Shown here: positions 1 through 64,000 of the stretch, one piece after another | Layout of the letters: each line of letters begins with the position of its first letter | Numbering within the stretch: the first letter of the stretch is position 1 | Origin: Clostridia bacterium | Lineage (GTDB): Bacteria; Bacillota; Clostridia; TANB77; CAG-465 | Reading direction: 5' to 3' | Assembly (NCBI GenBank): GCA_045604405.1 | Contig: JAZUNZ010000047.1 | Location: forward strand, 14,663 to 78,662 | DNA: 64,000 nt | The notes under the pieces: model-generated | Told to the model about the DNA's origin: nothing | What the model saw: the letters and a program-made list of their open reading frames with translations, nothing else | Database searches by the model: none | Made by a program: the position numbers and the translations under genes

Positions 1-1187
1 AATTTGTAGAAACAGCTAAAGAGAAAAAAGAATTTACATATAAAGAGATAGTAGATTTTATGTCAGAAAAAAATCTTACCCCAGAGGAACTTGATGAACT
101 ATATAAAGCTTTAGAAGCTGCTGGAGTAGAAATGGCTTCAGAAGACAAAAAAGATGAAGTTTTAGAGCATGAAGAAGATGATGACGATGACGATATAAAA
201 GCGGGAATAATAGATAAGCTTGCAACAAGCGGAGATGCCGCAAATTCAGTTGCAGAATTAGATATTGAACCAAACTTAGAAGATATAAGTGAAATTGAAA
301 AAAATATTTTGCTAGAAGATATGAACGATTTTTCGTTTATAGATAGCATTAGTGTCGACGATCCTGTAAGAATGTTCTTAAAGGAAATAGGAAAGATACA
401 ACTATTATCTTTAGAAGAAGAAGCGGAACTTGCGGATAAAATGGTAAGCGGAGACAAAAAAGCAAAGCAAAAATTAGTTGAATCTAACCTAAGACTAGTT
501 GTAAGTATAGCAAAAAGATATATTGGACGTGGAATGCACTTCTTAGATTTAATACAAGAAGGAAATCTAGGACTTATTAAAGCAGTAGATAAGTTTGATC
601 CGACTAAAGGATATAAATTTAGTACTTATGCAACATGGTGGATAAGACAAGCAATAACTCGTGCAATAGCTGACCAAGCAAGAACTATAAGAATACCAGT
701 ACATATGGTTGAAACTATAAATCGTCTTATGAGAAACTCAAGACACTTGCTACAAACTTTAGGTAGAGAACCAACTCCTGAAGAAATAGCAGCCGAGATG
801 GAAATACCAGTAGAGAAGGTAAGAGATATTTTAAAAATTTCTCAAGATCCAATATCTTTAGAAACTCCTGTAGGAGAAGAAGATGATAGCAGTGTTGGGA
901 ATTTCATCCCGGATGATGATGCGCCATCTCCATCTGACCAGGCAGCAGACGTGCTTTTAAAAGAACAAATAGAGGAAGTAATGGAAACATTAACTCCAAG
1001 AGAAGCAAGAGTGCTTAGATTAAGATTTGGACTAGAAGATGGAAGAACTAGAACTCTAGAAGAAGTAGGCCGTGAGTTCATGGTAACTAGAGAGAGAATA
1101 AGACAAATAGAAGCTAAAGCTTTAAGAAAATTAAGACATCCATCAAGAAGTAAAAAACTTAAAGACTTTATGAGCACAGATAAATAG
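1..1187 (+). CDS. sigA: RNA polymerase primary sigma factor SigA/RpoD. The 5' end is cut off by the window edge; the frame is open from nt 3.
   Basis: The region 2.4 signature [44 protein letters not shown] and the region 4 [32 protein letters not shown] are both present. The upstream in-frame [10 protein letters not shown] matches the SigA N-terminal region. Confidence 0.95.
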
Positions 1188-1235
1188 TATAAAAATATTA
1201 TAAAAAATAAATATAATAATACAATAAAACAAAAA

Positions 1236-1270
1236 ATAGCGGAAAGTATTTACTTTCCGTTATTTTTTGT
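1236..1270. terminator. Rho-independent, probably bidirectional, terminator between sigA and the convergent gene.
   Basis: Hairpin GCGGAAAGTA-ttt-ACTTTCCGT followed by a T-run. Confidence 0.7.
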
Positions 1271-1271
1271 T

Positions 1272-1853
1272 TTAGGGGAGCTTAGCCATAAGTCTATTTA
1301 ACTGGAAGCGATATTCCTCTTCAGTCAAAATAGTTTCATGCTTATCATCACATCCCATACTGTGAATCAATATCTTTCCTTTGAATTTAGGAAGGACGAG
1401 ATCTCTGAATATAAAATTATCTTCAAAGAGCCTGTCGTACGCTGTTGTAATAAGAGAAGTGTATTCTTCCGAGTCTCTTACAATAGCTTTACCATTCCAG
1501 TAAAGAAGACCATCCTCGCGCCAATCATGAAGTGAAAATTTTAGCTTCCATGCAAGGTAGCCTGAGTAATTCTCACAGATATACTTTTGGTGCTTAGGAT
1601 CTTGCACACGTAAAGACTGGAGAAAGGATTCCATTGACAGACAGTGTGTCTTATCTTCTTCGCAAGTATAAAAAAGGAATTTATGAGGAAACAGATTAGA
1701 AAGAGCGCTAGAAGTAGTATCTTTATAACCGATGTCGATAGTGTCTTCCAGACTGTTCCAGCCGCATTCACAGACGTAATGAGTATTCATACACATCTTT
1801 GCGTCTTTACCACATAAAGGACATTTGATTACGGGCTTTGAAGTTGAATACAT
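1272..1853 (-). CDS. Hypothetical protein with an N-terminal zinc ribbon (CPLCGK..CECGW). No recognisable family. GC is elevated relative to neighbouring genes.
   Basis: 193-aa ORF with a Cys4 ribbon at the N-terminus. Composition is visibly GC-richer than the surrounding roughly 28-30% GC genes. Confidence 0.5.
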   Translation of the reverse strand: MYSTSKPVIKCPLCGKDAKMCMNTHYVCECGWNSLEDTIDIGYKDTTSSALSNLFPHKFLFYTCEEDKTHCLSMESFLQSLRVQDPKHQKYICENYSGYLAWKLKFSLHDWREDGLLYWNGKAIVRDSEEYTSLITTAYDRLFEDNFIFRDLVLPKFKGKILIHSMGCDDKHETILTEEEYRFQLNRLMAKLP

Positions 1854-1889
1854 ATTTTTTACTCCTTATATAATAATTTGTTATAAGTA

Positions 1890-2588
1890 TCAAGATTGAT
1901 TGCTTGTGCTTGCACTAGAGTCGGTATAAGTTGTAGGGATGAGGAATTCATCTAGAATAGATACAACATGGAAATATTCTTCGCTAGGATATTTTATAAG
2001 AATATCATAGACGACCTGCATTTTATTAGCATACACATTTCCATTTTCCACAAGATTTTTCTCTGTAAGTCTATAAGAGGAGAAGCCGGATGCGCCATAA
2101 TCTCCGCAAACAAAGCCCCAACCCTCAATCAAGTCCTTGCTAAAGCCTTCTATAGCAAATTGATTTTGGTATTGATACTTATCTGATACAAGGAATCCAT
2201 CTTGAGAATAACCGTGGAAAGAATCGTCCATAGAATCTTGAGTTAGACCATCTAACTGAGGCAGTGTGGATTTTAAAGACAGGTCTATATGAACATGTTC
2301 GATTAATATTATTGTTCCTTTAGGAGCATTTTTAACCGAAGCTGTCATATTAATAACTTTAGAGTCTGTAATTCTCCAACGATTTAAGTCATAGTCGCCT
2401 GTAGTGTATGTGGTTATAAACTCAAAATCTTCTATAACATGTGTTTTTTTCAAAACACTACCATTTAATGGGGTTAGAGTAGGCAAGTTTTCTTCTTTAG
2501 GTACTGTTTCGATTTCCTCATCAAGACATCCTGTCAGTGCAAAAAGTGCAACAAAAACGACCAATAAAAATGTTAAATACCGTTTCAT
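1890..2588 (-). CDS. Putative lipoprotein.
   Basis: N-terminal MKRYLTFLLVVFVALFALTGC is a lipobox with Cys. 232 aa, no other motif recognised. Confidence 0.6.
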   Translation of the reverse strand: MKRYLTFLLVVFVALFALTGCLDEEIETVPKEENLPTLTPLNGSVLKKTHVIEDFEFITTYTTGDYDLNRWRITDSKVINMTASVKNAPKGTIILIEHVHIDLSLKSTLPQLDGLTQDSMDDSFHGYSQDGFLVSDKYQYQNQFAIEGFSKDLIEGWGFVCGDYGASGFSSYRLTEKNLVENGNVYANKMQVVYDILIKYPSEEYFHVVSILDEFLIPTTYTDSSASTSNQS

Positions 2589-2732
2589 AATATTCCTCCA
2601 AGTTTAAAAATATTAAATTTTGCCTTCATCGCTAATAAGAGATGAACTATGTTATGAACGTACAAAATATTATATCACAAGTTGTCATAATATTCAAGAA
2701 AACGTGTTTGAATATACGATGAGATTAAAAAA

Positions 2733-3115
2733 TTAAAAGATATTTACGCGATAATTTGCATATTTATTTGAGATAGTAATAGTGTTAGAGTTTTCTATTT
2801 TATCTGAAGGGATTAGATACATGGATGAATCTGCTAAAAAGACAAATAATAAGTCTACAGAAGTATTCTTAAATGTTTTGTATGTTGTGCCTTTAGTGCC
2901 ACCACAACTTTTTAGGGCAACTTGGAAATGATTATATCTAGTTTTACAACCGCTAGATTTTACTTGCACCGTTTGTATAATTTTATTCTTTTAGATGATT
3001 AGGTCATAATCTTGAGTATCGTTAAGAGGGATAGATACGGTGTAACCTTTTGAAGAAAAATATGCTATTGCCACTCCTAAAGCAGTATTACCTTTTTCTT
3101 TATTTGTAGAAAATT
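2733..3115 (-). pseudogene. PD-(D/E)xK-type nuclease gene, Hjc/Vsr/YraN-like in its motif pattern, interrupted by an in-frame TAA at about 2992-2994.
   Basis: One reading frame gives ..NTALGVAIAYFSSKGYTVSIPLNDTQDYDLII*KNKIIQTVQVKSSGCK.., which is the D-x-D/E..QVK core of the restriction-endonuclease fold. RBS GGAGG at 3126-3130. No clean ATG start. Confidence 0.45.
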
Positions 3116-3169
3116 TAATAAATAACCTCCTAGAAAATAAAAAAATACAAGTATTAAAATACTTGCATT

Positions 3170-3480
3170 TGGTGGGAGGGGATGGATTCGAACCATCGTA
3201 AGCGAACGCTAACAGATTTCTTACTACTATAACTTTCGTTACCAAACAAATTGTTTGTAGTCTGGACTTTCTCTTTATCTCCAAATAGAAGATACCCGGT
3301 ATAAAGTCTCTACACTCAAAGATTAAATCTTTTAGCTCGGGATTGCCATCAGCATTACCTGTTAAGGTTTCCCCGAATTAGCCAGGTTATCATCATACAA
3401 TTACTTGTATGAGCTGCAAGTTTAGGTTTTTGAAACCAAAGACCACAGTCTGCCTCCTTTAGCCACTCGGACACCCGCCC
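3170..3480 (-). tRNA. tRNA-Tyr(GUA) gene interrupted in the anticodon loop by a 225-nt group I intron. Exons are 3445-3480 and 3170-3219.
   Basis: The 5' exon is GGGCGGGTGTCCGAGTGGCTAAAGGAGGCAGACTGT. The 3' exon is AAATCTGTTAGCGTTCGCTTACGATGGTTCGAATCCATCCCCTCCCACCA. Joined, they give an 86-nt class II tRNA with anticodon loop CTGTAAA. It is close to Bacillus tRNA-Tyr (GGAGGGGTAGCGAAGTGGCTAAACGCGGCGGACTGTAAATCCGC...). The acceptor stem has one C4:U69 mismatch. Confidence 0.75.
3220..3444 (-). ncRNA. Group I intron of the tRNA-intron family, the same family as the Azoarcus tRNA-Ile and cyanobacterial tRNA-Leu/fMet introns.
   Basis: The 5' exon ends in U and the intron ends in G (..GTAGTAAG). 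The P1 candidate is CUGU:GCAG. The P2 hairpin is CATACAAGTAATTGTATG with a GNRA loop. The core motifs AATTCGGGGAAACCTTAACAGG, GATGGCAATCCCGAGCTAA and GAGTGTAGAGACTTTATACCGGG closely parallel the Azoarcus intron's AAUUCGGCGAAACCUAAGCG, AUGGCAACGCCGAGCC and GUGUAGAGACUAGACGG. Confidence 0.7.
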
Positions 3481-3507
3481 ATATAATATATATTCACTAC
3501 TTATGTG

Positions 3508-3584
3508 TGGTGGGCCTTCAAGGATTCGAACCTTGGACCCACCGGTTATGAGCCGGTTGCTCTGACCAACTGAGCTAAAGGCCC
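3508..3584 (-). tRNA. tRNA with anticodon CAU. It is either elongator tRNA-Met or tRNA-Ile2 (the lysidine type); the two cannot be told apart from sequence alone.
   Basis: The 77-nt sequence GGGCCTTTAGCTCAGTTGGTCAGAGCAACCGGCTCATAACCGGTGGGTCCAAGGTTCGAATCCTTGAAGGCCCACCA forms a perfect cloverleaf with encoded CCA. Confidence 0.9.
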
Positions 3585-3679
3585 ACACTTCGTAGTGAAC
3601 AGTATTATTATAATTAATTTATAATTATTTGTCAATAGAAATTTGTAATTTTTTTAAATATTTTTTGCTGTTAACATAA

Positions 3680-4774
3680 CTATACGTTGAACTTGAATAA
3701 TATAATGTCACCATCTTGTACTACATATTCTTTTCCTTCAAGTCTTACTAACCCTTTATCCCTAGCGCCGGCATATGTCCCAGATGCTATTAAGTCGTCG
3801 TATGATACAATTTCTGCTTTTATAAAACCGCGCTCAAAATCTGTATGTATTTTTCCGGCAGCTTGAGGTGCTTTTGTACCTTTAGTAATTGTCCATGCAC
3901 GGACTTCTTGTTTACCTGCTGTAAGATAAGAGATAAGGTTTAATAATTCATAGCTCTTAACAGCTAAAAGATCAAGGCCAGAATGTTTCATGCCATAGTC
4001 TTGCATAAGCATCATTTTATCTTCATCATCTAATTCAGATAGCTCTTCTTCAAGCTTGGCACAAAGTGGAATACAGATAGTATTTTCTGCTAAGGCATAT
4101 TCTTTAACCTTATTTACATTTGCGTCTGTATCAATACTTGAAAGTTGATCTTCATTTACATTTGCAATATATATTACTTTTTTAGATGTAAGCAAGAATA
4201 GGTCAGAAATTAATGCTTGTTCTTCTTTAGATATTTCAACAGTTCTTGCAGGTAATCCTTGCTCTAATTTATCTTTAATTCTATTTAGCACTTCAACCTC
4301 TAAAAGGGCATCTTTGTCGTGAGATTTAGCTTGTTTATTTGCTCTTTCAAGTCTACGATTTATAGTTTCAATATCTGAGAAAATTAATTCTAAATTTATA
4401 GTTTCAATGTCAGCTAAAGGATCAATTTTCCCTTCAACATGTACTATATCTTTGTTTTCAAAACATCTTACAACGTGTACTATAGCATCAACTTCACGTA
4501 TATGAGCAAGGAACTTATTACCTAATCCTTCGCCTTTTGAAGCACCTTTTACAAGACCTGCAATGTCTACGAATTCTATAACAGCGTATGTAGTTTTTAA
4601 AGCGTCATACATTTTAGTTAAAACTTCTAATCTTTCATCTGGAACAAGCACAGTTCCAATATTTGGTTCTATTGTACAGAATGGATAATTTGCACTTTCA
4701 GCACCAGCTTTTGTAATGGCGTTGAATAATGTGCTCTTTCCAACATTTGGTAAACCTACTATACCTAATTTCAA
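3680..4774 (-). CDS. ychF: Ribosome-binding ATPase YchF (Obg-like GTPase family).
   Basis: MKLGIVGLPNVGKSTLFNAIT P-loop, a TGS-like C-terminus, 364 aa. Confidence 0.93.
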   Translation of the reverse strand: MKLGIVGLPNVGKSTLFNAITKAGAESANYPFCTIEPNIGTVLVPDERLEVLTKMYDALKTTYAVIEFVDIAGLVKGASKGEGLGNKFLAHIREVDAIVHVVRCFENKDIVHVEGKIDPLADIETINLELIFSDIETINRRLERANKQAKSHDKDALLEVEVLNRIKDKLEQGLPARTVEISKEEQALISDLFLLTSKKVIYIANVNEDQLSSIDTDANVNKVKEYALAENTICIPLCAKLEEELSELDDEDKMMLMQDYGMKHSGLDLLAVKSYELLNLISYLTAGKQEVRAWTITKGTKAPQAAGKIHTDFERGFIKAEIVSYDDLIASGTYAGARDKGLVRLEGKEYVVQDGDIILFKFNV

Positions 4775-4907
4775 TTAAATCACTCCCTTTAAAGTCTGTC
4801 ATATTATATACTAAAAAGTAAAAAAAGTAAAGGAATAATTGACTTTTTACCCGCTATAGTATATAGTTATATAGACATAACATATATGAAAAATAAAGGA
4901 GATACAT

Positions 4908-6575
4908 ATGATAGAAGAATTAAAAAACAAAAAGATAAAAGTAAGTATGAGTCAAACAGAACAGATAATAGTAAAGTATAATACGAAGGTAAGAGATGTA
5001 TTATCTTTATTGGATATGGAAGATAAAGACATATTAGCAGTTAAGGTAAATAACAGCATAAGAAGTTTAGATTATATGCTTTGCGAAAACTCTCATATGA
5101 CTCCAGTAAGATATAACAGCGCAGACGGTTATAGAATATACATACGCACGGTTAAATTTATGCTTTACATGGCACTTAAACGTTTATATCCATCTTTGGA
5201 CATAGAAGTATGTAACACAATAGATGGAATTATATATTTTATATGTAAGGATGTGCAATTTACAGACGATATGGCTGTTGAACTGCTAAAGGAAATGAGA
5301 ACAATTGTAAAAAATGATTCTAAGTTCGATAGAAAAGTAGTAACTTTTGAAGAAGCAAAATATTTATTTGAACTTTCTAAAAATGAAAATGTATTAGACA
5401 ATATGGCAATTAGAATGTCACCACATTTAACCATACATATATCTGAAAATATATATGGCTTAACAGATGGAATCTTAGCGCCAAGTGCCAGTTATGCTCC
5501 AGACTTTAATATTAAAAAGTTTAGACGAGGCTTTGCACTAATTGTTCCAAAACAAGACAATAGAAAAGTTATAGTAGACAAGATAAACGACAGTCCACTT
5601 TATAGTGTATTTGAAGAAAGAGCAGATTTTTTAGATATAATAAAAGTAAGAAGTGTATCTGAGCTTAATCGCAAAGTTATAGATGGTAGCATAAAGGATG
5701 TAATACGTGTTAATGAAGCAGAACATAATAGAAAATTTGCAGAGCTTGTAATGGACATTAAAGCAAAAGGTAAAAAAAGATTAATCCTTATTGCAGGTCC
5801 TTCTTCATCAGGAAAGACTACATTTGCTAATAGACTATGCACAAATCTAAAAACAATAGGGTACAATCCACATGTGATTTCTATGGATAACTACTTTAAA
5901 GAAAGAGTAGACACACCACTGCAACCTAATGGCGAATATGATTTTGAAACTATAGATGCCTTAGACTTAAAACTGTTTAATTCAGACATGAACAAGTTGT
6001 TTCTTGGCAAAAAAATAAATATGCCAGAATTTAACTTTTTAACAGGTTGTAAGGAGTATCCAGGAAATTATTTAAAACTTGAAGATAATGATGTAGTAAT
6101 TCTTGAAGGAATTCATGCATTAAATCCAAAACTTTTAAATGATGTGGATGATTCTTTAAAATACAGAATATATATTGCGCCGATGACGACGCTTAGTATA
6201 GATGATTTTTCTAAGGTATCCACTACAGATACTAGAATGCTAAGAAGAATATTAAGAGACTACAAGAATAGAGGGCATGAAGTGGAAAAAACACTTGGTA
6301 TGTGGTCGAACCTAATGAGAGGGGAAACAAAATATATATATCCATATATTAAATATGCAGACTATATATTTAACACAAGTTTTGTATATGAGATAGGAGC
6401 TATAAGAACATTCGTGGAGCCATTATTACTTAAGGTGGATACAACGAGTCCATATTTTTCTGAAGCAAGGCGACTTTATCATTTTATACAAAAATTCTTA
6501 CCTATAGAAACTACAGAAATACCTTTAGAAAGTATTATTAGAGAATTTATAGGAAATTCAAGCTTTAAGAGATAG
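4908..6575 (+). CDS. Uridine kinase-family protein with an N-terminal TGS domain.
   Basis: KKRLILIAGPSSSGKTTFANRL P-loop and a DNYFK region typical of Udk/PRK kinases. The N-terminal roughly 60 aa is ThrRS/TGS-like. Confidence 0.75.
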   Translation: MIEELKNKKIKVSMSQTEQIIVKYNTKVRDVLSLLDMEDKDILAVKVNNSIRSLDYMLCENSHMTPVRYNSADGYRIYIRTVKFMLYMALKRLYPSLDIEVCNTIDGIIYFICKDVQFTDDMAVELLKEMRTIVKNDSKFDRKVVTFEEAKYLFELSKNENVLDNMAIRMSPHLTIHISENIYGLTDGILAPSASYAPDFNIKKFRRGFALIVPKQDNRKVIVDKINDSPLYSVFEERADFLDIIKVRSVSELNRKVIDGSIKDVIRVNEAEHNRKFAELVMDIKAKGKKRLILIAGPSSSGKTTFANRLCTNLKTIGYNPHVISMDNYFKERVDTPLQPNGEYDFETIDALDLKLFNSDMNKLFLGKKINMPEFNFLTGCKEYPGNYLKLEDNDVVILEGIHALNPKLLNDVDDSLKYRIYIAPMTTLSIDDFSKVSTTDTRMLRRILRDYKNRGHEVEKTLGMWSNLMRGETKYIYPYIKYADYIFNTSFVYEIGAIRTFVEPLLLKVDTTSPYFSEARRLYHFIQKFLPIETTEIPLESIIREFIGNSSFKR

Positions 6576-6592
6576 AAAGGAAGCATAAGCAC

Positions 6593-6910
6593 ATGTTTTT
6601 AAAAAACGATCAGTCTTTTATATGTGTTAATTGTGGAAGCCAAGTTGAAAAACTTGGCTACACTTCTAGAGACCATTGCAATAAATGCCTATATTCGTTG
6701 CATGTAGACATTGAGCCTGGGGACAGGCTCAATGAATGCAAAGGTATGCTTAAACCTATAAATGTGTTAGACACGGGTAAAAAACATATGCAAATAGAGT
6801 ATATTTGCACAAAATGTGGAAAAAAGACTAGAAACATTGTGGCAGCTGACGATAGCAAAGAGGAAATTTTAAATATAGTTAGAAATTATGCAAAAGCAGG
6901 AGGAAGATAA
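6593..6910 (+). CDS. Small Cys-rich zinc-ribbon protein, probably RNHCP-domain family.
   Basis: CVNCGS..CNKC..CTKCGKK cysteine pairs. The ORF ends 1 nt before argS begins. Confidence 0.45.
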   Translation: MFLKNDQSFICVNCGSQVEKLGYTSRDHCNKCLYSLHVDIEPGDRLNECKGMLKPINVLDTGKKHMQIEYICTKCGKKTRNIVAADDSKEEILNIVRNYAKAGGR

Positions 6911-8614
6911 ATGGATAATATAAAGCAAAACATCGCTACAGCTATAGCTAAAGTATTAGAGATGGATGTAGAGGAAATAAAACAAAATATTGAGAAGCCA
7001 AAAATGAGCGATATGGGAGACTTTGCGTATCCTTGCTTTAGACTAGCAAGTAAGTTTAAAAAAGCACCACCAATCATTGCAAATGAAATAAAGGACAAGC
7101 TAGCTATAATTGATGGGGTAGCTAAAATAGAAGTTGTAGCAGGATATATAAACTTTTTTGCAGATAGTAATAAAGTAGCTCAAACAGTAGTTAAACAAAT
7201 AGTAGAAGAAGGAGATAATTGCTATAAACTAGATGAAGGTGTTGGCAAAACAATATGTATAGATTATTCTTCACCTAATATTGCCAAACCTTTCCACATA
7301 GGACATTTACGTTCTACAGTAATTGGTGCGGCTTTAGTAAAGATATATAAAGCATTAGGATATAATGTAGTTGGAATAAATCATTTAGGAGATTTTGGTA
7401 CACAGTTTGGTTATGTTATAGAGGGTTACAAAAGATTTGGTAAGGACTATGATCTAACTACTGAACCAATAAAGAAGCTAGTTGAAATTTATGTAAAAAT
7501 AAATGAAATGGCAAAAGATGATGAAGCAATAGTAGAAAGCGCAAGAAAGAATTTCGCGCTTTTGGAAGCTGGAGACGAGGAAACAGTAGCTTTATGGGAA
7601 AGATTTAGAGCCTTAAGTCTGGAAGAATACAAAAAGATATATGATATATTAGGTATTACGTTTGATTCATACAATGGCGAAGCTTTCTATAACGACAAAA
7701 TGGATGAAATAGTAGATATTCTAAAAGAAAAGAACAAGCTTGTGGAAAGCGAAGGCGCTAAGGTGGTAGAACTAGAAACAGAAAAAGTTCCTTGTATGAT
7801 ACTTAAAACTAATGGCTCTACTACTTATGCAACACGTGATCTTGCAGCAATACTTTATAGGGCAAGAACTTATGATTATACTAAGTGTTTATACCTTACA
7901 GGTTATGAACAAATCTTACACTTTAAGCAAATATTTGAAACTGCAAAATATATTGTAGATGAAAAATATGTTACTGGATTAACACATGTGCCATTTGGCA
8001 TGGTGCTAGGACCAGGCGGAAAGAAACTATCTACTCGTAAAGGCGCTTCTACTACAATAAAAGATGTAATAGATGAAGCGGTAGATAAGGCTTATCTTGT
8101 TTTAGAATCTAAAGGAAAAACAGGAGAAGACGCAGAAAGAATTGCAAGTAGTGTTGGTATAGGAGCTGTAATATTTAACGACCTTAAAAATAATAGAATA
8201 AAAGATGAAATATTTGACCTTGATGAAATGTTAAAATTTGAAGGAGAAACAGGTCCGTATGTCCAATATACATATGTAAGAACTAACAGCATAATGAAAA
8301 AAGCAGAGGTTGAGATTAATATACACAATATAGATTTAAGTAAGCTTCAGGCTAAAGAAGAAATTGAGCTTATAAAGCTTCTTGCAAATAGAAAAAATGT
8401 TGTAAAAGAAGCAGCAAAGGAAAATGAACCTTCAATACTTACAAGATATATAATAGACGTAGCAAGTAGCTTTTCAAAATATTATAATGAATGTCAAATA
8501 ATAGTAGATGATGAGAGCTTAAAATTAGCAAGACTTGCGCTCGTTAAAGCAACAGGATACGTATTAAAAAATGGCCTTGAAATGCTTGGAATAAATGCGC
8601 CAGAAAAAATGTAA
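6911..8614 (+). CDS. argS: Arginine--tRNA ligase.
   Basis: Class I HIGH motif (PFHIGHLRS), 567 aa, with ArgRS N-terminal and anticodon-binding domain architecture. Confidence 0.95.
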   Translation: MDNIKQNIATAIAKVLEMDVEEIKQNIEKPKMSDMGDFAYPCFRLASKFKKAPPIIANEIKDKLAIIDGVAKIEVVAGYINFFADSNKVAQTVVKQIVEEGDNCYKLDEGVGKTICIDYSSPNIAKPFHIGHLRSTVIGAALVKIYKALGYNVVGINHLGDFGTQFGYVIEGYKRFGKDYDLTTEPIKKLVEIYVKINEMAKDDEAIVESARKNFALLEAGDEETVALWERFRALSLEEYKKIYDILGITFDSYNGEAFYNDKMDEIVDILKEKNKLVESEGAKVVELETEKVPCMILKTNGSTTYATRDLAAILYRARTYDYTKCLYLTGYEQILHFKQIFETAKYIVDEKYVTGLTHVPFGMVLGPGGKKLSTRKGASTTIKDVIDEAVDKAYLVLESKGKTGEDAERIASSVGIGAVIFNDLKNNRIKDEIFDLDEMLKFEGETGPYVQYTYVRTNSIMKKAEVEINIHNIDLSKLQAKEEIELIKLLANRKNVVKEAAKENEPSILTRYIIDVASSFSKYYNECQIIVDDESLKLARLALVKATGYVLKNGLEMLGINAPEKM

Positions 8615-8649
8615 AAAACAAAAAGGGAAGTCGTATTGACTTTCTTTTT

Positions 8650-9290
8650 TATCACGAATTGGTAGTTAATTAAAACAATAATATGTGAATTAAAGTGGGT
8701 GTATTAGGACGGAAGCTATTCATAAATTTGACTTTTTAGCATAATAATGTTATAATATATAACGTATGGCACATTATTCTAGTCGGACTTAACTGTTTTA
8801 GGATGGGCCTAAAAATCCATCGAATAGCACATTAATGGCGTCTTGTATTTATGCTTCTTTCGCCCAGATTGGGGTGTGAGTATAAGGGGTAAAGATTAAG
8901 GTAAATTATATAATGGCATATATGACTCGCCTTTTTCAGCCACACAAATAGTGTAGACCTTTATATAGAGAGTACTATATAATTGTAGCTAGTCGTGCGT
9001 GAAACTTCGGGATAAATGAAACTCTGTTTTGAAATTAGTTTTGCAAAAGCGAATAAGAACAGTGGAAATCCGTCAGGGAAAACCTCTAGAATGTCACAAA
9101 AAGTGAATGTTTTAAGGATTACAGTGTGGACTAAGTGGTAATCAAGTAGCCAGCTAGGCGACAGCTGGATGCCAGTCTTAAAGGGAAACCGCTACAAGGT
9201 AACAAGTAGTGACTAGTAGGGAAATCCGACTTGACCTCAAGCCACAAAATTTACTTAAATCATTGCCATATCATATATAGTATAAAAGGA
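8650..9290 (+). promoter_or_regulatory. Unusually long (about 640 nt) structured untranslated region between the argS terminator and a small membrane-protein gene. It may be a riboswitch leader or an sRNA; the class is not identified.
   Basis: Several stable hairpins are visible (CCAGCTAGGCGACAGCTGG; repeated GGAAATCCG..C motifs at about 9068 and about 9215; GGGAAACCGC). The stretch is GC-richer than neighbouring intergenic DNA. No ORF runs through it. Confidence 0.35.
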
Positions 9291-9295
9291 AGAAA

Positions 9296-9850
9296 ATGAA
9301 AGAAAACAGAAAATGGATAATAACTACGTTTATAATAACATTTATTTTAGCTATGCTTTTTGGTGGAGTATCAAACGTAGTAATTGAAAAAATGAATCTA
9401 GTTATGGCAATTATAGTTCTTATACTAGTAGTAGTCATAGGTATAGTATTCGACATGATAGGAATGGCTATTGCAACGTGTGAAGAAGCACCGTTTCACG
9501 CAAAAGCCGCAAAAAAACATGGTGGAGCAAAAGAAGTTATAAAACTTTTAAAAGGAAAAGATAAAGCAACTAATGTATGTAATGACCTTATAGGAGATAT
9601 TTGCGGAATAGTATCTGGTAGTGCTGGCGCATTAGTAGCCGTAAAATTAAGTGTAATACTTAATGTCGATGTAGTAATTGTAAGTTTAGTACTAAGTGCT
9701 ATTGTAGCAATGATTACAGTTGGGTGTAAAGCAATTGGCAAAGGCATTTCTATGAATAATGCTGAAGCAATAATGAATATGGTAGGTTATGTACTGCATA
9801 TAGTAAAACCAATAAAAGAAACAAGTAAGAAAAAGGGAAAGACAGCTTAA
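9296..9850 (+). CDS. Small integral membrane protein (3-4 TM) of unknown function.
   Basis: Hydrophobic segments with a central amphipathic loop (CNDLIGDICGIVSGSAGALVAV). A terminator hairpin at 9826-9870 follows. Confidence 0.5.
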   Translation: MKENRKWIITTFIITFILAMLFGGVSNVVIEKMNLVMAIIVLILVVVIGIVFDMIGMAIATCEEAPFHAKAAKKHGGAKEVIKLLKGKDKATNVCNDLIGDICGIVSGSAGALVAVKLSVILNVDVVIVSLVLSAIVAMITVGCKAIGKGISMNNAEAIMNMVGYVLHIVKPIKETSKKKGKTA

Positions 9851-9911
9851 AGGTCTTTCTCTTTTTCTTGAATTTAACAATTATTTGTGATAGTATAAAG
9901 TTGGTGATAAT

Positions 9912-10409
9912 ATGAATAAGAAAATAGTAACAGTATTTTTATTGCTGGTTATAACAGTTGTTTTAATTTGTTTGGGAACGCTATTTAAAGATAAACAAAT
10001 GAATAGTCCTTTTTTGCCCTTTGAAGTAGAAGCTGGTAAATATATTGCAGTTATGTATATTGGAGGAAGTGAAGATAGTTATAACTATTCTTTGGTTCAG
10101 AAATATTATGAAAACAATGAATTTGATACTATAGATATAGGCGGCGAAGAAAAATATTTAATTATTCCATTAGGCAAACCGATATCTGTATTTTCCTTGA
10201 GTTTAACAGAAGATGGTGGAGTTGAAGAAAAACTTATACGAAAGAGTGTGATAGCACCTTTTTATATAAAGTGTAATATGTCAGATATTTTTTCGAATTG
10301 TTTGTTAAGAGTAATGGTAAATAATAAACAGTATAGTTATAGCCCGTATATTAGCTTGAAGGACGGAAGCGTTGTAGTAGAAGATTTTGTATACAATGTT
10401 AATAAATAA
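9912..10409 (+). CDS. Hypothetical membrane-anchored or secreted protein.
   Basis: N-terminal signal/TM segment MNKKIVTVFLLLVITVVLICLG. 165 aa. Confidence 0.45.
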   Translation: MNKKIVTVFLLLVITVVLICLGTLFKDKQMNSPFLPFEVEAGKYIAVMYIGGSEDSYNYSLVQKYYENNEFDTIDIGGEEKYLIIPLGKPISVFSLSLTEDGGVEEKLIRKSVIAPFYIKCNMSDIFSNCLLRVMVNNKQYSYSPYISLKDGSVVVEDFVYNVNK

Positions 10410-10429
10410 TATGTAATAGAGCTTGTGAC

Positions 10430-10948
10430 CTAATCGGTCATAAGCTCTATTATTTTACCATATAATTCATCTGCATTTTGCTTCCAGTTGTTAGAGATTC
10501 TCTTAGCATTTTCTTTATCTCCAGCAAATATAGTTAAATTTATTAACTCGTCATTTCCATCTTTAATAAAACAACTAACCTTGTACTCATCTTTTTTTAT
10601 TGGAAGAATTATTGTGTCTACCTCATAATCTTGCTTGTAATCTTCCATTTTTTCTTTTAATATGTTTTTCATATTAAGTAGGCTTATCCCAGGTACTAGC
10701 TCAATAAGCTCTGTTAAAATTTCTAAACCTAATTCTGTTAAAGTATAAAAAGTTTTGTCGTTTTCATATGTTTCGTTAATATATCCACTATTTTTTAGTG
10801 AGTCTATAAACATACAAATATCTATATAAGTTATATCGTCAAATTCTGAACATAGTTTGGATATTTGCTCGGTGCTTAAATGCACTTTAGATTCTTTTAA
10901 AACAAATAAAACTATGAGTCTTTTGTCAAATATATCCATATCTTGCAT
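10430..10948 (-). CDS. Hypothetical protein, possibly a winged-helix regulator-like protein.
   Basis: 172-aa ORF divergent from cmk. No catalytic motif recognised. Confidence 0.4.
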   Translation of the reverse strand: MQDMDIFDKRLIVLFVLKESKVHLSTEQISKLCSEFDDITYIDICMFIDSLKNSGYINETYENDKTFYTLTELGLEILTELIELVPGISLLNMKNILKEKMEDYKQDYEVDTIILPIKKDEYKVSCFIKDGNDELINLTIFAGDKENAKRISNNWKQNADELYGKIIELMTD

Positions 10949-11014
10949 TCAAATTCCCCCTTTACTTTGGGCTACATATATGATATCATAAAACATGTAA
11001 AAAATAAAGGGGGA

Positions 11015-11695
11015 ATGGACAAAGTGGGATATAAAATAACTATTGATGGACCATCTGGAACTGGCAAAGGATATGTAGCACATGAGATTTCAAAAAAACT
11101 TGGAATATTATATATAGACACTGGTGCAATGTATAGAGCGTTCAGCCTTTATTGTGAAAATAATAATGTAAGTTTGGAGGATGAAGCTAATATAAAGGCT
11201 GCACTCGAACGAGTAGATTTAGATTTAGTGTATGAAGGCGAAATGTTAAGAATTCTTCTAAATGGTGTCGATGTGTCACAGGATATTAGAAACGAACAAG
11301 TAGGATTATATGCATCAAAAGTTTCGGCTATTCCCATAGTAAGACAACATATGATACAAAGGCAAAGAGAACTTGCAGGTAAGAGCGATGTGGTAATGGA
11401 AGGCAGAGATATTGGCAGCGTTGTATTTCCAAACGCAGAACTAAAAATATTTTTAACAGCAGATGCAGCTGTTAGAGCAGAAAGAAGATATAAAGACTTG
11501 GTAAAAAAGGACAGACAGATAACATTTGAACAAGTCTTAGAGGATATAAAAAGAAGGGATGAAGCGGATTTAACAAGACCAATTTCACCTCTTATAAAAA
11601 CAGATGATATGATACAGATAGATACGACAAATTTAAATAAAGAACAAGTTGTAAGTGAAGTATTAAAATTAGTAAAACAAAAAGGATGGATTTAA
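11015..11695 (+). CDS. cmk: Cytidylate kinase.
   Basis: ITIDGPSGTGKGYVAHEI P-loop and an NMP-binding region. The start is taken at the internal ATG after a GGGGGA RBS. Confidence 0.9.
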   Translation: MDKVGYKITIDGPSGTGKGYVAHEISKKLGILYIDTGAMYRAFSLYCENNNVSLEDEANIKAALERVDLDLVYEGEMLRILLNGVDVSQDIRNEQVGLYASKVSAIPIVRQHMIQRQRELAGKSDVVMEGRDIGSVVFPNAELKIFLTADAAVRAERRYKDLVKKDRQITFEQVLEDIKRRDEADLTRPISPLIKTDDMIQIDTTNLNKEQVVSEVLKLVKQKGWI

Positions 11696-12268
11696 GTGAT
11701 AAAAACATTTAAAAATATAGTCAAAGTTATTGTATGCCGTGTATTTTATAAGGTGGAATATGAAGGAAGAGACAATATAGACTGTTCAAAAAATTATGTA
11801 TTTATGGCAAATCATGTAGGTTCAATGGATGCTGCGTTTATTTGGGCGGACATATTAAATCTTGGAATAATGGCAAAAGAAGAGCTTTTTAAGTTTAAAC
11901 CATTAGGTGCAATTTTTAAAGCCGCAGGCGTATTCCCTATAGCAAGGGGTAAAAAAGATTTTAGCCATGTATTCCATGCAGTAAATGTAGTAAATAAAGA
12001 GAAAAAGAATCTTTTAATATTTCCAGAGGGAACAAGAAAAGCAAGACTAAAAAATGTAAAAGCAAAAAACGGAGCAGTATATGTTGCGGCAACAGCAGGC
12101 GTAGATGTAATTCCTGTTCATATAACAGAGGATATAAAGATATTTGGAAAAGTTAAAATAACATATGGTGCGCCGGTAACACTAAATGTAACTAAAGAGA
12201 ATGTAAAGGACAAGGCTCTTTTAACTAAAGAAACAGAAAGAATAATGGATATTATATATGGAAGGTAA
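11696..12268 (+). CDS. plsC: 1-acyl-sn-glycerol-3-phosphate acyltransferase.
   Basis: Acyltransferase motifs NHVGSMD (H-x4-D) and FPEGTR. Confidence 0.85.
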   Translation: MIKTFKNIVKVIVCRVFYKVEYEGRDNIDCSKNYVFMANHVGSMDAAFIWADILNLGIMAKEELFKFKPLGAIFKAAGVFPIARGKKDFSHVFHAVNVVNKEKKNLLIFPEGTRKARLKNVKAKNGAVYVAATAGVDVIPVHITEDIKIFGKVKITYGAPVTLNVTKENVKDKALLTKETERIMDIIYGR

Positions 12269-12274
12269 AAGATT

Positions 12275-12865
12275 ATGCTAAATGAAACAAAGTTAGAAAA
12301 GATAAAAACTAAAGCAAGAGAAAACCATGTGCCAATATTACAAGATGCGTCACTAGCATATATAAAAACATTGCTTGAAATTAGAAAGCCAGAAAGTATT
12401 TTAGAGGTAGGAACAGCAGTGGGATATTCAGCATTAGAGTTTTCAAAACACCTAAAAGAAAATGGTAAAATAATAACTATGGAGTTAAATGAAGCTACAG
12501 CAAATATTGCAAAAGAAAATATAAAAGACTTAGGCATGGAAAATGTAATAGAGGTAGTAAATAAAGATGCATATGAATACATGAAAACATTAACAGGTCA
12601 GTTTGATGTTGTGTTTATAGATGCAGCAAAAGGTCAGTACATGAAGTATTTAAAAGAGGCGTTACGTCTTACTAAACCAGGCTCTTTAATTATTGCAGAT
12701 AATGTTCTTTTAAGAGGTATGGTTATGAGCGACTACAACGAGCATAAGCATAGAACAGCGGTCACAAGACTTAGAGAATATATAAAGGAGGTTACTACTA
12801 ATCCAAATCTAGTATCGTGTGTAATGGATGTAGGAGATGGAGTAGCAGTATCTGTAGTTAAGTAG
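12275..12865 (+). CDS. Class I SAM-dependent O-methyltransferase, family 3 (YrrM/TrmR-like).
   Basis: ILEVGTAVGYSAL SAM motif. 196 aa, caffeoyl-CoA-OMT-like fold. Confidence 0.75.
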   Translation: MLNETKLEKIKTKARENHVPILQDASLAYIKTLLEIRKPESILEVGTAVGYSALEFSKHLKENGKIITMELNEATANIAKENIKDLGMENVIEVVNKDAYEYMKTLTGQFDVVFIDAAKGQYMKYLKEALRLTKPGSLIIADNVLLRGMVMSDYNEHKHRTAVTRLREYIKEVTTNPNLVSCVMDVGDGVAVSVVK

Positions 12866-12921
12866 CAAGAACTAAAATTTAACATATAATACACTGAAAG
12901 TAAAATGGAGGTGTATTTTTT

Positions 12922-13824
12922 GTGGGCATAGGTCTTGCGTTAAGTGGCGGTGGCGCAAAAGGGATGGCACATATTGGGGTAATTGAAGCTTTAAAAGACT
13001 ACGGAATAAACATAGATTATATTTCAGGTACAAGTTCTGGTAGCATAATAGCAGCTCTTTATGCAGTAGGCTGTACACCAAACGAAATGTTAGAATTAGT
13101 AAACAGAAATATGAATAGAATTATAGATATAGATAGAAATGTTGGATTTAAGCTTTTAGGGACGCTTATGAGTAAAAGAGTAAGTATAAAGGGCTTCATA
13201 AAAGGAAATAACCTTGAAAAATTATTAAGATATATATTAAGACAGAAAAATGTAGAAGACATTTCAGATGTAAAATTTCCACTTGCAATTCCTGCTGTAG
13301 ATTTAAATACGGGAGAAATTGCATATTTTTGGAACAAGCAAGAGGATGGCAGAATAAATTTAGTACAAGACAATAATGGTTATGATGATGAACCATCATA
13401 CCATACAAAAGGTGAGCTTGCAAGTGTTATTAGAGCAAGTTGTAGCGTCCCAGGAGTATTTGAACCTAAGAAGATAAATGACAATTACTATGTAGACGGT
13501 GGAGTTAGAGTAAATACTCCTGTAGAAGTGTTAAGAAAGATGGGAGCGGATAAAATAATTGCAGTTACATTTGACTGCAATAAAAAGACTGCATTTAGTA
13601 TTGAAAATGTTGTAGGAATATCATCGCAAGCATTTAACATAATGACGCATTCTTCTAATATGGAGGAAATAAATACAGCAGATGTGAATGTACATCTGTG
13701 TCTTAACAATGTATCATTATTAGATATATCTAAAGCTACTTATGCAGCAAAAAGAGGGTATAATATAGTAGCTAAAAATATTATTAAAATTAAAGAACTG
13801 TTAGGCATAAAACAAGACATGTGA
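12922..13824 (+). CDS. Patatin-like phospholipase.
   Basis: GGGAKG glycine-rich loop, GTSSG (G-x-S-x-G) nucleophile elbow, and a downstream DGG. Confidence 0.85.
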   Translation: MGIGLALSGGGAKGMAHIGVIEALKDYGINIDYISGTSSGSIIAALYAVGCTPNEMLELVNRNMNRIIDIDRNVGFKLLGTLMSKRVSIKGFIKGNNLEKLLRYILRQKNVEDISDVKFPLAIPAVDLNTGEIAYFWNKQEDGRINLVQDNNGYDDEPSYHTKGELASVIRASCSVPGVFEPKKINDNYYVDGGVRVNTPVEVLRKMGADKIIAVTFDCNKKTAFSIENVVGISSQAFNIMTHSSNMEEINTADVNVHLCLNNVSLLDISKATYAAKRGYNIVAKNIIKIKELLGIKQDM

Positions 13825-13865
13825 TTAAACACATGTCTTATATATTGCTATATAGTTTCATTTAG

Positions 13866-14528
13866 TTATATTAAACACATAACTGAAAAGAAATGACATA
13901 TAGATCCGCCTAGTACAAACAAATGGAATATTGAATGGAAGTATGGTACTTTTTTAAATGCATAGAAGATAACTCCTACTGTATAAGCAATTCCGCCTGC
14001 TAGTAAAAAGTATAAGGTAGACATTGAATTTACAGCTCTAAGTCCAGCCACAAAATCTTTTGCTATAAACATTATACTCCAGCCCATAACCAAGTATAAT
14101 ACTACATGTAGTATCTTTAACTTTTTAGGGAAACAAGCATAAAGGACAACTCCTAAAATTGCTGCGGCCCATATAGCACATACTAGTATTATCATTTTGG
14201 CACCAACCATATCAATAAGTGAAAAACATATTGGAGTAAATGTTCCTGCGATTAGAACATATATTGAGCAGTGGTCTAATACTTTAAATACTTTTTTTGC
14301 CCTTTCATTTGTTAGGGCGTGGTATAAAGTGGATATCGTGTAAAGGATGATTAAAGTTGCACCAAATATACACACTCCAACTATATCTAAAGCACTACCA
14401 TTTCCGATGGCTGCAAATACTATCATTAAAACTAGAGCAGCAACTCCAAGAGCAGCTCCAACTGTATGTGAAACCCAGTTAAATATTTCTTCACCTTTTG
14501 TATAACCGTATAAATTTCTTGTAGTCAT
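13866..14528 (-). CDS. Hemolysin III / PAQR family membrane protein.
   Basis: 7-TM profile with conserved His residues (YHAL, HxxxH-like), 220 aa. Confidence 0.75.
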   Translation of the reverse strand: MTTRNLYGYTKGEEIFNWVSHTVGAALGVAALVLMIVFAAIGNGSALDIVGVCIFGATLIILYTISTLYHALTNERAKKVFKVLDHCSIYVLIAGTFTPICFSLIDMVGAKMIILVCAIWAAAILGVVLYACFPKKLKILHVVLYLVMGWSIMFIAKDFVAGLRAVNSMSTLYFLLAGGIAYTVGVIFYAFKKVPYFHSIFHLFVLGGSICHFFSVMCLI

Positions 14529-14732
14529 TTTTTACCTCCGGACATTATTATACCACAACTTGTATTATTATGGTAGAATGGGAGGCAATATAATTATGTG
14601 AAATTTTTGTCTAAACATTAAGCTTTATGTCACAAAACCGCATTTATTTGTTTTCTATATTATTTTCTATCAAATAGAGTTTGCAAATTACATATGACTA
14701 TGTTAAAATAAATACATTGAAGGTGAAGTAAA

Positions 14733-16052
14733 ATGAGTGAAAAAATAAGTAAAATAAAACCAAGAAACTTGGCGGGATTTCTAGAATTATTACCTAGTGA
14801 CCAAGTTTTGTTTAATAAAATATATGATAAGATACGTTTGTCTTATGAAAAATTTGGATTTACTCCATTAGATACGCCAATATTGGAATATTCTGATGTA
14901 CTTCTTGCAAAAGCAGGTGGTGAAACAGAAAAGCAAATATATAGATTTGAAAAGGGAGATACAGATATATCAATGCGTTTTGATTTAACGGTACCTCTAG
15001 CTAAGTATGTTGCAATGCATAGTGGAGAAATAGCATTTCCATTTAGAAGATATCAAATGGGTAAAGTGTTTAGAGGGGAAAGAACGCAAAAAGGAAGATT
15101 TAGAGAATTTTATCAATGTGATATAGATGTTATTGGCGACGAAACTTTAAGCATTATGACAGATGCAGAACTTCCAGCTATAATATATGATACATTTACT
15201 AGTCTTGGTTTTAATAATTTTACAATACGCATAAATAATAGAAAAATATTAAATGGATTTTTTGACTCGCTTGCATTAACTCAAAAAGCAGCAGATATTT
15301 TAAGAGTGATAGATAAGATAGACAAGATAGGAAAACAAGCGGTAGAAGAAGAATTAGAAAAGTTAGAAATAACAAAAACGACAATTGATACAATTATGCA
15401 GTTTATTACAATAAAGGGTTCACAAGATGAAGTAATTAAGGCTTTAAATAAATTGGGTGTAGATAATGAAGTTTATGCAGAAGGTGTAGCAGAATTAGAA
15501 CAAGTAGTAAATGGAATTAGAGCATTTGGCGTGCCAGATAATAATTTTAGAATAGACTTAACAATTGCCAGAGGATTAGATTATTATACAGGAACTGTTT
15601 ATGAAACAATTTTAAATGATTATCCAGAGATGGGAAGTGTATGCTCTGGTGGTAGATATGATAACCTAGCAGAATATTATACAAACAAAAAGCTTCCTGG
15701 TGTTGGTATTTCAATAGGACTATCAAGGCTATTCTATCAACTAAAAGAAGCAGAGATTATTAAAGCTAAAGAGGCTACAACAGCCAAGGTTATGGTGCTT
15801 CCAATGCTTGAGGATATGTCATATGCATTAAGCACTGCGACTGTGTTAAGACAAGCTGGAATAAATACAGAAGTAAACTATACTAAAAAGAGTGTAAAGG
15901 CTATGATGAACTATGCAAATAGAATTGGTGTAGAATATGTAATAATTGTTGGTGAAGATGAACAAAAACAAAATCTTGTGACAATAAAAAATATGGAAAC
16001 AGGCAGTCAAGAGCTTTGTAGCTTAGATAAAGCAATTGAAATGTTGAAATAA
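14733..16052 (+). CDS. Histidyl-tRNA synthetase paralog. It has the class II core and the anticodon-binding domain, but an atypical N-terminus.
   Basis: Motif 2-like FRGERTQKGRFREFYQCDIDVIG and a C-terminal HGPT-type anticodon-binding domain. No T-box is seen in the 200-nt leader. Confidence 0.7.
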   Translation: MSEKISKIKPRNLAGFLELLPSDQVLFNKIYDKIRLSYEKFGFTPLDTPILEYSDVLLAKAGGETEKQIYRFEKGDTDISMRFDLTVPLAKYVAMHSGEIAFPFRRYQMGKVFRGERTQKGRFREFYQCDIDVIGDETLSIMTDAELPAIIYDTFTSLGFNNFTIRINNRKILNGFFDSLALTQKAADILRVIDKIDKIGKQAVEEELEKLEITKTTIDTIMQFITIKGSQDEVIKALNKLGVDNEVYAEGVAELEQVVNGIRAFGVPDNNFRIDLTIARGLDYYTGTVYETILNDYPEMGSVCSGGRYDNLAEYYTNKKLPGVGISIGLSRLFYQLKEAEIIKAKEATTAKVMVLPMLEDMSYALSTATVLRQAGINTEVNYTKKSVKAMMNYANRIGVEYVIIVGEDEQKQNLVTIKNMETGSQELCSLDKAIEMLK

Positions 16053-16100
16053 TGAAAAAACAGTTGAAAATATTATAAAATTGGAGTATAATGAATATAA

Positions 16101-16210
16101 TATTAATAGTACTTTATGTACTATTACAAAAAGTTGGAATACCCTTGCCGTAGTAGGGAATTAAAAAAGTTTTAGTAAGGTAAAATACCTTACTATTTTT
16201 TGTCGAATTT
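16101..16210 (+). ncRNA. Candidate type III antitoxin RNA (ToxI/antiQ-like) ending in an intrinsic terminator.
   Basis: Promoter TTGAAA-17-TATAAT at 16065-16094. Three degenerate units of about 36 nt each contain TAGTA and a hairpin (AATAGTACtttatGTACTATT; CCCTtgccgtagtAGGG; TAGTAAGGTAaaaTACCTTACTA followed by T6). Confidence 0.4.
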
Positions 16211-16291
16211 TGCGATGAAAAGTTAGTGAAAAACGATTGGCAAACAAACGTTCTTAAAGTATAATGAATCCAATTAATATGAGGAGGATTT

Positions 16292-16702
16292 ATGAAAAAT
16301 TTAAAATTATATTATATTGAAGATGAATATATTAATTATTTAAGACGTTGGGATAAAAAAGTTGCGTACAACAAAAACAAGGGAAGACCATATGTGGGTG
16401 TGGTGTATTCGCACGAAGGTACAGATTACTTTGTACCATTACATTCACCAAAAGAAAAACATAAGATGATTAACGATAAAGCTGTAGATATATATAAAAT
16501 TAAAAGTGGAGAATTAGGTGTAGTAAACATTAATAATATGATACCGGTTCCTATGAGTGTGTTGTCTGAAGTGCTACCATTAATAACTGATAGAAAATAT
16601 AAAGCTTTATTAGAAAATCAACTGACTTTTTTGAATAACAACAAAAGAGAACTATATAAAAAGATATCATGGTTTATCTTTTTGTATCAAAAGGGAAGAT
16701 AA
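16292..16702 (+). CDS. toxN: Type III toxin-antitoxin endoribonuclease toxin, ToxN/AbiQ family.
   Basis: YIEDEYINYLRRWD..RPYVGVV..YFVPLHSPKEKHK..GVVNINNMIPV..ALLENQLTFL is collinear with AbiQ/ToxN. It has its own promoter, TTGGCA-17-TATAAT. Confidence 0.8.
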   Translation: MKNLKLYYIEDEYINYLRRWDKKVAYNKNKGRPYVGVVYSHEGTDYFVPLHSPKEKHKMINDKAVDIYKIKSGELGVVNINNMIPVPMSVLSEVLPLITDRKYKALLENQLTFLNNNKRELYKKISWFIFLYQKGR

Positions 16703-16920
16703 AATGAAAGAATATTAAATAGATGTTGTGATTTTCAGTTGTTAGAATCGAAGTGTTTAGAATACAAAAAGAACAATAAATAATGATGGGCATTTTAACA
16801 AAAACATGAACCTAGCACAAAAACTTAACAATTTTTGCTTGACATTGACTTTAACATAATATATAATATTTGAGTAATGAAGAAAACTAGATATTTATTT
16901 ACTTAAAGGAGGGAAATAAA

Positions 16921-17118
16921 ATGGCACAACCAAAAAGAAGATGGTCAAAAGCTAGAACAGCACTTCGTCGTTCTACATGGAAATTAGAAGAAAAATCACT
17001 TGCAACATGTGAAGCATGTGGAGAAGTTATACTTCCACACAAAGCTTGCCCTGCTTGTGGTAAATACAATAAAAGACAAGTAGTTGAAATAAAGGCTAAA
17101 AAAGAAGAAAATAAGTAA
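16921..17118 (+). CDS. rpmF: 50S ribosomal protein L32.
   Basis: MAQPKRRWSKARTALRR plus a CxxC..CxxC zinc ribbon. Promoter TTGACA/TATAAT upstream. Confidence 0.93.
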   Translation: MAQPKRRWSKARTALRRSTWKLEEKSLATCEACGEVILPHKACPACGKYNKRQVVEIKAKKEENK

Positions 17119-17173
17119 GAAAATAAGTAATATAGACCTCACGATAAAGTGAGGTTTTGTTTTTAGGTGAGTT

Positions 17174-17842
17174 ATGAACAAATTGAAAGTTATATATGAA
17201 GACAATCACGTTATAGTTGTAATAAAACCAAGTGGAATTCCATCTCAGGCAGATGAGTCTGGGGACTTAGACATGTTAACTTTAGTTAAAGAGTATATAA
17301 AAGAAAAATATAACAAACCAGGAAATGTTTATGTAGGCCTGGTACACAGATTAGACAGAATGACATCTGGACTTATGGTGTTTGCTAAAACATCAAAAGG
17401 AGCAAGTAGACTTTCTAATTCAATACGCGAAGGGGATTTTAAAAAGGAATATTTGGCCGTTATAACAGGTAAATTGGAGGGCGTTGGAAAACTTCAAAAT
17501 TACCTTTTTAAAGATGAAAGAACAAATATAAGCAGTGTTGTAGGGGAAGGTAAGAAAAATGCGAAACTTGCAGAACTAGAGTATAAAGTCATGGGTCATA
17601 CTATATATAATAATAAAGAATATACATATGTTAGAATAAAGCTATATACTGGGCGCCACCATCAAATAAGAGCACAATTTTCTAACATAAATCATCCGTT
17701 GTATGGAGATATAAAGTATGGTGGAATAAAAGGAGATTTAGCGCTTGTAGCATGTAGTTTGAAATTTATTCATCCGACTAAAGATGATGTAATGGAATTT
17801 GAGTATTTTCCAGATAAAGAAAATATATGGAGGGATATGTAA
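17174..17842 (+). CDS. RluA-family pseudouridine synthase.
   Basis: HRLDRMTSGLMVFAKT catalytic-Asp motif. Confidence 0.85.
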   Translation: MNKLKVIYEDNHVIVVIKPSGIPSQADESGDLDMLTLVKEYIKEKYNKPGNVYVGLVHRLDRMTSGLMVFAKTSKGASRLSNSIREGDFKKEYLAVITGKLEGVGKLQNYLFKDERTNISSVVGEGKKNAKLAELEYKVMGHTIYNNKEYTYVRIKLYTGRHHQIRAQFSNINHPLYGDIKYGGIKGDLALVACSLKFIHPTKDDVMEFEYFPDKENIWRDM

Positions 17843-18949
17843 TTGGAACTTGCGGATATAAAAAACAGACTTGCAGAATTTGCAAGTACAATTAATGAAA
17901 TTAAAGAAACTTTAAAAATAGATTTAAAGCAAGAAACTTTAAAAAAGCTTGAACAAAAAACAATGGAAAATGGATTTTGGGAAGATAGTAAAACAAGTTC
18001 AGAAATTTTAAAACAAATCAAAGATTTGAAGATAGAATTAAGTGCTTTTGAAAAAGTATATTCTATATATGAGAATCTAGAAATAACTTATGAGCTTTTA
18101 AAAGAAGAACAAGAAGATAGCTTGTTGCAAGAGATAGTAAAAGAGATAAGTGGTTTAGAGAGTAAAGTAGAAAAGCTTAGAATTTCTTCACTTCTTTCAG
18201 ATGAGTACGATAATCTAAATGCCATTATAACCATACATGCGGGCGCGGGTGGAACAGAATCTCAAGACTGGGCTGAAATGCTAAATAGAATGTATCTTAG
18301 ATGGTGTGAAAGAAATGGTTTTGAGTACATCCTTTACGATATGCAAGAAGGTGATGAGGCAGGAATAAAAAGTGTTACATTTGCAGTTAAAGGAATGTAT
18401 GCTTATGGTTATCTAAAATCTGAAAAAGGCGTGCATAGATTAGTAAGAATATCTCCATTTGATGCAAACAAAAGAAGACATACTTCTTTTGCAGCATTAG
18501 ATGTAATGCCAGAGATAGAAGATAACGTAGAAATTGAAATTAGAGCTGAGGATATAGAAATGGACACGTATAGAGCATCTGGCGCAGGAGGGCAACACGT
18601 TAATAAAACGGATTCTGCCGTAAGACTAAAACATATACCTACAGGAATAGTTGTATCATGTCAAACAGAACGCTCTCAAATACAAAATAAAGAAACATGT
18701 ATGAAAATGTTAAGAGCGAAACTTTATCAATATGAGCTAAATAAAACACAAGAAAGACTAAAAGAAATAAAAGGTGAACTTACGGAAAATGGTTGGGGAA
18801 ACCAAATAAGGTCATATGTATTTTGTCCATATACTTTAGTAAAGGATCATAGAACAAATTATGAAGTGGGAAACGTACAAGGCGTAATGGATGGAGATAT
18901 AGATGAATTTATATCTGCATATTTAAAATACAATGCAAAAAAACAATAA
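17843..18949 (+). CDS. prfB: Peptide chain release factor 2, encoded as a single uninterrupted frame with a TTG start.
   Basis: SPF tripeptide ([12 protein letters not shown]) and GGQ motif ([17 protein letters not shown]). The N-terminus [13 protein letters not shown] is continuous with the body. Confidence 0.93.
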
Positions 18950-19108
18950 AATAGAATTGAATAAAAATACAAAAAATAAAAATAGATATTTATAAGTGGA
19001 ATTTCCAAATTTTTATACTAGTAAGTATAAATAATATGTGGTATAATATACTGTAATTGTAAAAGTATATTATATCATTTTTTTGTGCGTATACTCTAGG
19101 GGGATGCT

Positions 19109-21937
19109 ATGCAAGATAAATTAATTGTAAAAGGTGCAAGAGAAAACAATCTAAAGAATATAGATTTAAAGATACCAAAAAACAGCTTAACTGTGTTTAC
19201 TGGACTATCTGGCAGCGGAAAAACTTCTCTTGCTTTTGATACTATATATGCAGAGGGACAAAGAAGATATGTTGAAAGTCTTTCTTCTTATGCAAGACAA
19301 TTTTTAGGAATAATGGAAAAACCAGATGTAGATAGTATTGATGGATTATCTCCAGCAATTTCTATAGACCAAAAGACTACATCTAAGAATCCTCGTTCTA
19401 CAGTAGGAACTGTAACAGAGATTTATGATTATCTACGTCTTCTTTATGCAAAAATTGGTGTGCCATATTGTCCAAAATGTGGTAAGAAAATAACTATGCA
19501 AACGGTTGACCAGATAGTAGATCAAATAATGGAACTAGAAGAAGGTACTAAAATTTTAGTAATGGCACCTGTGGTACGTGGTAAAAAAGGTGAGCATGCA
19601 AAAATTTTAGAAATGGCTATAAAAGAGGGATATATTAGAGCAAGAATAGATGGTACAGTCTATGATTTATCTGAAGAATTACCAGAACTTGAGAAAACAA
19701 AGTCGCATAATATAGAAATAGTTGTAGATAGAATAGTTGTATCTAAAGAGATGTACTTACGTCTTGCAGATTCGGTTGAGCTTTCTATGAAGCAAGCAAA
19801 CAATCTTGTTTTAATAAGTGTTGTGGGTGGAGAGGAAATGTTGTTTTCTGGCAATTATTCTTGTCCAGATTGTAATATTTCTATTGAAGAACTAACACCA
19901 AGAATGTTTTCATTTAATACTCCATATGGAGCATGTCCAAATTGCACTGGAGTAGGAGAACTTTTAAAAATAGATCCAGACAAAATTGTGTCAGATGAAA
20001 AGAAAAAACTATCTGATCCAACACTTTTCCATGCATGGGGAAGTAATGGTGTAGATTCAGTAACTTTAATGTATATGAGAGGGCTTTGTGAACACTATGG
20101 TATAGATATTAACATGACATTTGCAAAAGCACCTAAGGAATTTAAAGAGGTATTACTTTATGGTTCAAAAGGCGAAATTATTAAATTCAAACATGAAGCA
20201 AGAACATTTACAAGAGATTTTGAAGCGGAATTTGAAGGCGTAGTAAACATAGTTGAAAGAAGATATAGGGAAACAAAATCTATGGGCATGAAGGCTTTTT
20301 ACGAGTTATACATGAATACAATACCTTGTAAAGAATGTAATGGCGCAAGACTTAAAGACACTGTTTTATCTGTAAAGGTAGGAAAACTTAATATTTATGA
20401 GTTAACACTCCTTCCAGTAGTAGAAATTAAAGAATATATCAACAATTTACATTTAAGCCAAAAGAACCAAATTATAGCAGAACAAATTATTAAGGAACTA
20501 AACAGTAGATTAGGTTTCTTAATAGATGTAGGCCTAGATTATTTAACACTTGCTCGTAGTGCATCTACATTATCTGGTGGTGAGGCTCAAAGAATACGTC
20601 TAGCAACACAAATTGGTTCTGGTTTAACAGGAGTGCTATACATATTAGATGAACCAAGTATTGGCCTTCACCAAAGAGATAATGAAAAGCTGCTTGCTTC
20701 TCTTAAAAAGATGAGAGATTTAGGTAATACGCTAATTGTGGTTGAACATGATGAGGACACAATGAGATCCGCAGATTATATTGTAGACATAGGCCCTGGC
20801 GCTGGAGTTCATGGTGGAGAGGTTGTATTTGCAGGTACACCTGAAGAAATTATGAAGTCTCAAAAAAGTATTACAGGAAAATATTTAAGTGGCAAACTAC
20901 AAATTGAAGTGCCTAAAACAAGAAGAAGTACAGGTGGAAATAAATTAAGTATTATTAAAGCAGAACAAAACAATCTTAAAAAGGTGGATGTAGATATTCC
21001 TCTAGGTACAATTACTTGCATTACGGGTGTATCTGGCTCTGGAAAGAGCTCTCTTGTAAACGAAGTGCTGTACAAATATGCTGCTCAGAAAATAAATAAA
21101 GCAAAAGCAAATCCTGGTAAGGTTAAAGAAATTAAAGGTTTAGAGCATATAGACAAGGTTATAGACATTGACCAAACACCAATAGGTAGAACTCCAAGGT
21201 CAAATGCTGCAACATATACAGGTATGTTTGATCATATAAGAGAGTTATTTGCATCAACTAACGAGGCCAAGCTTAGAGGATATAACAAGGGAAGATTTAG
21301 TTTTAATGTTCCAGGTGGAAGATGCGAAGCCTGTTCTGGTGATGGAATAATTAAGATAGAGATGCAGTTTTTATCTGATGTGTTTGTACCTTGTGAAGTG
21401 TGCAAGGGGAAAAGATATAGTCGTGAAACACTAGAGGTTAAATATAAAGGGAAAAATATAAGTGACGTGCTGGATATGACAGTAGAAGAAGCGCTAGAGT
21501 TTTTCAAAAATGTCCTTCCAATAAAGAACAAGCTTCAAACATTATACGATGTGGGACTTGGATATATTAAGATTGGACAACCATCAACAACACTATCTGG
21601 TGGTGAAGCACAAAGGATAAAGCTTGCAACAGAGCTTTCAAAACGTTCTACAGGAAAAACGTTATATATATTAGACGAACCAAGTACTGGACTTCATACA
21701 GCAGATGTGCATAATTTAATAGGAATAATAAATAAACTGGTAGAAGGTGGAAATACAGCTGTAATAATAGAGCATAATTTGGATATTATAAAATGTGCAG
21801 ATTATATAATAGACTTAGGGCCAGAAGGTGGAAAACAGGGCGGAAGTATAGTTGTTACAGGAACACCGGAAGAAGTAGCTAAATGCAAATCTAGTTATAC
21901 AGGAAAATTCTTAAAACCATTATTAAATAATAAATAA
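19109..21937 (+). CDS. uvrA: Excinuclease ABC subunit A.
   Basis: Two ABC ATPase modules (GLSGSGKTSL; GVSGSGKSSL), zinc fingers, 942 aa. Confidence 0.97.
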   Translation: MQDKLIVKGARENNLKNIDLKIPKNSLTVFTGLSGSGKTSLAFDTIYAEGQRRYVESLSSYARQFLGIMEKPDVDSIDGLSPAISIDQKTTSKNPRSTVGTVTEIYDYLRLLYAKIGVPYCPKCGKKITMQTVDQIVDQIMELEEGTKILVMAPVVRGKKGEHAKILEMAIKEGYIRARIDGTVYDLSEELPELEKTKSHNIEIVVDRIVVSKEMYLRLADSVELSMKQANNLVLISVVGGEEMLFSGNYSCPDCNISIEELTPRMFSFNTPYGACPNCTGVGELLKIDPDKIVSDEKKKLSDPTLFHAWGSNGVDSVTLMYMRGLCEHYGIDINMTFAKAPKEFKEVLLYGSKGEIIKFKHEARTFTRDFEAEFEGVVNIVERRYRETKSMGMKAFYELYMNTIPCKECNGARLKDTVLSVKVGKLNIYELTLLPVVEIKEYINNLHLSQKNQIIAEQIIKELNSRLGFLIDVGLDYLTLARSASTLSGGEAQRIRLATQIGSGLTGVLYILDEPSIGLHQRDNEKLLASLKKMRDLGNTLIVVEHDEDTMRSADYIVDIGPGAGVHGGEVVFAGTPEEIMKSQKSITGKYLSGKLQIEVPKTRRSTGGNKLSIIKAEQNNLKKVDVDIPLGTITCITGVSGSGKSSLVNEVLYKYAAQKINKAKANPGKVKEIKGLEHIDKVIDIDQTPIGRTPRSNAATYTGMFDHIRELFASTNEAKLRGYNKGRFSFNVPGGRCEACSGDGIIKIEMQFLSDVFVPCEVCKGKRYSRETLEVKYKGKNISDVLDMTVEEALEFFKNVLPIKNKLQTLYDVGLGYIKIGQPSTTLSGGEAQRIKLATELSKRSTGKTLYILDEPSTGLHTADVHNLIGIINKLVEGGNTAVIIEHNLDIIKCADYIIDLGPEGGKQGGSIVVTGTPEEVAKCKSSYTGKFLKPLLNNK

Positions 21938-22051
21938 ATATAAATGAAATAAATACAAGCTTAAAATATGTTTGTATTTATTTTTTCTTGACACAAGTGG
22001 TATAATTAGTAAAAAGATTTTAAACCTTAAAATAATTTGGAGGGTAAGGGT

Positions 22052-22732
22052 ATGAAGCACATATTTATTGTAAGACATGGTCAAAGTGAACTTAATGCAA
22101 ACGTAAGAGGATTACTTTCTCCTGAAGAAAAATATGTAATTGATTGTAAATTTGGATTGACGGATTTGGGAAAAGAGCAAGCATATAAAGCGGGAGAAAA
22201 AATAGCAAATCTTACAAATGATCTTGGATTTTATATGTATGTAAGTCCCTATGAAAGAACAAGACAAACGGCAGAAAATCTTAAAGAGTCATTAGCAAAC
22301 AAGGAAAAAATAATAATTAGACAAATTGAAGACCCAAGATTGGTTGAACAGGATTTTGGCGATTTTGATTTGCAATATATGGCTAAGTGGCCTGAAATTT
22401 CACCTCATTCATACAAAATAAACCAAGCGAAATACACCGATCCTACAGGAAGATTCTTTGCACGTCTCGAGAATGGCGAAAATTTGCTGGATGTATACAA
22501 TAGAGTATCTCTTTTTGCTACAACAAGACTTGAAAGAGATATGAACAATTCTTCTGTTCAAAATTATATAATTGTGACACATGCAAATACTATGAGGGTA
22601 TTAAAGATGTTTCTACTAGGCATGCCTATAGAGTCTTTTGTGGAAATGAAGCTCCCACAAAATGCTGGTGGCTTCCACATAGGATATTCAAAAAACAATT
22701 TAGTAGAGTACACCTTACTAGACGAGTTTTAA
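22052..22732 (+). CDS. Histidine phosphatase (phosphoglycerate mutase) family protein.
   Basis: IVRHGQSELN RHG motif. A terminator follows at 22740-22775. Confidence 0.8.
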   Translation: MKHIFIVRHGQSELNANVRGLLSPEEKYVIDCKFGLTDLGKEQAYKAGEKIANLTNDLGFYMYVSPYERTRQTAENLKESLANKEKIIIRQIEDPRLVEQDFGDFDLQYMAKWPEISPHSYKINQAKYTDPTGRFFARLENGENLLDVYNRVSLFATTRLERDMNNSSVQNYIIVTHANTMRVLKMFLLGMPIESFVEMKLPQNAGGFHIGYSKNNLVEYTLLDEF

Positions 22733-22825
22733 CAAGACAAAACGGATTAGAGATAATTTCTAATCCGTTTTTCTTGTAACAAAGCAATATTTATGGTAAA
22801 ATATTAGTTGTAGGGAGGTTTTGTT

Positions 22826-24007
22826 ATGGCAAAGGAAATGGTGTACTTTAATGCAACAAAACAAATAGAGACAATAACTGTGCATTATAACGAAAAATTA
22901 GATGGCAGTTTTGTAGATGATGTGAGTAGAAATATAAAAGAAATAGCAAAGAAAATGAGCAAAGTGGATTTGAAAAATCCTAAAGAGTTTGAAGCTATAC
23001 AAGTATTTGTATACCCAAGCAAACAGTTATTTTACAAAGTGTTTGCTGGTGAGATAGAAAAACGTTTTTATAGTAGAAGACGTTCTTTAGAAGATTTATA
23101 TGTTGTAAGAGATTCAGAAGGACATATACATATAGTTTCTCCAAGAGGAATGAATATGGAAAAAAGAGATGCTTTCAAAAAGATTTTGGTTATGAAGGTG
23201 CTTGGCGAATACATGGACGAAAAACAAAAACAAAGTGCTGAAAGACTACTTAAAGAAGCAATGAAGCCTAAACAAAAAAAGGAAGAAGAACAGGAAATAG
23301 AAGAAGAGCAAGAAGAACTGGAAGAAGAGATAGAAGAGATAGAAGAACTAGAAGATGAAGAATTAGAGGCCCTTGAAGAAGAATTAGAAGCCGAACAAGA
23401 AGAGGAAGAATTATCTGAAGAAGAACTTGATGAAATTATTGAAACTGAACAAGCAATAGAACAAATAGATGACGAACAATTAGAAGATGAACCAAAACAA
23501 GACAAGGAAGATGAGAAGGCAAAAAAAGAATCAAGTAATGACGAGCCTAGACAATGGCTAAATATAGGTTGGCTTGCATATGTTAGAGGTAGACTTAAAA
23601 AGGAAAAAGATGTAAAAAGATTTGCAGACAATATATCTAAAAAGGGAGTTAAGAAATTAAGTAAATTATCTAAAACAAAACTGTTTGAAGATTACAATTA
23701 TTCTGAAGAATATGCTTGTGCTATGGTAGAGTATGTAGTCGAAACATATGGTATGAAGAAATTTACTGAGTTTTATGAAAACCCAAAAGATATAAAGGGA
23801 GTATTTGGAATATCTAAGTTTGTTTTCGAAAGTCAAATGAAGGCATTTATATATAGCAGATATACATATAAAGAAATGAAAATGGAAATGGATCAAAAGG
23901 ATGTTAAAGAAATAACTGAGATACATTTTGCAAGTGGTGGAGCAGATATAACTACAGATAAGGAATTATCTCAAAAAGAGCAATCAGAAATTAAAGAAAA
24001 AATATAA
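22826..24007 (+). CDS. Hypothetical protein with a long Glu-rich acidic linker.
   Basis: 393 aa. The central EEEQEIEEEQEELEEEIEE stretch is low-complexity. Confidence 0.5.
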   Translation: MAKEMVYFNATKQIETITVHYNEKLDGSFVDDVSRNIKEIAKKMSKVDLKNPKEFEAIQVFVYPSKQLFYKVFAGEIEKRFYSRRRSLEDLYVVRDSEGHIHIVSPRGMNMEKRDAFKKILVMKVLGEYMDEKQKQSAERLLKEAMKPKQKKEEEQEIEEEQEELEEEIEEIEELEDEELEALEEELEAEQEEEELSEEELDEIIETEQAIEQIDDEQLEDEPKQDKEDEKAKKESSNDEPRQWLNIGWLAYVRGRLKKEKDVKRFADNISKKGVKKLSKLSKTKLFEDYNYSEEYACAMVEYVVETYGMKKFTEFYENPKDIKGVFGISKFVFESQMKAFIYSRYTYKEMKMEMDQKDVKEITEIHFASGGADITTDKELSQKEQSEIKEKI

Positions 24008-24072
24008 TTTAAAGCGCGAGGAGATACCTCGTGCTTTCTAGACAAATTTTAAAAAATATGGTACAATATTAT

Positions 24073-24404
24073 AGCAAGTATTTCTGGCAGTCGCGCAAAG
24101 TATATTTGTGAGGAAAGTCCGGGCACCTCAAGGTAGTAATGGTAGATAACGTCTACTGGGAGTAATCCTAAGGAAAGTGCAACAGAAAATAACCGCCGAA
24201 AGGTAAGGGTGAAAAAGTGAGGTAAGAGCTCACTAGCATTTATGGTGACATAGAAGCTTTGTGTAAACCCCATTTGGTGCAACACTGATAAAGAAGGTTA
24301 AGGGTACCTTGCCGTCTTCTTGAAAAGTGGCTTGAGATATATAGCAATATATATCCTAGATTAATGACTGTCTAAAACAGAACCCGGCTTATGAAATGCT
24401 TGCT
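24073..24404 (+). ncRNA. rnpB: RNase P RNA (rnpB).
   Basis: GAGGAAAGTCCGGGC (P4 5' strand) and ACAGAACCCGGCTTA (P4 3' strand). P1 pairing is AGCAAGTATTTC / GAAATGCTTGCT. A T-run follows. Confidence 0.9.
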
Positions 24405-24470
24405 TTTTTTATATATAAGTGATAGAATACTAAAAATAAAATTAAGCAATATTTTAATAGATATGCGGGG

Positions 24471-24830
24471 GTGTTATACATGGAAAAAAGAAATAAAAAA
24501 ATGGAACTTATAACAACTATGTGGGCACCACTAGCTTTAGAGTATTCTAAATTCCTTAACCGGTACAAGCTAGAGACAATCTGCATAGTAAGAGGAAGAA
24601 CAACATTAGGATATGATATATCTATCTTTGCAGATGGTGACGCATATTGGAAACTTTCTCAGACTAATAACCAGTTTAATAAAGAAGAGGACCAAATCAC
24701 AGAGTTGTTAGCGACTATAAAAGATCTTACAGGAATGATTTATCTTTTCAGTATGGAGGATGAATGGGACTGTGATGACGAAGAAGACTATGAGCTTGAT
24801 TATATGATTTCAGATGATGAAGAAGATTAA
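24471..24830 (+). CDS. Hypothetical small acidic protein.
   Basis: 119-aa ORF with a D/E-rich C-terminus. A terminator follows at 24838-24870. Confidence 0.45.
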   Translation: MLYMEKRNKKMELITTMWAPLALEYSKFLNRYKLETICIVRGRTTLGYDISIFADGDAYWKLSQTNNQFNKEEDQITELLATIKDLTGMIYLFSMEDEWDCDDEEDYELDYMISDDEED

Positions 24831-24928
24831 GCTAAAAACAGAGGACATATGTCCTCTGTTTTGCTATTAGAACATTTGCCAAGCGGGGTATTGTAAAAAA
24901 AACAAGATTGTAGTACAATATACAAGAG

Positions 24929-27466
24929 GTGATAGCGTTGCCTAATCAAGAAGAAGAAAAAAATAAAAAGAAAATAAAATTAAAAAGAGCAAAACTAAAT
25001 AAAAAAGAGTCTGAAAAAATAAAAGACTCAGAAAATAAGAAACCTAAAAAGAAGGGAAGATTAAAAAAGGTATTTAAGATATTGTTTTTTGTTTTCCTAG
25101 CTTTAGGCGTAGTTGGTGTGGGAATAGTACTAGGAGTGCTTAACAAGGTAATAAGTACTACTGAACAAATAGATTTGGCTCAACTAAAAAACTTAAAGTT
25201 AACTTCCATAGTTTTAGATAAAGATGGAAAGCAAATAGGTCAGATGAGTTCTGGTGAAAACAGATTAATAATAGATTATGAGGAGTTACCAAAGAGTCTA
25301 ATTGATGCGGTAGTTGCAATTGAGGATGAAAGATTCTGGACTCATCAAGGAATAGATATTAGAAGAACAGGAGCTGCCATAGTTACTTATGTATTAAACA
25401 GAGGGAATTCTTCATTTGGTGGAAGTACAATTACGCAACAGTTAATAAAGAACGTAACAGAGGACAACGAAACTAGCTGGAAAAGAAAGATTAGAGAATG
25501 GTATAGAGCTTATTCTTTAGAGCAAGAACTAGAAAAACCTGAAATATTGGAAGCATATTTAAATAAAATATATTTCGGTGAGGGAGCTAACGGAGTAGAG
25601 GTTGCTGCCGAAACGTACTTTGCAAAGAGCGCAAAAGATTTAAACCTTGCTGAAAGTGCCTGCCTTGCTGCAGCTATACAACTTCCAGAAGTAACAAATC
25701 CATATAATGGTGAAGAAGCAGAGGCAAGACTTAAAGAAAGACAAAAAATAGTATTAAACAAAATGCTAGAGTTAGGAAATATAACTCAAGAAGAATACGA
25801 TGAAGCTATAGCTTATGAACTTGTATTTAAAAAGGGTGAAATAGCTGTAAGTTCAGCAGTACAATCTTATGCAGTAGACGCTATATTTGAGATGGTAGCA
25901 AAGGATTTGGCTACAGCTAAAAACATAACATATGCAGCAGCTTATGATATGGTTGCATCTAATGGATATGTTATACATGCTACAATAGATTCTGATGTTC
26001 AAGCGTCAATAGATAAACAAGCAACAAACTCAAAATATTTCTATAAAGATAAAGACGGAGATATGATGCAATGTGCCGCTATTGTTATAGATAATAAAAC
26101 AGGTAATGTAGTAGGACTTTTAGGAGGAGTTGGAGAAAAGAAAGGTTTAGACTTTAACAGAGCAATTGATGCTAAACTTCAACCTGGTTCTACATTTAAA
26201 CCAATTGCAGCATATGGTCCTGCGTTTGAATTAGGAGTGTCTTATCCTGGAATGGGTATAGATGATGTCCCTATAAATATAAACGGATATAAACCAACAA
26301 ACTGGTATGGATACTATTATGGTTATGTTACTGCAAGATATGCTTTAGAACAATCAATGAATATACCAGCCGTAAAAACATTAGATGCTGCAGGATTAGA
26401 CTATGCCTTTAGATTTGCTAAAAATGTAGGGATAACTACTTTAACAAATACAAATAAAAACTTGTCAATGGCATTAGGGTCAGCAAACGTTAAAGTTATA
26501 GACATGGCAGCAGCTTATGCTACTATGGCAAATGGGGGAATATATACAGAGCCTAAACTATATACAAAAGTAGAAGATAGTGACGGCAATGAGATTCTTT
26601 CAACAGTAAATAAGAAAGCAACTAGAGTGATGAGTGCCACAACTGCATATATGCTTACAGATTGCTTAAGATCAGTTGTAAATAATGGAACTGGAAATTA
26701 TGCAAAATTCTCAAGCAACATACAAATTGCAGGAAAAACAGGAAACACAAATGATGATAAAGACCAATGGTTTGCAGGATATACACCATATTATACAATG
26801 GTAGTATGGAATGGTTATGATGATCCAGAAACAATAGGTACTAGAAAAGGTATAGGCTCATATCCATATACTGCAACGGTTGTATTTACAAACGTAATGA
26901 AAACTATACATAAAGGACTTAAGAAAGCGTCATTTACAAAACCAAGTGGTATAGTTAATGCAACAATATGTACAGTTTCAGGACTTGTTGCTACAGATGC
27001 ATGTAAAGCAGATACAAGATCAGTAGTAAAATCTGAGATATTCGCATCAGGAAAAATACCTACAGAGAAATGTACGGTACATAAACTGGTAGAAGTTTGT
27101 AGTGTGTCAGGAAAATTGCCTACAGATTATTGCCATATGTACGAGGATTTAAAAGAAATATCTGTAATAACTAGGAGTAAAGAAGCTAAAACTAGTGATT
27201 CAAAATACTTGATGCCTAAGGAAACTTGTGAATTACATATAACAGAGCCGGTGCCGGAAGTGCCTGAGGTGCCAGTAGAACCAGTGGTGCCAGAAACGCC
27301 TGTTGATCCAAACGCTCCATCAACTGAAGTGGAGACTCCAACAGAGCCAACAACTCCACCGGCGGACACACAAACACCAGAAGCTCCAATAACGCCGGAA
27401 ACGCCAACAACGCCGGAAACGCCATCTACAGGTGATACGGGTGTAGGCGAAAATATTTATCAATAA
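24929..27466 (+). CDS. Class A penicillin-binding protein (glycosyltransferase plus transpeptidase) with a Pro/Thr-rich C-terminal tail.
   Basis: GT51 motif EDERFWTHQGID, transpeptidase STFKP (SxxK), an N-terminal TM segment, and a PEVPEVPVEP..TPETP tail. Confidence 0.93.
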   Translation: MIALPNQEEEKNKKKIKLKRAKLNKKESEKIKDSENKKPKKKGRLKKVFKILFFVFLALGVVGVGIVLGVLNKVISTTEQIDLAQLKNLKLTSIVLDKDGKQIGQMSSGENRLIIDYEELPKSLIDAVVAIEDERFWTHQGIDIRRTGAAIVTYVLNRGNSSFGGSTITQQLIKNVTEDNETSWKRKIREWYRAYSLEQELEKPEILEAYLNKIYFGEGANGVEVAAETYFAKSAKDLNLAESACLAAAIQLPEVTNPYNGEEAEARLKERQKIVLNKMLELGNITQEEYDEAIAYELVFKKGEIAVSSAVQSYAVDAIFEMVAKDLATAKNITYAAAYDMVASNGYVIHATIDSDVQASIDKQATNSKYFYKDKDGDMMQCAAIVIDNKTGNVVGLLGGVGEKKGLDFNRAIDAKLQPGSTFKPIAAYGPAFELGVSYPGMGIDDVPININGYKPTNWYGYYYGYVTARYALEQSMNIPAVKTLDAAGLDYAFRFAKNVGITTLTNTNKNLSMALGSANVKVIDMAAAYATMANGGIYTEPKLYTKVEDSDGNEILSTVNKKATRVMSATTAYMLTDCLRSVVNNGTGNYAKFSSNIQIAGKTGNTNDDKDQWFAGYTPYYTMVVWNGYDDPETIGTRKGIGSYPYTATVVFTNVMKTIHKGLKKASFTKPSGIVNATICTVSGLVATDACKADTRSVVKSEIFASGKIPTEKCTVHKLVEVCSVSGKLPTDYCHMYEDLKEISVITRSKEAKTSDSKYLMPKETCELHITEPVPEVPEVPVEPVVPETPVDPNAPSTEVETPTEPTTPPADTQTPEAPITPETPTTPETPSTGDTGVGENIYQ

Positions 27467-27495
27467 TAACAAAAATAGGTAAAGTGGATAAGACT

Positions 27496-28053
27496 TTACC
27501 TGTTTTTTATTGTAAAAAGTTCTTTAAACCAATCTATAATACCAAAACGATATTGTATATTGCACTTTGTGGAATCTTCTTCAGAAAAATTATCAATGCT
27601 AGAAGGATATATTAAAGACCACCAATTATTACCATTACCATTTCCTATTATTATTTTAAGAGAATCGTATATTCCAGAAGACATGTAGATATCATCTTTT
27701 TGTTTTTCATCATATTCAAGGTTGCCAATATATGCTTTTAAATCATAATTATAGCCTTGTTGAACCAAAATATCATTAGCAAGTGCTAAAATGTTTTGTA
27801 CGTTATGCTCAATTATCTTTTTACATTCTTCTTTTGAAACACAATTTAAAGTAAGCTCGGATATATATTCTTCAACTTCCTTAGATACCTGGTATTTTAG
27901 TAATTGATCGTCTATGCTATCACTATTTGCAACAACATGAATTCTAAAGAAACTTGCAATGTTATTATTGTTTTTGGCTGTAGCAAAAACAATAGTTATA
28001 TTCAATAAAATTAATGAAATAATAAATATAATAAAACTTTTTTTTAACCTCAT
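27496..28053 (-). CDS. spoIIR: Stage II sporulation protein R.
   Basis: Signal peptide followed by FRIHVVANSDSIDDQLLKYQVSKEV, the SpoIIR signature. Confidence 0.8.
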   Translation of the reverse strand: MRLKKSFIIFIISLILLNITIVFATAKNNNNIASFFRIHVVANSDSIDDQLLKYQVSKEVEEYISELTLNCVSKEECKKIIEHNVQNILALANDILVQQGYNYDLKAYIGNLEYDEKQKDDIYMSSGIYDSLKIIIGNGNGNNWWSLIYPSSIDNFSEEDSTKCNIQYRFGIIDWFKELFTIKNR

Positions 28054-28170
28054 AATATCACCTAAAAATATATTGTGCATATTTTCCAAAATTATACAAA
28101 AGTGTATAAAAATCTTCGTTGACTGTGTTGGAAATAAATGGTAATATTTAAGTGTAATTTAGGAGGTCAT

Positions 28171-28599
28171 ATGAGTAAGTGTAAATTATGTTGTTTTACA
28201 GTAAATACAACGCATGCGTGTATAATTGCTAATAATTATATAGTTAATAATTTAGAAAATGTAAAAGTTATATATATAAATGAAAAAGATGAAACTAAAA
28301 AAGTTAAGAATATAATTTCTAGGTTTTATAAAAGTATGGAGGAGAAGATGTACTATAGCCAATGGCTTAATGAATCTATTCTTAATGATTATGAAGCAGA
28401 AGAGTTTGTATTTGTTGTGCATGGCAAGGAAAAATTTATAACCAATGTAAACAAGTTTTTGGAAATAAATAATTTTAGAGGATATATAATAGATTGTTAT
28501 GATATATGTGAAATAAAAAGTAGTGTAGAAGATGTTATAAAACAGCACGATTACTATATGAATACGACAGGTATAGTAGAAACATTAGATAGAATGTAG
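28171..28599 (+). CDS. Hypothetical protein.
   Basis: AGGAGG RBS before ATG 28171. No motif recognised. Confidence 0.4.
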   Translation: MSKCKLCCFTVNTTHACIIANNYIVNNLENVKVIYINEKDETKKVKNIISRFYKSMEEKMYYSQWLNESILNDYEAEEFVFVVHGKEKFITNVNKFLEINNFRGYIIDCYDICEIKSSVEDVIKQHDYYMNTTGIVETLDRM

Positions 28600-28643
28600 C
28601 AAAAAACAACCAAATGTTGATATATAAACATTTGGTTGTTTTA

Positions 28644-29414
28644 TTATTTTTCCTTATTTATTTCTTTATTTATTCTATCTTTCTTTATTTCTTTGTTATT
28701 TTGAGAGATATCCCAGCCATCTATATGAGATCTTTTTATAGCGCCAAAGATATGTTCTTTTACTCTAGGAATATCTTTTTTTAGATTATGTATTAAATCA
28801 GACATATAGTCTCGTTTAGTGAAGCCATCGGCCGGACAACACTTATTCATTACAGGGAAATCTTTTTCTTTTGCAACACCTCTAATTAATTTTTCTTCTA
28901 CATAAATCATAGGTCGTATTGTTTTAACATTGCTTCTACTAAGATATGTAACAGGAGCAAAGGTATGTATTCTTCCATTAAGAAGTACTGACATTAAAAA
29001 TGTTTCCATTACATCGTCCATATGATGCCCTAAAGCGATTTTATTACATCCATGTTCAACTGCTAGACTATTAAGCATTCCTCTACGCATGTTTGCACAT
29101 AGTGAACAAGGATTTTCTTCTTTACGTATTTTAAATACAACATCAGATATGTTAGAGTTATATACTAAATATTCAATACCTAGTTCATTACATAATTTTT
29201 CAAGCTCTGTAGTGTCAAAAGATTCGCTACCGGGATGAATAGTTATTGCCATTATTTCAAAATGGTTTCTATAGAATTTTTGTAAGTAATGTAGAGCATA
29301 TAAAAGAGTGATACTATCCTTACCACCAGAAAGACCAACGGCGATTTTATCTCCGTCTTCAATCATATTAAAATCTTCAATGGCTCTTTTTGTTTTACCA
29401 ATTATTTTTTGTAA
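28644..29414 (-). CDS. ttcA: tRNA 2-thiocytidine(32) synthetase TtcA-like PP-loop ATPase.
   Basis: SGGKDS PP-loop and CxxC pairs (CSLCANMRRG; CCPADG). The start is taken at the internal Met, because the upstream part of the ORF is AT-rich junk. Confidence 0.8.
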   Translation of the reverse strand, partial: LQKIIGKTKRAIEDFNMIEDGDKIAVGLSGGKDSITLLYALHYLQKFYRNHFEIMAITIHPGSESFDTTELEKLCNELGIEYLVYNSNISDVVFKIRKEENPCSLCANMRRGMLNSLAVEHGCNKIALGHHMDDVMETFLMSVLLNGRIHTFAPVTYLSRSNVKTIRPMIYVEEKLIRGVAKEKDFPVMNKCCPADGFTKRDYMSDLIHNLKKDIPRVKEHIFGAIKRSHIDGWDISQNNKEIKKDRINKEINKEK

Positions 29415-29573
29415 CATAAAAAACACCCAATAAGTATTATATGAAAAAAATAAGTGTTTGTCAAATAAAAAGGGTAAAATTGGCCAAAAAGATTGACATA
29501 ATATTACAAAGGTGTTAAAATATATATTGTACACTAATTTAAAAAAATTAAACTATAATTAGGAGAATAAAGT

Positions 29574-30296
29574 ATGGAGGCAATAATTAAAATTAGACGG
29601 TTTTTTAAAAAAAACTATGGAATTGTTGAACTGTGGGAAACATCTGCAATATGTACTTGGCCCGAGGTCTTTATAGAAAGGGTTTTGTCCAAAAAGGTAC
29701 ATGTTATAGTAGCTGAAGGAACTATCCACGAATTAAGCGCAGGACGGCATCATCATGAAGTATGTAGAAAGCTGTACTACTTTATAATGGACGCAAAGAA
29801 AACTGGACTTATTATAATAGATGTTCCAAAGACTGAAATGATGGCAATGCCAATTGACGACCAGATAGTAATTGGAGCATATGAGCGCTACAGAAAGGGT
29901 TATAACATAACTCTTGTCACATGTGATGTTGATCAAGCAAGCAAAGCAGAGAACAGGGGAGTAAATGTACAACTTCTCAAAGGCAACAAAGAGCAGCAAT
30001 CTTCAAAAATTTTAAAACCTAAACAAACCACAATTAAAAAGGAGGAAGACAAGCCTAAAAAAATTGAAGAAGTAGATGGCGAACTTGTAATTCCTTGTAT
30101 TACCAAGGGAAATGTTATCTACATAAATGTAAGACAGGGTGTAATTGTTTATGATGCTAAGGGCAAAAGAAAGATTGGTAGAGACAATCTTATTGCCGTG
30201 TCAATAATGGACATACTTGTATATAGAGAACAGAAATACATGATTCAGTCAACAACTGATACGTACATCAATCTCAAAAGAATTGATAGTACTTAA
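29574..30296 (+). CDS. PIN-domain protein with a TRAM-like C-terminus (YacL-like).
   Basis: PIN acidic residues (LIIIDVP.., VTCDVDQASKAENRGV), then a small beta-rich C-terminal domain. Confidence 0.5.
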   Translation: MEAIIKIRRFFKKNYGIVELWETSAICTWPEVFIERVLSKKVHVIVAEGTIHELSAGRHHHEVCRKLYYFIMDAKKTGLIIIDVPKTEMMAMPIDDQIVIGAYERYRKGYNITLVTCDVDQASKAENRGVNVQLLKGNKEQQSSKILKPKQTTIKKEEDKPKKIEEVDGELVIPCITKGNVIYINVRQGVIVYDAKGKRKIGRDNLIAVSIMDILVYREQKYMIQSTTDTYINLKRIDST

Positions 30297-30324
30297 AAAA
30301 TAATAAGCGGAAAATTTCCGCTTA

Positions 30325-32016
30325 TTATTTTTTGTATATCGTTGGTAAATTAGATTTGTTTGAGCTGTTATGAGTTGTAGTTTTTCCAAACACTTTATAT
30401 TGTTCTGAAAGGTTAAGCATATTAAATCCATAGCCCCTAGAAGAATATACATAAGAAATAACATGTGGCTTCTCATTTGTAAAACATACAAGATACTTTT
30501 GGGTTTCATATTCAAATACAAATATGGCATCTAGAGGAGTATTTTTTAATTCTTCAAAATTATCCTTAAGTGCGGTGTATAATGCCTCAATATTACCTAT
30601 ATATGTATTTGATGCTGTGGAATTCATTAAATGTTTTAAATTATCTAAAGGTATGTAATTTAATTTATAATTTAAACTTTTACTAAAACCTTGGTTAAGT
30701 CCAGCAACCTCAACAATTCTTATAAACCTTTTATTTGAGTTTAAAAGTATTATAGCAGTGCCTAAATTACTATCTTCTAAATTTGTTACGTTATAAAAAG
30801 AGAAAGAATTAGAGATATCAGCAAAGTCTGTATTTGAAAGTATTTGCTCTATTATAGCGTATTTTATTTTTTGGATTAAGTTTATTCCTGTTACTTCAGT
30901 TTCTGGCATTAACTTAAATAAGATAGTATCACGAATAGTTTTTGTTATTTTTTTGTTTGGAACTATTAAAATATCATTAAAGCGCTTTAATTTACTAGCA
31001 TATTTTATAGAAGAAAGAGAAGAGTTACCTTTAATAATATTATCTGCTAGGATATCTTGGAAGGTTATTAAGCTGTCTTTTAATTCAGTCTCAAGATTTT
31101 CCAAAACCTCAGAAAGACCATAAGTTACTTCTATTTCATCCAAGCTGCTGTTTTCGCTATTATATAAGTTTAATATAACGGAATTAATATTAGCCTCAAT
31201 TGCTTCTTGATCTTTTATTATGATATCTACGTTATTTTTTAATATATTCTTTTTATATTCTATATAATTATCATTTAACTTGTTAGATAAGAAAGCTAAC
31301 TTGTTATATGTGTTATATTTTCTGCTTATATTATCAAAAAGCTTAAGGAATTTTTCTTTATCTGTGAAATCTTTTTTACTAAATACATTATCTAGATATT
31401 TTACAACATTTTTAGAAAATAGCCCGGAGTACAGAAGCTCGCAATCTAAATCTAAAACAAAACAAAGTTCAGATAATAGTTTGCCCTCTAAGCTGTATAG
31501 CTCATTAGCCGATTCGATTTTAAAACCTAAAAAGTCGTGAGAGTGTGTTTTTAAAGTTGGTGTAAGTTGTAGACTAGTAGGTATTAAATTACAAAGCTTA
31601 TATACTAAATTTGCCATTATAGCACGATTTATACCAAAGTTTGTATAAGATAATTTGTAGCTATCTTTACTTAATTTTGTAGTAGAATATCCTATAGTAT
31701 ATACTCCAGGATCAACCTCTGTTGCAGTTAAAGCGTATAGCAAACGTAAATACACAGCAGGAATATTTTTTTCATCCTTTATATACAATTCTTTTTTATT
31801 AGCATCATAATAACCGCTTTTATAATCATACGTATTATTACTTCCGAAACGTATTTCATTAATATTTTCTATAAGCTTATTTATATAATATGAAACCTTA
31901 GAACCAGGAATATATTCAAATTCTACAAGCTTACTAAAAAGTGATTCTACAACGCTTACAAAATAATCACTTGTGTTATATTTTTCTTTAAAGAGTGTCA
32001 AATCTGCCTTACTCAT
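30325..32016 (-). CDS. Large hypothetical protein (563 aa) with no recognisable domain.
   Basis: The strong RBS GGAGGATAAAAATG fixes the start at 32016. Asn/Lys/Tyr-rich. Confidence 0.55.
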   Translation of the reverse strand: MSKADLTLFKEKYNTSDYFVSVVESLFSKLVEFEYIPGSKVSYYINKLIENINEIRFGSNNTYDYKSGYYDANKKELYIKDEKNIPAVYLRLLYALTATEVDPGVYTIGYSTTKLSKDSYKLSYTNFGINRAIMANLVYKLCNLIPTSLQLTPTLKTHSHDFLGFKIESANELYSLEGKLLSELCFVLDLDCELLYSGLFSKNVVKYLDNVFSKKDFTDKEKFLKLFDNISRKYNTYNKLAFLSNKLNDNYIEYKKNILKNNVDIIIKDQEAIEANINSVILNLYNSENSSLDEIEVTYGLSEVLENLETELKDSLITFQDILADNIIKGNSSLSSIKYASKLKRFNDILIVPNKKITKTIRDTILFKLMPETEVTGINLIQKIKYAIIEQILSNTDFADISNSFSFYNVTNLEDSNLGTAIILLNSNKRFIRIVEVAGLNQGFSKSLNYKLNYIPLDNLKHLMNSTASNTYIGNIEALYTALKDNFEELKNTPLDAIFVFEYETQKYLVCFTNEKPHVISYVYSSRGYGFNMLNLSEQYKVFGKTTTHNSSNKSNLPTIYKK

Positions 32017-32250
32017 TTTTATCCTCCGTAAATCCGAAATTTCTTTAATTAATTGTATATCAAAAAAAATAAAAATACAAGTATAAGAATATATTTTATT
32101 TATAAAAGAATGTGCCTCAAAAAGGGATAGCATTGAGTTGTTATCAGTGTAGGCTGTATAGTTTTTCTTTTTCTTACACACAATAAAATATACTTGCAAA
32201 TAATATGTCCTTGTGATAAAATTATATAGTATTAACTAGGAGGAAAGATT

Positions 32251-32496
32251 ATGTTAGCAAAACCAAGTGTAAATGAAGTTATGCCAAAAGTAGGAACAAG
32301 ATATGAACTAGCTATTGCAGTAGCTAAAAGAGCTAGACAAATTGCTGAAAGAAGAATAGAAGAAGGAGACCCAGATATTACTGATACAGTGGATATTGCA
32401 ACAAGAGAAATTGCAGAAGATAAAATTAAAGTGGAAAAGCAAGACGCTGAAGTTGTAAATCAAGATATTATAGTTGAGGATGAAGATATAGTTTAA
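32251..32496 (+). CDS. rpoZ: RNA polymerase omega subunit.
   Basis: YELAIAVAKRARQI motif. Confidence 0.9.
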   Translation: MLAKPSVNEVMPKVGTRYELAIAVAKRARQIAERRIEEGDPDITDTVDIATREIAEDKIKVEKQDAEVVNQDIIVEDEDIV

Positions 32497-32508
32497 TTAG
32501 GAGTAAAT

Positions 32509-33086
32509 CATGAAAAAACGAATGATTTGTATATCTGGAAACATTGCGGTTCGGAAAAACAGAAGTAGCATCAAAGCTTGCAAGTAAATTGGAATATAGA
32601 TTATACAAAGCAAGTGAATCTTTTAGAGAACTTGCAAGAGACAATAATATGGATTTAGTACAGTTCAATGAATATGTCAAATATAATCCAGATATAGATA
32701 AAAATATAGAAGCAAAGACAAAAGAAGTCATAGATAGTAGTAGTGAGATAGTAATAGATGCAAGACTTGGCTTTTATTTGTCTCAGAATGCATTTAGAGT
32801 CTATATGATAGCAGATGAGAATGTTGCATCTAAAAGGCTATTTGAAGCTTCTAAAAATAGAGGTAAGGAAGAAGAATATTCAAGTGTTGAGCAAGCAAAA
32901 GAGGCCATAAAAATAAGAGAGACCTCAGAGCAAGAAAGATACTTGAAACTTTACGGTGTAGACATTCATAATCTAGACAATTATGATTATGTTATAGATA
33001 CAACCAGTATGACTTCTGACGAAGTGACCTCAAAAATAATAAGAGCATATGAAGTATGGTATGCGGCAGATTTTGATGAGGGTTAA
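32509..33086 (+). pseudogene. Cytidylate-kinase-like (AAA/P-loop NMP kinase family) gene with a frameshift inside the Walker A region.
   Basis: ATG 32509 gives MKKRMICISGNIA.., which terminates after 25 codons. The -1 frame continues ..FGKTEVASKLASKLEY.. for 180 aa. The shift falls at gcggttcggaaaaacag (an A5 tract). Confidence 0.5.
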
Positions 33087-33120
33087 TTTTAGCCCTCATT
33101 TATAATAAGGAGGTGAATAT

Positions 33121-35358
33121 ATGATTGCAAAAGTATTAATAGATAATGCTACTAAAAAGCTAAACAAGGTTTATGATTATCTAGTAAATGACAAAGATGA
33201 AGAAAATGTGCAAATTGGAAAAAGAGTCCTAGTAAATTTTGGAAATGGAAAAGGTAGAAGCGTTGAAGGAATAATTGTAAAGTTAGTAGACGATTATAAC
33301 AAAGATATAGAAAAGTTAAAAAGTATAACTCAAATATTGGACAGTGAGAGCTATTTAGATGAAAATAAGCTTAAGCTTGCTAAATGGATATCAAAAATGT
33401 ACTTTTGTAATGTATATACAGCGTTAAAACTTATGCTGCCTCAGTCATCGGACAAATTAAAAGAAAAGAAAATAAATGGAAAACAGATGACAGTAGTAAA
33501 GCTTGCGGTAGAAAGCAAAATTATAGAACAAGATATTGAGAATAAAAAAATTACTAGCGCAAAACACATAAAATTACTACGAGAGTTAATTAATATAGGT
33601 AAAATTCCACTTGAAGATATAATAAATTCACTTGGAATCTCTCGAGCTATAGTAAAAACGGTTGAAGAAAAAGGCTATATAACTTGTTTTAAGGAGGATG
33701 TAGATGTGATAGATTTTTCATCTATTCCTAAAACTAAAAAGCTTATACCAACTGCGGAACAGAAAAAAGTAATAGATAGTCTAATAGATAAAATAAATAT
33801 AGGAAAATTTAATGTATCCCTCCTTTTAGGTGTTACAGGAAGCGGGAAAACTGAGGTATATCTTCAGGCTATAGAAGAATGTTTAAGGCTTAATAAAACG
33901 GCTATAGTACTTGTACCAGAAATATCTTTAACTACCCAAACTAAACGTAGATTTATATCTCGCTTTGGGGATGTAGTATCTGTGCTACATAGTAAGATGA
34001 CGCTTACAGAAAAACAAACAGAATTTAAGAGAATAGTAAAAGGACAAGCCAGAATTGTAATAGGACCCCGTTCTGCGTTATTTGTACCACTTAAAAATAT
34101 AGGCTTAATTGTTATGGATGAAGAACATGATCCAAGCTATGTGTCGCAATCTACACCAAGATATAATACAAAAGAGGTGGCAACTCGTATTGCATATATG
34201 GAAAATGCCGTGTTATTATTAGGTTCGGCTACGCCTGAGATATCCACTATGTATAAGTCCAAAACAGGTAAGATAGATTATTACGAAATGCTACAAAGAC
34301 CTGAAAATATAACTATGCCTAAGATGGAAATTGTAGATATGAAATTGGAAGCAGTAAACAACAAATCTAGGGTTTTATCTAATAGGCTTAAAGAGGAAAT
34401 TGAGAAAAATATTTCAAATAATGAGCAAACGTTTATATATTTAAATAGAAGAGGATTTTCTTCATACATAACGTGTAAAGATTGCGGAAAGGCTATAAGG
34501 TGCCCAAATTGTGATGTGAACTTAACTTATCATAGACAAAATGGTCTTTTGCTATGCCATTATTGCTCATACTGTGAGACTTTAAAGGATACGTGCATGT
34601 ATTGTGGCAGTCAAAATATTGAACTTAGCGGCATAGGAACCGAAAAAGTTGAAAAAGAGTTGTTAGAAACTTTTCCTGGAATAAAGACAGCTAGGATGGA
34701 TATGGATACTACTGTAAAAAGAGGTTCACATGAAGACATATTAGACAAATTTAAACAGGATAATATAGACGTATTAGTTGGAACCCAAATGATAAGTAAA
34801 GGGCATGATATAGAAAATGTAACACTTGTTGGGATAATTAATGCAGATTATAACTTGGGTAATGATTATAATGCATCAGAAAGAACGTTTTCAAATTTGT
34901 TACAAGTTGCTGGACGTGCTGGCAGAGGCTCTAAACCAGGTAGGGTAATAATGCAAGCTTATGACACTGAAAATTATGTGTTAGAAGCTGTGTATAATAA
35001 TTCATATAAATATTTTTATGAAAAGGAAATTAATTTTAGAAAAATGGCAAATTACCCTCCTTATATAGACATAATAGATATAGAGCTTAACGGCAGGTAT
35101 AAAGAGTCAGTTATAAATGATAGCAAAAAATTGCATAGTATATTTGAAAAAAATAATGATGGAAGTATACAAATATATTCTCCAAAGGTGCCATATATAA
35201 GCAGAATAAATGGCAAGTATAGGGTTCAAATAATCCTTAAAGCCAATATAGATACAAAAGTTTTAGATAATATATATGAAAATCTTGAAAAATATGATAA
35301 AATAAAGAATAGGAATGTAAATATTTCAGTAATTAAGAATCCAGTAAAAATGGGTTAG
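33121..35358 (+). CDS. priA: Primosomal protein N' (replication restart helicase).
   Basis: LLLGVTGSGKTEVY Walker A, a DEEH box, and a Cys-rich zinc-binding insert (CKDCG..CPNCD..CHYCS..CMYCGS). Confidence 0.95.
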   Translation: MIAKVLIDNATKKLNKVYDYLVNDKDEENVQIGKRVLVNFGNGKGRSVEGIIVKLVDDYNKDIEKLKSITQILDSESYLDENKLKLAKWISKMYFCNVYTALKLMLPQSSDKLKEKKINGKQMTVVKLAVESKIIEQDIENKKITSAKHIKLLRELINIGKIPLEDIINSLGISRAIVKTVEEKGYITCFKEDVDVIDFSSIPKTKKLIPTAEQKKVIDSLIDKINIGKFNVSLLLGVTGSGKTEVYLQAIEECLRLNKTAIVLVPEISLTTQTKRRFISRFGDVVSVLHSKMTLTEKQTEFKRIVKGQARIVIGPRSALFVPLKNIGLIVMDEEHDPSYVSQSTPRYNTKEVATRIAYMENAVLLLGSATPEISTMYKSKTGKIDYYEMLQRPENITMPKMEIVDMKLEAVNNKSRVLSNRLKEEIEKNISNNEQTFIYLNRRGFSSYITCKDCGKAIRCPNCDVNLTYHRQNGLLLCHYCSYCETLKDTCMYCGSQNIELSGIGTEKVEKELLETFPGIKTARMDMDTTVKRGSHEDILDKFKQDNIDVLVGTQMISKGHDIENVTLVGIINADYNLGNDYNASERTFSNLLQVAGRAGRGSKPGRVIMQAYDTENYVLEAVYNNSYKYFYEKEINFRKMANYPPYIDIIDIELNGRYKESVINDSKKLHSIFEKNNDGSIQIYSPKVPYISRINGKYRVQIILKANIDTKVLDNIYENLEKYDKIKNRNVNISVIKNPVKMG

Positions 35359-35368
35359 AGGAGTAAAT

Positions 35369-35908
35369 ATGGCAATAAGAAATGTAAGATATGATAAAGA
35401 TGAAGTTTTAAGAAAACGTTCAAGAGAAGTTGAAACTATAGATAATAAAATTCGTGAGCTTGCAATAGACATGCTAGATACAATGTACAAATTTGATGGA
35501 GTAGGACTAGCTGCACCTCAAGTTGGTATTCTTAAAAGAATAATAACAATAGATATTGGTGAGGGACCAAAAGTATTAATAAATCCTGTTATAAAAAAGG
35601 CAAGTGGTAAACAAACTGGAGAGGAAGGTTGCTTGAGTTTTCCAAATGTATTTGGAAATGTAGATAGACCGGAAACTCTTATTGTAGAAGCTTTTGATCT
35701 TGATGGAAAGAGGATAAGAATAAAAGCTAAGGATTTGGAAGCGGTTGTATTAAGTCATGAAATAGATCACCTAGACGGTATACTTTTTATAGATAAAGCA
35801 TATGATATGTATACTTTAACAGAGGAAGAAATTATGGCTAGCAAACAAGAAATAGAAAAACAAGAACAACAAGCTAAAAATAAAAAGAATAAAAAAAGTA
35901 AGAGGTAA
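35369..35908 (+). CDS. def: Peptide deformylase.
   Basis: GVGLAAPQVG, EGCLSFP and HEIDHLDG motifs. Confidence 0.95.
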   Translation: MAIRNVRYDKDEVLRKRSREVETIDNKIRELAIDMLDTMYKFDGVGLAAPQVGILKRIITIDIGEGPKVLINPVIKKASGKQTGEEGCLSFPNVFGNVDRPETLIVEAFDLDGKRIRIKAKDLEAVVLSHEIDHLDGILFIDKAYDMYTLTEEEIMASKQEIEKQEQQAKNKKNKKSKR

Positions 35909-35910
35909 AT

Positions 35911-36876
35911 ATGAAAAAACAAGATTTAAGAATTGTTTTTATGGGTACTCCGGATTTTGCAAAGACACATTTAGAAGCATTGGTTAAAAATGACTTTAAT
36001 GTTGTAGGAGTATTTTGTAGAGAGGATAAACCGAAAGGTAGGGGTATGAAGCTTACTCCTCCTCCAGTAAAGGAATATGCTATAGAAAATAACATACCAG
36101 TATACCAGCCGGGAAAAGTAAAAAACAATCCGGCGGTAATGGAAAAATTAAAAGAGTGGAATCCAAACATAATTATAGTTGTAGCATATGGCAGAATATT
36201 GCCTATAGAAATTTTGGAATTCCCAGAGTATGGTTGTATCAATGTTCATGGCTCGATACTTCCAAAATATAGAGGAGCAGCACCAATTCAATGGGCGGTG
36301 ATAAATGGAGATAGAGAAACTGGTGTTACTACAATGTATATGGATGAAGGCATGGATACAGGAGATATGATAACAATATCAAGGGTTGCAATAGAACCTA
36401 AAGACACATATGAGACGGTTCATGACAAATTAATGGCAGTTGGTGCAAAAACATTAGTTGCAGATTTAGAAAGACTTATTCAAAACGGTGGAAAGTTAGA
36501 TAGAGCAAAACAGCCAGATGACTTTACGATAGCACCTATGCTTTCTAAAGACAACTCAAGAATAGACTTTAATGATACTGCAGATTCAATTTGCAACATA
36601 ATACGTGGCACGAATCCATTTCCTGGAGCATGGTGTAAATTGGACGAAGAAAGAACATATAAAGTATATGAAGCAGAACGAGTAGACTATGAGTCAAAAT
36701 ATGAAGCTGAGCTTGGTGAAATAGTAGAGCTTAATGATAAAAAGAATTTGTTTGTAGTTAGATGCAAAGATGGATATGTAAATTTCTTAAAAATTAAAGC
36801 ACCAGGAACAAGACTTATGACAGCAGCAGAATATATCCGTGGTGGCAAGGTTAAAGAAAAGGAAAGATTTAATTAA
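35911..36876 (+). CDS. fmt: Methionyl-tRNA formyltransferase.
   Basis: Formyltransferase fold with conserved N-terminal MGTPDFA and the SILPKYRG region. Confidence 0.93.
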   Translation: MKKQDLRIVFMGTPDFAKTHLEALVKNDFNVVGVFCREDKPKGRGMKLTPPPVKEYAIENNIPVYQPGKVKNNPAVMEKLKEWNPNIIIVVAYGRILPIEILEFPEYGCINVHGSILPKYRGAAPIQWAVINGDRETGVTTMYMDEGMDTGDMITISRVAIEPKDTYETVHDKLMAVGAKTLVADLERLIQNGGKLDRAKQPDDFTIAPMLSKDNSRIDFNDTADSICNIIRGTNPFPGAWCKLDEERTYKVYEAERVDYESKYEAELGEIVELNDKKNLFVVRCKDGYVNFLKIKAPGTRLMTAAEYIRGGKVKEKERFN

Positions 36877-36936
36877 TAAAAAACTACTTAGTGTTATTTA
36901 ACATTAAGTAGTTTTTGCTTTAGTTATATGAAACAA

Positions 36937-37428
36937 TTAAAAATTGTTCATAAGGTCATAAAGCTTATTGATTTTGTGTTCTTGTTCTAATTTGTTTCGC
37001 ATATCATACATGGTGGCGAAGTCATAAGTTGGATTAGCATAGGATTTTACTTGCTCTATGGAAAGTCCGTATAGAAAACCGAATATTATTTCTTGCATTT
37101 GAGACTTGCTAAACTCTGCAGATAAGAATACACAAACTTGTTCCTTGGACAGTCCTTTTTTGTAAGCTTCTCGGATACATTTCATTTGACTTTGCGAAAA
37201 TGCAGATTTAGCATAGTCTTCTATCTGAGACGTGGTCAAGCTGTGTTCGAGACCTAAACGAACTTCGCAGAGTTTACTAGATGAAAGCTCTTTGAGTTGT
37301 TCTTGATGGCTGCGTACAAAGTCTCTAGCATGTTCAGATTCTTGCAACAACTTGTACCAGCGATCATAATCGTCTAATACTATGAGGCGAATTAAATCGC
37401 AAGATACCATCGTAGGGGAAGTATTCAT
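36937..37428 (-). CDS. Hypothetical protein built from about three degenerate 30-35-aa repeats (S.SQM..I...Y..GLS.EQV). GC is elevated.
   Basis: Internal repeats AFSQSQMKCIREAYKKGLSKEQV and EFSKSQMQEIIFGFLYGLSIEQV. The gene sits on the opposite strand, between fmt and rlmN. Confidence 0.45.
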   Translation of the reverse strand: MNTSPTMVSCDLIRLIVLDDYDRWYKLLQESEHARDFVRSHQEQLKELSSSKLCEVRLGLEHSLTTSQIEDYAKSAFSQSQMKCIREAYKKGLSKEQVCVFLSAEFSKSQMQEIIFGFLYGLSIEQVKSYANPTYDFATMYDMRNKLEQEHKINKLYDLMNNF

Positions 37429-37643
37429 ATTTTTACTCCTTAAAAAATTATTTTATCAGTTAGTTATCTTGTCCATGGTATTTTATCACAAATTATGTAA
37501 AATGTAAAGTGGATAGAGAACTGAAAAACAAGTACATGGAGCTTAGAGTTAAACTAAAGTTACTTTACTAAAGTTTTTGCAATCTTCTTGATTATTCCAC
37601 ATTTACATTATATAATATATACATAATTTGAAAGGAATAAGAA

Positions 37644-38678
37644 ATGCTAAATATAAATGAACTAACATTAGAAGAATTAGTAGATTATATAGAGTCTATT
37701 GGTGAAAAGAAATTTCACGCAAAACAGATATTTAAGTGGATTCATAGAGAGCACGTAGCTTCTTTTGACGATATGACAGACATATCTAAATCTCTTAGAG
37801 AAAAATTAAAAGAAAGTGCATATATACTGGATTTAGAAGTATTGCAAGTACAAGTATCTCAAAAAGATGATACACATAAGTTTTTAATTAAGCTTTCAGA
37901 CAATGATGCAATAGAAGCAGTATTTATGAGATATAATCATGGAAACACATTATGTGTTTCTACTCAAGTTGGATGTAAAATGGGGTGCAAATTTTGTGCA
38001 TCTACAAAAAATGGTTGGACAAGAAATCTTCTAGCATCAGAGATAGAAGGACAAATTATTACAGTAGAAAAATACATGAATGAAAAAATATCTAATGTAG
38101 TATATATGGGTATAGGAGAACCATTAGATAATTACGATAATGTAGTAAGGTCTGTAAAATTAATAAATTGTCCAGAGGGTCTAGGTATTGGTGCAAGACA
38201 TATCAGTATTTCTACTTCTGGTTTAGTAGATAATATAAAAAGACTTGCTGACGAAAAGTTACAAGCTACTTTATCCATATCACTTCATGCTGTAACGGAC
38301 GAAAAAAGACGTGAAATTATGCCGGTAGCAAATAAATATAGCATAAAAGAGTTGCTAGATGCTTGTAGATATTATATAATACAAACTGGTAGAAGGATTA
38401 GTTTTGAATTTGCGTTAATAGCAGGTGTTAATGATGATGAGAACACGGCTAGAGATTTAGCAAAACTACTTCGTGGAATGATAGCTCATGTAAATCTAAT
38501 ACCAGTAAACGAAATAGTAAATGGCAAGTACAAAAAAAGTAAACCTCAAGATGTAGATAAATTCATGAATATTTTAAATAGTTCAGGGGTCGTTGCAACA
38601 GTAAGACGTGAACTTGGTTCAGACATTGATGCGGCTTGTGGACAATTAAGACAAAAACATTTGGAAAATGGTAACTAA
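37644..38678 (+). CDS. rlmN: 23S rRNA/tRNA m2A methyltransferase (radical SAM).
   Basis: CKMGCKFC radical-SAM cysteine triad. 344 aa. Confidence 0.93.
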   Translation: MLNINELTLEELVDYIESIGEKKFHAKQIFKWIHREHVASFDDMTDISKSLREKLKESAYILDLEVLQVQVSQKDDTHKFLIKLSDNDAIEAVFMRYNHGNTLCVSTQVGCKMGCKFCASTKNGWTRNLLASEIEGQIITVEKYMNEKISNVVYMGIGEPLDNYDNVVRSVKLINCPEGLGIGARHISISTSGLVDNIKRLADEKLQATLSISLHAVTDEKRREIMPVANKYSIKELLDACRYYIIQTGRRISFEFALIAGVNDDENTARDLAKLLRGMIAHVNLIPVNEIVNGKYKKSKPQDVDKFMNILNSSGVVATVRRELGSDIDAACGQLRQKHLENGN

Positions 38679-38684
38679 AAAGAG

Positions 38685-39410
38685 GTGTTTAATATTTTTT
38701 ATTCTGAGACTAACGTAGGTAAAAAAAGAGAGAATAACGAGGACTATATGTTAACATATAGCCCGCGTCTTGGTGTGGAAATTTATATGGTATTAGACGG
38801 TATAGGCGGAGCAAATAGTGGCGAGGTAGCTTCCAGAACTGCAGCAGAAAAAGTTGTAGAGTATTATAAAGATCATATAAACGATGCCCAAAACATACAA
38901 GAAGTTCTTAAAATGGCAGTAAAATACGCAAACAGATGTGTATATGAAATGAATAAACAAAATAAAACATATAAAGATATGGGAACAACAATATCACTTC
39001 TTTATGTAGATGGAAATGATGGCTATCACATAAGTATTGGTGATACTAGGATATATGAAGTACTAGAAGACAAGATAGAGCAAATTACAGAAGACGATAC
39101 ATATGTAAATGCTCTAGTCAAAGACAATATAATATCTAAAGAAGAGGCAAAAACTCATCCTGAAAGACATGTGCTATTAAGGGCTTTAGGTGTTACGAAG
39201 TCTATTAACTTCGAAGCAAATAAATTAGAAAATATGTATGGAAGAAAGTTCTTGTTATGTACAGATGGACTTACAGGAGCAAATACAGATGAAGAAATTT
39301 TTATGACTATAAACGGTAGTGCTAAGGAAAAGATTTGTACAAATCTTATAAATCTTGCAAATGACAAAGGCGGATATGATAACACTACTGTAATGTATAT
39401 AGAAGTATAA
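38685..39410 (+). CDS. stp: PP2C-family Ser/Thr phosphatase.
   Basis: LDGIGG, DGxxG-type metal-binding motifs. Adjacent to prkC. Confidence 0.9.
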   Translation: MFNIFYSETNVGKKRENNEDYMLTYSPRLGVEIYMVLDGIGGANSGEVASRTAAEKVVEYYKDHINDAQNIQEVLKMAVKYANRCVYEMNKQNKTYKDMGTTISLLYVDGNDGYHISIGDTRIYEVLEDKIEQITEDDTYVNALVKDNIISKEEAKTHPERHVLLRALGVTKSINFEANKLENMYGRKFLLCTDGLTGANTDEEIFMTINGSAKEKICTNLINLANDKGGYDNTTVMYIEV

Positions 39411-39423
39411 AGGGGGATATAAA

Positions 39424-41424
39424 TTGAATCTAGTAGGCAAAACTTTAGGAAACAGATACGAAATGCTAGAAGAAGTTGGCATGGGGGGTATGGCCACAGT
39501 ATATAAAGCTAGATGTAATCTACTTAATAGATTTGTGGCAGTAAAGGTGCTAAAAGATGAATTTTCAAAAGATGCTGAATTTGTGAAAAGATTCAGAGCG
39601 GAAGCACAATCAGCAGCATCTTTAACACATCCAAATATAGTATCAGTGTATGATGTTGGGGAAGAAAATGGCATAAACTATATTGTAATGGAATATTTAG
39701 AGGGAGACACCCTAAAAGATTTCATAGATAAAAACGGTAAATTATCTAACGAGATTACATTAAAATTTGCAAGCCAAATTGCTTCTGCACTTGAGGCAGC
39801 ACATAGTGCTAAGATAATACATAGAGATATAAAACCGCAAAATATAGTGCTAGCAAACAATAATACAATAGCAAAAGTTACAGATTTTGGAATTGCTAAA
39901 ATGAGCTCTAAAGACACAATAACAAGTTCGGCATCAACAATTGGATCGGTACATTATTTTTCGCCAGAACATGCTAAAGGCTGTTATACAGACGAGAAAT
40001 CAGATATATATTCTTTAGGAGTTGTAATGTATGAAATGGCTACAGGAGTATTACCTTTTAATGCGGATAGCCCAGTTACTGTTGCTTTAAAGCAAATACA
40101 AGAAACACCTTTATCTCCAAAAGAAATAGTACCATCTATATCTCAAATGTTAAATGATATTATATTAAAAGCTATGGAAAAAAATACTGCAGATAGATAC
40201 CAAACAGCAGCAGAAATTTTAGACGATATATTTGCGGCAATAAATAGTAGAGAAGATGGACATTTAAGTAGAAGTAAAGATACTAACATGAGCAGTACTC
40301 AAATAGTTCCGATAATAGGACTTAAGGATGATGAGAGACCATCTATAGCAGATGAAATTCCATCAGAAGTTATAAGCTCTAGAAAAACGTCTAGAAGCGG
40401 AATGAAGCTCTCTGAAATAGAAGAACAAAAAGATGAGAAAGCAAAGAAAGAAAAGAAATCTAAAGTAAAGACAACAATAGTTATAATAATAATTGCCTTA
40501 GTTGTAGTTGGTTTTGGTATATTAGTAGGAAACTTAATTTCTACAATAAATGAAAACAGAATACAAAACGAAATAAAGGTGGAAAAAGCTCCTAAACTTG
40601 TAGGTGAAAAATACGAGGATATGAAAACTAAATATGAAGCGCAAGGTCTTATAATATCTGTAAGTAGATATGAAGAAAACGATGAAGTCGCAGAAGGCTA
40701 TATAATTGAGCAGTCTGTAAAAGAAGGAGAGCCTTTAAGAGCCAATTCTATGGAAGTAGTTGTTAGTAAGGGCGTTAAAAAGATCGAAATGATAGAAGTA
40801 GTTGGTAAGGACTACACTGTAGCAAAATACGAATTAGAATCTATAGGACTTGTGCCAGAATTTGAATTTGTAAAAAACGAAAAAATAGATAAAAATTTAA
40901 TAATATCACAGAATATTAAAAAGGGAGAGCAAATACCAATAGGAACTAAAGTAAAGATTGAAGTAAGCGAAGGCGATGGAAAGATTTTAGTTATAGTTCC
41001 AAGTGTTATTGGAAACACTGAAACGAAAGCAAAAACTGCTTTGGAAGATAAAAAACTAAAAGTTACAATATCATACGCAAATGATATAAGTAAAGCTGAT
41101 GGTGTAGTTTTAAGCCAAAGCGTAAAAGAAAATGCGGAGATAGCAGAAGGAAGCACAGTAGAGCTTACTATAAACAGACTTGAAAAAACAAAAACAATAA
41201 CTATTTCATTAAGTACTCTTGCCGAAGGAATAACTGATGAAAGTATTAATGTTAAGGTTACTGCACAAGTCGAAGGAGTAACTCAAACAATTCGCGAAAG
41301 AACGTATACGAGAACGGGAGAGACATTTGAAGATTTTACGGTTGATGTAAACGGATTTACATCTGCAAAAATTACAGTATACATTAATGATGAGATAAAA
41401 GAAACAAAAACGATTTCATTTTAA
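39424..41424 (+). CDS. prkC: Ser/Thr protein kinase with a TM segment and extracellular PASTA repeats.
   Basis: Kinase motifs (VAVKVL, HRDIKPQN, DFGIA) and C-terminal PASTA-like repeats. TTG start. Confidence 0.93.
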   Translation: MNLVGKTLGNRYEMLEEVGMGGMATVYKARCNLLNRFVAVKVLKDEFSKDAEFVKRFRAEAQSAASLTHPNIVSVYDVGEENGINYIVMEYLEGDTLKDFIDKNGKLSNEITLKFASQIASALEAAHSAKIIHRDIKPQNIVLANNNTIAKVTDFGIAKMSSKDTITSSASTIGSVHYFSPEHAKGCYTDEKSDIYSLGVVMYEMATGVLPFNADSPVTVALKQIQETPLSPKEIVPSISQMLNDIILKAMEKNTADRYQTAAEILDDIFAAINSREDGHLSRSKDTNMSSTQIVPIIGLKDDERPSIADEIPSEVISSRKTSRSGMKLSEIEEQKDEKAKKEKKSKVKTTIVIIIIALVVVGFGILVGNLISTINENRIQNEIKVEKAPKLVGEKYEDMKTKYEAQGLIISVSRYEENDEVAEGYIIEQSVKEGEPLRANSMEVVVSKGVKKIEMIEVVGKDYTVAKYELESIGLVPEFEFVKNEKIDKNLIISQNIKKGEQIPIGTKVKIEVSEGDGKILVIVPSVIGNTETKAKTALEDKKLKVTISYANDISKADGVVLSQSVKENAEIAEGSTVELTINRLEKTKTITISLSTLAEGITDESINVKVTAQVEGVTQTIRERTYTRTGETFEDFTVDVNGFTSAKITVYINDEIKETKTISF

Positions 41425-41446
41425 ATGAAAATAAGGAGGAATTAAG

Positions 41447-42523
41447 ATGCTAAAGAAAATCGCAATAATGACAGCTGGAGGAGATTGTCCAGGGCTTAAT
41501 GCAGCAATAAAATCAGTAGTAATGAGCGCCCATCAACTTGGGGTTGAGGTCGTTGGTATAATTGATGGATACAGAGGCTTTGTAGAGGGATATTATAAAG
41601 AGCTTACACCAGAAAACGTAGAAAATATTGAACATATGGGAGGAACTGTTTTAGGTTCATCTAACAAGGAGTGTCCGTTCTATTATTTGGTAGATAGGGA
41701 TACTATGAAATATGAAGATAAAACAGAGGATTCTATAGCTGCTCTAAGAAAACTAGGAGTAGAAGGACTTATAGTAATAGGTGGAGATGGAACTCTAGAT
41801 TCTGCAAGAGTAATAAATGAAAGAGGAATGCCTACAATAGGAATACCAAAAACAATAGATAATGATATGGCAGCAAGTAATCCTACAATTGGTTTTGATA
41901 CAGCTGTTAGCAATGTTGTTGAAGGAACAACTAGAATAAGAAGTACAGCAGACTCACATAGAAGAGTAATTGTTGTAGAAGTAATGGGAAGAACATCAGG
42001 ATATTTAACACTTTATGGTGGATTTGCAGCAGGTGCAGATATTATACTTTTGCCAGAGCTAGATTATGATTTAGAAAAAGTATGTGACAAAGTAAAGGAA
42101 ATAACGTCAAGAAAAAGATCAGCAATTATTACAGTTGCTGAATCTGCAAAAGAGATGGGAAAAAGTGAAACAGTAGCAAAACTATTAAATGATAGTTTTG
42201 AACAAAAAAGATATGGTGGTGTAGCAGAAAAGCTTGCAAACCAAATAGAAGAAAAAACGGGAATAGAATGTAGACATGTAGTATTAGGACATACCCAACG
42301 AGGAGGCCATCCTACGCATGCAGATTTAATAACTGCAGCACAACAAGGAAACTATGCATTTAATCTTCTTGTAAACGGGGAATCAGGATATATAGTTGGA
42401 ATGGATGGAGAGTCTATGAAAAAGATGGAATTTCCTAAAGAAAGAATACCAAGAGTTCTAGATATTGAAACCAATCCACTAGTAAGAACAGCAAAAGCTA
42501 TAGGAGTTTTCTTTGGAAGATAA
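41447..42523 (+). CDS. pfkA: 6-phosphofructokinase.
   Basis: MTAGGDCPGLNAAI, GGDGTL and PKTIDND motifs. Confidence 0.88.
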   Translation: MLKKIAIMTAGGDCPGLNAAIKSVVMSAHQLGVEVVGIIDGYRGFVEGYYKELTPENVENIEHMGGTVLGSSNKECPFYYLVDRDTMKYEDKTEDSIAALRKLGVEGLIVIGGDGTLDSARVINERGMPTIGIPKTIDNDMAASNPTIGFDTAVSNVVEGTTRIRSTADSHRRVIVVEVMGRTSGYLTLYGGFAAGADIILLPELDYDLEKVCDKVKEITSRKRSAIITVAESAKEMGKSETVAKLLNDSFEQKRYGGVAEKLANQIEEKTGIECRHVVLGHTQRGGHPTHADLITAAQQGNYAFNLLVNGESGYIVGMDGESMKKMEFPKERIPRVLDIETNPLVRTAKAIGVFFGR

Positions 42524-42644
42524 TACTCATTAAGGTCGATTTTTGTCGACCTCTTTTTTATAATAATTAGCTCTTTTCATTGCAAGCTGTATACTTTTGT
42601 GATATCATACTAGCTATGTAAAGGCTATATAATAAGGAGATATA

Positions 42645-43178
42645 ATGAAAAAAATATATGTGCTTTTAATGCACACAAACACTATACCATCAAAATTAAT
42701 AAAATTTTTTACAAGGTACAAATATAGTCATGTTTCAATTTCTTTACAGAAGGACTGTAATACTATGTATAGCTTTGGAAGACGAAATTTATACAATATT
42801 TTTAATGCAGGATTTGTTGTAGAAACAAGTGATGGAAGTTTTTTCAAAAAATTTAACAAAACACTTTGTAGAATATATGAGATTGAAGTTACAGATAAAC
42901 AATACGAAAATGTAAAAAAAGTTTTAGAGGAAATGGAAGCGAATATGAATGATTACAAATATGATTTCTTGGGTATAATTCCTAGATTTTTTAAAATACC
43001 AGTAACTTTTGAAAACAAATTTGTTTGTAGCTACTTTGTTGCAGACCTTCTTGAAAAAGCTGAAGTATGCACGTTTGAAAAGGCCACTTGTTTTGTAGTT
43101 CCAAAAAGTTTTGAACACGTTAATAAATTTCATGAAATATATAATGGCAGCTACTTAAAGTACACAGCCAGAAGTTAG
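42645..43178 (+). CDS. Hypothetical protein, possibly a YiiX/YaeF-type permuted papain-fold (C92) family member.
   Basis: Conserved YSHVSIS and CSYFVADLL segments. 177 aa. Confidence 0.35.
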   Translation: MKKIYVLLMHTNTIPSKLIKFFTRYKYSHVSISLQKDCNTMYSFGRRNLYNIFNAGFVVETSDGSFFKKFNKTLCRIYEIEVTDKQYENVKKVLEEMEANMNDYKYDFLGIIPRFFKIPVTFENKFVCSYFVADLLEKAEVCTFEKATCFVVPKSFEHVNKFHEIYNGSYLKYTARS

Positions 43179-43221
43179 ATTAGAGCTAAAGCTCTAATTT
43201 TTTTATAATTTTTTAAAAAAT

Positions 43222-43290
43222 ACAAACTTTTGTTTGACATTTGTATTTGTATAATATATAATAAAACAAACATAAGTTTTGGAGGTTTGT
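43222..43290 (+). promoter_or_regulatory. lexA promoter (TTGACA / TATAAT) overlapped by candidate LexA operators.
   Basis: CAAACTTTTGTTTG perfect palindrome at 43225-43238 (AAAC-N4-GTTT). AAACATAAGTTT at 43272-43283 resembles the Cheo-box GAACATATGTTC. Confidence 0.5.
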
Positions 43291-43291
43291 T

Positions 43292-43927
43292 ATGGAAAAA
43301 AATGATAGTGAATTAAGTCAAAATGAACTAAATATTTTAAATTATATAAGGAAACAAGTTAAAGAGGTTGGATATCCACCTTCTGTAAGAGAACTTTGTA
43401 AGGCCGTTGGACTAAAATCTACATCATCAGTACACTTATATTTATCTCGTTTAGCAGAAAAAGGGTATATAAAAAAAGGAAACTTAAAAACAAGAGCGTT
43501 GAAAGTTACAGGTGAAAGTGTAGCTGAGGCAAAAGATCCAGACATGCTGGAAATACCACTTGTTGGTCAAGTGGCAGCAGGTCTTCCAATTCTTGCTGAA
43601 GAAAATATAGAAGAATATGTAAAACTACCTTCAAGTATGGTAAAACAAAATACAAAAGCTGAAGGAACATACATGCTTAAAGTTAAAGGCGATAGCATGA
43701 TAAATGTTGGAATTTTCTCAGGAGATTATATTATAGTATCTAAATGTCAAACTGCAGAAAATGGGCAAATTATAGTAGCTTTAGTAGACAACGAAGCTAC
43801 TGTTAAAACTTTCTATAAAGAAAAAGAACATATAAGACTACAACCTGAGAATGATACAATGGAACCAATCATTGTAAAAGATGTGCAAATACTTGGAAAA
43901 GTTGTAGGATTAATTAGAAGATTTTAA
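43292..43927 (+). CDS. lexA: LexA repressor.
   Basis: N-terminal wHTH, an A-G cleavage region (QVAAGLP), and the S24 peptidase Ser/Lys motifs (GDSM..VVGLIR). Confidence 0.93.
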   Translation: MEKNDSELSQNELNILNYIRKQVKEVGYPPSVRELCKAVGLKSTSSVHLYLSRLAEKGYIKKGNLKTRALKVTGESVAEAKDPDMLEIPLVGQVAAGLPILAEENIEEYVKLPSSMVKQNTKAEGTYMLKVKGDSMINVGIFSGDYIIVSKCQTAENGQIIVALVDNEATVKTFYKEKEHIRLQPENDTMEPIIVKDVQILGKVVGLIRRF

Positions 43928-43977
43928 ATCACATGTCCCAACCTCTGGCATAAAATATAATATGCCGGAGGTAAATT

Positions 43978-44556
43978 ATGCTAAAAAACTTAAAAGTAGG
44001 ACTAGGGATAACGGGATCATTTTGTAATTTATCTAAGGTGAAGCCTGAAATAGATATGTTAAAGGCTGAGGGAGTAGAAAAAATATTACCTATAGTATCG
44101 TATAGTATTTTGACAGAGACAAATAGGTTTGGTACACCCGAGGATACTATAACTCTACTAAAAGATGAAACAGGTGAGGAGATAGTGGATACTATTTCTA
44201 AGGCTGAGCCAATAGGCCCAAAAAACTTAGTAGATATTATTGTTGTAGCACCTTGCACAGGAAATACTATAGCCAAGCTTGCACACGGCATCACAGATAC
44301 GCCTGTTCTTATGGCTATAAAAGGGCATATTAGGAACAATAAACCAGTAGTATTAGGTGTAGCAACAAATGATGGAATGGGTGCAAATGGTGAAAATATT
44401 TTAAAACTTTTAAATACGAAAAATATATACTTTATTCCATTTACACAAGATGATCCAGAAAAAAAGCCAAAATCTTTAGTATATGACTACACAAAATTAG
44501 TAGATACTATGAAGCTGGCATTACAAAATAAACAAATAGGGCCAATTATTATATAA
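43978..44556 (+). CDS. dpaB: Dipicolinate synthase subunit B (SpoVFB/DpaB)-like flavoprotein.
   Basis: Collinear with Bacillus SpoVFB: KAEPIGPK, VVAPCTGNTIAKLAHGITDTPVLMA, NNKPVVLGVATNDGMGANG, IYFIPFTQDDPEKKP. Confidence 0.75.
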   Translation: MLKNLKVGLGITGSFCNLSKVKPEIDMLKAEGVEKILPIVSYSILTETNRFGTPEDTITLLKDETGEEIVDTISKAEPIGPKNLVDIIVVAPCTGNTIAKLAHGITDTPVLMAIKGHIRNNKPVVLGVATNDGMGANGENILKLLNTKNIYFIPFTQDDPEKKPKSLVYDYTKLVDTMKLALQNKQIGPIII

Positions 44557-44660
44557 TGTATAGCGGGAAGTTATAATACTTACCCGCTTTAGTATATACA
44601 ATTTTACAAAAATATTATATAATAGTGAGGAGAATAAAACGGATTTAGGAGGATAATAAA

Positions 44661-45086
44661 GTGCTAATAAAAGAGTTTGAAGATAGATATCGCGATGACC
44701 TAATATACATGGTTTTAAGTGCAAAGAATGCTTTAGGAAGAGTTCCTAAATTAAACGAGGATTTGTTGGATATAAAACAGAATTATTTAGATAAGGGACA
44801 AGCTTTTTGGATTGCAGTAGACGAATTTGATAGAGTGATTGGATGCATTGGAACTAAAATAGATGATGAAGGAAATGTGTTTTTATCTAGACTTTATGTT
44901 AGATTTGATTTAAAGAGAAAAGGAATTGGAGGCAGGCTGTTGGAAACCGCTGAAAATTTCGCAAGAGAAAAAGGGTACAAAGAACTACATGTACACCTTG
45001 CAAAAGATTATCTAGAAAGCGACATATTTTATTCTAAACATGGATATCAAGAATACAAAGAGCTTTATAGGAAAAAAGAGTTATAA
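44661..45086 (+). CDS. GNAT family N-acetyltransferase.
   Basis: RGKGIGGRLLE acetyl-CoA binding motif. Confidence 0.8.
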   Translation: MLIKEFEDRYRDDLIYMVLSAKNALGRVPKLNEDLLDIKQNYLDKGQAFWIAVDEFDRVIGCIGTKIDDEGNVFLSRLYVRFDLKRKGIGGRLLETAENFAREKGYKELHVHLAKDYLESDIFYSKHGYQEYKELYRKKEL

Positions 45087-45111
45087 TTGAGAGTAATATA
45101 TGAGGGTAAAT

Positions 45112-45453
45112 ATGATAAAAAAATATAAAGTAATAACTTTGTGCGGTTCTACTAGATTCAAAGATGAATTTTTAAAAGCACAAAAATAGCTGACCTTACA
45201 AGGAAACATTGTAATTTCTGTTGGACTATTTGGACACTCAGGAGATTCTGAAGTTTGGGAAAACATGGATGAGGGGACATTAACAAAGACAAAAGAAATG
45301 TTAGATGATATGCACAAACGAAAAATTGATATGGCAGATGAAATATTTGTTGTAAATGTTGGTGGTTATATAGGAGATAGCACTAAATCTGAAATAGAAT
45401 ATGCAATTTCAACAAACAAAAAAGTTAATTATTTAGAGTCCAATGAACAATGA
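45112..45453 (+). pseudogene. Small nucleoside 2-deoxyribosyltransferase-like / DUF4406-like gene interrupted by a single in-frame TAG at 45187-45189.
   Basis: GAGGG RBS followed by ATG 45112: MIKKYKVITLCGSTRFKDEFLKAQK*. The same frame continues LTLQGNIVISVGLFGHS..MDEGTL.. to 45453. Confidence 0.55.
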
Positions 45454-45481
45454 GAAGAACAAAAATAAGAAGGTTAAAAAG

Positions 45482-45898
45482 ATGAATCTTAAAATAGAGT
45501 ATTTTATTAATGCTAAAGATTATTTGATGTTAAGAAGTGAATTAGGTTGGAAACAAATAAAAGAAGGACAAGCAGAGAGAGCTTTAAAAAAATCTATGAT
45601 TAATATATCCATATTTGATAAAGGCAAATGTATAGGTATGGGTAGAATTGTAGGCGATTATGTTTTAAAGGGAATGTTAACTGATATTATAGTAAGTAAG
45701 GCTTACCATGGAAAAGGAATAGGCAAGTTGATTGTTACTACATTAATAAAAGAATTGAACAAGACGCTTAATGAGGGAGATTTATTTCAATTGGAAGCTT
45801 CTCCTACTAACGGCAATAGAGATTTTTATGTTAAATGTGGTTTGAAATATAAACCAGAGAATCAAGATGGCGTTTATTTGTGGATTAATAAAGACTAA
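45482..45898 (+). CDS. GNAT family N-acetyltransferase.
   Basis: HGKGIGKLIV motif. 138 aa from the internal Met. Confidence 0.75.
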   Translation: MNLKIEYFINAKDYLMLRSELGWKQIKEGQAERALKKSMINISIFDKGKCIGMGRIVGDYVLKGMLTDIIVSKAYHGKGIGKLIVTTLIKELNKTLNEGDLFQLEASPTNGNRDFYVKCGLKYKPENQDGVYLWINKD

Positions 45899-45960
45899 AA
45901 TAAGATAAAAAAGCAATTTATAAATTTGAAAATAGATAGAGGGAAGTGAAAAGTATGAAC

Positions 45961-45997
45961 GAAGAAAAAAGTTTTTCTAATTCCCATATCAACTGGG
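45961..45997 (+). repeat. 37-bp direct repeat, copy 1, carrying the chromosomal rbgA start (MNEEKSFSNSHINW). Copy 2 is at 46340-46376.
   Basis: GAAGAAAAAAGTTTTTCTAATTCCCATATCAACTGGG is identical at both positions. Confidence 0.85.
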
Positions 45998-46102
45998 TGA
46001 TACGGATTTAAGTAAAACCACTCGCAATCACTTATAAATAAATAATATTATTAAAAAAGTTTTTACACTTTTTAATTGAAATTAATAGAAATGGAGGTAA
46101 CA

Positions 46103-46420
46103 ATGAAGAAAATTAGTGATAAGTATACCAGCAATACTTTTGAAAATATAAAGCATACTGATGATTATGACAATGAATTTTGGTTTGCCCGTGAATTACA
46201 AAAAGTTTTAGAATATAAAGATTGGAGAAATTTTCAAAAAGTAATAGATAAAGCAATTTTATCAGCAAATAATAGTGTTTCAAGTGAAGAGGATTGGGTT
46301 GTTGAGGTCAACAAGCCAATTAAAACTGGTAAAGGTAAAGAAGAAAAAAGTTTTTCTAATTCCCATATCAACTGGGAAATACCGACTTATGAAAAACTTC
46401 CCACAAATGCTTATAAATAA
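46103..46420 (+). pseudogene. N-terminal fragment of a DinD-like (DNA-damage-inducible protein D, Bro-N/KilA-N-like) gene, fused to a junction repeat.
   Basis: FENIKHTDDYDNEFWFARELQKVLEYKDWRNFQKVIDKAI matches the DinD N-terminus. The ORF then runs into EEKSFSNSHINWEIPTYEKLPTNAYK*. Confidence 0.6.
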
Positions 46421-46532
46421 AGGATTTAAAGCATATTTCTTTTTACATTTTATAGGTAAAAAATAATAAAAATCCAAACAAATAGAGGTAATTACGACTT
46501 ATGAAAAACTTTTATATAAGAAGGTGAATATT

Positions 46533-47219
46533 TTGAAAATAGAAGATTTAAGAAAAGATTATGATAAATTACAAGTTAAATATGGTGCTAAGGAATTAGA
46601 TTCTATATATAATGGTGGATGCGAAGAATGTCCCGATATTTGTTTTGTTTTTATGAATCCTACTGGTAAAAATATTGCAAGTGATAAATCTTGGAAAGGG
46701 AGAAAGTCTCCATGGTTAGGGACTAAAAATATATGGAAATTATTTTATAAAGTTAATTTATTATGCGAAGAAACGTTTAACAAAATTAAAGAAAAGAAAC
46801 CAAAAGACTGGGATTATGAATTTTGTGATTATGTTTATGAAGAAATAGCTAATAATAAATTATTTATTACCAATTTAGGAAAATGTACGCAAGTAGATGC
46901 AAGACCATTATCAGATGAAGTATTAAAAAAATATCTTAATTTACTATTTAAAGAAATAGATATAATAAAACCAAAAGTAATCATCACTTTTGGTAATCAA
47001 GTTAGTTCTATTATTTTAAATAAAAAGATATCAGTATCTGAAAATAGGAAAACCTGTCATGAAATAGAAATTAATAAAAACAAATATAAAGTTTATCCCG
47101 TTTATTATCCAGTTGGTAATGGTATATTTAATATTGATAAATCAATAGAAGACATAAAGTGGATAATTGAAAATGAAATAAAAAAAGAAGAACAAAATCT
47201 TTTTTGTGAAATTTTATAG
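46533..47219 (+). CDS. Uracil-DNA glycosylase superfamily protein, Mug/family-2-like in its motifs (cargo of E1).
   Basis: ICFVFMNPTGK (G-x-NP motif A-like), ITNLGKC, YYPVGNG (motif B-like). Confidence 0.45.
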   Translation: MKIEDLRKDYDKLQVKYGAKELDSIYNGGCEECPDICFVFMNPTGKNIASDKSWKGRKSPWLGTKNIWKLFYKVNLLCEETFNKIKEKKPKDWDYEFCDYVYEEIANNKLFITNLGKCTQVDARPLSDEVLKKYLNLLFKEIDIIKPKVIITFGNQVSSIILNKKISVSENRKTCHEIEINKNKYKVYPVYYPVGNGIFNIDKSIEDIKWIIENEIKKEEQNLFCEIL

Positions 47220-47233
47220 AAAGTTGTAATAAT

Positions 47234-48445
47234 ATGATGAAATATAAAGCAGCAGCATATCTTCGTTTGTCAAAAGAGGAATTTAGTAATGAAAAAGAAT
47301 CCAATAGTATAACTAATCAAAAACTAATTATAGATAAATATTTAGAAAATAATAAAAAATATGTATTAGTAGATTATTATATAGATGATGGATATTCAGG
47401 TACTAATTTTAATAGACCAGAATTTCAAAGAATGTTAGAAGATATAAAAAATAAGAAAATAGATGTAATAATTATAAAAGATTTATCAAGACTTGGTAGA
47501 AATTATATTGAAACAGGTAATTATATAGAGGTAATATTTCCTGCTATGGGAGTATCTGTAATTTCAGCAGATGAAGATTGTGAAATTGATTCATCAGATT
47601 ACTATGGTGACGATTATTTACCATTAAAAAATTTGTTTAATGATATGTATGCAAAAGATATATCAAAGAAAGTAAGAAGTTCTTTAATAGTAAAGAAATA
47701 TAATGGAGAGTTTGTTGGTAAATTAGCACCTTATGGATATATAAAAGATCCGAAAGATAAACATAAGTTTTTAATTGATAAAAATGTATCACATATAATT
47801 AAAAAAATATTTGATATGATACTTAATGGAAAAAGTAGAAGAGAAGTTGCTGACTTTTTAAATAATAATGATATATTAACTCCAAGTGAGTATTTAAAAA
47901 TTAATACGGAGAAAGATACAACTATAATGAAAAAGTGGAATCCTGAAATGGTGAATTCAATATTGAAAAACGAAAACTATACGGGAACACTATTTCAAGG
48001 CAAGAAAAGAAAGCTAAATTATAGGATTGATAAGAAAATAAAGTTAGACAAAGAAAATTGGATCGTTACTGAAAATCATCACGAAGCAATTATAAGCAAA
48101 GAAAAGTTTGACAAAGTTCAAGAGATTTTGGATAGGAAATCCAAAATAAATAAGGATGGAAGTATTGATATATTATCTGGGATTTTAAAGTGTAAATGTT
48201 GTGGCAGTAATATGATAAAGAGAACATCTAAAGGTAATGTTTATTATTATTGTTCTAATTACTATAGAACAAAGAAGTGTGAAAACAATAAATCAATATC
48301 AAAAAGTATAGTAGAGGAATTTATTAAAAAAGAATTAAATATAAATGAGATTACTAGATTAAATATAAATAATAATATAAAATATATTAGTGTTGTTTCT
48401 AATAATGAAATTGAAATTATAAAAACGAATGGAAGTGATAAATAA
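47234..48445 (+). CDS. Large serine recombinase (resolvase domain plus recombinase domain plus zinc ribbon), 403 aa.
   Basis: AAYLRLSKEE (catalytic Ser), DDGYSGTNFNRP, IKDLSRLGRN, and C-terminal CKCCGS..YYCSNYYRTKKC. Confidence 0.88.
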   Translation: MMKYKAAAYLRLSKEEFSNEKESNSITNQKLIIDKYLENNKKYVLVDYYIDDGYSGTNFNRPEFQRMLEDIKNKKIDVIIIKDLSRLGRNYIETGNYIEVIFPAMGVSVISADEDCEIDSSDYYGDDYLPLKNLFNDMYAKDISKKVRSSLIVKKYNGEFVGKLAPYGYIKDPKDKHKFLIDKNVSHIIKKIFDMILNGKSRREVADFLNNNDILTPSEYLKINTEKDTTIMKKWNPEMVNSILKNENYTGTLFQGKKRKLNYRIDKKIKLDKENWIVTENHHEAIISKEKFDKVQEILDRKSKINKDGSIDILSGILKCKCCGSNMIKRTSKGNVYYYCSNYYRTKKCENNKSISKSIVEEFIKKELNINEITRLNINNNIKYISVVSNNEIEIIKTNGSDK

Positions 48446-48576
48446 TGGATATGTATCAAAAAAGAGAAATGAGAAAAAATAAAAAGATGGATGAAAACAC
48501 AAAAGGTTTACCATCGACGAGCATCAACTGGGAAATAACGACTTATGGAAAACTTCCTAGAAAGACTTATAAATAA
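48445..48576 (+). repeat. Element-borne substitute rbgA 5' end (MDMYQKREMRKNKKMDENTKGLPSTSINW..), then the element-end module. A second copy of the module lies at 48645-48669.
   Basis: About 85% identical to 52132-52218, which is the copy now joined to rbgA. Confidence 0.7.
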
Positions 48577-48685
48577 AGGTTTTAAATCAGATTTCTTTTT
48601 ACATTTTATAGATGAAAAATGATAAAATTTTAAAGAAAATAGGGGAAATAACGACTTATGGAAAACTTTAGAAAGGAGAAAGAAT

Positions 48686-49702
48686 ATGGTAAAAGATTTA
48701 ATAATTAGAAGTAGCGCTGAAGAATTTATAACATTTAAAGTACAAGAAAAAGATAAAGGCATACAAGTAAGATACGAAAATGAAACTTTATGGATGACTC
48801 AAAAAGCTATGGCGGAATTATTTAATGTAGAACAACCAGCAATAGCAAAGCATCTAATTAATATTTATAATGAAAAAGAGTTAGATAAAGATTCAACTTA
48901 TTCCAAAATGGAATTAGTTCAAAAAGAAGGAAATAGACAAGTAAAAAGACATGTTGAATTTTATAATTTAGATGCAATTATTTCAGTAGGATATAGAGTG
49001 AATTCTTTAAGAGCAACTCAATTTAGAAGATGGGCTACCAATATATTGAAAACTTTCACTATCCAAGGCTATGTTTTAGATAAGGAAAGAATGAAAAATG
49101 GATCTTTTATAGATAAAGATTATTTTGAAAAATTGTTAGAAGAAATAAGAGAAATAAGGCTATCTGAAAGAAGATTTTATCAAAAAATCACGGACATTTA
49201 TGCAACAAGTATTGATTATGATTCAAAGTCTCCTATATCAATAGAGTTTTTTAAAAAAGTTCAAAATAAAATGCATTATGCAGTATCTCGTCAAACTGCA
49301 GCAGAAATTATTTATAGTAGAGCAGATTCAGAAAAAGAAAACATGGGGCTTACTTCTTGGAAAAAATCTCCTAATGGTAAAATTATGGAATCAGATGTTG
49401 TAATTGCTAAGAATTATTTATCAAAAGATGAACTTCAAGATTTAGAAGGAATTGTAAGTGCCTTTTTAGAAATTGCTGAAAATAGGGCAAGAAGACATAT
49501 TCCTATGACAATGGAAGATTGGGCAACTAGAATAGATAAATTTTTATTATCTGATGATAGAGATATATTAAATGATGCAGGTAAAATATCACACGAAATA
49601 GCTTGCGATAAAGCATTAACTGAATTTGAAAAATATAGAATAAAGCAAGATAAACTATATAAATCAGACTTTGATTTGTTATTAGAGGAAACTGAAGGAT
49701 AG
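48686..49702 (+). CDS. RhuM-family (virulence protein RhuM-like) protein (cargo of E2).
   Basis: 338 aa. The segments NLDAIISVGYRVNSLRATQFRRWAT and ETLWMTQKAMAELF are typical of RhuM. Confidence 0.7.
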   Translation: MVKDLIIRSSAEEFITFKVQEKDKGIQVRYENETLWMTQKAMAELFNVEQPAIAKHLINIYNEKELDKDSTYSKMELVQKEGNRQVKRHVEFYNLDAIISVGYRVNSLRATQFRRWATNILKTFTIQGYVLDKERMKNGSFIDKDYFEKLLEEIREIRLSERRFYQKITDIYATSIDYDSKSPISIEFFKKVQNKMHYAVSRQTAAEIIYSRADSEKENMGLTSWKKSPNGKIMESDVVIAKNYLSKDELQDLEGIVSAFLEIAENRARRHIPMTMEDWATRIDKFLLSDDRDILNDAGKISHEIACDKALTEFEKYRIKQDKLYKSDFDLLLEETEG

Positions 49703-49718
49703 TAGAGGTATTAAGAAT

Positions 49719-50171
49719 ATGGGAATTATATCAAGTGCAAGTGGTTCATCATGTTGGAGAGGATTAGATTACTATAAAAGTAAGAAAATAAGAGACATTA
49801 AAAAAATTAATGATATAGAATATACTAGTATTGCTAGTGGAACTAAAGAATATAATGTATATTTAAATTTAGAAAAGTCAAGAAAATCAACTTGTAACTG
49901 TCCTTTAGCAAATGGAAAAAGAATAATATGTAAACATATTGTTGCTACGTATTTTAGTGTTGTTCCGGGAAGTGCTAGAGAGTTTGAAGATGAACAAAAT
50001 AGATTACAAGAAGAGTATGAAGAATACCAAGAAAATGAATATAAAAAGGCGATTAAGTTTATAAATAAAATGTCAAAAAAAGAATTGGTTGAAGAACTAA
50101 TACATATTTTTGATTATGCTCCGGAATGGGTATATGATGATTTTATAAAAAGGAACGATATAGAAGGTTAA
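49719..50171 (+). CDS. SWIM zinc-finger protein.
   Basis: CNCPLANGKRIICKHI (CxCxnCxH). Confidence 0.55.
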   Translation: MGIISSASGSSCWRGLDYYKSKKIRDIKKINDIEYTSIASGTKEYNVYLNLEKSRKSTCNCPLANGKRIICKHIVATYFSVVPGSAREFEDEQNRLQEEYEEYQENEYKKAIKFINKMSKKELVEELIHIFDYAPEWVYDDFIKRNDIEG

Positions 50172-50204
50172 TTACTGAAGAAAATCAATATAATAGGTGA
50201 TATA

Positions 50205-51416
50205 ATGCAAAAGCATAAAGTAGCTGCATATCTTCGTTTATCAAAAGAAGAATTTAGCAATGAAAAAGAATCTAATAGTATAACTAATCAAAAACTAATT
50301 ATAGATAACTATTTAAAAGAACATAAAGAATATAAATTGGTTGATTATTATATAGATGACGGATATTCTGGTACTAACTTTAACAGACCGAAATTTCAAA
50401 GAATGTTCGAAGATATAAAAAACAAGAAGATAGATGTAATAATTATAAAAGATTTATCAAGACTTGGTAGAAATTATATTGAAACAGGTAATTATATAGA
50501 TGTAATATTTCCTGCTATGGGAGTATCTGTAATTTTAGTAGATGAAAATTGTCAAATTGATTCATCAGATTACTATGGTGATGATTATTTACCATTAAAG
50601 AATTTATTTAATGATATGTATGCAAAAGATATATCCAAGAAAGTAAGAAGTTATTTAATAGTGAAGAAATATAATGGTGAATTTACTGGTAAATTAGCAC
50701 TCTATGGATACATAAAAGATCCAAAAGGTAAACATTAATTTTTAATTGATAAAAATGTAGCGCATATAATTAAAAAAATATTTAATATGATACTTAACGG
50801 AAAAAGTAGAAGAGAAGTTGCTGACTTTTTAAACGATAATGACATATTAACTCCAAGTGAGTATTTAAAAATTAATACGGACAAAGATACAACTATAATG
50901 AAAAAGTGGAATCCTGAAATGGTGAATTCAATATTAAGAAATGAAAATTATACAGGAACACTATTTCAAGGTAAGAAAAGAAAACTAAATTATAGGATTG
51001 ATAAGAAAATAAAGTTAGACAAAGAAAATTGGATTATTACTGAAAATCATCACGAAGCAATTATAAGTAAAGAAGATTTTGATAAAGCTCAAGAAATTTT
51101 AGATAGGAAGTCTAAAGTAAATAAAGATGGAAGTATTGACTTATTATCTGGGATTTTAAAGTGTAAATGTTGTAGCAGTAATATGATAAAGAGAACATCT
51201 AAAGGTAAGGTTTATTATTATTGTTCTAATTATTATATGAAAAAGAAGTGTGAAAACAATAAATCAATATCAAAAAGTACAGTAGAGGAATTTATAAAAA
51301 AAGAATTAAATCTAACTGAGATTACTAGATTAAATATTGATAATAATATAAAATATATTAATGTTGTTTCTAAAGATGAGATTGAAATTATAAAAAAGAA
51401 TGGAAGTGATAAATAA
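50205..51416 (+). pseudogene. Second large serine recombinase, inactivated by an in-frame TAA (50739) corresponding to codon 178 (AAG) in the first copy.
   Basis: Roughly 90% amino-acid identity to 47234..48445 on both sides of the stop. cataag in copy 1 corresponds to cattaa in copy 2. Confidence 0.8.
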
Positions 51417-52126
51417 TGGACATGTATAATAAACCAATAATAGGAATAGTAAGTAAACCAAATATTTTTTGTGATCAGGAGTTATTTACACAACAAATAG
51501 TTTATGACGGGGTTAGAAATGAGATATTAAGAAATGGTGGTCTTGCTATAGGGATATTGCCAACAAAAATATCAAATAAATTTTGTACATCGGATGAAAT
51601 AATAGATAATTCATATTTTTCGCAATCTGAGTTAGACGATTTATATTCGTTAATTGATAAGTGTGATGGCATAATAATTCAAGGCGGTTTATCTAGTGAT
51701 GAATACGAAATAAAAGCTGCTAAATATGCAATTGATAATGATATACCAATACTTGGAATATGTGCTGGATTTAATAATATCATTAGAGCAATGGGAGGAA
51801 AGGTTTTTGCTATTAGTGATTCAAAACATAACATGGAAGATGGCTCTATTGTCCATAAAAATATAATTAAAAAAGATACATTGTTATATGATATTTTAAA
51901 AACAAACGAAGTAGCCGTTAATAGCATTCATACAATGTTTGCAAATGAAGATGGTATTAAAAATTTACATATATCAGCATATTCAGAAGATGGGTATGTA
52001 GAAGCAATAGAACTTAAAGATAAAAAATTTTGTTTGGGAGTTAAATGGCATCCTGAATTAATGATAGATGATAAGAATATGAATCGTATATTTAGATATT
52101 TTATCGAGGTATGTAAAAGGAAGTGA
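51416..52126 (+). CDS. Class I glutamine amidotransferase, peptidase C26 (gamma-glutamyl-GABA hydrolase-like).
   Basis: GICAGF nucleophile elbow, then the histidine region HPELMID. It lies between recombinase 2 and the junction. Confidence 0.7.
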   Translation: MDMYNKPIIGIVSKPNIFCDQELFTQQIVYDGVRNEILRNGGLAIGILPTKISNKFCTSDEIIDNSYFSQSELDDLYSLIDKCDGIIIQGGLSSDEYEIKAAKYAIDNDIPILGICAGFNNIIRAMGGKVFAISDSKHNMEDGSIVHKNIIKKDTLLYDILKTNEVAVNSIHTMFANEDGIKNLHISAYSEDGYVEAIELKDKKFCLGVKWHPELMIDDKNMNRIFRYFIEVCKRK

Positions 52127-52177
52127 TAATAATGGATATGTATCAAAAAAGGGAAATAAGAAGAAATAAAAAGATGG

Positions 52178-53062
52178 ATGAAAGCACAAAAAGTTTACCA
52201 TCGACGAGTATCAACTGGTACCCACGGACATATGGCAAAGACACTAAGAGAAATAAAAGAAGATCTAAGACTTATGGATATAGTACTTGTAATATTAGAT
52301 GCAAGATGCCCATATGCATCACTTAATAAAGATATTTATGAAATAATAAAATCTAAAACAGTTATAATGGTATTTAATAAATCAGACCTTGCTAATGTTA
52401 CAGCTTTAAATCAAGCAGAAGAAAAGTATAAAAAGGAAGGTTGTTATACAGTAAGAACTAATTCTCTAACTGGAGAAGGAATAGACGAGCTAATTGCCGT
52501 TATAAAAGATTTAGGTAAAAAGATAAAATATGAAAACAAAACAAGTAATTCATATAAAGTCTTAAAGCCTGTATATAGAGTATTAGTTGTAGGAGTGCCA
52601 AACGTTGGTAAGTCTAGCCTTATAAACAAAATGTCTGGAAGGAAAAGTGCAGAGGTAGGAAATAAACCAGGAGTTACAAAGAAAAGACAATGGCTAAAAG
52701 CAGGTGGTTCAATAGAACTTATGGACACACCGGGACTTTTAAGCAAATTTTTGAAAGAAGATGGTTCAGGAGAAAAGCTTGCAATTGCAGGAACTATAAA
52801 AGAAGAAATATTAGATTTAGAAACATTGGCATATAGCTTAATTAATATTCTTATGTCAAAAAATTGGTATCAAGCAATGTTTAAAGATAGATATAGTTTA
52901 GGCTCGGAGATTGAAACTATGTCTGAGTTCCAAATATTAGAAGAAATAGGAAGAAAAAGAGGAGCTCTTTTAAAAGGAAATATAGTTGACACAAATAAAG
53001 CTGCAAAAATTCTTTTAGAGGATTATAGAACAGGGAAAATAGGGAAGATAAGTTTAGAATAG
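52178..53062 (+). CDS. rbgA: Ribosome biogenesis GTPase A (YlqF). The annotated start is the first in-frame ATG downstream of the element junction. The repeat-encoded N-terminus (from 52132) is in the +1 frame.
   Basis: GHMAKTLREIKEDLRLMDIVLVILDARCP.. is the circularly permuted GTPase. The G1 motif is VGVPNVGKSSLINK and the G3 motif is DTPG. Confidence 0.85.
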   Translation: MKAQKVYHRRVSTGTHGHMAKTLREIKEDLRLMDIVLVILDARCPYASLNKDIYEIIKSKTVIMVFNKSDLANVTALNQAEEKYKKEGCYTVRTNSLTGEGIDELIAVIKDLGKKIKYENKTSNSYKVLKPVYRVLVVGVPNVGKSSLINKMSGRKSAEVGNKPGVTKKRQWLKAGGSIELMDTPGLLSKFLKEDGSGEKLAIAGTIKEEILDLETLAYSLINILMSKNWYQAMFKDRYSLGSEIETMSEFQILEEIGRKRGALLKGNIVDTNKAAKILLEDYRTGKIGKISLE

Positions 53063-53070
53063 AGGTAATA

Positions 53071-56000
53071 ATGGAATTATCACAAGCACAAAAACAAGTA
53101 ATTAATACAAAAAATAAAAGTCTACTAGTTTCAGCGTCAGCTGGAAGTGGTAAGACTTTTGTTGTCATACAAAGAATAATAGAAAGTATAAAAGAAGGCG
53201 CAGACGTATCTAGATTACTTGTTTTAACTTTTACAAATGCAGCCGCCTCAGAATTAAAAGAAAGATTAGTTTCTAGCCTATACACATTAAAGGATGAATA
53301 TTTAGATAAAGGAGACAGTAAGAATGCATCAAGAATAGCAAAGCAAATTTCTAAAGTTCCTATGGCAGACATTTCTACAATACATTCATTTTGTTTAAAT
53401 ATAATCCGCAACAACTTCTATACATTAGGAATAGATCCTAATGTAACAACATTAGATGCTGCTAAAGCGACAATAATGTTAAATGAAGCTATAAATGAAG
53501 TGATAGAAGAACAATATGAGCAAAGAGAACAAGAATTTTTAGATGTATTAGATATATTAGCTAGAGAAGATAATGTTATTAACACAATATATATGCTATA
53601 TACAGCATATAAAAACGTGCTACATAGTGATTTGTGGCTTAAAAAGAGTATAGAAACATACAGTACAAATGAGAATGAAGATTTGTCCAAAACAGAGTTT
53701 GGCCAAGTTATATTAACAAGTATAAAGAATAGACTTAAAATATTAAAACTTGAACTAGACTACATGTCAGACTTGTTAGACACGCTTGAAGACTTTAAGT
53801 CAAGACAAGATATGTTCAAGATAATTTTAAATAATTTAAATATTGCTATTGGCTTGGAAGGCTATGACGAGCTATATAATTTTTTGCCACAACTTTTGGA
53901 TATGCCTCGTCTTCCTTCAAATAAAGTTACAGATGAAGCGTTAAAAGAAGAAGTTAGAGCATTAAAGAAAAAAGCCTCTGATGAGATAAAAGATATAGCA
54001 AGTATAATGTATAAAAATTCAGCAGGAATAATTAAAGAGTTGAACGACACGTTAAAGTATATAAACTGGTATGCTAGTGTGGTAAAAACTGTAGACGAAA
54101 AATATACAGCTGCAAAAAAAGAAAAATGTTCAATAGACTTTGCAGATTATGAACATTTAGCATTAAAGGCACTTGAACAAGAAGATATTAAACAAAAATA
54201 TAAAGAAAAATATGAACAAATATATATAGATGAATACCAAGACACTTCAAGTGCGCAAGAGGCTATTATACAAAAGATAGCTAAAGAAAACAATGTAATA
54301 ATGGTAGGGGATGTAAAACAAAGTATATATGCATTTAGAAATGCTAAACCAGAATTATTTACCAATAAATATGATAGGTTAAAAGAAGTAGAGCAAGCAA
54401 TTGAAGATTGTGAAGCTAAAATAATTCTTGCACAAAACTTTAGAAGCAGAAAAGAAGTTTTAGATAGCACCAACGATATATTTAGTACCTTAATGAGTAA
54501 GGATTTCGGTGGGGCAAGATACGAGGCTAAAGAAGCCTTAGTATACGGTGAGGGTTATGATGAATCATTAGATCAAAATTATAAAACAGAGATAAATATT
54601 ATAGAAAAAGAATGTGAACAACTAGAAAACCAAGATGACATAGATAATGAAGCCGAAGATGCTATAAGTGATATCGAAATAGAAAGCACTCTTGTAGCAA
54701 AAAGAATAAGAGAATTTGTGGATAACAAATTCCAAATTTATGATACAAAAAAGAAAGAATATAGAAATTGCACCTACAAAGATATCGTAATTTTATTAAG
54801 GACTGTGGAGGGTAAGTCGGATATTGTAAGTAAAGTGCTTTCTAAGTTTAACATTCCGTGTTTTGCAGACAGTAAGACAGGATTTTATAAATCTGAAGAA
54901 ATTACACTTATAACCTCTTTCTTAAAAATATTAGATAATCCCTTTGATGATATCTCTTTAGTTAGTGTAATGTATAGTATAATTGGAAAATTTGATTTAG
55001 ATGACATGGCTAAAATCCGTTATAAAAACTCAACAAAGTCTGTTATAGAGAGCTTGAAAGATGCAATAGATAAATTAGAAGAAGACAAGTTAAAGAATAA
55101 AATCATATTATTTTTAGAGCTTTTAGACAGGTTTAAAAGGTATCTTAAAACATATAAAATATCCGAACTGTTATTAAAATTATATAATGAAACTGGTATT
55201 TACGAGGCACTAAGAATTGAAAAATTAGGTGAGTTAAAATGCGCTAACTTGGATAATTTTGTAGCTATAATAGCTGAGTTTGAAAAGGGAGAAAACACCT
55301 CTTCGTTATATTCATTAATAAAATATCTAAATGTGTTAAAGAACAAAGAATCAGCAGGAGATAGTCCAAAGCTTCTAGGAGAAAACGAAGATGTTGTAAG
55401 GATAATGACAATACATAAAAGTAAAGGTTTAGAATTTCCAATAGTTATTCTTATGAATACTTCTCAAAAATATAATGAGCAGGACACAAAAGACAAATTG
55501 CAATTTGATGACAACTTAGGAATAGGGCTAGACGTATACAATAAAGATATAGGGCTTACATATCCATCCGTTATTAAACAAGCTATTAAGGCTAAAACCA
55601 AAAGGACATTAAGATCAGAAGCGTTAAGACTTCTTTATGTTGCATTTACTCGAGCAAGGGAAAAATTAATAATTTATGGAACAGTGCCAAGTATGGATAA
55701 ATATACAGCAAAAATGATGCAGATAAAAAATAAAGAGTCGTCAGAGCTTATTGCTATGAGTCTTAATTCTCATTTAAAATGCATATTGCAAGTGGCATTA
55801 AATAAAGAGGACAACTTTAACATTGTTATACATAATAAAAACGATGTAGAGGTTACAAGCAAACAAGAAATTAGATTGGATAGGAATAAAGATAAATTGG
55901 AGGCTTTAAAACAAGCTGTAGTTGATTTGGGTATAAAACAAGACACAAACAAAGTTAACAGATTAAAAGAACAATTGAAGCCAAATGAAAATGTTGCAAA

Positions 56001-56586
56001 GATAAATAAAAAATATACAGTAACAGAACTTAAACAAAGCACACTTAATCTAAGCGATTTAAGGCCTGAAGTATTGACTGCTAAAGTCACGGGAACAAGT
56101 TATGGTACATTTATACATTCAGTAATAGAGCATCTAAATTTTTTATCTGTTACAGAGGCGTCTGTACTTCAAGTAGTAGAAAATGTAGCAAATAGTTTAG
56201 ATATAGATGGCAAAATCAATAAACAATATGTTGTAAGAGATATACTTAATATGTATGATACATTAAAGAATATTGTTACATGTGCAAGAACTATAAAACA
56301 AGAATTGGAATTTGTAATAGAGGATGATTTAAGTGGCATGCCCGAAGTTCAGTTAGAGGCACCATCATTAATACAGGGTGTTGTAGATATGTATGTTGTA
56401 ACAGACAATAACAAGCATATAATTATAGATTTTAAGACAGATAGAGTAGAAGATAAATCTGAATTATTAGATAGATATGCTATACAGATTATGGTATATA
56501 AAAGGGCAATAGAGCTTGCATATAATGTAAAAGTGGATGGCACATACATTTATTCATTTGGGTTAAATAAGCTAATAGAGGTGTAG
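53071..56586 (+). CDS. UvrD/Rep-family helicase fused to a C-terminal PD-(D/E)xK (RecB-type) nuclease. AddA-like, with no adjacent addB.
   Basis: N-terminal SASAGSGKTFVV Walker A, UvrD motifs, and a C-terminal VDMYVV..IIDFKTD..YAIQIMVYKRA nuclease motif. 1171 aa. Confidence 0.8.
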   Translation: MELSQAQKQVINTKNKSLLVSASAGSGKTFVVIQRIIESIKEGADVSRLLVLTFTNAAASELKERLVSSLYTLKDEYLDKGDSKNASRIAKQISKVPMADISTIHSFCLNIIRNNFYTLGIDPNVTTLDAAKATIMLNEAINEVIEEQYEQREQEFLDVLDILAREDNVINTIYMLYTAYKNVLHSDLWLKKSIETYSTNENEDLSKTEFGQVILTSIKNRLKILKLELDYMSDLLDTLEDFKSRQDMFKIILNNLNIAIGLEGYDELYNFLPQLLDMPRLPSNKVTDEALKEEVRALKKKASDEIKDIASIMYKNSAGIIKELNDTLKYINWYASVVKTVDEKYTAAKKEKCSIDFADYEHLALKALEQEDIKQKYKEKYEQIYIDEYQDTSSAQEAIIQKIAKENNVIMVGDVKQSIYAFRNAKPELFTNKYDRLKEVEQAIEDCEAKIILAQNFRSRKEVLDSTNDIFSTLMSKDFGGARYEAKEALVYGEGYDESLDQNYKTEINIIEKECEQLENQDDIDNEAEDAISDIEIESTLVAKRIREFVDNKFQIYDTKKKEYRNCTYKDIVILLRTVEGKSDIVSKVLSKFNIPCFADSKTGFYKSEEITLITSFLKILDNPFDDISLVSVMYSIIGKFDLDDMAKIRYKNSTKSVIESLKDAIDKLEEDKLKNKIILFLELLDRFKRYLKTYKISELLLKLYNETGIYEALRIEKLGELKCANLDNFVAIIAEFEKGENTSSLYSLIKYLNVLKNKESAGDSPKLLGENEDVVRIMTIHKSKGLEFPIVILMNTSQKYNEQDTKDKLQFDDNLGIGLDVYNKDIGLTYPSVIKQAIKAKTKRTLRSEALRLLYVAFTRAREKLIIYGTVPSMDKYTAKMMQIKNKESSELIAMSLNSHLKCILQVALNKEDNFNIVIHNKNDVEVTSKQEIRLDRNKDKLEALKQAVVDLGIKQDTNKVNRLKEQLKPNENVAKINKKYTVTELKQSTLNLSDLRPEVLTAKVTGTSYGTFIHSVIEHLNFLSVTEASVLQVVENVANSLDIDGKINKQYVVRDILNMYDTLKNIVTCARTIKQELEFVIEDDLSGMPEVQLEAPSLIQGVVDMYVVTDNNKHIIIDFKTDRVEDKSELLDRYAIQIMVYKRAIELAYNVKVDGTYIYSFGLNKLIEV

Positions 56587-56593
56587 AATAGAT

Positions 56594-57484
56594 ATGGAGA
56601 TACTAAAAAAATGCACAATGTGTCCTCATGAATGCAAGGTAAATAGATATGAAACTATAGGAAGATGTAGGGCAACTAACAATGTAAAAGTGGCCCTAGC
56701 AAGTATTCATGATTTCGAAGAACCACCTATTAGTGGCAATAAGGGTTCTGGCACAATATTTTTCTCTGGTTGTAATTTGGGTTGTGTTTATTGCCAAAAT
56801 TATGAAATAAGTCATGATATGCATGGAAAAGAAATAAGTATTGAGCGCCTAGCAAAAATTATGCTTGAACAACAAAAAAGAGGCGTGCATAATATAAACC
56901 TAGTTACTCCAACTATTTATGCATGCCAAATTAAAGAAGCTATAAAACTTGTTAAGCAACAAGGGCTAACAATACCCATTGTATATAATAGTAGTGGATA
57001 TGAAAGTATAGAAACTTTAAAAATGCTAGAAGGTCATATAGATATATATTTGCCGGATTTTAAGTATTGTGATGATGAACTTTCAAAAAGATATTCTAAT
57101 GTAAAAGACTACTCTAAACATGTGAAGGCTGCGTTAATTGAAATGAGAAGGCAGGTAAAAGATGCTTTTGATACGGAAGGCGTTATGCAAACAGGCCTTA
57201 TTATAAGACATATGATACTACCAAATAATGTAGAAAACACTAAATCTGTAATAAAGTGGATAAAGGAAAATTTGGGAGAGGATACAATAATAAGTATAAT
57301 GGCACAGTATTTCCCAACGCATAAAGCTAGTCAGTATAATGAAATAAACAGAAAAATAAATGGTGATGAGCTTAAAGAGGTAGAAGATTATCTGTTTGAA
57401 CAAAACATGGTTCGTGGATATATACAAGAATTAGGTGAACATGAAGAAGAATATGTACCAAACTTCAATTTAGATAACGTATAA
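56594..57484 (+). CDS. Radical SAM protein (PflA/NrdG-like activase family).
   Basis: CNLGCVYC (CxxxCxxC) plus an additional N-terminal Cys cluster (CTMCPHEC). Confidence 0.75.
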   Translation: MEILKKCTMCPHECKVNRYETIGRCRATNNVKVALASIHDFEEPPISGNKGSGTIFFSGCNLGCVYCQNYEISHDMHGKEISIERLAKIMLEQQKRGVHNINLVTPTIYACQIKEAIKLVKQQGLTIPIVYNSSGYESIETLKMLEGHIDIYLPDFKYCDDELSKRYSNVKDYSKHVKAALIEMRRQVKDAFDTEGVMQTGLIIRHMILPNNVENTKSVIKWIKENLGEDTIISIMAQYFPTHKASQYNEINRKINGDELKEVEDYLFEQNMVRGYIQELGEHEEEYVPNFNLDNV

Positions 57485-57535
57485 TAAGATAATTCAGTAT
57501 AAATATGAAAAAGCAAGTAGATGTGATTAAAACAT

Positions 57536-58210
57536 CTACTTGTTGTTTTTTAAATAATTCCTACAGTAATCACGAATGGCACATTCACTGCATTTTGGTC
57601 GCCTGGCAATACAAATGTTTTTGCCATGTTCTACTAATGTGTGATTAATAGTACCCCAAAGGGCTCTAGGAATTTTTTTCATTAAATCTTTTTCAATAAT
57701 TGTAACATCACTACTGTTTGTAAAGCCAATTTTTTTAGATAGTCTAGTTACATGTGTATCTACTGCAATACCTTCAACAATACCAAACGCGTCAGATAAA
57801 ATTATATTAGCGCTTTTTCTTCCTATACCAGGAATTGTTGTAAGTTCATTCATAGTATGAGGAACCTCACCATTAAAATCCTTTACTAGCTTTTTAGCAG
57901 CCTCTACAATATGTTTTGCTTTGTTGTTAGGAAAGCTACATGATTTTATTATGCTATATACTTCAGAATATGAAAGGGAGGCTATATCGTAAGGGGTAGG
58001 GTGTTTATCAGTTAAATTTGGCCTAATCATATTTACTCTAATATCTGTGCATTGTGCGGCTAGTATTAAAGATAACAGAAGCTCAAATGGAGTTGAAAAA
58101 TCTAATCCGCATTTAGGAGTTGGATATATACTTTGAAGTTTTTCTAATACTATAGGGATTTCCTGTTTATTAAGTAATCTATATCTCAAATTTATCACTT
58201 TGCTTCTCAC
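57536..58210 (-). CDS. nth: Endonuclease III.
   Basis: HhH-GPD with catalytic Lys/Asp, and the C-terminal 4Fe-4S cluster CIARRPKCSECAIRDYC. Confidence 0.93.
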   Translation of the reverse strand: MRSKVINLRYRLLNKQEIPIVLEKLQSIYPTPKCGLDFSTPFELLLSLILAAQCTDIRVNMIRPNLTDKHPTPYDIASLSYSEVYSIIKSCSFPNNKAKHIVEAAKKLVKDFNGEVPHTMNELTTIPGIGRKSANIILSDAFGIVEGIAVDTHVTRLSKKIGFTNSSDVTIIEKDLMKKIPRALWGTINHTLVEHGKNICIARRPKCSECAIRDYCRNYLKNNK

Positions 58211-58267
58211 AATTTGTAAAACTTAACATACTATATATTAAGTTTTACAATATATATTGTACATCAA

Positions 58268-58450
58268 TTGTATATTAAAGTCCATAGAGGAGGAAACATG
58301 TTTGTAGGTGCATTTAGGAAAACAATAGGATTATTTTTAATAGCATTTGGAGTAGGAGCTGTAATAACACTGTTTCTTCCACTTTGGTTATGGGTTTTAA
58401 TAGTAGCTGCAGTACTTATGGTACTTGGCTTTGCTTGGCTTTTATGCTAA
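58268..58450 (+). CDS. Small hydrophobic protein (2 TM).
   Basis: 60-aa ORF after a GGAGG RBS. Confidence 0.4.
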   Translation: MYIKVHRGGNMFVGAFRKTIGLFLIAFGVGAVITLFLPLWLWVLIVAAVLMVLGFAWLLC

Positions 58451-58594
58451 AGGAGGATAGAGTATATGAAAATAGTTGTATACAAACCAAAAGGATTTAT
58501 GAGATTTGTTCTAAAGAGTATATTTAAGATATAATAAGAATACATAATACTTGAATGCGATTAATTAGTGTGATATAATATTCCAAGAAAAATA

Positions 58595-59287
58595 ATGGAG
58601 GTAATTATAGTGACTACTAAAATTAATCGTGTTCTTTTTGACTATGATGGAACACTTATTGTTCATGATAAAGGAAATGAAGGGCGGCAGATTGCAAATA
58701 TATTAGGTCTTGATGAAGAAAAAGTGCCGGAATTTAGTGAACGGTTAAAAGTTTTCTTTGAAACTTCTTGTGGAAGAAGATATTATAAAAATGAAAAAAT
58801 GACTTATGATTTGTATTATTCTATTTTAAATAATATGATGCGCCCTAAAGATTTTGGTGTAACCGTTGAACAGTTACAACAGGCTATAAACGAAAAATCT
58901 AAATATAGTTGTAAGATCGAACCTACGGCAAAAGAAACTTTAGACTATCTTTTGGATAAAGGCTACCAACTATGCATATTTACTAATGGTTTTTTTGATG
59001 CCCAAGTAGATAACATGAAGTATAACGGTTTTTATGATTATTTTGAAAGAATATATGCGTGGGATGGTTATTACGCAAAACCAGACAGGCGGGCACTTCT
59101 TAGAGCATTAGCAGGAACTGATCCCAAAAACAATATGATGATAGGAGATAGCATCACAAATGATATTGCACCGGGCAAAGCAATAGGTATCTGCACGGTT
59201 GGAATAAATATGTCTGACCATCATAAAAAGGGAATAATACCAGACTATGAAATAACTACTTTATCTGAACTTAAAAAGTTATTGTAA
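58595..59287 (+). CDS. HAD-superfamily hydrolase.
   Basis: FDYDGTL motif I and the GDSITND motif IV region. Confidence 0.8.
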   Translation: MEVIIVTTKINRVLFDYDGTLIVHDKGNEGRQIANILGLDEEKVPEFSERLKVFFETSCGRRYYKNEKMTYDLYYSILNNMMRPKDFGVTVEQLQQAINEKSKYSCKIEPTAKETLDYLLDKGYQLCIFTNGFFDAQVDNMKYNGFYDYFERIYAWDGYYAKPDRRALLRALAGTDPKNNMMIGDSITNDIAPGKAIGICTVGINMSDHHKKGIIPDYEITTLSELKKLL

Positions 59288-59431
59288 CAAAGCATAAAGG
59301 TTAACGTTTTCGCGTTGGCCTTTTCTTTGTATGTCCCCAAAATTACATGGTAAAAAATGCTATAAAACCTATTGACATATACTAAAATTGATGTATAATA
59401 ATCGTAACAGTTAAGGAAGGCGGTGTTCAAG

Positions 59432-59710
59432 ATGCAAATTACTGATGTTAGAGTTAGAAAAATAGCTTCTCAAAACAGAATGAAAGCTATCGCTTCTGTT
59501 ACTTTTGATGATGTATTCGTAGTACATGATATAAAAGTTATAGAAAGTGATAAAGGTCTTTTCATTGCTATGCCTAGCAGAAAAACTCCTAACGGAGAAT
59601 TCAAAGACATAGCTCATCCAATAAACACGGAGACTAGAGAAGAAATTCAATCAGCAATAATAGCTAAGTATAATGAAACTGATGATGCAGAAGTTGAATC
59701 AGCAGAATAG
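59432..59710 (+). CDS. spoVG: Septation protein SpoVG.
   Basis: [49 protein letters not shown]. Confidence 0.93.
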
Positions 59711-59764
59711 TTAGCTTTAAGTCAAGAGCACGCCTTTTTTGTGTGCTCTTTTTTGGTGGTAAAT

Positions 59765-61405
59765 ATGGATATAAAAAAAGAAATAGTAGAAAAAATACCG
59801 TTTGATCCAGGAATATATATTATGAAGGATGAAACGAATAATATAATATATGTGGGAAAGGCCAAGTCTTTAAGAAAAAGAGTTAGGCAATATTTTAACA
59901 AGACAAATAAGACTGTACGTATTCAAAGTATGGTGTCTAAAGTTAGAAATATAGAATACATTGTAACATCAAATGAGCTAGAAGCATTAGTTTTAGAGTG
60001 TAATTACATAAAAGAGTTTATGCCTAAATATAACGTAATGTTAAAGGACGATAAAACATATCCATATATTAAAATAACAGTTAAAGAAAAATATCCATCC
60101 ATATATATTACAAGAAATAAAATAGAAGATGGCTCTAAATATTTGGGACCATATACTGATGTTAATGCATTAAGAGAAATATTTACAACACTTAAAGAAA
60201 TTTTCCCACTTAAGAGATGCAAATATAACTTTAATAAGAAAACAAATAAAAATGTTGGACCTTGTCTTTATTATCATATAGGTAGGTGTTTAGGGCCTTG
60301 TATAAATGATATAGCCTTGGAAGATTATAGGTCCATGATAAACCAAGTAGTATTATTCCTAGAAGGAAAAACAGACGTAGTAAAGGATTATATTAAAGAG
60401 AATATAAATAGATGCATAGAAAAGTTGGAATTTGAAAAAGCTAAAGTTTTAAGTGAGAGACTAGACAAAATAACAAAGGTAACTGAAAAACAAAAAGTAT
60501 CTAATTTAAATGAATCAAGCACAGATATTTGGGGATATTTTCTAGTCAAAAACAAACTTTATATCCAAATATTTAAGATAAGAAATAGCAAACTTCTTAA
60601 GCATGATAATCTATACATAGAAGAAATAGAAAGAGAAAAACTAGATAATGTACTACTAGATATTGTGTCACAATATTATACAAAAAATAAAATAGACATG
60701 CCTGCTAAAGTATATTTAAAGCTTAAGAATGAGGATAAATTTAAGGAAGAAGTTACAGTTATAAATCATTACTTAACAGATTTAAAAACTACAAAAGTAG
60801 AACTTATTGTTCCTAAAAAGGGAGATAAGTTAAAGCTTATCTTAATGATAGAAAACAACATAAAGATAAACTTAAAAGATAAGGATAAAAATCCTTTAGA
60901 TGAGCTTAAACAACTGTTAAATATAGACTATGACTTAAATTACTTAGAATGTTATGATATATCTAATTTAAAAGATAGCTTTATAGTGGGAGCGGGCATT
61001 GCATACGAAGATGGGGATTTCAACAAAAGCAAATACAGAAAGTATAAGATTAGATCAACTGAAACTCAGAACGATTTGCAATCTATGGCTGAGGTAATAT
61101 CTAGAAGGCTTAATCATATAGACAAACTACCACTTCCAGACATGTTTTTAATAGATGGTGGAATAAACCAAGTAAAAGCAGTAAAAAGTGTATTAGAAAA
61201 TGCTAAAATTTATGTTCCAGTAGTTGGTATGATAAAAGACGACAAACATAGAACAAGAGGAATTATAGACCTAAATGAAAAAGAAATAGATTTAAGAGAT
61301 GACAAAGAATATAAAGCATTATTTGCATTAATTACAAAGCTTCAAGATGAGGTCCATAGATTTGTAATAACATATCACAGAAGTTTAAGAGATAGGGTAA
61401 AATAG
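59765..61405 (+). CDS. uvrC: UvrC homologue (GIY-YIG nuclease plus UvrC core). It appears to lack the C-terminal (HhH)2 domain.
   Basis: GIYIMKD..IIYVGKAKSLRKRVRQYF GIY-YIG motif, a central UvrC region (YKIRSTETQNDLQSMAEVISRRL), and an early end after an RNase-H-like region. Confidence 0.7.
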   Translation: MDIKKEIVEKIPFDPGIYIMKDETNNIIYVGKAKSLRKRVRQYFNKTNKTVRIQSMVSKVRNIEYIVTSNELEALVLECNYIKEFMPKYNVMLKDDKTYPYIKITVKEKYPSIYITRNKIEDGSKYLGPYTDVNALREIFTTLKEIFPLKRCKYNFNKKTNKNVGPCLYYHIGRCLGPCINDIALEDYRSMINQVVLFLEGKTDVVKDYIKENINRCIEKLEFEKAKVLSERLDKITKVTEKQKVSNLNESSTDIWGYFLVKNKLYIQIFKIRNSKLLKHDNLYIEEIEREKLDNVLLDIVSQYYTKNKIDMPAKVYLKLKNEDKFKEEVTVINHYLTDLKTTKVELIVPKKGDKLKLILMIENNIKINLKDKDKNPLDELKQLLNIDYDLNYLECYDISNLKDSFIVGAGIAYEDGDFNKSKYRKYKIRSTETQNDLQSMAEVISRRLNHIDKLPLPDMFLIDGGINQVKAVKSVLENAKIYVPVVGMIKDDKHRTRGIIDLNEKEIDLRDDKEYKALFALITKLQDEVHRFVITYHRSLRDRVK

Positions 61406-61486
61406 ATAGAAAAAGAATAAGTAAAAGAATGCCAAACTTTGAAGTACATTTCATAGTTTGACATTCTTTTTATTATTATACATTAA

Positions 61487-62041
61487 TTAGATGTTATTAT
61501 TTTTATCTTCTAAAGCAACCATATTTTTAGAATATATTTTATAGCTGCATGATAGAAGAACTGTTTTTAATAAATATTGGTATTCGTTAGTAGAAGTTTT
61601 ATCAATAAAGTCCTTTTTATTATATGCGCAGTCTAAGGCTTCTTCAAAAAGATCACAGAATTTATTATATGAAACTTCTATTTCTGATTTCAAAGCCATA
61701 GTAAGTAATTTTTTTATATCCTCCATACTATACACTTGTTTTAAAACGCAGATTGCAAATAGTTTGGCAACCTGAGATTTAGTGTATTGTTTTTTTTCAG
61801 GTGCTTCTATAATCTCATGTTTTACATAGTTATTAATCATAGTTTTAGTCAAGAGGCCATTATCCTCTTTGTTACTAGTGCCAAGAAATATATATGGCTC
61901 AAGAGTTGTGTTTATATACACGACAACTTGCTCTAGAAATAAATTTATATTAGGTAGTTCGTTCCACCTTGGAACGTGAAAATTAGCAATGTCTATTGCT
62001 GCGTTTGGGTTTATATTTTTATTTACTTTTAAATCTTTCAT
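61487..62041 (-). CDS. DUF1836-like hypothetical protein.
   Basis: Conserved LTKTMINNYVK segment. 184 aa from the internal Met. Confidence 0.45.
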   Translation of the reverse strand: MKDLKVNKNINPNAAIDIANFHVPRWNELPNINLFLEQVVVYINTTLEPYIFLGTSNKEDNGLLTKTMINNYVKHEIIEAPEKKQYTKSQVAKLFAICVLKQVYSMEDIKKLLTMALKSEIEVSYNKFCDLFEEALDCAYNKKDFIDKTSTNEYQYLLKTVLLSCSYKIYSKNMVALEDKNNNI

Positions 62042-62154
62042 AGTATATTTACCTCTTACATATAATAACATTTTTATATTGTTAAGTCAAACACTTGATA
62101 TAATTTGCTAAATGTGATAATCTAGTATAGCAAACTAGATGCTAGGAGGTAATT

Positions 62155-63876
62155 ATGAAAGAGAAGTTAGCAGATTTTAAGGATATAAAGGAAATTATAT
62201 ATAACTCAGTAAAGAACTATGCTACAAATATTGCGTTTAGAATAAAAGAGAAGACTTTAAAAGAGGTAAACTACAAAGATATTACGTACGAAAAAATGTT
62301 GCAAGATGTAAATCAATTTGGAACAGGCTTGTACATCAGTGGACTAAAAGGAAAAAGAATTGCGATAATAGGAAAAAATAGATACGAATGGGTTTTAACT
62401 TATCTTGCTACCCTTTTGGGAGATATGGTGGCCGTACCACTAGACAAAGAACTTCAATATGAAGAATTAGAAAATTCATTGGTACGTAGTAAGGCAGAAT
62501 GTGTAGTATTTGATCCAAAGCTTAAGGACAGCATAAATGAAATAAAGAAGAATGGAAAGACATCGTTAAAACACTTCATTTGCATGGATAGTGGTGTAGA
62601 CGATTTTGAATCAGTAGAACAAATAATAAATGTAGGTAAGCAAGAAATAGATGGTGGAAATGGCGAATACATAAACGAAGAAGTAGATGAAAATAAAATG
62701 AGCGTACTTTTATTTACATCTGGGACTACATCAAAATCAAAAGCAGTAATGCTAAGTGAAAGAAATATAGCATCTAATATATATGCAATGATGCAGGTAG
62801 AAGACATTAGACCAACTGACACTAATATAGCATTTTTGCCATTTCACCATATATTTGGTTCAACATGCATATTAGTAATGTTATCTGTTGGTGTTAAAAA
62901 CGTATTTCCTGACGGATTAAAATATATTAAACAAAACTTAAAGGAATATGAGGTAACACTATTTGTAGGCGTGCCCGTACTAGTTGAAGCAATGCATAAG
63001 GCAGTTATGAAGGAAATAGAAAAACAAGGCAAAACAAAGCTTATAAAAGTGGCAACCAAGGTAAGTGACGCATTACTTAAATGTAAAATAGATATACGAA
63101 GAAAATTATTTAAACAAGTTATAGATGGCCTTGGTGGAAAACTTAGAATGATTATAGAAGGAGGAGCTGCGGCAGATCCAGCTATATCTAAAAGTTTCAA
63201 TAGTTTAGGAATACTTGTAGTTCAGGGATATGGCTTGACGGAAACTGCACCAGTTATAGCAGCCGAAAATCCAAAAGAGCTAAGACTTGGCTCAGTTGGT
63301 AAAGCAATGTGTAATGATGAGCTAGAGGTTGTAGAAAAAGACGCAAATGGAATAGGACAGATTAGAGTAAAAGGACCTAATGTGATGCTTGGATATTATG
63401 AAATGCCAGAAGAAACAGAAGCAGTATTAAAAGACGGATATTTCTATACAGGAGATTTGGGCTATATAGACAAAGATGGCTACCTATTTATAACAGGCAG
63501 AAGTAAAAATATGATAGTTCTTAAAAATGGTAAAAAAGTATTTCCAGAAGAATTAGAATTGTTAGTTAATAGATTAGACCTTGTAGAAGAATCAATGGTG
63601 TTTGGTCTTCCAGATGAAGAAGATAAAAAGGATGTAAAGCTATCAGTAAAAGTTGTATATAATCCAGACACAGTAAAAGAAAAATGTGGAGAAAAAACAG
63701 TAGAAGAAATATACAACATTATTTGGGATCAAATAAAGGAATTAAATAAGACGTTCCCTACATACAAACACATAAAGACTGTTTTACTTTCAACAGATGA
63801 ACTTATTAAAAATTCAAGCAAGAAAGTAAAAAGATTTGAAGAAATGAAAAATATATTAAAACAAAACAAAAAATAG
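62155..63876 (+). CDS. AMP-forming long-chain acyl-CoA synthetase.
   Basis: AMP-binding signature LFTSGTTSKSKAV, YGLTE, and GDLGYIDKDGYLFITGR. A terminator follows at 63900-63940. Confidence 0.88.
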   Translation: MKEKLADFKDIKEIIYNSVKNYATNIAFRIKEKTLKEVNYKDITYEKMLQDVNQFGTGLYISGLKGKRIAIIGKNRYEWVLTYLATLLGDMVAVPLDKELQYEELENSLVRSKAECVVFDPKLKDSINEIKKNGKTSLKHFICMDSGVDDFESVEQIINVGKQEIDGGNGEYINEEVDENKMSVLLFTSGTTSKSKAVMLSERNIASNIYAMMQVEDIRPTDTNIAFLPFHHIFGSTCILVMLSVGVKNVFPDGLKYIKQNLKEYEVTLFVGVPVLVEAMHKAVMKEIEKQGKTKLIKVATKVSDALLKCKIDIRRKLFKQVIDGLGGKLRMIIEGGAAADPAISKSFNSLGILVVQGYGLTETAPVIAAENPKELRLGSVGKAMCNDELEVVEKDANGIGQIRVKGPNVMLGYYEMPEETEAVLKDGYFYTGDLGYIDKDGYLFITGRSKNMIVLKNGKKVFPEELELLVNRLDLVEESMVFGLPDEEDKKDVKLSVKVVYNPDTVKEKCGEKTVEEIYNIIWDQIKELNKTFPTYKHIKTVLLSTDELIKNSSKKVKRFEEMKNILKQNKK

Positions 63877-64000
63877 TGAAAGTTGTTGCAAATATTAAAA
63901 ATACCGCTACAAGGTTTATCTTGTAACGGTATTTTTTATGAAATATAATCTTCCGGCTTTGCCGGTAGTAGAGTAGGCTTAAGCTTTGTAGTATAAAAAC

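Follow-up and report, generated by a model that had tools for sequence, protein, structure and literature searches.

The window, a 64-kb stretch of Clostridia DNA, carries a tRNA-Tyr(GUA) gene interrupted by an intact, apparently IC3-like group I intron and, directly 3' of that gene, the pseudogene of a free-standing homing endonuclease. We consider it probable that the intron and the external endonuclease gene constitute a bipartite mobile element and that the ribozyme splices. The original prediction of a tRNA-Tyr(GUA) gene split by a 225-nt group I intron holds in all its sequence details; it was silent on strand, and the feature lies on the minus strand. It also overlooked the endonuclease gene, at 3119-2733(-). 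The assignment to a Firmicute host is borne out by the syntenic relatives, which are Clostridia MAGs. The interrupted gene belongs to a two-tRNA unit that runs from a promoter through tRNA-Met and tRNA-Tyr to a terminator-like hairpin:

3607..3635, minus strand: putative sigma-70-type promoter (TTGACA, 17 nt, TATAAT; 12/12 matches), 5' of the tRNA-Met/tRNA-Tyr pair; from a consensus scan only
3508..3584, minus strand: tRNA-Met(CAU), the first of the two tRNAs, 5' of tRNA-Tyr in most homologous loci; from tRNA and Rfam scans and homologous loci
3445..3480, minus strand: tRNA-Tyr 5' exon, with the acceptor 5' strand, D arm, anticodon stem 5' strand and loop C32 U33 G34 U35; from ARAGORN and the sequence
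3220..3444, minus strand: group I intron, 225 nt, IC3-like core, between anticodon positions 35 and 36; from Rfam, ARAGORN, covariation and alignment
3170..3219, minus strand: tRNA-Tyr 3' exon (AAATCTGT...CCA), with A36, loop, anticodon stem 3' strand, long variable arm, T arm, acceptor 3' strand, A73 and CCA; from ARAGORN and an intron-less allele
3139..3166, minus strand: A+T-rich hairpin followed by a 7-T run, terminator-like, after tRNA-Tyr; read from the sequence, position kept in relatives
2733..3119, minus strand: endonuclease pseudogene, free-standing PD-(D/E)XK (PF11645, I-Ssp6803I-type); from profile and PDB searches and relatives

The 36-nt 5' exon ends in ...CTGT, its terminal U being the U of the P1 U:G pair. 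The intron opens with GGTC and closes with ...TAAG, so that it starts after a U and ends in G, as had been proposed; this omega G (3220) is invariant in 20 sequences. The terminator-like hairpin was not called by the scanner because it contains too few G-C pairs. An open reading frame at 2991-3284(-) (97 aa) that overlaps the tRNA was rejected as an artefact, in which the N-terminal frame of the endonuclease is read upstream through the tRNA.

With introns allowed, ARAGORN reported tRNA-Tyr(gta)i(37,225), and it also called the 86-mer obtained by in silico splicing a tRNA-Tyr. The cloverleaf that it drew for this 86-mer, with a GUA anticodon, a long variable arm, G1-C72, A73 and CCA, is that of a bacterial class II tRNA-Tyr. 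All of the class II parts named in the original prediction were found, namely the TCC/GGA D arm, the GATGG-TTCGAAT-CCATC T arm, the variable hairpin and the encoded CCA. Absent from that prediction was an incompletely paired acceptor stem: positions 4 and 69 form a C4:U69 mismatch. The same mismatch is common to the whole clade and to an intron-less allele (locus L263), and it is therefore probably tolerated. At default settings, ARAGORN missed the interrupted tRNA-Tyr in the window, and a second tRNA-Tyr was not found by ARAGORN within these 64 kb.

The covariance-model check proposed for the intron gave a score. In a 701-nt search with relaxed filters only, Rfam Intron_gpI (RF00028) matched 3442-3244(-) over the full length of the model at 51.9 bits (E = 3e-12), a margin of less than 2 bits over the gathering score of 50. 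A gathering scan of the whole window with default filters did not report the intron. The three core blocks had been likened to those of Azoarcus-type introns, and this likeness extends column for column across an alignment with the IC3-type introns of tRNA genes at 91 other loci, including the Azoarcus-type tRNA-Ile(CAU) introns of Rhodocyclaceae and Burkholderiales. The block-for-block match to these 91 introns, which rests on alignment rather than on subgroup-specific covariance models, suggests an IC3-like (Azoarcus-like) core. The intron contains no ORF. Two Rhodobacterales introns that ARAGORN placed in "tRNA-Ile(UAU)" (L010, L068) were considered as extra 35/36 cases and discarded, as the host in both is really tRNA-Thr(UGU) and the insertion site 36/37.

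Secondary structure was assessed on 20 distinct homologues from Clostridia genomes and metagenomes, using a model that combines P1-P9 with the tRNA cloverleaf. In this set, 98.1% of cells were paired, vs 34-44% with slid partners; compensatory changes occurred at 25 pairs, in tRNA and ribozyme helices, and the observed covariation score was reached by 0/500 shuffles. RNAalifold independently found P1, P2, P3, P4, P5, P5a, P6a, P8, P9 and P9a. The window intron departs from the ≥90% consensus in a single column, where the affected pair is still a U:G wobble. The helices were placed as follows:

3414..3419, minus strand: P1 3' strand, with the internal guide sequence GCAG (3414-3417) pairing with exon CUGU; from the covariation set and RNAalifold
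3393..3412, minus strand: P2 hairpin with a GUAA (GNRA) loop, compensatory changes at 6/8 pairs; from covariation
3382..3386, minus strand: P3 5' strand, partner 3295-3299, compensatory changes at 3/5 pairs; from covariation and RNAalifold
3337..3376, minus strand: P4-P5-P5a domain, with P4 UCGGGG/UCCCGA and a receptor-like internal loop in P5, CCUUAAC/GAUGG; from covariation and RNAalifold
3314..3336, minus strand: P6/P6a hairpin, compensatory changes at three P6a pairs; from covariation
3305..3310, minus strand: P7 5' strand G(A)GACU with a bulged A, partner AGUCC 3264-3268, pseudoknotted with P3; from the covariation set, invariant in the Tyr family
3276..3294, minus strand: P8 hairpin, compensatory changes at three pairs; from covariation
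3223..3261, minus strand: P9.0 (ACUAC/GUAGU), P9 and a P9a hairpin with an invariant GAAA tetraloop; from covariation and RNAalifold

The GNRA-capped P2 that had been predicted is thus present. For P9.0, an initial register of ACUA/UAGU was replaced by the 5-bp ACUAC/GUAGU pairing from RNAalifold. As P1, P4, P5a and P7 do not vary within the Tyr family, support for them comes only from broader relatives or from homology. In P4, covariation at pair G109:C140 extends over 120 loci (G-C 80, U-G 16, C-G 11, U-A 11, A-G 2), and P7 pair U176:A213 is replaced by C:G in 4/115 broader relatives. P7 is presumed, by analogy with established group I intron structure, to be the guanosine-binding helix. Within the Tyr family, P5 shows compensatory changes at 1 pair, and P1 pairs are invariant or altered on one side only: the U36:G64 wobble at the 5' splice site occurs in 20/20 sequences, and the next two pairs switch between G:U and A-U. 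Before step 1, the partners of the UU at 3418-3419 are intron G37 G38; the same UU could form P10 with the 3' exon AA.

The splice junction is corroborated by a natural allele. The survey suggested earlier for intron-less alleles returned one, the only one in our sample, in which tRNA-Tyr (L263:4398-4483) is identical to the predicted 86-nt ligated exons, C4:U69 included. Its synteny is that of the window (ArgRS-RNHCP-PRK-YchF...Phage_30_3-RpoD); its YchF is 84% identical to the window protein, the closest relative of which is 93% identical. From these features, the intron is predicted to be self-splicing. Anticodon-loop nucleotides C32-U35 would pair with the guide GCAG to form P1, with a U35:G wobble at the splice site, and an exogenous guanosine bound in P7 would attack after U35. 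Terminal G 3220 would then take the place of the guanosine, and the free 3'-OH of U35 would attack after 3220, joining the exons into an 86-nt tRNA-Tyr. P1 formed in this way leaves the anticodon stem unconsumed, which allows the tRNA body to fold around the ribozyme.

The gene beyond the terminator-like hairpin is, on profile and structure-model evidence, an I-Ssp6803I-family PD-(D/E)XK homing endonuclease pseudogene with intact orthologues. It retains an RBS (GGAGG, 3130-3126), and its lesions are an ATT in place of the ATG start (3119-3117) and an in-frame TAA (2993-2991) in place of a conserved Glu/Asp. The conceptual translation from the window scores 59.4 bits against PF11645 (cutoff, 26.1), and a PDB sequence search matched 2OST. 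An AlphaFold model of an intact orthologue (P0001, from locus L118; pLDDT 87.5) likewise has I-Ssp6803I (2OST) as its top PDB match (E = 9.5e-9, TM 0.77). The YDL...QVK motif does not vary among 37 relatives, D39 and Q52-V53-K54 are invariant in intact orthologues, and PF11645 was found in all 120 relatives among the matches listed. NCBIfam offered no family for the endonuclease or for two neighboring ORFs. In all loci, the endonuclease gene lies outside the tRNA gene and beyond the terminator-like hairpin.

Among Clostridia endonuclease homologues with enough upstream sequence, every one lies directly behind an intron-containing tRNA-Tyr, and these loci represent at least six unrelated neighborhoods; the sample is modest, and its members were recovered by searches in which either the endonuclease or the intron was the query. 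The intron also occurs without the endonuclease gene or with remnants only (L262, L138, L173, L199, L140), and the intron-less locus lacks both the intron and the endonuclease cassette. Relative to L118, the cassette is a clean indel of ∼418 bp, separate from that of the intron. Within a single syntenic clade, loci are found in the empty, intact, decayed and deleted states. One gain or loss would account for where the intron occurs in this clade, and its distribution there is not by itself proof of mobility. One locus (L256) resembled a recombinant, being L245-type as far as tRNA-Met and L254-type thereafter; it is a probable chimeric assembly and was not counted as evidence of homing, since there is a single switch, the L254-type sequence continues to the end of the contig, and the two strains are present in the same sample. 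A pattern scan for GACTGT..AATTCGGNGAAACC gave mostly chance matches in metagenomes, where ∼14/120 were tRNA-Tyr introns, and in viral sequences 0/4 matches were tRNA-Tyr introns.

We propose that the ∼0.4-kb endonuclease cassette and the ORF-less intron act as one bipartite mobile element by collaborative (trans) homing. The endonuclease would cut intron-less tRNA-Tyr at or near the pseudo-palindromic anticodon stem-loop, and the intron, by interrupting the cut site, would protect the carrier chromosome. Repair from a donor with both intron and endonuclease would copy both parts; the two are only ∼85-100 bp apart, and so one conversion tract could cover them. The window would represent a late stage of the homing cycle, in which the endonuclease has decayed and the ribozyme is still under selection. 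The endonuclease target and the co-conversion step are both conjectural.

A competing explanation, which we regard as unlikely though deserving of weight, accepts a functional intron and treats the endonuclease as an independent selfish gene that homes alone ("intron-less homing") in or beside tRNA genes, with the intron not its immunity device and the two merely sharing a locus and sometimes being co-converted. Phage relatives of the endonuclease (40-60% identity) are indeed free-standing in arrays of tRNA genes that lack a neighboring group I intron, and two of them lie beside an intron-less tRNA-Tyr; an intron is therefore not needed for the family to persist, nor does its target have to be the place where the intron is inserted. 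The context of homologue P0082, between tRNA-Tyr and tRNA-Gly, is similarly phage-array-like, and the existence of separate indels for intron and cassette also agrees with independence. Against this, no sampled Clostridia gene with upstream sequence follows an uninterrupted tRNA-Tyr, and the reverse state, an intron without the endonuclease, is common. Such one-way linkage, in which the gene is always found with the intron and the intron often without the gene, is expected if the gene cannot reside beside an intact target.

Two further explanations are, in our judgment, highly improbable. The interrupted gene could be a dead tRNA pseudogene whose intron is a decaying, non-splicing remnant, with tRNA-Tyr supplied elsewhere. 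This would accommodate the acceptor mismatch, the pseudogene next door and an Rfam score barely over the cutoff, and the analysis covers the 64-kb window rather than the entire genome. However, both exons and intron are conserved with the compensatory changes described above, the window copy has its single consensus deviation, the mismatch is shared with the clade and the uninterrupted allele, a 12/12 consensus promoter precedes the unit, and no further tRNA-Tyr occurs within 64 kb. With equally slim prospects, the downstream protein could be a maturase (splicing cofactor) for the intron instead of a mobility enzyme. Certain homing endonucleases of other families also act as maturases, and the gene is tightly linked to the intron. 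On the other hand, the intron is intact and structurally constrained where the gene is deleted, truncated or disrupted, and the catalytic nuclease motif is invariant; we know of no maturase activity in the PD-(D/E)XK family. We therefore retain the bipartite element as the preferred reading.

Bacterial tRNA group I introns are more widely distributed than the original prediction held in describing them as known mainly from cyanobacteria, plastids and a few proteobacteria. A 2026 survey (Nakagawa et al., PMC13011429) records 333 such introns in 18 phyla, 28 of them at 35/36, including one in Bacillota_A, and one Patescibacteria tRNA-Tyr case at 35/36. On that account, the window intron is an added case of an already known group. 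Nor is 225 nt about as small as the smallest members: survey introns range from 184 to 894 nt with a mean of 257 nt, placing the window intron below the mean and not near the minimum, and Azoarcus-type introns only 190-205 nt long turned up in our own scan.

With Azoarcus-type IC3 introns of tRNA-Ile(CAU), tRNA-Leu(UAA), tRNA-Arg and tRNA-fMet, the window intron shares the core blocks AAUUCGGNGAAACC, GGCAAYNCCGAGC, GUGUAGAGACU and AGUCC, a GAAA-capped 3' hairpin that precedes the terminal G, a length of ∼200-250 nt, insertion 3' of a U in the anticodon loop, and the lack of an ORF. It differs in its tRNA-Tyr host, in its site inside the anticodon (35/36 vs 33/34, 34/35 or 36/37), in an extra P9 hairpin, and in a P5 loop of CCUUAAC/GAUGG rather than CCUAAG/UAUGG; identity to the nearest non-Tyr relatives is 60-68%. 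The Patescibacteria 35/36 introns of tRNA-Asn, tRNA-Asp and tRNA-Tyr described in the survey (PMC13011429) occupy the same unusual site (GU|N anticodons) and are also missed by standard annotation tools; self-splicing has been shown by experiment for this insertion position. They are, however, of subgroup IA (25/28 at 35/36), some with internal HNH genes, whereas the window intron has an apparently IC3-type core, a Clostridia host and an external PD-(D/E)XK gene.

For the endonuclease, the closest known system is I-Ssp6803I of Synechocystis (2OST), which is encoded in a tRNA-fMet intron and acts as a tetramer on a 23-bp pseudo-palindromic target (PMC3384342). The two belong to the same Pfam family, are structurally the best match (29% identity), are small (∼127-150 aa), and are tied to a group I intron that interrupts the anticodon loop of a tRNA, where the DNA is naturally pseudo-palindromic. 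Unlike the I-Ssp6803I gene, which is inside its intron, the window gene is free-standing beyond a terminator-like hairpin and is a pseudogene; phylum, host tRNA and insertion position also differ. Two phage systems, the cyanophage psbA intron and T4 mobE/I-TevIII (PMC3984707, PMC2790892), are documented cases in which an ORF-less intron and a free-standing endonuclease home collaboratively (PMC3984707); they share with the window the joint occurrence of such an intron and an adjacent endonuclease gene. By this analogy, the co-occurrence pattern suggests that the intron marks or protects the endonuclease target. The phage systems involve phage protein-coding genes and HNH-type enzymes, whereas the window presents a bacterial chromosomal tRNA gene, a PD-(D/E)XK enzyme and a mechanism that is still putative.

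A broader proposal, to which we assign about even chances, is that the pairing of an ORF-less IC3-like ribozyme in the tRNA-Tyr anticodon with a free-standing endonuclease behind that gene is a bipartite homing element widespread in gut Clostridia and a living intermediate towards endonuclease-containing tRNA introns, with PF11645 enzymes acting as tRNA-gene specialists that also reside in phage tRNA arrays. If true, this would be a bacterial, chromosomal, tRNA-gene form of collaborative homing. The survey inferred limited mobility of bacterial tRNA introns because endonuclease genes are rarely found inside them (PMC13011429), a conclusion that would then need revision for ORF-less tRNA introns.

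In practical terms, default ARAGORN and a standard Rfam scan both miss the gene, so that tRNA-Tyr will seem to be missing from the genomes of this widespread group of Clostridia. The locus adds a compact, well-constrained, candidate IC3-like ribozyme inside the anticodon (35/36). The I-Ssp6803I-type pool is large and diverse, comprising 2,080 sequence clusters at E ≤ 1e-5, and presumably holds new tRNA-gene specificities. With regard to mobility, an endonuclease gene can adjoin an intron instead of lying inside it, and one syntenic clade spans the range from empty site to decayed enzyme. As such, the locus is a simple bacterial test case in which to study the assembly of mobile introns from two components, a ribozyme and a free-standing endonuclease.

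A tRNA-Tyr(GUA) gene on the minus strand of the window (3480 to 3170) is split by a group I intron. Neither default ARAGORN nor a standard whole-window Rfam scan reported it, and the neighboring tRNA-Met alone was called there. Once introns were allowed, ARAGORN returned tRNA-Tyr(gta)i(37,225), giving the following arrangement:

3584-3508, minus strand: tRNA-Met, neighbor of tRNA-Tyr
3480-3445, minus strand: tRNA-Tyr 5' exon, 36 nt, GGGCGGGTGTCCGAGTGGCTAAAGGAGGCAGACTGT
3444-3220, minus strand: group I intron insert, 225 nt, GGTC...GTAAG
3219-3170, minus strand: tRNA-Tyr 3' exon, 50 nt, AAATCTGT...CCCTCCCACCA

Splicing the exons in silico yields a class II tRNA-Tyr with G1-C72, A73, a long variable arm, and CCA (ARAGORN), and places the insertion point between U35 and A36 of the anticodon. 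In a 701-nt slice, the Rfam model Intron_gpI matches 3442-3244 (minus strand) end to end, at 51.9 bits against a gathering score of 50 (E = 3e-12). The sequence details listed in the original prediction are all present, on the minus strand, as judged by ARAGORN, Rfam, and the sequence. The sole blemish of the joined tRNA is a C4:U69 acceptor-stem mismatch (3477 and 3177, minus strand), which is kept across the syntenic clade (L118, L245, L248, L254, and L262) and in its intron-less member L263; in other clades, the pair is U4:G69 or C4:G69.

Syntenic relatives were found by searching with the neighboring YchF protein. L263 (YchF 84% identical) has the gene order ArgRS-RNHCP-PRK-YchF...Phage_30_3-RpoD in common with the window, and its tRNA-Met is followed by a tRNA-Tyr with no interruption. 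This 86-nt gene equals the window's predicted ligated exons exactly, C4:U69 included; at the sequence level, the splice junction is confirmed by this natural intron-less allele. In L262 (YchF 93%), the intron is present and measures 222 nt. All relatives in the synteny group are titled Clostridia MAGs, and two further RNAs in the window bear on the host:

8750-9285, plus strand: full-length OLE (ornate large extremophilic) RNA, 283 bits against a cut-off of 50
24075-24406, plus strand: bacterial RNase P RNA, class A, 261 bits

The OLE RNA is consistent with an anaerobic Firmicute; together with the MAG titles and the class A RNase P, it therefore supports a Clostridia Firmicute, in agreement with the Firmicute host proposed originally.

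The intron behaves as a constrained ribozyme. Scanning one genome per species with the core pattern AATTCGGNGAAACC...GGCAAYNCCGAGC gave at least 120 loci, nearly all of them introns in tRNA anticodon loops from many phyla (hosts include Leu(UAA), Met/Ile(CAU), Thr, Arg, Phe, Asn, and Ser), and the window intron aligns with these tRNA introns block for block. From genome, metagenome, and protein-context searches, we pooled 20 distinct intron-containing tRNA-Tyr sequences, whose introns measure 218 to 233 nt and are inserted at 35/36 in 20 of 20. On these we tested a structure model comprising P1, a P1 extension, P2 through P9a, the P3/P7 pseudoknot, and the cloverleaf. Model cells are paired in 98.1% of cases, compared with 34 to 44% when partners are slid by one to three columns; 25 pairs have changed at both positions, and none of 500 shuffles reached the observed covariation score. 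Within the intron, compensatory changes cluster in P2 (6 of 8 pairs), P3 (3 of 5), P6a, P8, P9a, and P5, and the acceptor, D, anticodon, variable, and T helices of the tRNA likewise show them. A blind RNAalifold run recovered the helices of the model apart from the pseudoknotted P7, and our initial P9.0 register was dropped for the better one that it gave. P4 and P7 do not vary within the Tyr family but covary in the broader intron set, where the P4 pair is G-C in 80, U-G in 16, C-G in 11, U-A in 11, and A-G in 2, and a P7 pair is U-A in 111 and C-G in 4. The window intron deviates from the ≥90% family consensus in one column, whose pair is still a wobble, and the intron folded by itself scores z = -2.5 against shuffles.

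The original prediction overlooked a neighboring endonuclease gene, which lies directly downstream:

3166-3139, minus strand: A+T-rich hairpin with a T-run, directly after the tRNA-Tyr CCA
3119-2733, minus strand: endonuclease reading frame, with GGAGG ahead

The reading frame matches Pfam PF11645, a PD-(D/E)XK endonuclease family (59.4 bits), as well as PDB 2OST, which is I-Ssp6803I, the homing endonuclease of the Synechocystis tRNA-fMet intron. At the corresponding position, L118, L042, L050, L155, L167, L174, and others carry intact orthologues of ∼127 aa; when one of these was modeled (pLDDT 87.5), the top PDB match to the structure was I-Ssp6803I (E = 9.5e-9, TM 0.77). The family comprises 2,080 clusters at E ≤ 1e-5. 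The window copy is dead: it starts with ATT where relatives have ATG, and an in-frame TAA (2993-2991, minus strand) stands in place of a Glu/Asp conserved in 37 relatives. Between this pseudogene and the Phage_30_3-domain gene (1272-1853, minus strand) lies a 232-aa lipoprotein-like ORF (1890-2588, minus strand). The lipoprotein-like ORF is absent at that place in the close relatives L118, L245, L262, and L263, and neither of these two ORFs has an NCBIfam match.

Intron and endonuclease gene are linked. In the genomic contexts of seven endonuclease clusters, 66 to 90% identical to the L118 protein, an intron-containing tRNA-Tyr stands directly ahead of the endonuclease gene wherever upstream sequence is present, and this arrangement recurs in at least six unrelated gene neighborhoods. 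In one Clostridia context (L285, L287-L289, and L291-L293), the order is tRNA-Met, interrupted tRNA-Tyr, endonuclease gene, and a tRNA-Gly 7 nt past the stop codon, which puts the endonuclease gene inside a tRNA operon. Elsewhere the intron occurs with a truncated endonuclease copy (L140), with short N-terminal remnants (L173 and L199), or without the gene (L262 and L138/L154), and the sole intron-less Clostridia locus sampled, L263, also lacks the endonuclease gene. Compared with L118, the cassette forms a clean ∼418-bp indel between the terminator T-run and the promoter of the next gene; the last few endonuclease codons persist in L262, so the gene was deleted there rather than originally absent. 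The syntenic clade therefore presents four states: an empty site (L263), intron with intact gene (L118, L245, and L254), intron with pseudogene (the window), and intron with deleted gene (L262).

Other loci show rearrangements of their own. In L258/L259 (∼2256-2500), part of the tRNA-Tyr 3' end (CGAATCCATCCCTGCCCACCA) is duplicated in the interval that separates the intact tRNA-Tyr from the endonuclease gene, a duplication that may be a recombination scar. An intron-containing tRNA-Tyr in L297 (465-797) has lost 59 nt, so that its T arm, 3' acceptor strand, and some of the terminator are missing, and otherwise matches L296 exactly; this reflects either an error of assembly or a dead allele. 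We rejected L256, 100% L245-like up to tRNA-Met and then 100% L254-like to the contig end, as evidence of homing; it is probably a chimera created when contigs were assembled across the conserved tRNA, since the L245 and L254 strains occur in the same sample.

Following group I chemistry, P1 would be formed by loop bases C32-U35 alone, with a U35:G wobble at the splice site. Guanosine bound in P7 would attack after U35, the terminal G (3220) would then dock, and the exons would be ligated, possibly helped by a short P10 between AA of the 3' exon and UU at 3418-3419. For mobility, the endonuclease would cut within the pseudo-palindromic anticodon stem-loop of tRNA-Tyr genes that lack the intron, the carrier would be protected by the intron splitting that site, and repair would copy intron and nearby cassette jointly. 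I-Ssp6803I cuts tRNA-fMet DNA in this way, bound as a tetramer to a 23-bp pseudo-palindrome (PMC3384342). The proposed scheme is that of collaborative (trans) homing, described for two phage systems (PMC3984707; PMC2790892); among the sampled Clostridia loci, the intron occurs without the gene and never the gene without the intron, which fits this scheme, as the decay of the window endonuclease fits a homing cycle.

A serious rival is that the endonuclease is an independent "intron-less homing" gene. The main caveat to the homing model comes from relatives of 40 to 60% identity, free-standing inside tRNA arrays on 18 phage contigs with no group I intron detected beside them; in L272 and L277, such a relative is immediately adjacent to a phage tRNA-Tyr that has no intron. 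The family thus clearly favors tRNA loci and can live without an intron. These arrays include the following:

L267-L284, viral contigs of 57 to 175 kb: phage endonuclease relatives in tRNA gene arrays
L282, 2369-2933: ROOL RNA in a phage tRNA array, 305 bits
L278, 2932-3041: drum RNA in a phage tRNA array, 77 bits
L269, 46-128: skipping-rope RNA in a phage tRNA array, 64 bits

The closest non-Tyr relative of the intron is a tRNA-Thr(UGU) intron at 36/37 in the Bacilli MAG L055 (68% identity). The junction contexts are nearly alike (Thr CUUGU|AAUC, Tyr ACUGU|AAAUC) and one YUGU|AA guide would fit both, so a move between tRNA-Thr and tRNA-Tyr hosts is plausible. Right behind that tRNA-Thr, L055 has an intron-less tRNA-Tyr (434-520) whose anticodon arm (GGCAGACTGTAAATCTGTT) matches the arm in the Clostridia genes exactly. 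ARAGORN calls of "tRNA-Ile(tat)" with an intron at 35 in L010 (1700-2028) and L068 (1434-1763) were rejected by stem register and the guide GCAG; both are tRNA-Thr(UGU) with an intron at 36/37, an example of intron-boundary miscalls. Separately, a metagenomic tRNA-Asn(GUU) in L206 (1576-1963) carries a 315-nt intron at 35/36, and in Bacilli MAGs an HNH-motif ORF of 149 aa (L064, 377-826; also L031) lies within an IC3-type intron; here a related intron itself encodes an endonuclease, one from another family.

In the literature searched, we found no description of a tRNA-Tyr group I intron in Firmicutes and no mention of a tRNA intron with a free-standing PF11645 gene as its neighbor. Nakagawa et al. 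(2026) reported 333 tRNA group I introns from 18 phyla in a survey of 4,934 complete genomes; 28 lie at 35/36, of which 19 are in Patescibacteria, 25 belong to subgroup IA, and one is in Bacillota_A, and the survey table includes a Patescibacteria tRNA-Tyr 35/36 case (PMC13011429). With this distribution, the locus is no longer the notable taxonomic addition first proposed, and at 225 nt against a surveyed range of 184 to 894 nt (mean 257), the intron is not about as small as the smallest known (PMC13011429). The survey sought endonuclease genes inside introns only and judged most tRNA introns to be of limited mobility (PMC13011429). The intron itself is a well-supported addition to the known tRNA group I introns. 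The linked free-standing endonuclease with its complete decay series is a novelty of the locus, a variation on a known mobility scheme, and merits experiment.

Follow-up and report, generated by a model that had tools for sequence, protein, structure and literature searches.

A contracted and probably inactive chromosomal ToxIN module between hisS and rpmF of a Clostridia bacterium

Results

Layout of the locus

The locus lies within a 64-kb stretch of DNA from a Clostridia bacterium, referred to here as the window, downstream of the HisRS gene (hisS) and upstream of rpmF. It comprises a putative promoter (P1), a leader hairpin, a single ToxI antitoxin unit delimited by A-runs, an intrinsic terminator, a conserved box, a second putative promoter (P2) and a toxN gene with a premature stop codon, beyond which the remainder of the coding sequence persists as a relic (Table 1). 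Both the placement between hisS and rpmF and the assignment to the type III ToxN/AbiQ systems had been given in a preliminary description of this DNA and hold; the label 'hisS paralog' for the upstream gene is unsupported, as the gene scores 420 bits against the NCBIfam hisS equivalog (cut-off 286.75) and has no second copy in the window. Together with the relatives L001/L002, L003, L004, L084 and L085, the window locus forms the clade considered below. In L001, the gene order patatin-HlyIII-hisS-toxIN-rpmF-rluA-prfB is complete; hisS precedes toxIN in L001, L003 and L004, and rpmF follows it in L001, L002 and L004, the rpmF of L003 lying beyond the contig end.

Table 1. Features of the toxIN locus, in coordinates of the window.
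Feature	Position	Strand	Basis or remark
Promoter P1, TTGAAA-17 nt-TATAAT, putatively driving the ToxI transcript	16064-16092	+	consensus scan 11/12
Leader hairpin (previously 'unit 1')	16104-16126	+	arms 16104-16112/16118-16126, 9 bp, 5-nt loop
Single ToxI antitoxin unit, 36 nt	16128-16163	+	family covariance model R1, 59 bits, E 1.4e-13
5' A-run (AAAAA), 5' end of unit, putative ToxN processing site	16128-16132	+	
Predicted pseudoknot stem A	G16136-G16137 with C16148-C16149		
Predicted pseudoknot stem B	C16142-U16145 with A16155-G16158		
3' A-run + GTT (AAAAAAGTT), vestigial start of next repeat, putative 3' processing site	16163-16171	+	
Intrinsic terminator (previously 'unit 3')	16173-16201	+	10-bp stem 16173-16195, then TTTTTT
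Conserved 14-nt box TTGCGATGAAAAGT	16210-16223	+	13 nt upstream of P2 -35 hexamer
Putative promoter P2, TTGGCA-17 nt-TATAAT, between terminator and toxN	16237-16265	+	scan 11/12
Ribosome-binding site GAGGAGG	16281-16287	+	4-nt gap to ATG; read from sequence
toxN ORF, truncated to 136 codons	16292-16702	+	premature TAA 16700-16702 = codon 137
Relic C-terminal coding segment	16703-16783	+	26 codons (16703-16780), original stop 16781-16783; in frame with toxN

The toxin gene is interrupted by a nonsense codon

The 136-aa ORF was correctly recognized before as ToxN/AbiQ, as it matches Pfam PF13958 with E 1.8e-33 (116.4 bits, cut-off 25) and the PADLOC AbiQ profile with E 3e-34. The Pfam alignment spans profile positions 1-127 of 159, positions 128-159 being absent from the product, while in-silico read-through of the TAA raises the score from 116.4 to 139.9 bits and the coverage to 1-159/159. 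The shortness of the ORF goes back to codon 137, which is TAA here but encodes Leu in 90% or more of homologs; in L084 and L004 the codon is TTA, and T->A at 16701 alone accounts for the stop. A frameshift as the cause is ruled out, since the C-terminus resumes in the same frame past the TAA, where the relic segment can be aligned to the solved structures 4ATO, 4GLK and 7D8O as well as to the R-C-C..L-E motif that homologs have. Thus, the C-terminus described as about 30 aa short does lack about 26 aa, although through an in-frame stop codon with the rest still encoded downstream and not through a shorter protein design. Among 182 homolog matches none ends naturally near residue 136 except the window ORF and obviously broken genes, and residues R144, C146 and L151, invariant among 34 homologs, are all located in the deleted segment.

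The closest PDB sequence match of the read-through protein is ToxN_Bt (4ATO, E 3e-23), followed by AbiQ (4GLK), ToxN_Ec (7D8O) and ToxN_Pa (2XD0). An AF2 model of the full-length relative P0001, which is 85% identical, has a pLDDT of 94.5 and superimposes on solved ToxN/AbiQ structures over the whole length with a TM score of ~0.8 (about 165 aligned columns). In this model, helices 139-142 and 148-162 fall into the deleted part, so that the ORF does not encode the complete ToxN fold, which consists of a beta core and five helices, the C-terminal one among them. Residues aligned to E. coli ToxN Lys33, Thr52, Ser53 and Lys55 are R32, H51, S52 and K54 in the window. The Thr52 equivalent is His throughout the window's clade and T, S or A in other intact relatives, and Arg at position 33 is known from E. 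coli ToxN clusters 4 and 5.

The clade toxins are under strong purifying selection, with dN/dS of 0.05-0.09 and dS>1 in all pairs that could be estimated, four of which include the window. On this basis, the nonsense mutation of the window looks recent, and the truncated toxin is most likely non-functional or crippled. The idea that truncation is an adaptation by which the toxin tolerates a lost antitoxin is not borne out, as a recent point nonsense mutation is found and not an adapted shorter toxin. Since the beta-core in full, the kinked RNA-binding helix (101-133) and the catalytic residues all precede the stop, ToxN(1-136) may have residual activity.

The antitoxin RNA holds one canonical ToxI unit

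The covariance searches that had been suggested as a check on the upstream RNA find a ToxI-type unit, but only one. A family covariance model built from 93 related repeats and run with filters off over the 64-kb window detects the unit listed in Table 1, the next best match scoring 15.5 bits, and the flanking hairpins yield no score even at E<=10. Rfam RF02519 (ToxI) also matches once, at 16131-16164 and over its full length (1-34/34), with 30.1 bits and E 0.0057, which does not reach the gathering threshold of 50 bits; because the units of intact multi-copy relatives reach just 24-25 bits, the sub-threshold score is a property of the subfamily and not a decay of the unit. The window unit is one base away from a unit present unchanged in five related arrays and, judged by its sequence, is perfectly canonical and not degenerate. 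Neither other ToxI units nor ToxN copies able to act in trans were found within the 64-kb window.

An A-run (A4) opens every unit among the 93 related repeats, and an A-run followed by GT stands after the last unit in every array inspected. Consistent with this arrangement, the distance from G16133 to G16169 is one period of 36 nt, and the array consists of one unit and the 8-9-nt start of the next, about 1.2 copies. The A-runs 16128-16132 and 16163-16168 bracket the pseudoknot core with a cleavage motif on both sides. ToxN_Bt, the closest solved relative, has the cleavage specificity A/AAAA (PMC5086642), and in analogy to the published ToxN_Bt/AbiQ specificity both A-runs of the window would be cleaved.

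Across 93 distinct units, the two interleaved stems are paired in 94.8% of cells, compared with 31-65% in slid controls. Double-sided changes occur in four of the six pairs, with compensatory changes such as GC75/AU17/CG1 in pair 9-22 and CG58/UA21 in pair 15-31, and 0/500 shuffles reach the observed covariation score. Covariation therewith supports an H-type pseudoknot in the ToxI unit, and the window unit has the complementary bases for all six pairs.

The leader hairpin and the terminator are not repeats

Originally, the upstream RNA had been considered as three loosely similar units of ~36 nt, each with TAGTA and a hairpin. That the antitoxin region is not a clean tandem array is correct: a TRF search (minimum score 30) over 15900-16900 reports 0 tandem arrays, while the same test finds 4.3 copies in L003. 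The three-unit reading itself can draw on three hairpin-capable segments of ~35 nt with three copies of TAGTA on the + strand, one in each (16107, 16151 and 16173; expected density about 1 per 500 nt per strand), and on a terminator segment that opens with the same AAAAAGTT as a repeat. However, of the three segments the family model scores 16128-16163 only, and the two flanking TAGTA copies are not kept in relatives, with TAGTG in the leader of L003, TAGCA in the terminator of L004 and GAGTA in that of L085. Leader hairpins, moreover, abut the first A-run in most family loci, including those with three perfect repeats, and their sequences are unrelated; for 37 of the 63 distinct leaders, at least 95% of shuffles fold less well. 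The leader of the window is a perfect inverted repeat (I9) present in the MFE fold. Leader hairpin and terminator as diverged repeats are rejected for lack of covariance model signal.

The terminator, noted as strong in the preliminary description, stands ahead of the toxin gene with its stem 90 nt upstream of the ATG; a scan for Rho-independent terminators finds 2 sites in the region (one stem, read on both strands) against 0.1 expected in shuffles, and the position is conserved in L001, L003 and L004 with compensatory stem changes. The promoter previously placed at 16065-16094 is found as the sigma-70-like P1 at 16064-16092, and promoter and terminator together predict an RNA of roughly 100-110 nt, in line with the ~110 nt proposed.

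A second putative promoter and a conserved box precede toxN

Position and hexamers of P1 are conserved in L001, L003, L004 and L085. Between the terminator and toxN, the -10 hexamer of P2 is TATAAT in six loci and the -35 hexamer TTGACA, TTGAAA, TTGGCA or TTGACC, with divergent spacers of 17-18 nt, and the -10 region of P2 repeats that of P1. These features suggest promoter function for both elements. The 14-nt box is identical in the window, L003, L004, L084 and L085 and has one change in L001, while its flanks diverge; canonical 3-unit loci do not have it. That the box contains a small ORF (ATG AAA AGT TAG) is ruled out, as the ATG is missing in L001. The gap between last repeat and ATG is 127-173 nt in the window's clade versus about 60 nt in most three-unit loci, and AGGAGG is invariant in the clade alignment.

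Repeat number and toxin integrity vary among relatives

Upstream of toxins at least 50% identical, the family norm is an array of 3, in some cases 2 or 4, units with a period of 35-37. One-unit arrays beside intact toxins are found in L001/L002 (two samples), L110 and L121, and copy series exist in which L110 (1 unit) goes with L111 (3) and L121 (1) with L123 (2) and L120/122/124 (3), the predicted toxin being the same within each series over all residues examined. Contracted arrays (<=2 units) are accompanied by disrupted toxins in 5/13 lineages, compared with 5/50 of the others (Fisher p = 0.025). In the clade itself, the sister locus L004, likewise single-unit, is stopped as early as codon 39, hence pseudogenisation occurs there. 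In L001/L002, the stretch just downstream of the locus and ahead of rpmF holds a further cassette with promoter, leader, array and terminator all present, whose ToxI is of a second type and which lacks a toxin; this intergenic site does therefore retain orphan arrays.

The neighbour-joining trees of toxN and hisS are star-like and disagree on details, and the four-unit L003 nests among one-unit loci, a pattern compatible with either direction of copy-number change and with one or several origins of the one-unit state. A first metagenome scan with a single protein query gave no matches, and a second one with an alignment query gave 80 loci, none above 68% identity, so that the window's clade stays small.

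Discussion

The window locus is most likely a chromosomal ToxIN module, a type III toxin-antitoxin and abortive-infection (phage-defence) system, of a ToxN_Bt-like subfamily common in metagenome-assembled genomes (MAGs) of gut Clostridia and Bacilli, contracted and probably inactive. Rather than a novel type of antitoxin, it represents a known family in decay, and the observations of the preliminary description are thus partly confirmed, while its interpretation is partly supported and mostly wrong. A diverged antitoxin or new pseudoknot variant is not borne out by one repeat that is a single base off a known unit, and a toxin that has lost its antitoxin is wrong as stated, since the ToxI unit is still present; a weaker form of the latter idea may still hold, as contracted arrays are associated with disrupted toxins across the family.

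P1 would give rise to an RNA of ~100 nt consisting of leader hairpin, A-run, one 36-nt pseudoknot unit, second A-run and terminator. In an intact relative, ToxN, an endoRNase, would cut both A-runs and keep the 36-nt pseudoknot bound head-to-tail, and would thereby be held inactive in a closed ToxI:ToxN ring, which would collapse once the supply of ToxI ceases, for example upon phage-induced transcription shut-off. In the window's clade, toxN appears to have its own promoter, P2, with the conserved box ahead, so that two promoters, and not just repeat number and terminator read-through, probably determine the toxin:antitoxin ratio. The array has probably shrunk from the usual ~3 units to one, most simply by recombination or slippage between repeats with both end sites kept, upon which toxN would have gained TTA->TAA at codon 137 and lost the last two helices (about 26 aa) together with the near-invariant R-C-C...L-E motif. 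The nonsense codon and the contracted array point to a recent pseudogene with an orphaned antitoxin which is probably still expressed.

Of the solved systems, ToxIN from Bacillus thuringiensis pAW63 (4ATO, RF02519) is the best toxin relative, its match to the read-through protein covering residues 3-161. With 34 nt, the Rfam ToxI model has the published ToxI_Bt repeat length and matches the window unit end to end, and both loci have a promoter, A-run-delimited pseudoknot repeats, a terminator and a toxin gene, with the A/AAAA motif fitting the A-runs of the window. Unlike ToxI_Bt with its 2.9 repeats of 34 nt, the window has one 36-nt unit; its toxin is about 35-40% identical to ToxN_Bt and truncated, and the locus is chromosomal between housekeeping genes with a second putative promoter before toxN. 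The ToxIN systems of Pectobacterium atrosepticum pECA1039 and E. coli (2XD0/2XDB, 7D8O) share the toxin fold predicted for the full-length relative, Ser and Lys of the active site, with Arg at the Lys33 position as in some E. coli clusters, and an H-type pseudoknot whose single-stranded tails carry the cleavage sites. On the other hand, they have 5.5 repeats of 36 nt with unrelated sequence and AA/AU or GAAAU cleavage, and use a single promoter with terminator read-through where the window has one repeat and two putative promoters. AbiQ/antiQ of Lactococcus lactis (4GLK, E 1.8e-14) resembles the window locus in toxin family, 35-nt repeats and A/AAA cleavage; antiQ has 2.8 repeats as opposed to the natural 1.2 copies in the window, L001, L110 and L121. 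For AbiQ, the strength of abortive infection varies with copy number.

Also close are the three-unit loci of gut Clostridia and Bacilli MAGs (for example L005-L036, L085 and L120), with ToxI units up to 35/36 identical, the same leader hairpin, A-run punctuation and terminator, and toxins 52-85% identical, which bear the NCBI name 'type III toxin-antitoxin system ToxN/AbiQ family toxin'. They differ in that their arrays count 3, at times 2 or 4, units and that the toxins, 158-179 aa long, are mostly intact; most of these loci are without the segment of box and P2. Type III loci are usually recognised via a tandem-repeat search upstream of a ToxN homolog, in line with the operational definition of Blower et al. 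2012 (PMC3401426); of the features named there, the window locus shows the Rho-independent terminator ahead of the toxin gene, but its single unit gives no tandem array in TRF.

A bolder reading, which we regard as possible but put forward tentatively, is that the clade represents a rewired, long-resident chromosomal ToxIN, in which P2, an apparent duplicate of the P1 -10 region, and the box uncouple toxin dosage from read-through and thereby make a single-pseudoknot antitoxin sufficient. At least four species-level lineages, diverged past synonymous saturation, would then have retained the module at its place between hisS and rpmF under strong purifying selection, the window copy being broken only recently. 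In experiments with other ToxIN-family systems, more than one repeat was needed in native context, at least 1.8 for antiQ, of which 0.8-repeat clones were inviable, and 2.5 for ToxI_Pa (PMC5086642). A literature search retrieved, among the papers available to it, neither naturally single-repeat type III loci nor data on C-terminal truncation of ToxN. With one unit beside an intact toxin in three lineages, a 1.2-copy array may nevertheless be enough.

It is unlikely that the window copy itself is a working minimal system, with one ToxI unit being enough through a tuned P2 and ToxN(1-136) being attenuated but active as a toxin-antitoxin or abortive infection module. One-unit arrays beside intact toxins, the position of the catalytic-site equivalents and helix alpha4 upstream of residue 136, the conservation of P2 and box and the selection on the clade toxins are compatible with such a system. 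However, the deleted part contains some of the most conserved residues of the family and two well-predicted helices of the common ToxN fold, natural ends near residue 136 are restricted to the window and obviously broken homologs, and the codon-39 stop of L004 shows that pseudogenes arise in the clade.

That an orphan ToxI is retained for anti-addiction or immunity, neutralising related ToxN from phages, plasmids or other toxIN copies, is rather improbable. The cassette from P1 to the terminator is intact and canonical beside a broken toxin, a toxin-less cassette persists in L001/L002, and ToxI mimics encoded by phages are known (PMC3475682). Against this, the persistence of ToxI requires no selection if the nonsense mutation is as recent as it looks, the window offers no other ToxN homolog as a target, and cross-neutralisation remains putative.

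Tandem repeats can be collapsed by short-read assemblers, and all sequences derive from metagenome assemblies. The copy number and stop codon of the window rest on one assembly, the protein cluster P0005 having one member on a single contig; identical 36-nt units, as in L085, could collapse at small k, and the 3/2/1 series of L120/L123/L121 could partly be an assembly effect. Nevertheless, a true genome with a normal multi-copy array and/or a sense codon 137 is quite improbable, since about 50 distinct arrays of at least 3 units came out correctly from the same kinds of pipeline, the one-unit state recurs in independent samples (L001/L002) and in two further species of the clade, collapse to exactly one unit requires k below the repeat length and a substitution error giving exactly a stop is unlikely at normal coverage. 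With a single segment carrying covariance signal, three diverged ToxI-like hairpin units as a degenerate antitoxin are hardly tenable.

While the window locus is most readily understood as an ordinary decaying copy, and unlikely to be a working defence system, its family bears on how type III modules are found and lost. A repeat-based screen would label single-repeat loci 'solitary toxins' or miss their antitoxin, and at the Rfam ToxI threshold the subfamily goes undetected as a whole. The conserved box and the second putative promoter point to a layout unlike the textbook design of one promoter and a leaky terminator; should the rewired reading be true, the tandem repeat would be dispensable in nature for type III systems, and surveys that rely on TRF would overlook such loci systematically. 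Natural data on antitoxin need and module decay come from the 3/2/1 series, in which the predicted toxin stays the same, and from the more frequent disruption of toxins beside contracted arrays.

A single canonical ToxI unit

The toxIN module of the window is an 868-bp insert, with a G+C content of 26% vs 31% for the window, between rpmF and a histidyl-tRNA synthetase gene, which the preliminary description had taken for a hisS paralog, although the synthetase clears the NCBIfam hisS equivalog cut-off (420 vs 286.75 bits). That description had rightly recognized a ToxN/AbiQ ORF with a shortened C-terminus and three TAGTA motifs in the RNA region, but its three degenerate hairpin units are reduced to one. 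Related loci were collected from species-representative genomes (80), metagenomes (80) and, for a few, by exact protein look-up, and where the toxin is at least about 50% identical, toxN is preceded by a tandem array of a 35–37-nt unit with the core GGAATACCCTTGCCATAGTAGGGA, mostly in three copies, in some cases in two or four. The alignment of 93 distinct units supports an H-type pseudoknot, in which columns 9–10 pair with 21–22 and columns 15–18 with 28–31; 94.8% of cells in the stems are paired vs 31–65% in slid controls, with pair 9–22 being GC in 75, AU in 17, CG in one and unpaired in no unit and pair 15–31 being CG in 58 and UA in 21, and none of 500 shuffles reached the observed covariation score.

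A covariance model of this unit, run with filters off over the whole window, has its sole find at 16128–16163 (59 bits, E 1.4e-13; runner-up 15.5 bits). The only match to Rfam ToxI (16131–16164, 30.1 bits, E 0.0057, full length) stays below the gathering score of 50 and exceeds those of units from intact multi-copy loci (24–25 bits). Thus each of these searches, which had been proposed as a check, returned one ToxI match, restricted to the middle segment, and TRF found no tandem array at the locus. As, in addition, a single substitution separates the unit from one that occurs five times elsewhere, the ToxI unit of the window is fully canonical and present once; neither a new pseudoknot variant nor a lost antitoxin, the other readings offered beforehand, is supported.

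The flanking hairpins were considered as diverged repeats and rejected. The unit runs on into the first 8–9 nt of a next unit (AAAAAAGTT), which provide the 3′ A-run, and the segment 3′ of it is an intrinsic terminator. The 40 nt 5′ of the first A-run out-fold at least 95% of shuffles in 37 of the 63 distinct leaders from related loci; this leader hairpin usually ends no more than a few nucleotides from the A-run, with stem sequences unrelated across subgroups. Leader hairpin and terminator also accompany arrays of three perfect repeats and hence frame the array rather than being repeats in decay, and conservation of their TAGTA copies does not extend to the related loci L003, L004 or L085.

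Features of the window and of related loci (L handles; other genomes or metagenome contigs)
Feature	Position	Strand	Remark
OLE RNA	8750–9285	+	Rfam RF01071
tRNA	3511–3584	-	housekeeping
Patatin-like phospholipase	12922–13824	+	two genes upstream of toxIN
hisS	14733–16052		upstream flank of insert
P1, predicted sigma-70-type promoter	16064–16092	+	TTGAAA-17-TATAAT
17-nt direct repeat, copy 1	16085–16101	+	AGTATAATGAATATAAT
Leader hairpin	16104–16126	+	perfect 9 bp, then A-run
ToxI unit, 36 nt	16128–16163	+	bracketed by two A-runs
Intrinsic terminator	stem 16173–16195 plus T-run	+	3′ of second A-run
Conserved 14-nt box	16210–16223	+	TTGCGATGAAAAGT; 13 nt upstream of P2 -35
P2, predicted second promoter	16237–16265	+	TTGGCA-17-TATAAT
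17-nt direct repeat, copy 2	16258–16274	+	AGTATAATGAATCCAAT
Ribosome-binding site	between P2 and toxN ORF	+	GAGGAGG
toxN ORF	16292–16702	+	136 codons, ToxN/AbiQ
rpmF	16921–17118		downstream flank of insert
RNase P RNA class A	24075–24406	+	261 bits; housekeeping
Second cassette, L001	5569–5645
Second cassette, L002	about 1252–1365
Second cassette, L003	3613–3685
Second ToxN homolog, L010	851–1249
Second ToxN homolog, L043	4469–4978
Second ToxN homolog, L044	5887–6384
Second ToxN homolog, L045	4135–4605
Second ToxN homolog, L073	2275–2736

A probably recent nonsense codon in toxN

The toxN ORF encodes a ToxN/AbiQ endoribonuclease (Pfam PF13958, E 1.8e-33; PADLOC AbiQ model, E 3e-34) that covers profile positions 1–127 of 159 only. 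Beyond the TAA at 16700–16702 the frame runs for 26 codons up to a second stop at 16781–16783; if the TAA is read as a sense codon, the Pfam score rises from 116.4 to 139.9 bits with the whole profile covered, and the read-through protein aligns end-to-end with ToxN_Bt (4ATO, E 3e-23), AbiQ, ToxN_Ec and ToxN_Pa. Among 182 protein-database homologs, the closest full-length ones have 160–165 aa and 80–85% identity, and at least 90% have Leu at position 137; as codon 137 is TTA in relatives L084 and L004, a single T→A change at 16701 accounts for the stop. The AlphaFold model of P0001, a full-length relative of 85% identity (pLDDT 94.5; TM about 0.8 over about 165 aligned columns with each of four solved ToxN/AbiQ structures), shows a kinked helix 101–133 followed by helices 139–142 and 148–162, so that the mutation removes two helices of the common fold together with the near-invariant R144/C146/L151 motif.

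The 136-aa protein forms a cluster of its own, with a single NCBI contig as its source. Toxins of the window's clade (window, L001/L002, L003, L004, L084 and L085) show a pairwise dN/dS of 0.05–0.09 with saturated dS in every estimable pair, four of which include the window's toxN, which argues for purifying selection until recently and a young nonsense mutation. At codon 51 (16442–16444), which corresponds to catalytic Thr52 in E. coli ToxN, this clade has His (PLHSPK), and other relatives whose toxN is intact have T, S or A.

A clade-specific promoter-like segment

The last unit and the ATG are 127–173 nt apart in the window, L001, L003 and L004 vs about 60 nt in canonical loci, a feature that the preliminary description does not mention; the extra segment is also present in L085 and, up to the contig end, in L084. 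It carries a promoter-like site and the box TTGCGA(T/C)GAAAAGT, identical in five loci and with one change in L001 amid diverging sequence and absent from canonical loci; the box may serve as operator, UP-like element or RNA element. The -10 of P2 is TATAAT in all six loci, its -35 TTGACA, TTGAAA, TTGGCA or TTGACC, while the 17–18-nt spacers diverge; from this sequence pattern we infer that toxN probably has its own promoter in this clade. The P2 -10 region repeats that of P1 (AGTATAATGAAT), and the 17-nt direct repeat across both suggests that P2 arose through duplication of P1.

Copy number and neighbourhood in relatives

The gene order patatin-HlyIII-hisS-toxIN-rpmF-rluA-prfB is complete in L001. 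hisS, with 85–91% protein identity to that of the window, precedes toxIN in L001, L003 and L004, and rpmF follows it in L001, L002 and L004; the L003 contig stops short of rpmF and L002 carries just a truncated upstream gene. An intact toxin accompanies 4.3 units in L003 and a single unit in L001/L002 (two samples; toxin of 162 aa). L004 and the window each combine a single unit with a stop in toxN, a TAT→TAG change at codon 39 in L004 and the TAA at codon 137 in the window. The toxN and hisS trees are star-like, with four-unit L003 falling among one-unit loci.

Beyond this clade, one-unit arrays adjoin intact toxins in L110 and L121. L110 has the same predicted 162-aa toxin as L111, a locus of 3 units, and the metagenome contigs L120–L124 likewise share one predicted toxin of 162 aa (both identities hold for the residues that were examined), with 3, 1 and 2 units between identical flanks in L120, L121 and L123 and 3 also in L122 and L124. 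Such one-unit assemblies of multi-unit loci point to a repeat number polymorphic down to one; unit counts were read from assembled contigs throughout, and behind both series lies either natural polymorphism in copy number or a partial collapse of the assembly. Of 13 loci with at most two units, 5 have a disrupted toxin, vs 5 of 50 with at least three (Fisher p = 0.025; distinct lineages, tallied by hand), an association of contracted arrays with disrupted toxins that is suggestive only.

Just downstream of toxN, the sisters L001, L002 and L003 carry a second cassette, absent from the window, of promoter, leader hairpin, 2.2–3 repeats of another 36-nt unit (AAAAAGCAGTGAATCCAGCCATCAAATTGGAACTTA) and terminator; in L001 the interval from this cassette to rpmF is free of toxin genes. 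As this unit type makes up the array upstream of a second ToxN subfamily (L040–L047, L057, L061 and L071; toxins about 44% identical), the cassette is either an orphaned array of antitoxin units or what is left of a second, tandem toxIN. Second, divergent ToxN homologs (32–42% identity) lie a few kb from the first in five loci, so that modules of different subfamilies are often side by side.

Elsewhere in the window, a full-length OLE (ornate large extremophilic) RNA (model positions 1–616 of 616, 283 bits vs gathering score 50) fits an anaerobic Bacillota host, and RNase P RNA and one tRNA are routine. The patatin-like phospholipase matches CBASS-lipase and anti-phage phospholipase models weakly, far under their cut-offs; as its position is kept in L001, it is probably a housekeeping neighbour outside any defence island.

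A probable contracted ToxIN variant

ToxN enzymes cut their own precursor at A-rich sites, ToxN_Bt at A/AAAA and AbiQ at A/AAA (PMC5086642), and the excised pseudoknot stays bound via its 5′ and 3′ tails in closed, inactive heterohexamers (PMC8860590). With A-runs on both sides of the pseudoknot core, a complete unit could, by analogy, be excised from the non-repeated precursor of the window. The pseudo-ToxI of phage phiTE, in contrast, has 1.5 repeats whose phasing bars a complete unit (PMC3475682). Experimental minima in the native context of other systems are 1.8 repeats for antiQ and 2.5 for ToxI_Pa (PMC5086642).

The locus is a ToxIN-family module nearest to ToxIN_Bt. Type III loci have been defined operationally by TRF-detected tandem repeats (PMC3401426), a definition under which the window locus does not fall, and its toxin product lacks part of the fold; for both reasons we file it, from its sequence, as a contracted and predicted recently inactivated ToxIN variant. 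The intact toxins that adjoin one-unit arrays in relatives argue that one unit may suffice as antitoxin here, too.

Follow-up and report, generated by a model that had tools for sequence, protein, structure and literature searches.

Some streptococcal ICEs with a tyrosine integrase are already known to target the 5′ end of rbgA (PMC4701971). The elements described here use the same target with a serine recombinase, and because the target is known it is only the serine-recombinase family and its replacement of the leader that look undescribed, and not the whole arrangement as a sequence-only reading of this DNA had supposed; no description of this rbgA serine-recombinase family, or of frameshifting in rbgA, was found in the literature. 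It is established for the canonical large serine integrases that attR does not serve them as a partner for attP (PMC3783163). Two residues of the PGH motif, F6 and H9, are required for the GTPase activity of RbgA, and B. subtilis RbgA is crippled by F6A and H9A and made dominant-negative by deletion of the first ten residues (PMC3597669).

In the window, the whole 64-kb stretch of DNA that was analysed, we consider it highly probable that small serine-recombinase elements have been inserted serially at the fifth codon of rbgA, each with a replacement start, and that a +1 frameshift is part of the explanation. The features concerned are as follows.

44661-45898, + strand: GNAT gene, pseudogene and second GNAT gene, between dpaB and the first junction (Pfam GNAT)
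45955-45996, + strand: orphan leader A (MNEEKSFSNSHINW; ATG 45955) and junction A, of attL type
45996-46374, + strand: E0, a 379-bp remnant
46375-48530, + strand: E1, 2156 bp, recombinase intact, bounded by junctions B and C
46375-46511, + strand: E1 left-end module (alignment of 10 elements)
46524-47219, + strand: E1 cargo, a 231-aa UDG superfamily protein, distantly family-4-like (Pfam PF03167, 4e-08)
47234-48445, + strand: E1 large serine recombinase, 403 aa (Pfam Resolvase, Recombinase and Zn_ribbon_recom)
48445-48576, + strand: E1 leader (MDMYQKREMRKNKKMDENTKGLPSTSINW; ATG 48445, to 48531), read from sequence
48505-48554, no strand: junction C, attP-like (E1 P arm and E2 P′ arm), read from sequence
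48531-52217, + strand: E2, 3687 bp, bounded by junctions C and D
48686-50171, + strand: E2 cargo, RhuM (48686-49702) and a SWIM zinc-finger protein (49719-50171) (Pfam)
50205-51416, + strand: E2 recombinase pseudogene, with one in-frame stop (50736-50738)
51416-52126, + strand: C26/class-I glutamine amidotransferase (GATase) gene, between the E2 recombinase and leader
52132-52224, + strand: E2 leader fused to rbgA, zero frame, MDMYQKREIRRNKKMDESTKSLPSTSINW-YP (ATG 52132)
52222-52228, + strand: candidate +1 frameshift site CCA C GGA, extra C at 52225
52226-53062, + strand: rbgA (ylqF) body, from GHMAKTLREIK... (NCBIfam TIGR03596)

The stretch from dpaB to rbgA would be an accretion array of integrative elements of 2-4 kb, each built around a large serine recombinase of ~400 aa. 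The recombinase would pair two sites, the 5′ end of rbgA and the attP of an element (an imperfect inverted repeat, ~50 bp long, with TG at its centre), and the exchange, with TG as the putative crossover dinucleotide, would occur inside the TGG of Trp5, directly in front of F/Y-P-G-H, a conserved catalytic motif in RbgA. The right arm of the element supplies a start codon, a leader of 13-29 codons that is dispensable, the I-N-W codons and a copy of the rbgA RBS (GGAAGTGA) that is embedded in the final codons of the recombinase or of whichever cargo gene comes last, and so the essential gene stays intact. It would then be the element's last cistron, with its old start remaining as an orphan. 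Since every gene of the elements points towards rbgA and no terminator is predicted on the + strand from 44500 to 53200, transcription of rbgA would have to pass through the elements or start in them. A further element could integrate at the new right junction because the rbgA half-site is kept there, and this needs a relaxed enzyme, as canonical large serine integrases spare attR. Distal, older copies would then decay. The gradient in the window is not a clean one, since E2, adjacent to rbgA, is broken (by one nonsense codon) and E1 is intact, with E0 a remnant. The elements lack transfer genes and carry one to three cargo genes, which differ between copies.

The sequence ATCAACTGG occurs four times in the window, each time on the + strand (46367, 48523 and 52210 as well as 45988) and each time preceded by a coding leader ending ..INW, when shuffles give a mean of 0.36 copies and none of 100 reached four. 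The four junctions with (S/H)INW leaders of the sequence-only reading are thus upheld, and they set off spans of 379 bp (E0), 2156 bp (E1) and 3687 bp (E2). The shared core it described shrinks to TGG, the Trp5 codon, which alone, and not ATCAACTGG, is invariant; within a single locus, the left and right junctions have different wobble bases in ATH and AAY and a different base following TGG. Junction C has an imperfect inverted repeat (GGTTTACCAT / ATGGAAAACT) whose centre is the TG at 48529-48530; its arms are complementary at 12 of 25 positions and those of junctions A and B at 15-16 of 25. Crossover presumably fell on the TG at 45994-45995 in junction A and, we infer, on that at 52216-52217 in junction D. 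The end module ACCGACTTATGAAAAACTT / AACGACTTATGGAAAACTT (46381 and 48537) is, as claimed, repeated further in, the second copies lying 112-113 nt on at 46493 and 48650 (four matches against 0.15 expected).

Direct repeats of 85-116 nt with similar spacing elements are present, as an ordinary local tandem duplication, with the recombinase genes as bystanders, would leave them. We give this almost no credence: in 12 or more independent genomes, whose hosts are divergent and whose left leaders are unrelated, a recombinase of this family adjoins rbgA at one and the same codon, empty sites exist and the cargo varies by copy.

In relatives, rbgA follows the recombinase in all 11 close loci whose contig runs on downstream, and likewise for P0185, which is on a 3.1-Mb contig. 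Recombinases 72-93% identical to that of the window lie directly upstream of rbgA in L001-L006, L010, L012, L014, L016 and L017, and so does one of 46% identity in L042, in hosts whose RbgA bodies are 32-57% identical to that of the window. The junction position is conserved over these independent insertions, being always at the ..INW codons: left junctions have host leaders (MNINW, MNENKTNINW, MSNNVNINW) and right junctions have element leaders (..KSLPSTSINW) joined to [YF]PGHMAK. The leaders are mobile, identical 12-residue ones being present on RbgA bodies just 44-56% identical to each other. An empty site is found in the syntenic L082 (LexA, dpaB, one gene, rbgA, addA, radical SAM), where the recombinase is absent and RbgA is 82% identical to that of the window, and among same-species metagenome contigs, taken as those with rbgA at least 95% identical in nucleotides, some are empty (L088 and others) and some occupied (L146, L113). 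Five or more other loci also hold tandem arrays (L006, L010, L013, L017, L081), and in L006 and L010 the distal elements have no recombinase or fragments only; the element in L080 is recombinase-less. It is the presence of rbgA after the recombinase in relatives, the empty sites and the recurrence of arrays that support serial insertion as first proposed. The family numbers more than 120 protein clusters (at the 90% identity level) at least 75% identical to the recombinase of the window, and only three of them fall outside 396-408 aa; viral contigs yielded no close relative, and no recombination directionality factor was found.

The host is of a spore-former lineage, dpaB lies directly upstream of the array and the recombinase has below-cut-off similarity to XisF-type excisases, all of which would suit intervening elements that interrupt rbgA until developmental excision, like skin in sigK and SPbeta in spsM. 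That is very improbable, however: rbgA is uninterrupted, each element bringing an RBS, ATG and I-N-W that keep this essential vegetative gene expressible, the E2 recombinase is broken and an intact recombinase is missing from many arrays.

The leader starts at 45955, 48445 and 52132 hold, but the first, taken to be chromosomal, is probably the fossil of an earlier element. The MNEEKSFSNSHINW type is also carried by elements in L080 and L081; RbgA bodies bearing it are just 44-52% identical to one another. The stretch before it is probably older accreted cargo of the array. It comprises a GNAT gene (44661-45086), a pseudogene with an in-frame TAG (~45112-45453), whose homologue in L016 is a cargo gene between recombinase and leader, and a second GNAT gene (45443-45898), and syntenic relatives have different genes at this position. 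E0 consists of a P′ arm (GTGATACGGATTT..CTTATAAATAAA) of the same type as that of L080 and the first 88 codons of a DinD/BRO-N gene (46076-46336), which a deletion has joined to a ..EEKSFSNSHINW leader, so that the second leader, ..KEEKSFSNSHINW, is fused to the fragment in an ORF spanning 46076-46420. Its matches to Pfam Bro-N, NCBIfam DinD and PADLOC PDC-S13 are confined to the N-terminal part, and a full-length homologue is a 284-aa cargo protein in L001.

The leader copies flanking E0 are identical over 38 of 39 nt, and nearly identical leaders of ~40-50 nt also flank the L080 element and the first L010 element; homologous recombination or gene conversion would account for them equally well. 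Were the array as a whole built in this manner, between leader/RBS segments of ~40-110 nt and with the recombinase acting at first entry only, the E0 leader copies, the near-identical host-type leaders at L080, L081 and the first L010 element, the ~25-nt repeats over the RBS and MDMY codons around the E2 GATase gene and the sparing of attR by canonical serine integrases (PMC3783163) would all be accommodated. We regard this as quite unlikely, since in L003-L006 the leaders on the two sides of an element have nothing but TGG in common and homology cannot explain such insertions; all inter-element junctions are, moreover, at exactly the same TGG, and different leader families occur among the elements of arrays.

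Pfam assignments (UDG-like; Resolvase, Recombinase and Zn_ribbon_recom for the 403-aa protein; RhuM; SWIM; Peptidase_C26/GATase; BRO-N; YlqF GTPase) agree with the cargo originally listed: UDG-like in E1, RhuM, SWIM and C26 GATase in E2 and a dinD fragment in E0. The left-end module of E1 has a P′ half-site (46376-46399), a CTTATAAATAAAGG motif, a conserved TTTTTACATTTTATAG..AAAAATGATAAAA stretch and, right before the cargo RBS, a second half-site copy (46488-46511); with that second copy it is kept in ten elements at a mean column identity of 78% (alignment A1). Our guess is that this conserved 135-nt module may be a promoter/operator; the promoter scan of the window was hampered by AT-rich DNA. 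NCBIfam matches for the UDG-like protein fall below cut-off, and copies 90-92% identical lie upstream of the recombinase in L006, L009, L010, L013 and L015. Ser13 of the recombinase is invariant in alignment A3, and among solved structures the TnpX catalytic domain comes nearest. The predicted structure of the recombinase (mean pLDDT 59.5; 72-86 over residues 310-400) has no long coiled coil, which would be compatible with a relaxed enzyme and hints weakly at one. The last recombinase codons of E1, GGA AGT GAT AAA TAA, serve also as leader RBS, and the stop overlaps the leader ATG (TAATGG); the leader continues into a 43-aa ORF at the inter-element junction.

That overlap, described for both elements, is true of E1; in E2 it is the GATase gene whose ATG overlaps the recombinase stop, and this gene itself opens with the MDMY codons of the leader and is flanked by ~25-nt repeats, GGAAGTGATAA(A)TAATGGAYATGTAT (51393-51429 and 52116-52150). 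Nor are there two full recombinases, the E2 copy being split at 50736-50738, and E2 is non-autonomous. The two copies are ~89% identical in nucleotides over the 300-nt repeat D1, with a constant spacing of 2971 nt and no indel. The RhuM and SWIM pair is also present in L008 and L017 (98% and 89-92% identical). Full-length RhuM (PADLOC PDC-S05, 3e-151) and the DinD/BRO-N fragment match candidate phage-defence families, and SWIM does so weakly (PDC-S62).

At junction D the 5′ end of rbgA is rebuilt, RBS, ATG and INW being supplied by the element as the sequence-only reading had it, but the frame does not run on: the junction reads TGG TAC CCA c GGA CAT ATG, and the extra C at 52225, overlooked there, sets the frames of INWYP and GHMAK one base apart. 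It is also present in about a third of related rbgA genes (CCN-C-GGN). In a metagenome pattern search that allowed any extra base at the site, it was C in 68 of 68 true and independent rbgA matches and always between the Pro and Gly codons (CCA-C 60, CCT-C 7, CCG-C 1), and CGG is used at 0.1-0.5 per 1000 codons. As the base is always C, at one position, and makes a very rare CGG codon, rbgA likely needs programmed +1 ribosomal frameshifting, which at that codon would skip the extra C to yield ..INWYPGHMAK.

Alternatively the C is not frameshifted over, RbgA starting at a body-frame ATG (52178 in the window, MKAQKVYHRRVSTGTHGHMAK..) or, in genomes without one, at the Met of GHM-AK, with W-Y/F-P dispensable in these lineages. 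Unlikely as we hold this to be, the 294-aa body-frame ORF from 52178 is the NCBI-annotated product (P0001), of the 120 nearest RbgA clusters 22 are likewise body-frame ORFs and 16 have the Met of GHM as their called start, and the frameshift site has no obvious or known stimulatory signal and poor CCA-to-CAC re-pairing in place of a slippery one. Against it, a zero-frame ATG is present in 49 of 50 distinct +C sequences, and a body-frame ATG upstream of GHM in just 18, leaving 32 without ATG and 30 without any of ATG, GTG or TTG; some have a body-frame stop four codons upstream of GHM. The zero-frame I-N-W-[YF]-P codons are conserved with synonymous variation and the body-frame residues vary (T/I/F/S, H/R/L/P), the inserted base is a C at a single position, a strong RBS (AGGAAGTGA) precedes the zero-frame ATG of the E2 leader, and F6A, H9A and the first-ten-residue deletion harm B. 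subtilis RbgA (PMC3597669). With frameshifting, the TIGR03596 score rises by 18 bits, from 274.6 for the annotated ORF (profile 6-276) to 292.8 for the corrected protein (profile 1-276), and only then does the match begin at position 1.

Four copies of the nonamer ATCAACTGG lie in the 64-kb window, always on the + strand (45988, 46367, 48523 and 52210, here junctions A to D); the mean in shuffled sequence is 0.36 and none of 100 shuffles reaches four. Every copy is the end of a short coding segment, here called a leader, and between the junctions lie three units, E0, E1 and E2. The sequence-only reading had described these junctions, leaders and genes accurately, as judged by nonamer counts and domain searches, apart from the points taken up where they arise.

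Leaders, units and a neighboring pseudogene in the window
45112-45453: pseudogene, interrupted by an in-frame TAG near 45188; the intact homologue reads MNKIVTICGSMKFKD..
ATG 45955, + strand: leader A, MNEEKSFSNSHINW
45996-46374, + strand: E0, a remnant of 379 bp
Ending at junction B, + strand: leader B, the same 12 residues as leader A, joined to the first 88 codons of a DinD/BRO-N gene
Between junctions B and C, + strand: E1, 2156 bp, with a UDG-superfamily gene and an intact 403-aa recombinase that has Resolvase, Recombinase and zinc-ribbon domains
ATG 48445, + strand: leader C, MDMYQKREMRKNKKMDENTKGLPSTSINW
Between junctions C and D, + strand: E2, 3687 bp, with RhuM, a SWIM protein, a recombinase copy and a C26 glutamine amidotransferase (GATase)
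ATG 52132, + strand: leader D, MDMYQKREIRRNKKMDESTKSLPSTSINW

The offset between the E1 and E2 recombinase copies is constant at 2971 nt, so there is no indel between them, and the E2 copy is interrupted by a single in-frame stop (50736-50738). That the recombinase stop overlaps the ATG of the substitute rbgA start is true of E1, but in E2 the overlap is with the ATG of the GATase gene, which starts with the leader's own first four codons, MDMY. Repeats of about 25 nt spanning the RBS, ATG and MDMY codons lie on both sides of that gene (51393-51429 and 52116-52150), and it looks as if two elements recombined and the gene thereby entered the start of the leader. In other loci its place between recombinase and leader is taken by RhuM or a GNAT.

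Directly upstream of the array are LexA and dipicolinate synthase subunit B (dpaB; together 43292-44556), which places the host, whose window has a GC content of 30.9%, in a spore-forming lineage. Between dpaB and junction A come two GNATs and the pseudogene, and since the intact homologue of the latter is cargo between recombinase and leader in another locus (L016), this stretch looks like older, decayed, accreted cargo; no degenerate junctions were found between dpaB and 45955. E0 belongs to the EEKSF-leader family of elements and has decayed; a full-length, 284-aa DinD/BRO-N homologue of its fragment is cargo in L001.

A scan for the recombinase with one genome per species gave 79 loci, 19 of which (L001-L017, L028 and L036) encode a protein at least 67% identical to that of the window; for L042 the figure is 46%. 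Wherever the contig continues, rbgA lies downstream of the recombinase (L001-L006, L010, L012, L014, L016, L017 and L042), as it does for a copy on a 3.1-Mb contig. The recombinases adjoining rbgA are 72-93% identical to the window's (L042, 46%), whereas the RbgA bodies of their hosts are merely 32-57% identical, so the element has moved horizontally and kept its target. In every locus looked at, that target is rbgA codon Trp5, with junction codons identical in position. At left junctions a host leader (MNINW, MNENKTNINW, MSNNVNINW or MQENKTNINW) is joined to the element end, as in GAAATAACGACTTATGGAAAACT, and at right junctions [YF]PGHMAK follows an element leader, ..KSLPSTSINW.

The empty site that the sequence-only reading had looked for in relatives exists. 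A syntenic locus, L082, has the order LexA, dpaB, one gene, rbgA, addA and a radical-SAM gene, its RbgA is 82% identical and has a plain ATGAATATAAACTGG start, and there is no recombinase. Most metagenome contigs with rbgA bodies at least 95% nucleotide-identical likewise have a short MEENKMNINW start and no recombinase in the 2-6 kb upstream; within this same group L146 has a recombinase of 401 aa and, after it, a different leader, while yet another leader is present in L113. Plain local duplication, which would give repeated N-terminal segments with no mobile DNA involved, is excluded by these empty sites together with the constancy of the junction codons across loci, and the array's interpretation as mobile elements stands on both grounds.

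A longer core had been thought common to the junctions. Within single loci, however, left and right junctions have different wobble bases in the Ile and Asn codons (ATTAAC and ATCAAT, for instance, in L003) and a different base after TGG, with the result that the common part shrinks to TGG, the Trp5 codon; in L003-L006 this is all that left and right junctions share. Junction C is attP-like, with an inverted repeat, GGTTTACCAT/ATGGAAAACT, centered on the TG at 48529-48530, and around the corresponding TG 11-16 of 25 arm positions are complementary at all four junctions. Crossover confined to 2-3 bases at the center of a dyad of about 50 bp is the behavior of large serine recombinases, and at the sequence level these sites have its hallmarks, a short attP with imperfect dyad symmetry and attL and attR that are common only at the central bases. 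Exchange would then be within TGG, with the crossover at TG.

The E1 recombinase itself fits this class. It has a Resolvase-type catalytic domain (PF00239, 1.8e-24, residues 6-158) with a nucleophilic serine close to the N-terminus, followed by the recombinase domain (PF07508, 1.9e-24, residues 185-301) and the zinc ribbon (PF13408, 7.3e-15, residues 313-369). In the ..YLRLSK motif Y9, L12, S13 and K14 are invariant among 28 family members, and R11 is conserved in at least 90% of them. After the fourth and last zinc-ligand Cys only 54 of the 403 residues remain. Overall confidence in the AlphaFold model is low (pLDDT 59.5), for which reason the C-terminal part alone was used; residues 310-400 (pLDDT 72-86) are modeled as helices of 6-12 residues plus a β-hairpin, with no long coiled coil. 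A recombinase so short, and modeled in this way, hints weakly at relaxed directionality, and no candidate recombination directionality factor was recognized among the ORFs. In gut metagenomes the family comprises more than 120 protein clusters (at the 90% identity level) that are at least 75% identical to the window's recombinase, nearly all of 396-408 aa. Among viral contigs the sole relative is 26% identical, and so there is no sign of the elements riding on phages.

Leader A, MNEEKSFSNSHINW, had been taken for the chromosomal version but probably derives from an element rather than from the ancestral chromosome, and four points bear on this. Leaders of the same type are the right ends of elements in L080 and L081; identical 12-residue leaders (MSEEKLTKVGINW, MNEEKSFPKTSINW, MEQNSTKTNINW) sit on RbgA bodies just 44-56% identical to each other; the ancestral form is plausibly a short MNINW start (compare MTIQW in B. 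subtilis); and what looks like older cargo lies upstream. The N-terminal extensions of the RbgA proteins in 120 clusters (P0001-P0120) form a few leader families, and identical leaders on divergent GTPase bodies mean that the extension is horizontally mobile.

Tandem arrays are present in L006 and L010 (three units each), L013, L017 and L081, so the pile-up proposed for the window is not peculiar to it. In L006 and L010 the units distant from rbgA have no recombinase, as would be expected if newcomers integrate at the rebuilt start of rbgA; such a start would be attR-like, and older units would be displaced distally. The window does not show a clean decay pattern, as E1 is intact but E2, next to rbgA, is broken. 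Homologous recombination between similar leaders is a live alternative for some of the array steps, and several recombinase-less units do lie between nearly identical host-type leaders (L080:4337-6037, L010:1034-1842 and window 45996-46374). The first of these, of 1.7 kb, is bounded by MSKEGKSFSNSHINW and MSKEEKSFYNSHINW. Such units may either have been mobilized in trans by a related recombinase or have been spread or homogenized by homologous recombination.

How an essential gene survives these insertions is to be sought in what the right arm of the element brings: an RBS, a start codon, a leader of 13-29 codons and the Ile-Asn-Trp codons, so that the proposal that integration rebuilds the 5′ end of rbgA holds. 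Trp5 directly precedes the conserved F/Y-P-G-H motif of RbgA, and in B. subtilis RbgA the substitutions F6A and H9A cripple GTPase activity (PMC3597669). Since Trp5 abuts the motif needed for that activity, the element cuts at the last point at which the upstream part is dispensable. The RBS, GGAAGTGA, lies within the last codons of the recombinase (..N-G-S-D-K-stop, GGA AGT GAT AAA TAA TG), and the leader start codon overlaps the stop of the upstream gene. Where a cargo gene is last it is that gene that carries the RBS: RhuM ends ..ENGSDK in L005, L006 and L010, and the corresponding end of the window's GATase is AAGGAAGTGATAATAATG. All element genes face rbgA and no + strand terminator is predicted in 44500-53200, the single site found being on the minus strand, from which it is inferred that transcripts of rbgA either pass through the elements or start in them. 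By way of the substitute RBS, start codon and leader, rbgA would become the last cistron of the element.

What is not continuous is the reading frame. At junction D the sequence is ATC AAC TGG TAC CCA c GGA CAT ATG GCA AAG, and the extra C at 52225 (site 52222-52228) puts INWYP and GHMAK in different frames, so that the uninterrupted W-Y-P-G-H-M-A-K of the sequence-only reading is broken at the DNA level. The annotated protein of 294 aa (identical to entry P0001) starts at an ATG (52178) in the frame of GHMAK, the body frame, as MKAQKVYHRRVSTGTHGHMAK; the leader frame is here called the zero frame. A signature of the extra C is present in about one-third of related RbgA clusters.

Forms of the start among the best 120 RbgA clusters
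81: in frame, with W[YF]PGHM
22: body-frame ORFs without W[YF]P
16: called from the Met of GHM
1: unclassified (a truncated 242-aa entry)

The extra C is seen in DNA as well, in L014 (3045-3060), L081 (6039-6050) and L082 (5988-6000) and in metagenome loci within L083-L162. A scan of metagenome contigs with a pattern allowing any extra base, AAYTGGTWYCCNNGGNCAYATGG, gave at least 80 loci. Among the matches listed, the extra base is C in all 68 true rbgA genes (CCA-C-GG in 60, CCT-C-GG in 7 and CCG-C-GG in 1), and those with A, G or T are chance matches, except for the doubtful L140. Fifty distinct sequences with the extra C (47 from the scan matches listed, together with L014, L081 and the window) are varied in both RbgA body and leader, the short ancestral type included, and the leaders of the window and of L082 are among them. 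A zero-frame ATG is present in 49 of the 50, and a body-frame ATG upstream of GHM in just 18, the body frame being closed four codons upstream in several. This rules out the notion that the leaders are deliberately open in two frames to suit both forms of rbgA. Changes in the zero-frame Ile-Asn-Trp-Tyr/Phe-Pro codons are synonymous, but the residues that these bases would encode in the body frame differ freely, and a strong RBS stands before the zero-frame ATG. The YlqF profile aligns with the frameshift-corrected protein from position 1 (292.8 bits) and with the annotated ORF from position 6 (274.6 bits).

The zero-frame codon made by the extra C is CGG, the rarest arginine codon, at 0.49 per 1000 codons in the window and about 0.11-0.38 per 1000 in related loci; the sampled ORFs of 21 of 28 loci with the extra C have no CGG whatever. 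Its rarity is not a trait specific to the hosts of such genes, as it is equally rare in hosts whose rbgA is in frame. With a zero-frame start, a body in the +1 frame, a conserved site and a slow-to-decode A-site codon, the gene has the features of a frameshift gene, and the best reading, which we hold with moderate confidence, is that rbgA is decoded by a programmed +1 frameshift at CCN-C-GGN. The Pro-tRNA would be on CCN in the P site during a stall on CGG, and reading would resume on GGN. The ORFs of 294 aa, in the wrong frame upstream of GHM, and those of 276 aa, which start at the GHM Met, are then probably misannotated. No report of a +1 shift in rbgA was found in the literature.

Were the shift to occur, W-Y-P-G-H-M-A-K would be restored at the protein level and an element leader would work in both kinds of host; a core gene of ribosome biogenesis would then provide a new, conserved case of bacterial recoding, and RbgA output could be coupled to translation status. 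There is also a link to the origin of the elements. In register, the P′ arms, one half of the element attachment site, match the corresponding rbgA arm at 16-17 of 30 positions in the form with the extra C and at 10-11 of 30 in the form without it, and shuffles reach the value observed for the former with a frequency of 0.0002-0.002. The P′ arm being thus homologous in register to this form, the elements may have originated on a gene of the frameshift type. As a separate observation, at the attP-like, inter-element junction C the leader reads on into an ORF of 43 aa (48445-48576, MDMYQKRE..STSINWEITTYGKLPRKTYK), whose tail is similar to the zero-frame read-through of rbgA with the extra C (WYPRTYGKD..).

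We incline, with considerable reserve, to the joint proposition that in about one-third of a broad group of low-GC gut Firmicutes RbgA can be made only by a +1 frameshift at CCN-CGG-N, in the catalytic P-G-H motif and on a nearly unused Arg codon, and that the RbgA N-terminal extensions in this group are not host sequence but fossils of widespread, self-integrating serine-recombinase cassettes that repeatedly overwrote the gene start and tied their own transcription to rbgA.

Part of the cargo has affinities with candidate phage-defense families of PADLOC: RhuM with PDC-S05 (3e-151), the DinD/BRO-N fragment with PDC-S13 and, weakly, the SWIM protein with PDC-S62; PADLOC gave nothing for the UDG-like protein, the GATase, the GNATs or the recombinase. 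Other loci have a 647-aa ATPase, a putative methyltransferase, hydrolases and more RhuM variants, and the cargo may plausibly have a defense-related role. The left ends of E1 and E2 are a conserved module with a half-site, A(A/C)CGACTTATG(A/G)AAAACTT, that is repeated 112-113 nt inward, where it immediately precedes the first cargo gene's RBS (4 matches, with 0.15 expected). Alignment of ten elements gives a module of 135 nt with a mean column identity of 78%, in which a promoter-like TTTACA..TGATAAAAT stretch is followed by the second half-site.

Second copies of the element's right half-site, present in every element of this subfamily, downstream of the promoter-like stretch
46488-46511: window
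48645-48668: window
Other loci: L003, L006, L007, L008, L010, L011, L012 and L017

The module could, tentatively, be a promoter with a recombinase-binding operator. A general promoter scan was uninformative (61 promoter-like sites compared with 60.6 in shuffles), and an Rfam scan of 44500-53200 with E up to 1 had no match, the module corresponding to no known RNA family.

The 5′ end of rbgA is already known as a target. Streptococcal ICEs and IMEs that insert there use tyrosine integrases, are flanked by direct repeats of 12-54 bp and leave the RbgA N-terminus unchanged; they are large and conjugative or mobilizable, and the upstream promoter region is sometimes replaced by element DNA (PMC4701971; Ambroset et al. 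2016). The window elements share with them the target and the preservation of an essential gene, but have a serine recombinase, an overlap of TGG only, a size of 2-4 kb, no transfer genes and a replaced N-terminal leader; a phage-integrase domain is absent from all ten ORFs scanned in 45443-53062. Literature searches for rbgA or ylqF with a serine recombinase or frameshift found only papers on tyrosine-integrase ICEs, and the suggestion that the family is undescribed can therefore be kept for the serine-recombinase version, though not for the target.

SCC and accreting ICE/IME systems are known examples of tandem accretion where the site is regenerated. In SCC (SCCmec and others) CcrA, CcrB or CcrC act at the 3′ end of rlmH (orfX) on elements of 20-60 kb, and regeneration of the target leads to composite arrays, some of them recombinase-less, with adaptive cargo. 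The likeness lies in a large serine recombinase at the end of a conserved housekeeping gene and in arrays of intact and recombinase-less units. The differences are that the end is 5′ rather than 3′ and that SCC is not known to bring a coding leader, RBS or translational coupling. With the Ccr profiles the recombinase scores 111.9 bits for CcrB (NF047343; cut-off 900), 95.2 for CcrC (900) and 61.2 for CcrA (700), so far below the cut-offs that it is not a Ccr and its similarity to CcrB is distant. The best solved-structure match is to TnpX (2mhc, 5e-24), in the catalytic domain only. TnpX, of about 700 aa with a long C-terminal extension, alone excises and inserts Tn4451/Tn4453, small clostridial mobilizable elements, without a known directionality factor; Tn4451 targets GA-containing sites and carries a mobilization gene, tnpZ. 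The window recombinase, by contrast, is of 403 aa and has a single-gene target, and no mobilization gene was found among the element ORFs. Phage-type serine integrases (phiC31, Bxb1, A118/LI and TP901-1) are of 450-700 aa, their coiled coil enforces the direction attP x attB, and excision needs a directionality factor. They are like the window enzyme in their catalytic, recombinase and zinc-ribbon architecture, short dyad attP and 2-3 shared crossover bases, and unlike it in that the latter is of 403 aa, with 54 residues past the last zinc Cys and no long helices in the low-confidence model. Integron gene cassettes, promoterless units bounded by attC sites and served by one IntI tyrosine recombinase, are alike only in forming a unidirectional array of small cargo units. 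They are set aside since every intact unit here brings a serine recombinase of its own, and neither IntI nor an attC-like structure nor a match to an RNA family was found.

Programmed +1 shifts at slow codons include those of prfB (CUU UGA C) and of Ty1 and Ty3. The closest described analogue, however, is in glass-sponge mitochondrial genes, where a +1 shift occurs at rare CGG_A or UGG_A with an insert 5′ of GGA (PMC5009743); common to both are an extra base before GGA or GGN, a rare zero-frame codon and conservation of position and base. The rbgA site differs from known +1 shifts in being in low-GC gut Firmicutes and within a catalytic motif near the N-terminus, and no Shine-Dalgarno-like stimulator of the prfB type was seen. 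The frameshift is the more surprising of the two results and, at moderate confidence, would join the +1 recoding sites. That these are serine-recombinase integrative elements, unusually small, without transfer genes, specific for Trp5 of rbgA and replacing its RBS, start and leader, is concluded with high confidence.

A recombinase of about 400 aa with an attP of about 50 bp, abundant, and directed to a target codon conserved across Firmicutes, is a compact system, and its shortness, its natural targets in very divergent hosts and the apparent absence of coiled-coil control are of interest for genome engineering. It also shows that mobile DNA can sit at the beginning of an essential gene and leave the host alive, a plausible route to arrays of phage-defense candidates beside a gene that the cell cannot silence. 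For annotation, many RbgA entries in databases are probably wrong, and the N-terminal extension of RbgA is to be regarded as mobile in these bacteria.

The recombinases only 40-48% identical to the window's (L018-L079) are not counted in the family; they have an extra C-terminal extension, like that of TnpX, or an extra ORF, are not beside rbgA and form a separate group. In two other Clostridia contigs, related recombinases (37-48% identical) are present in four tandem copies on one strand, again not beside rbgA (L019:6371-12564 and L045:4626-10466), and these may be similar accretion arrays at another target.
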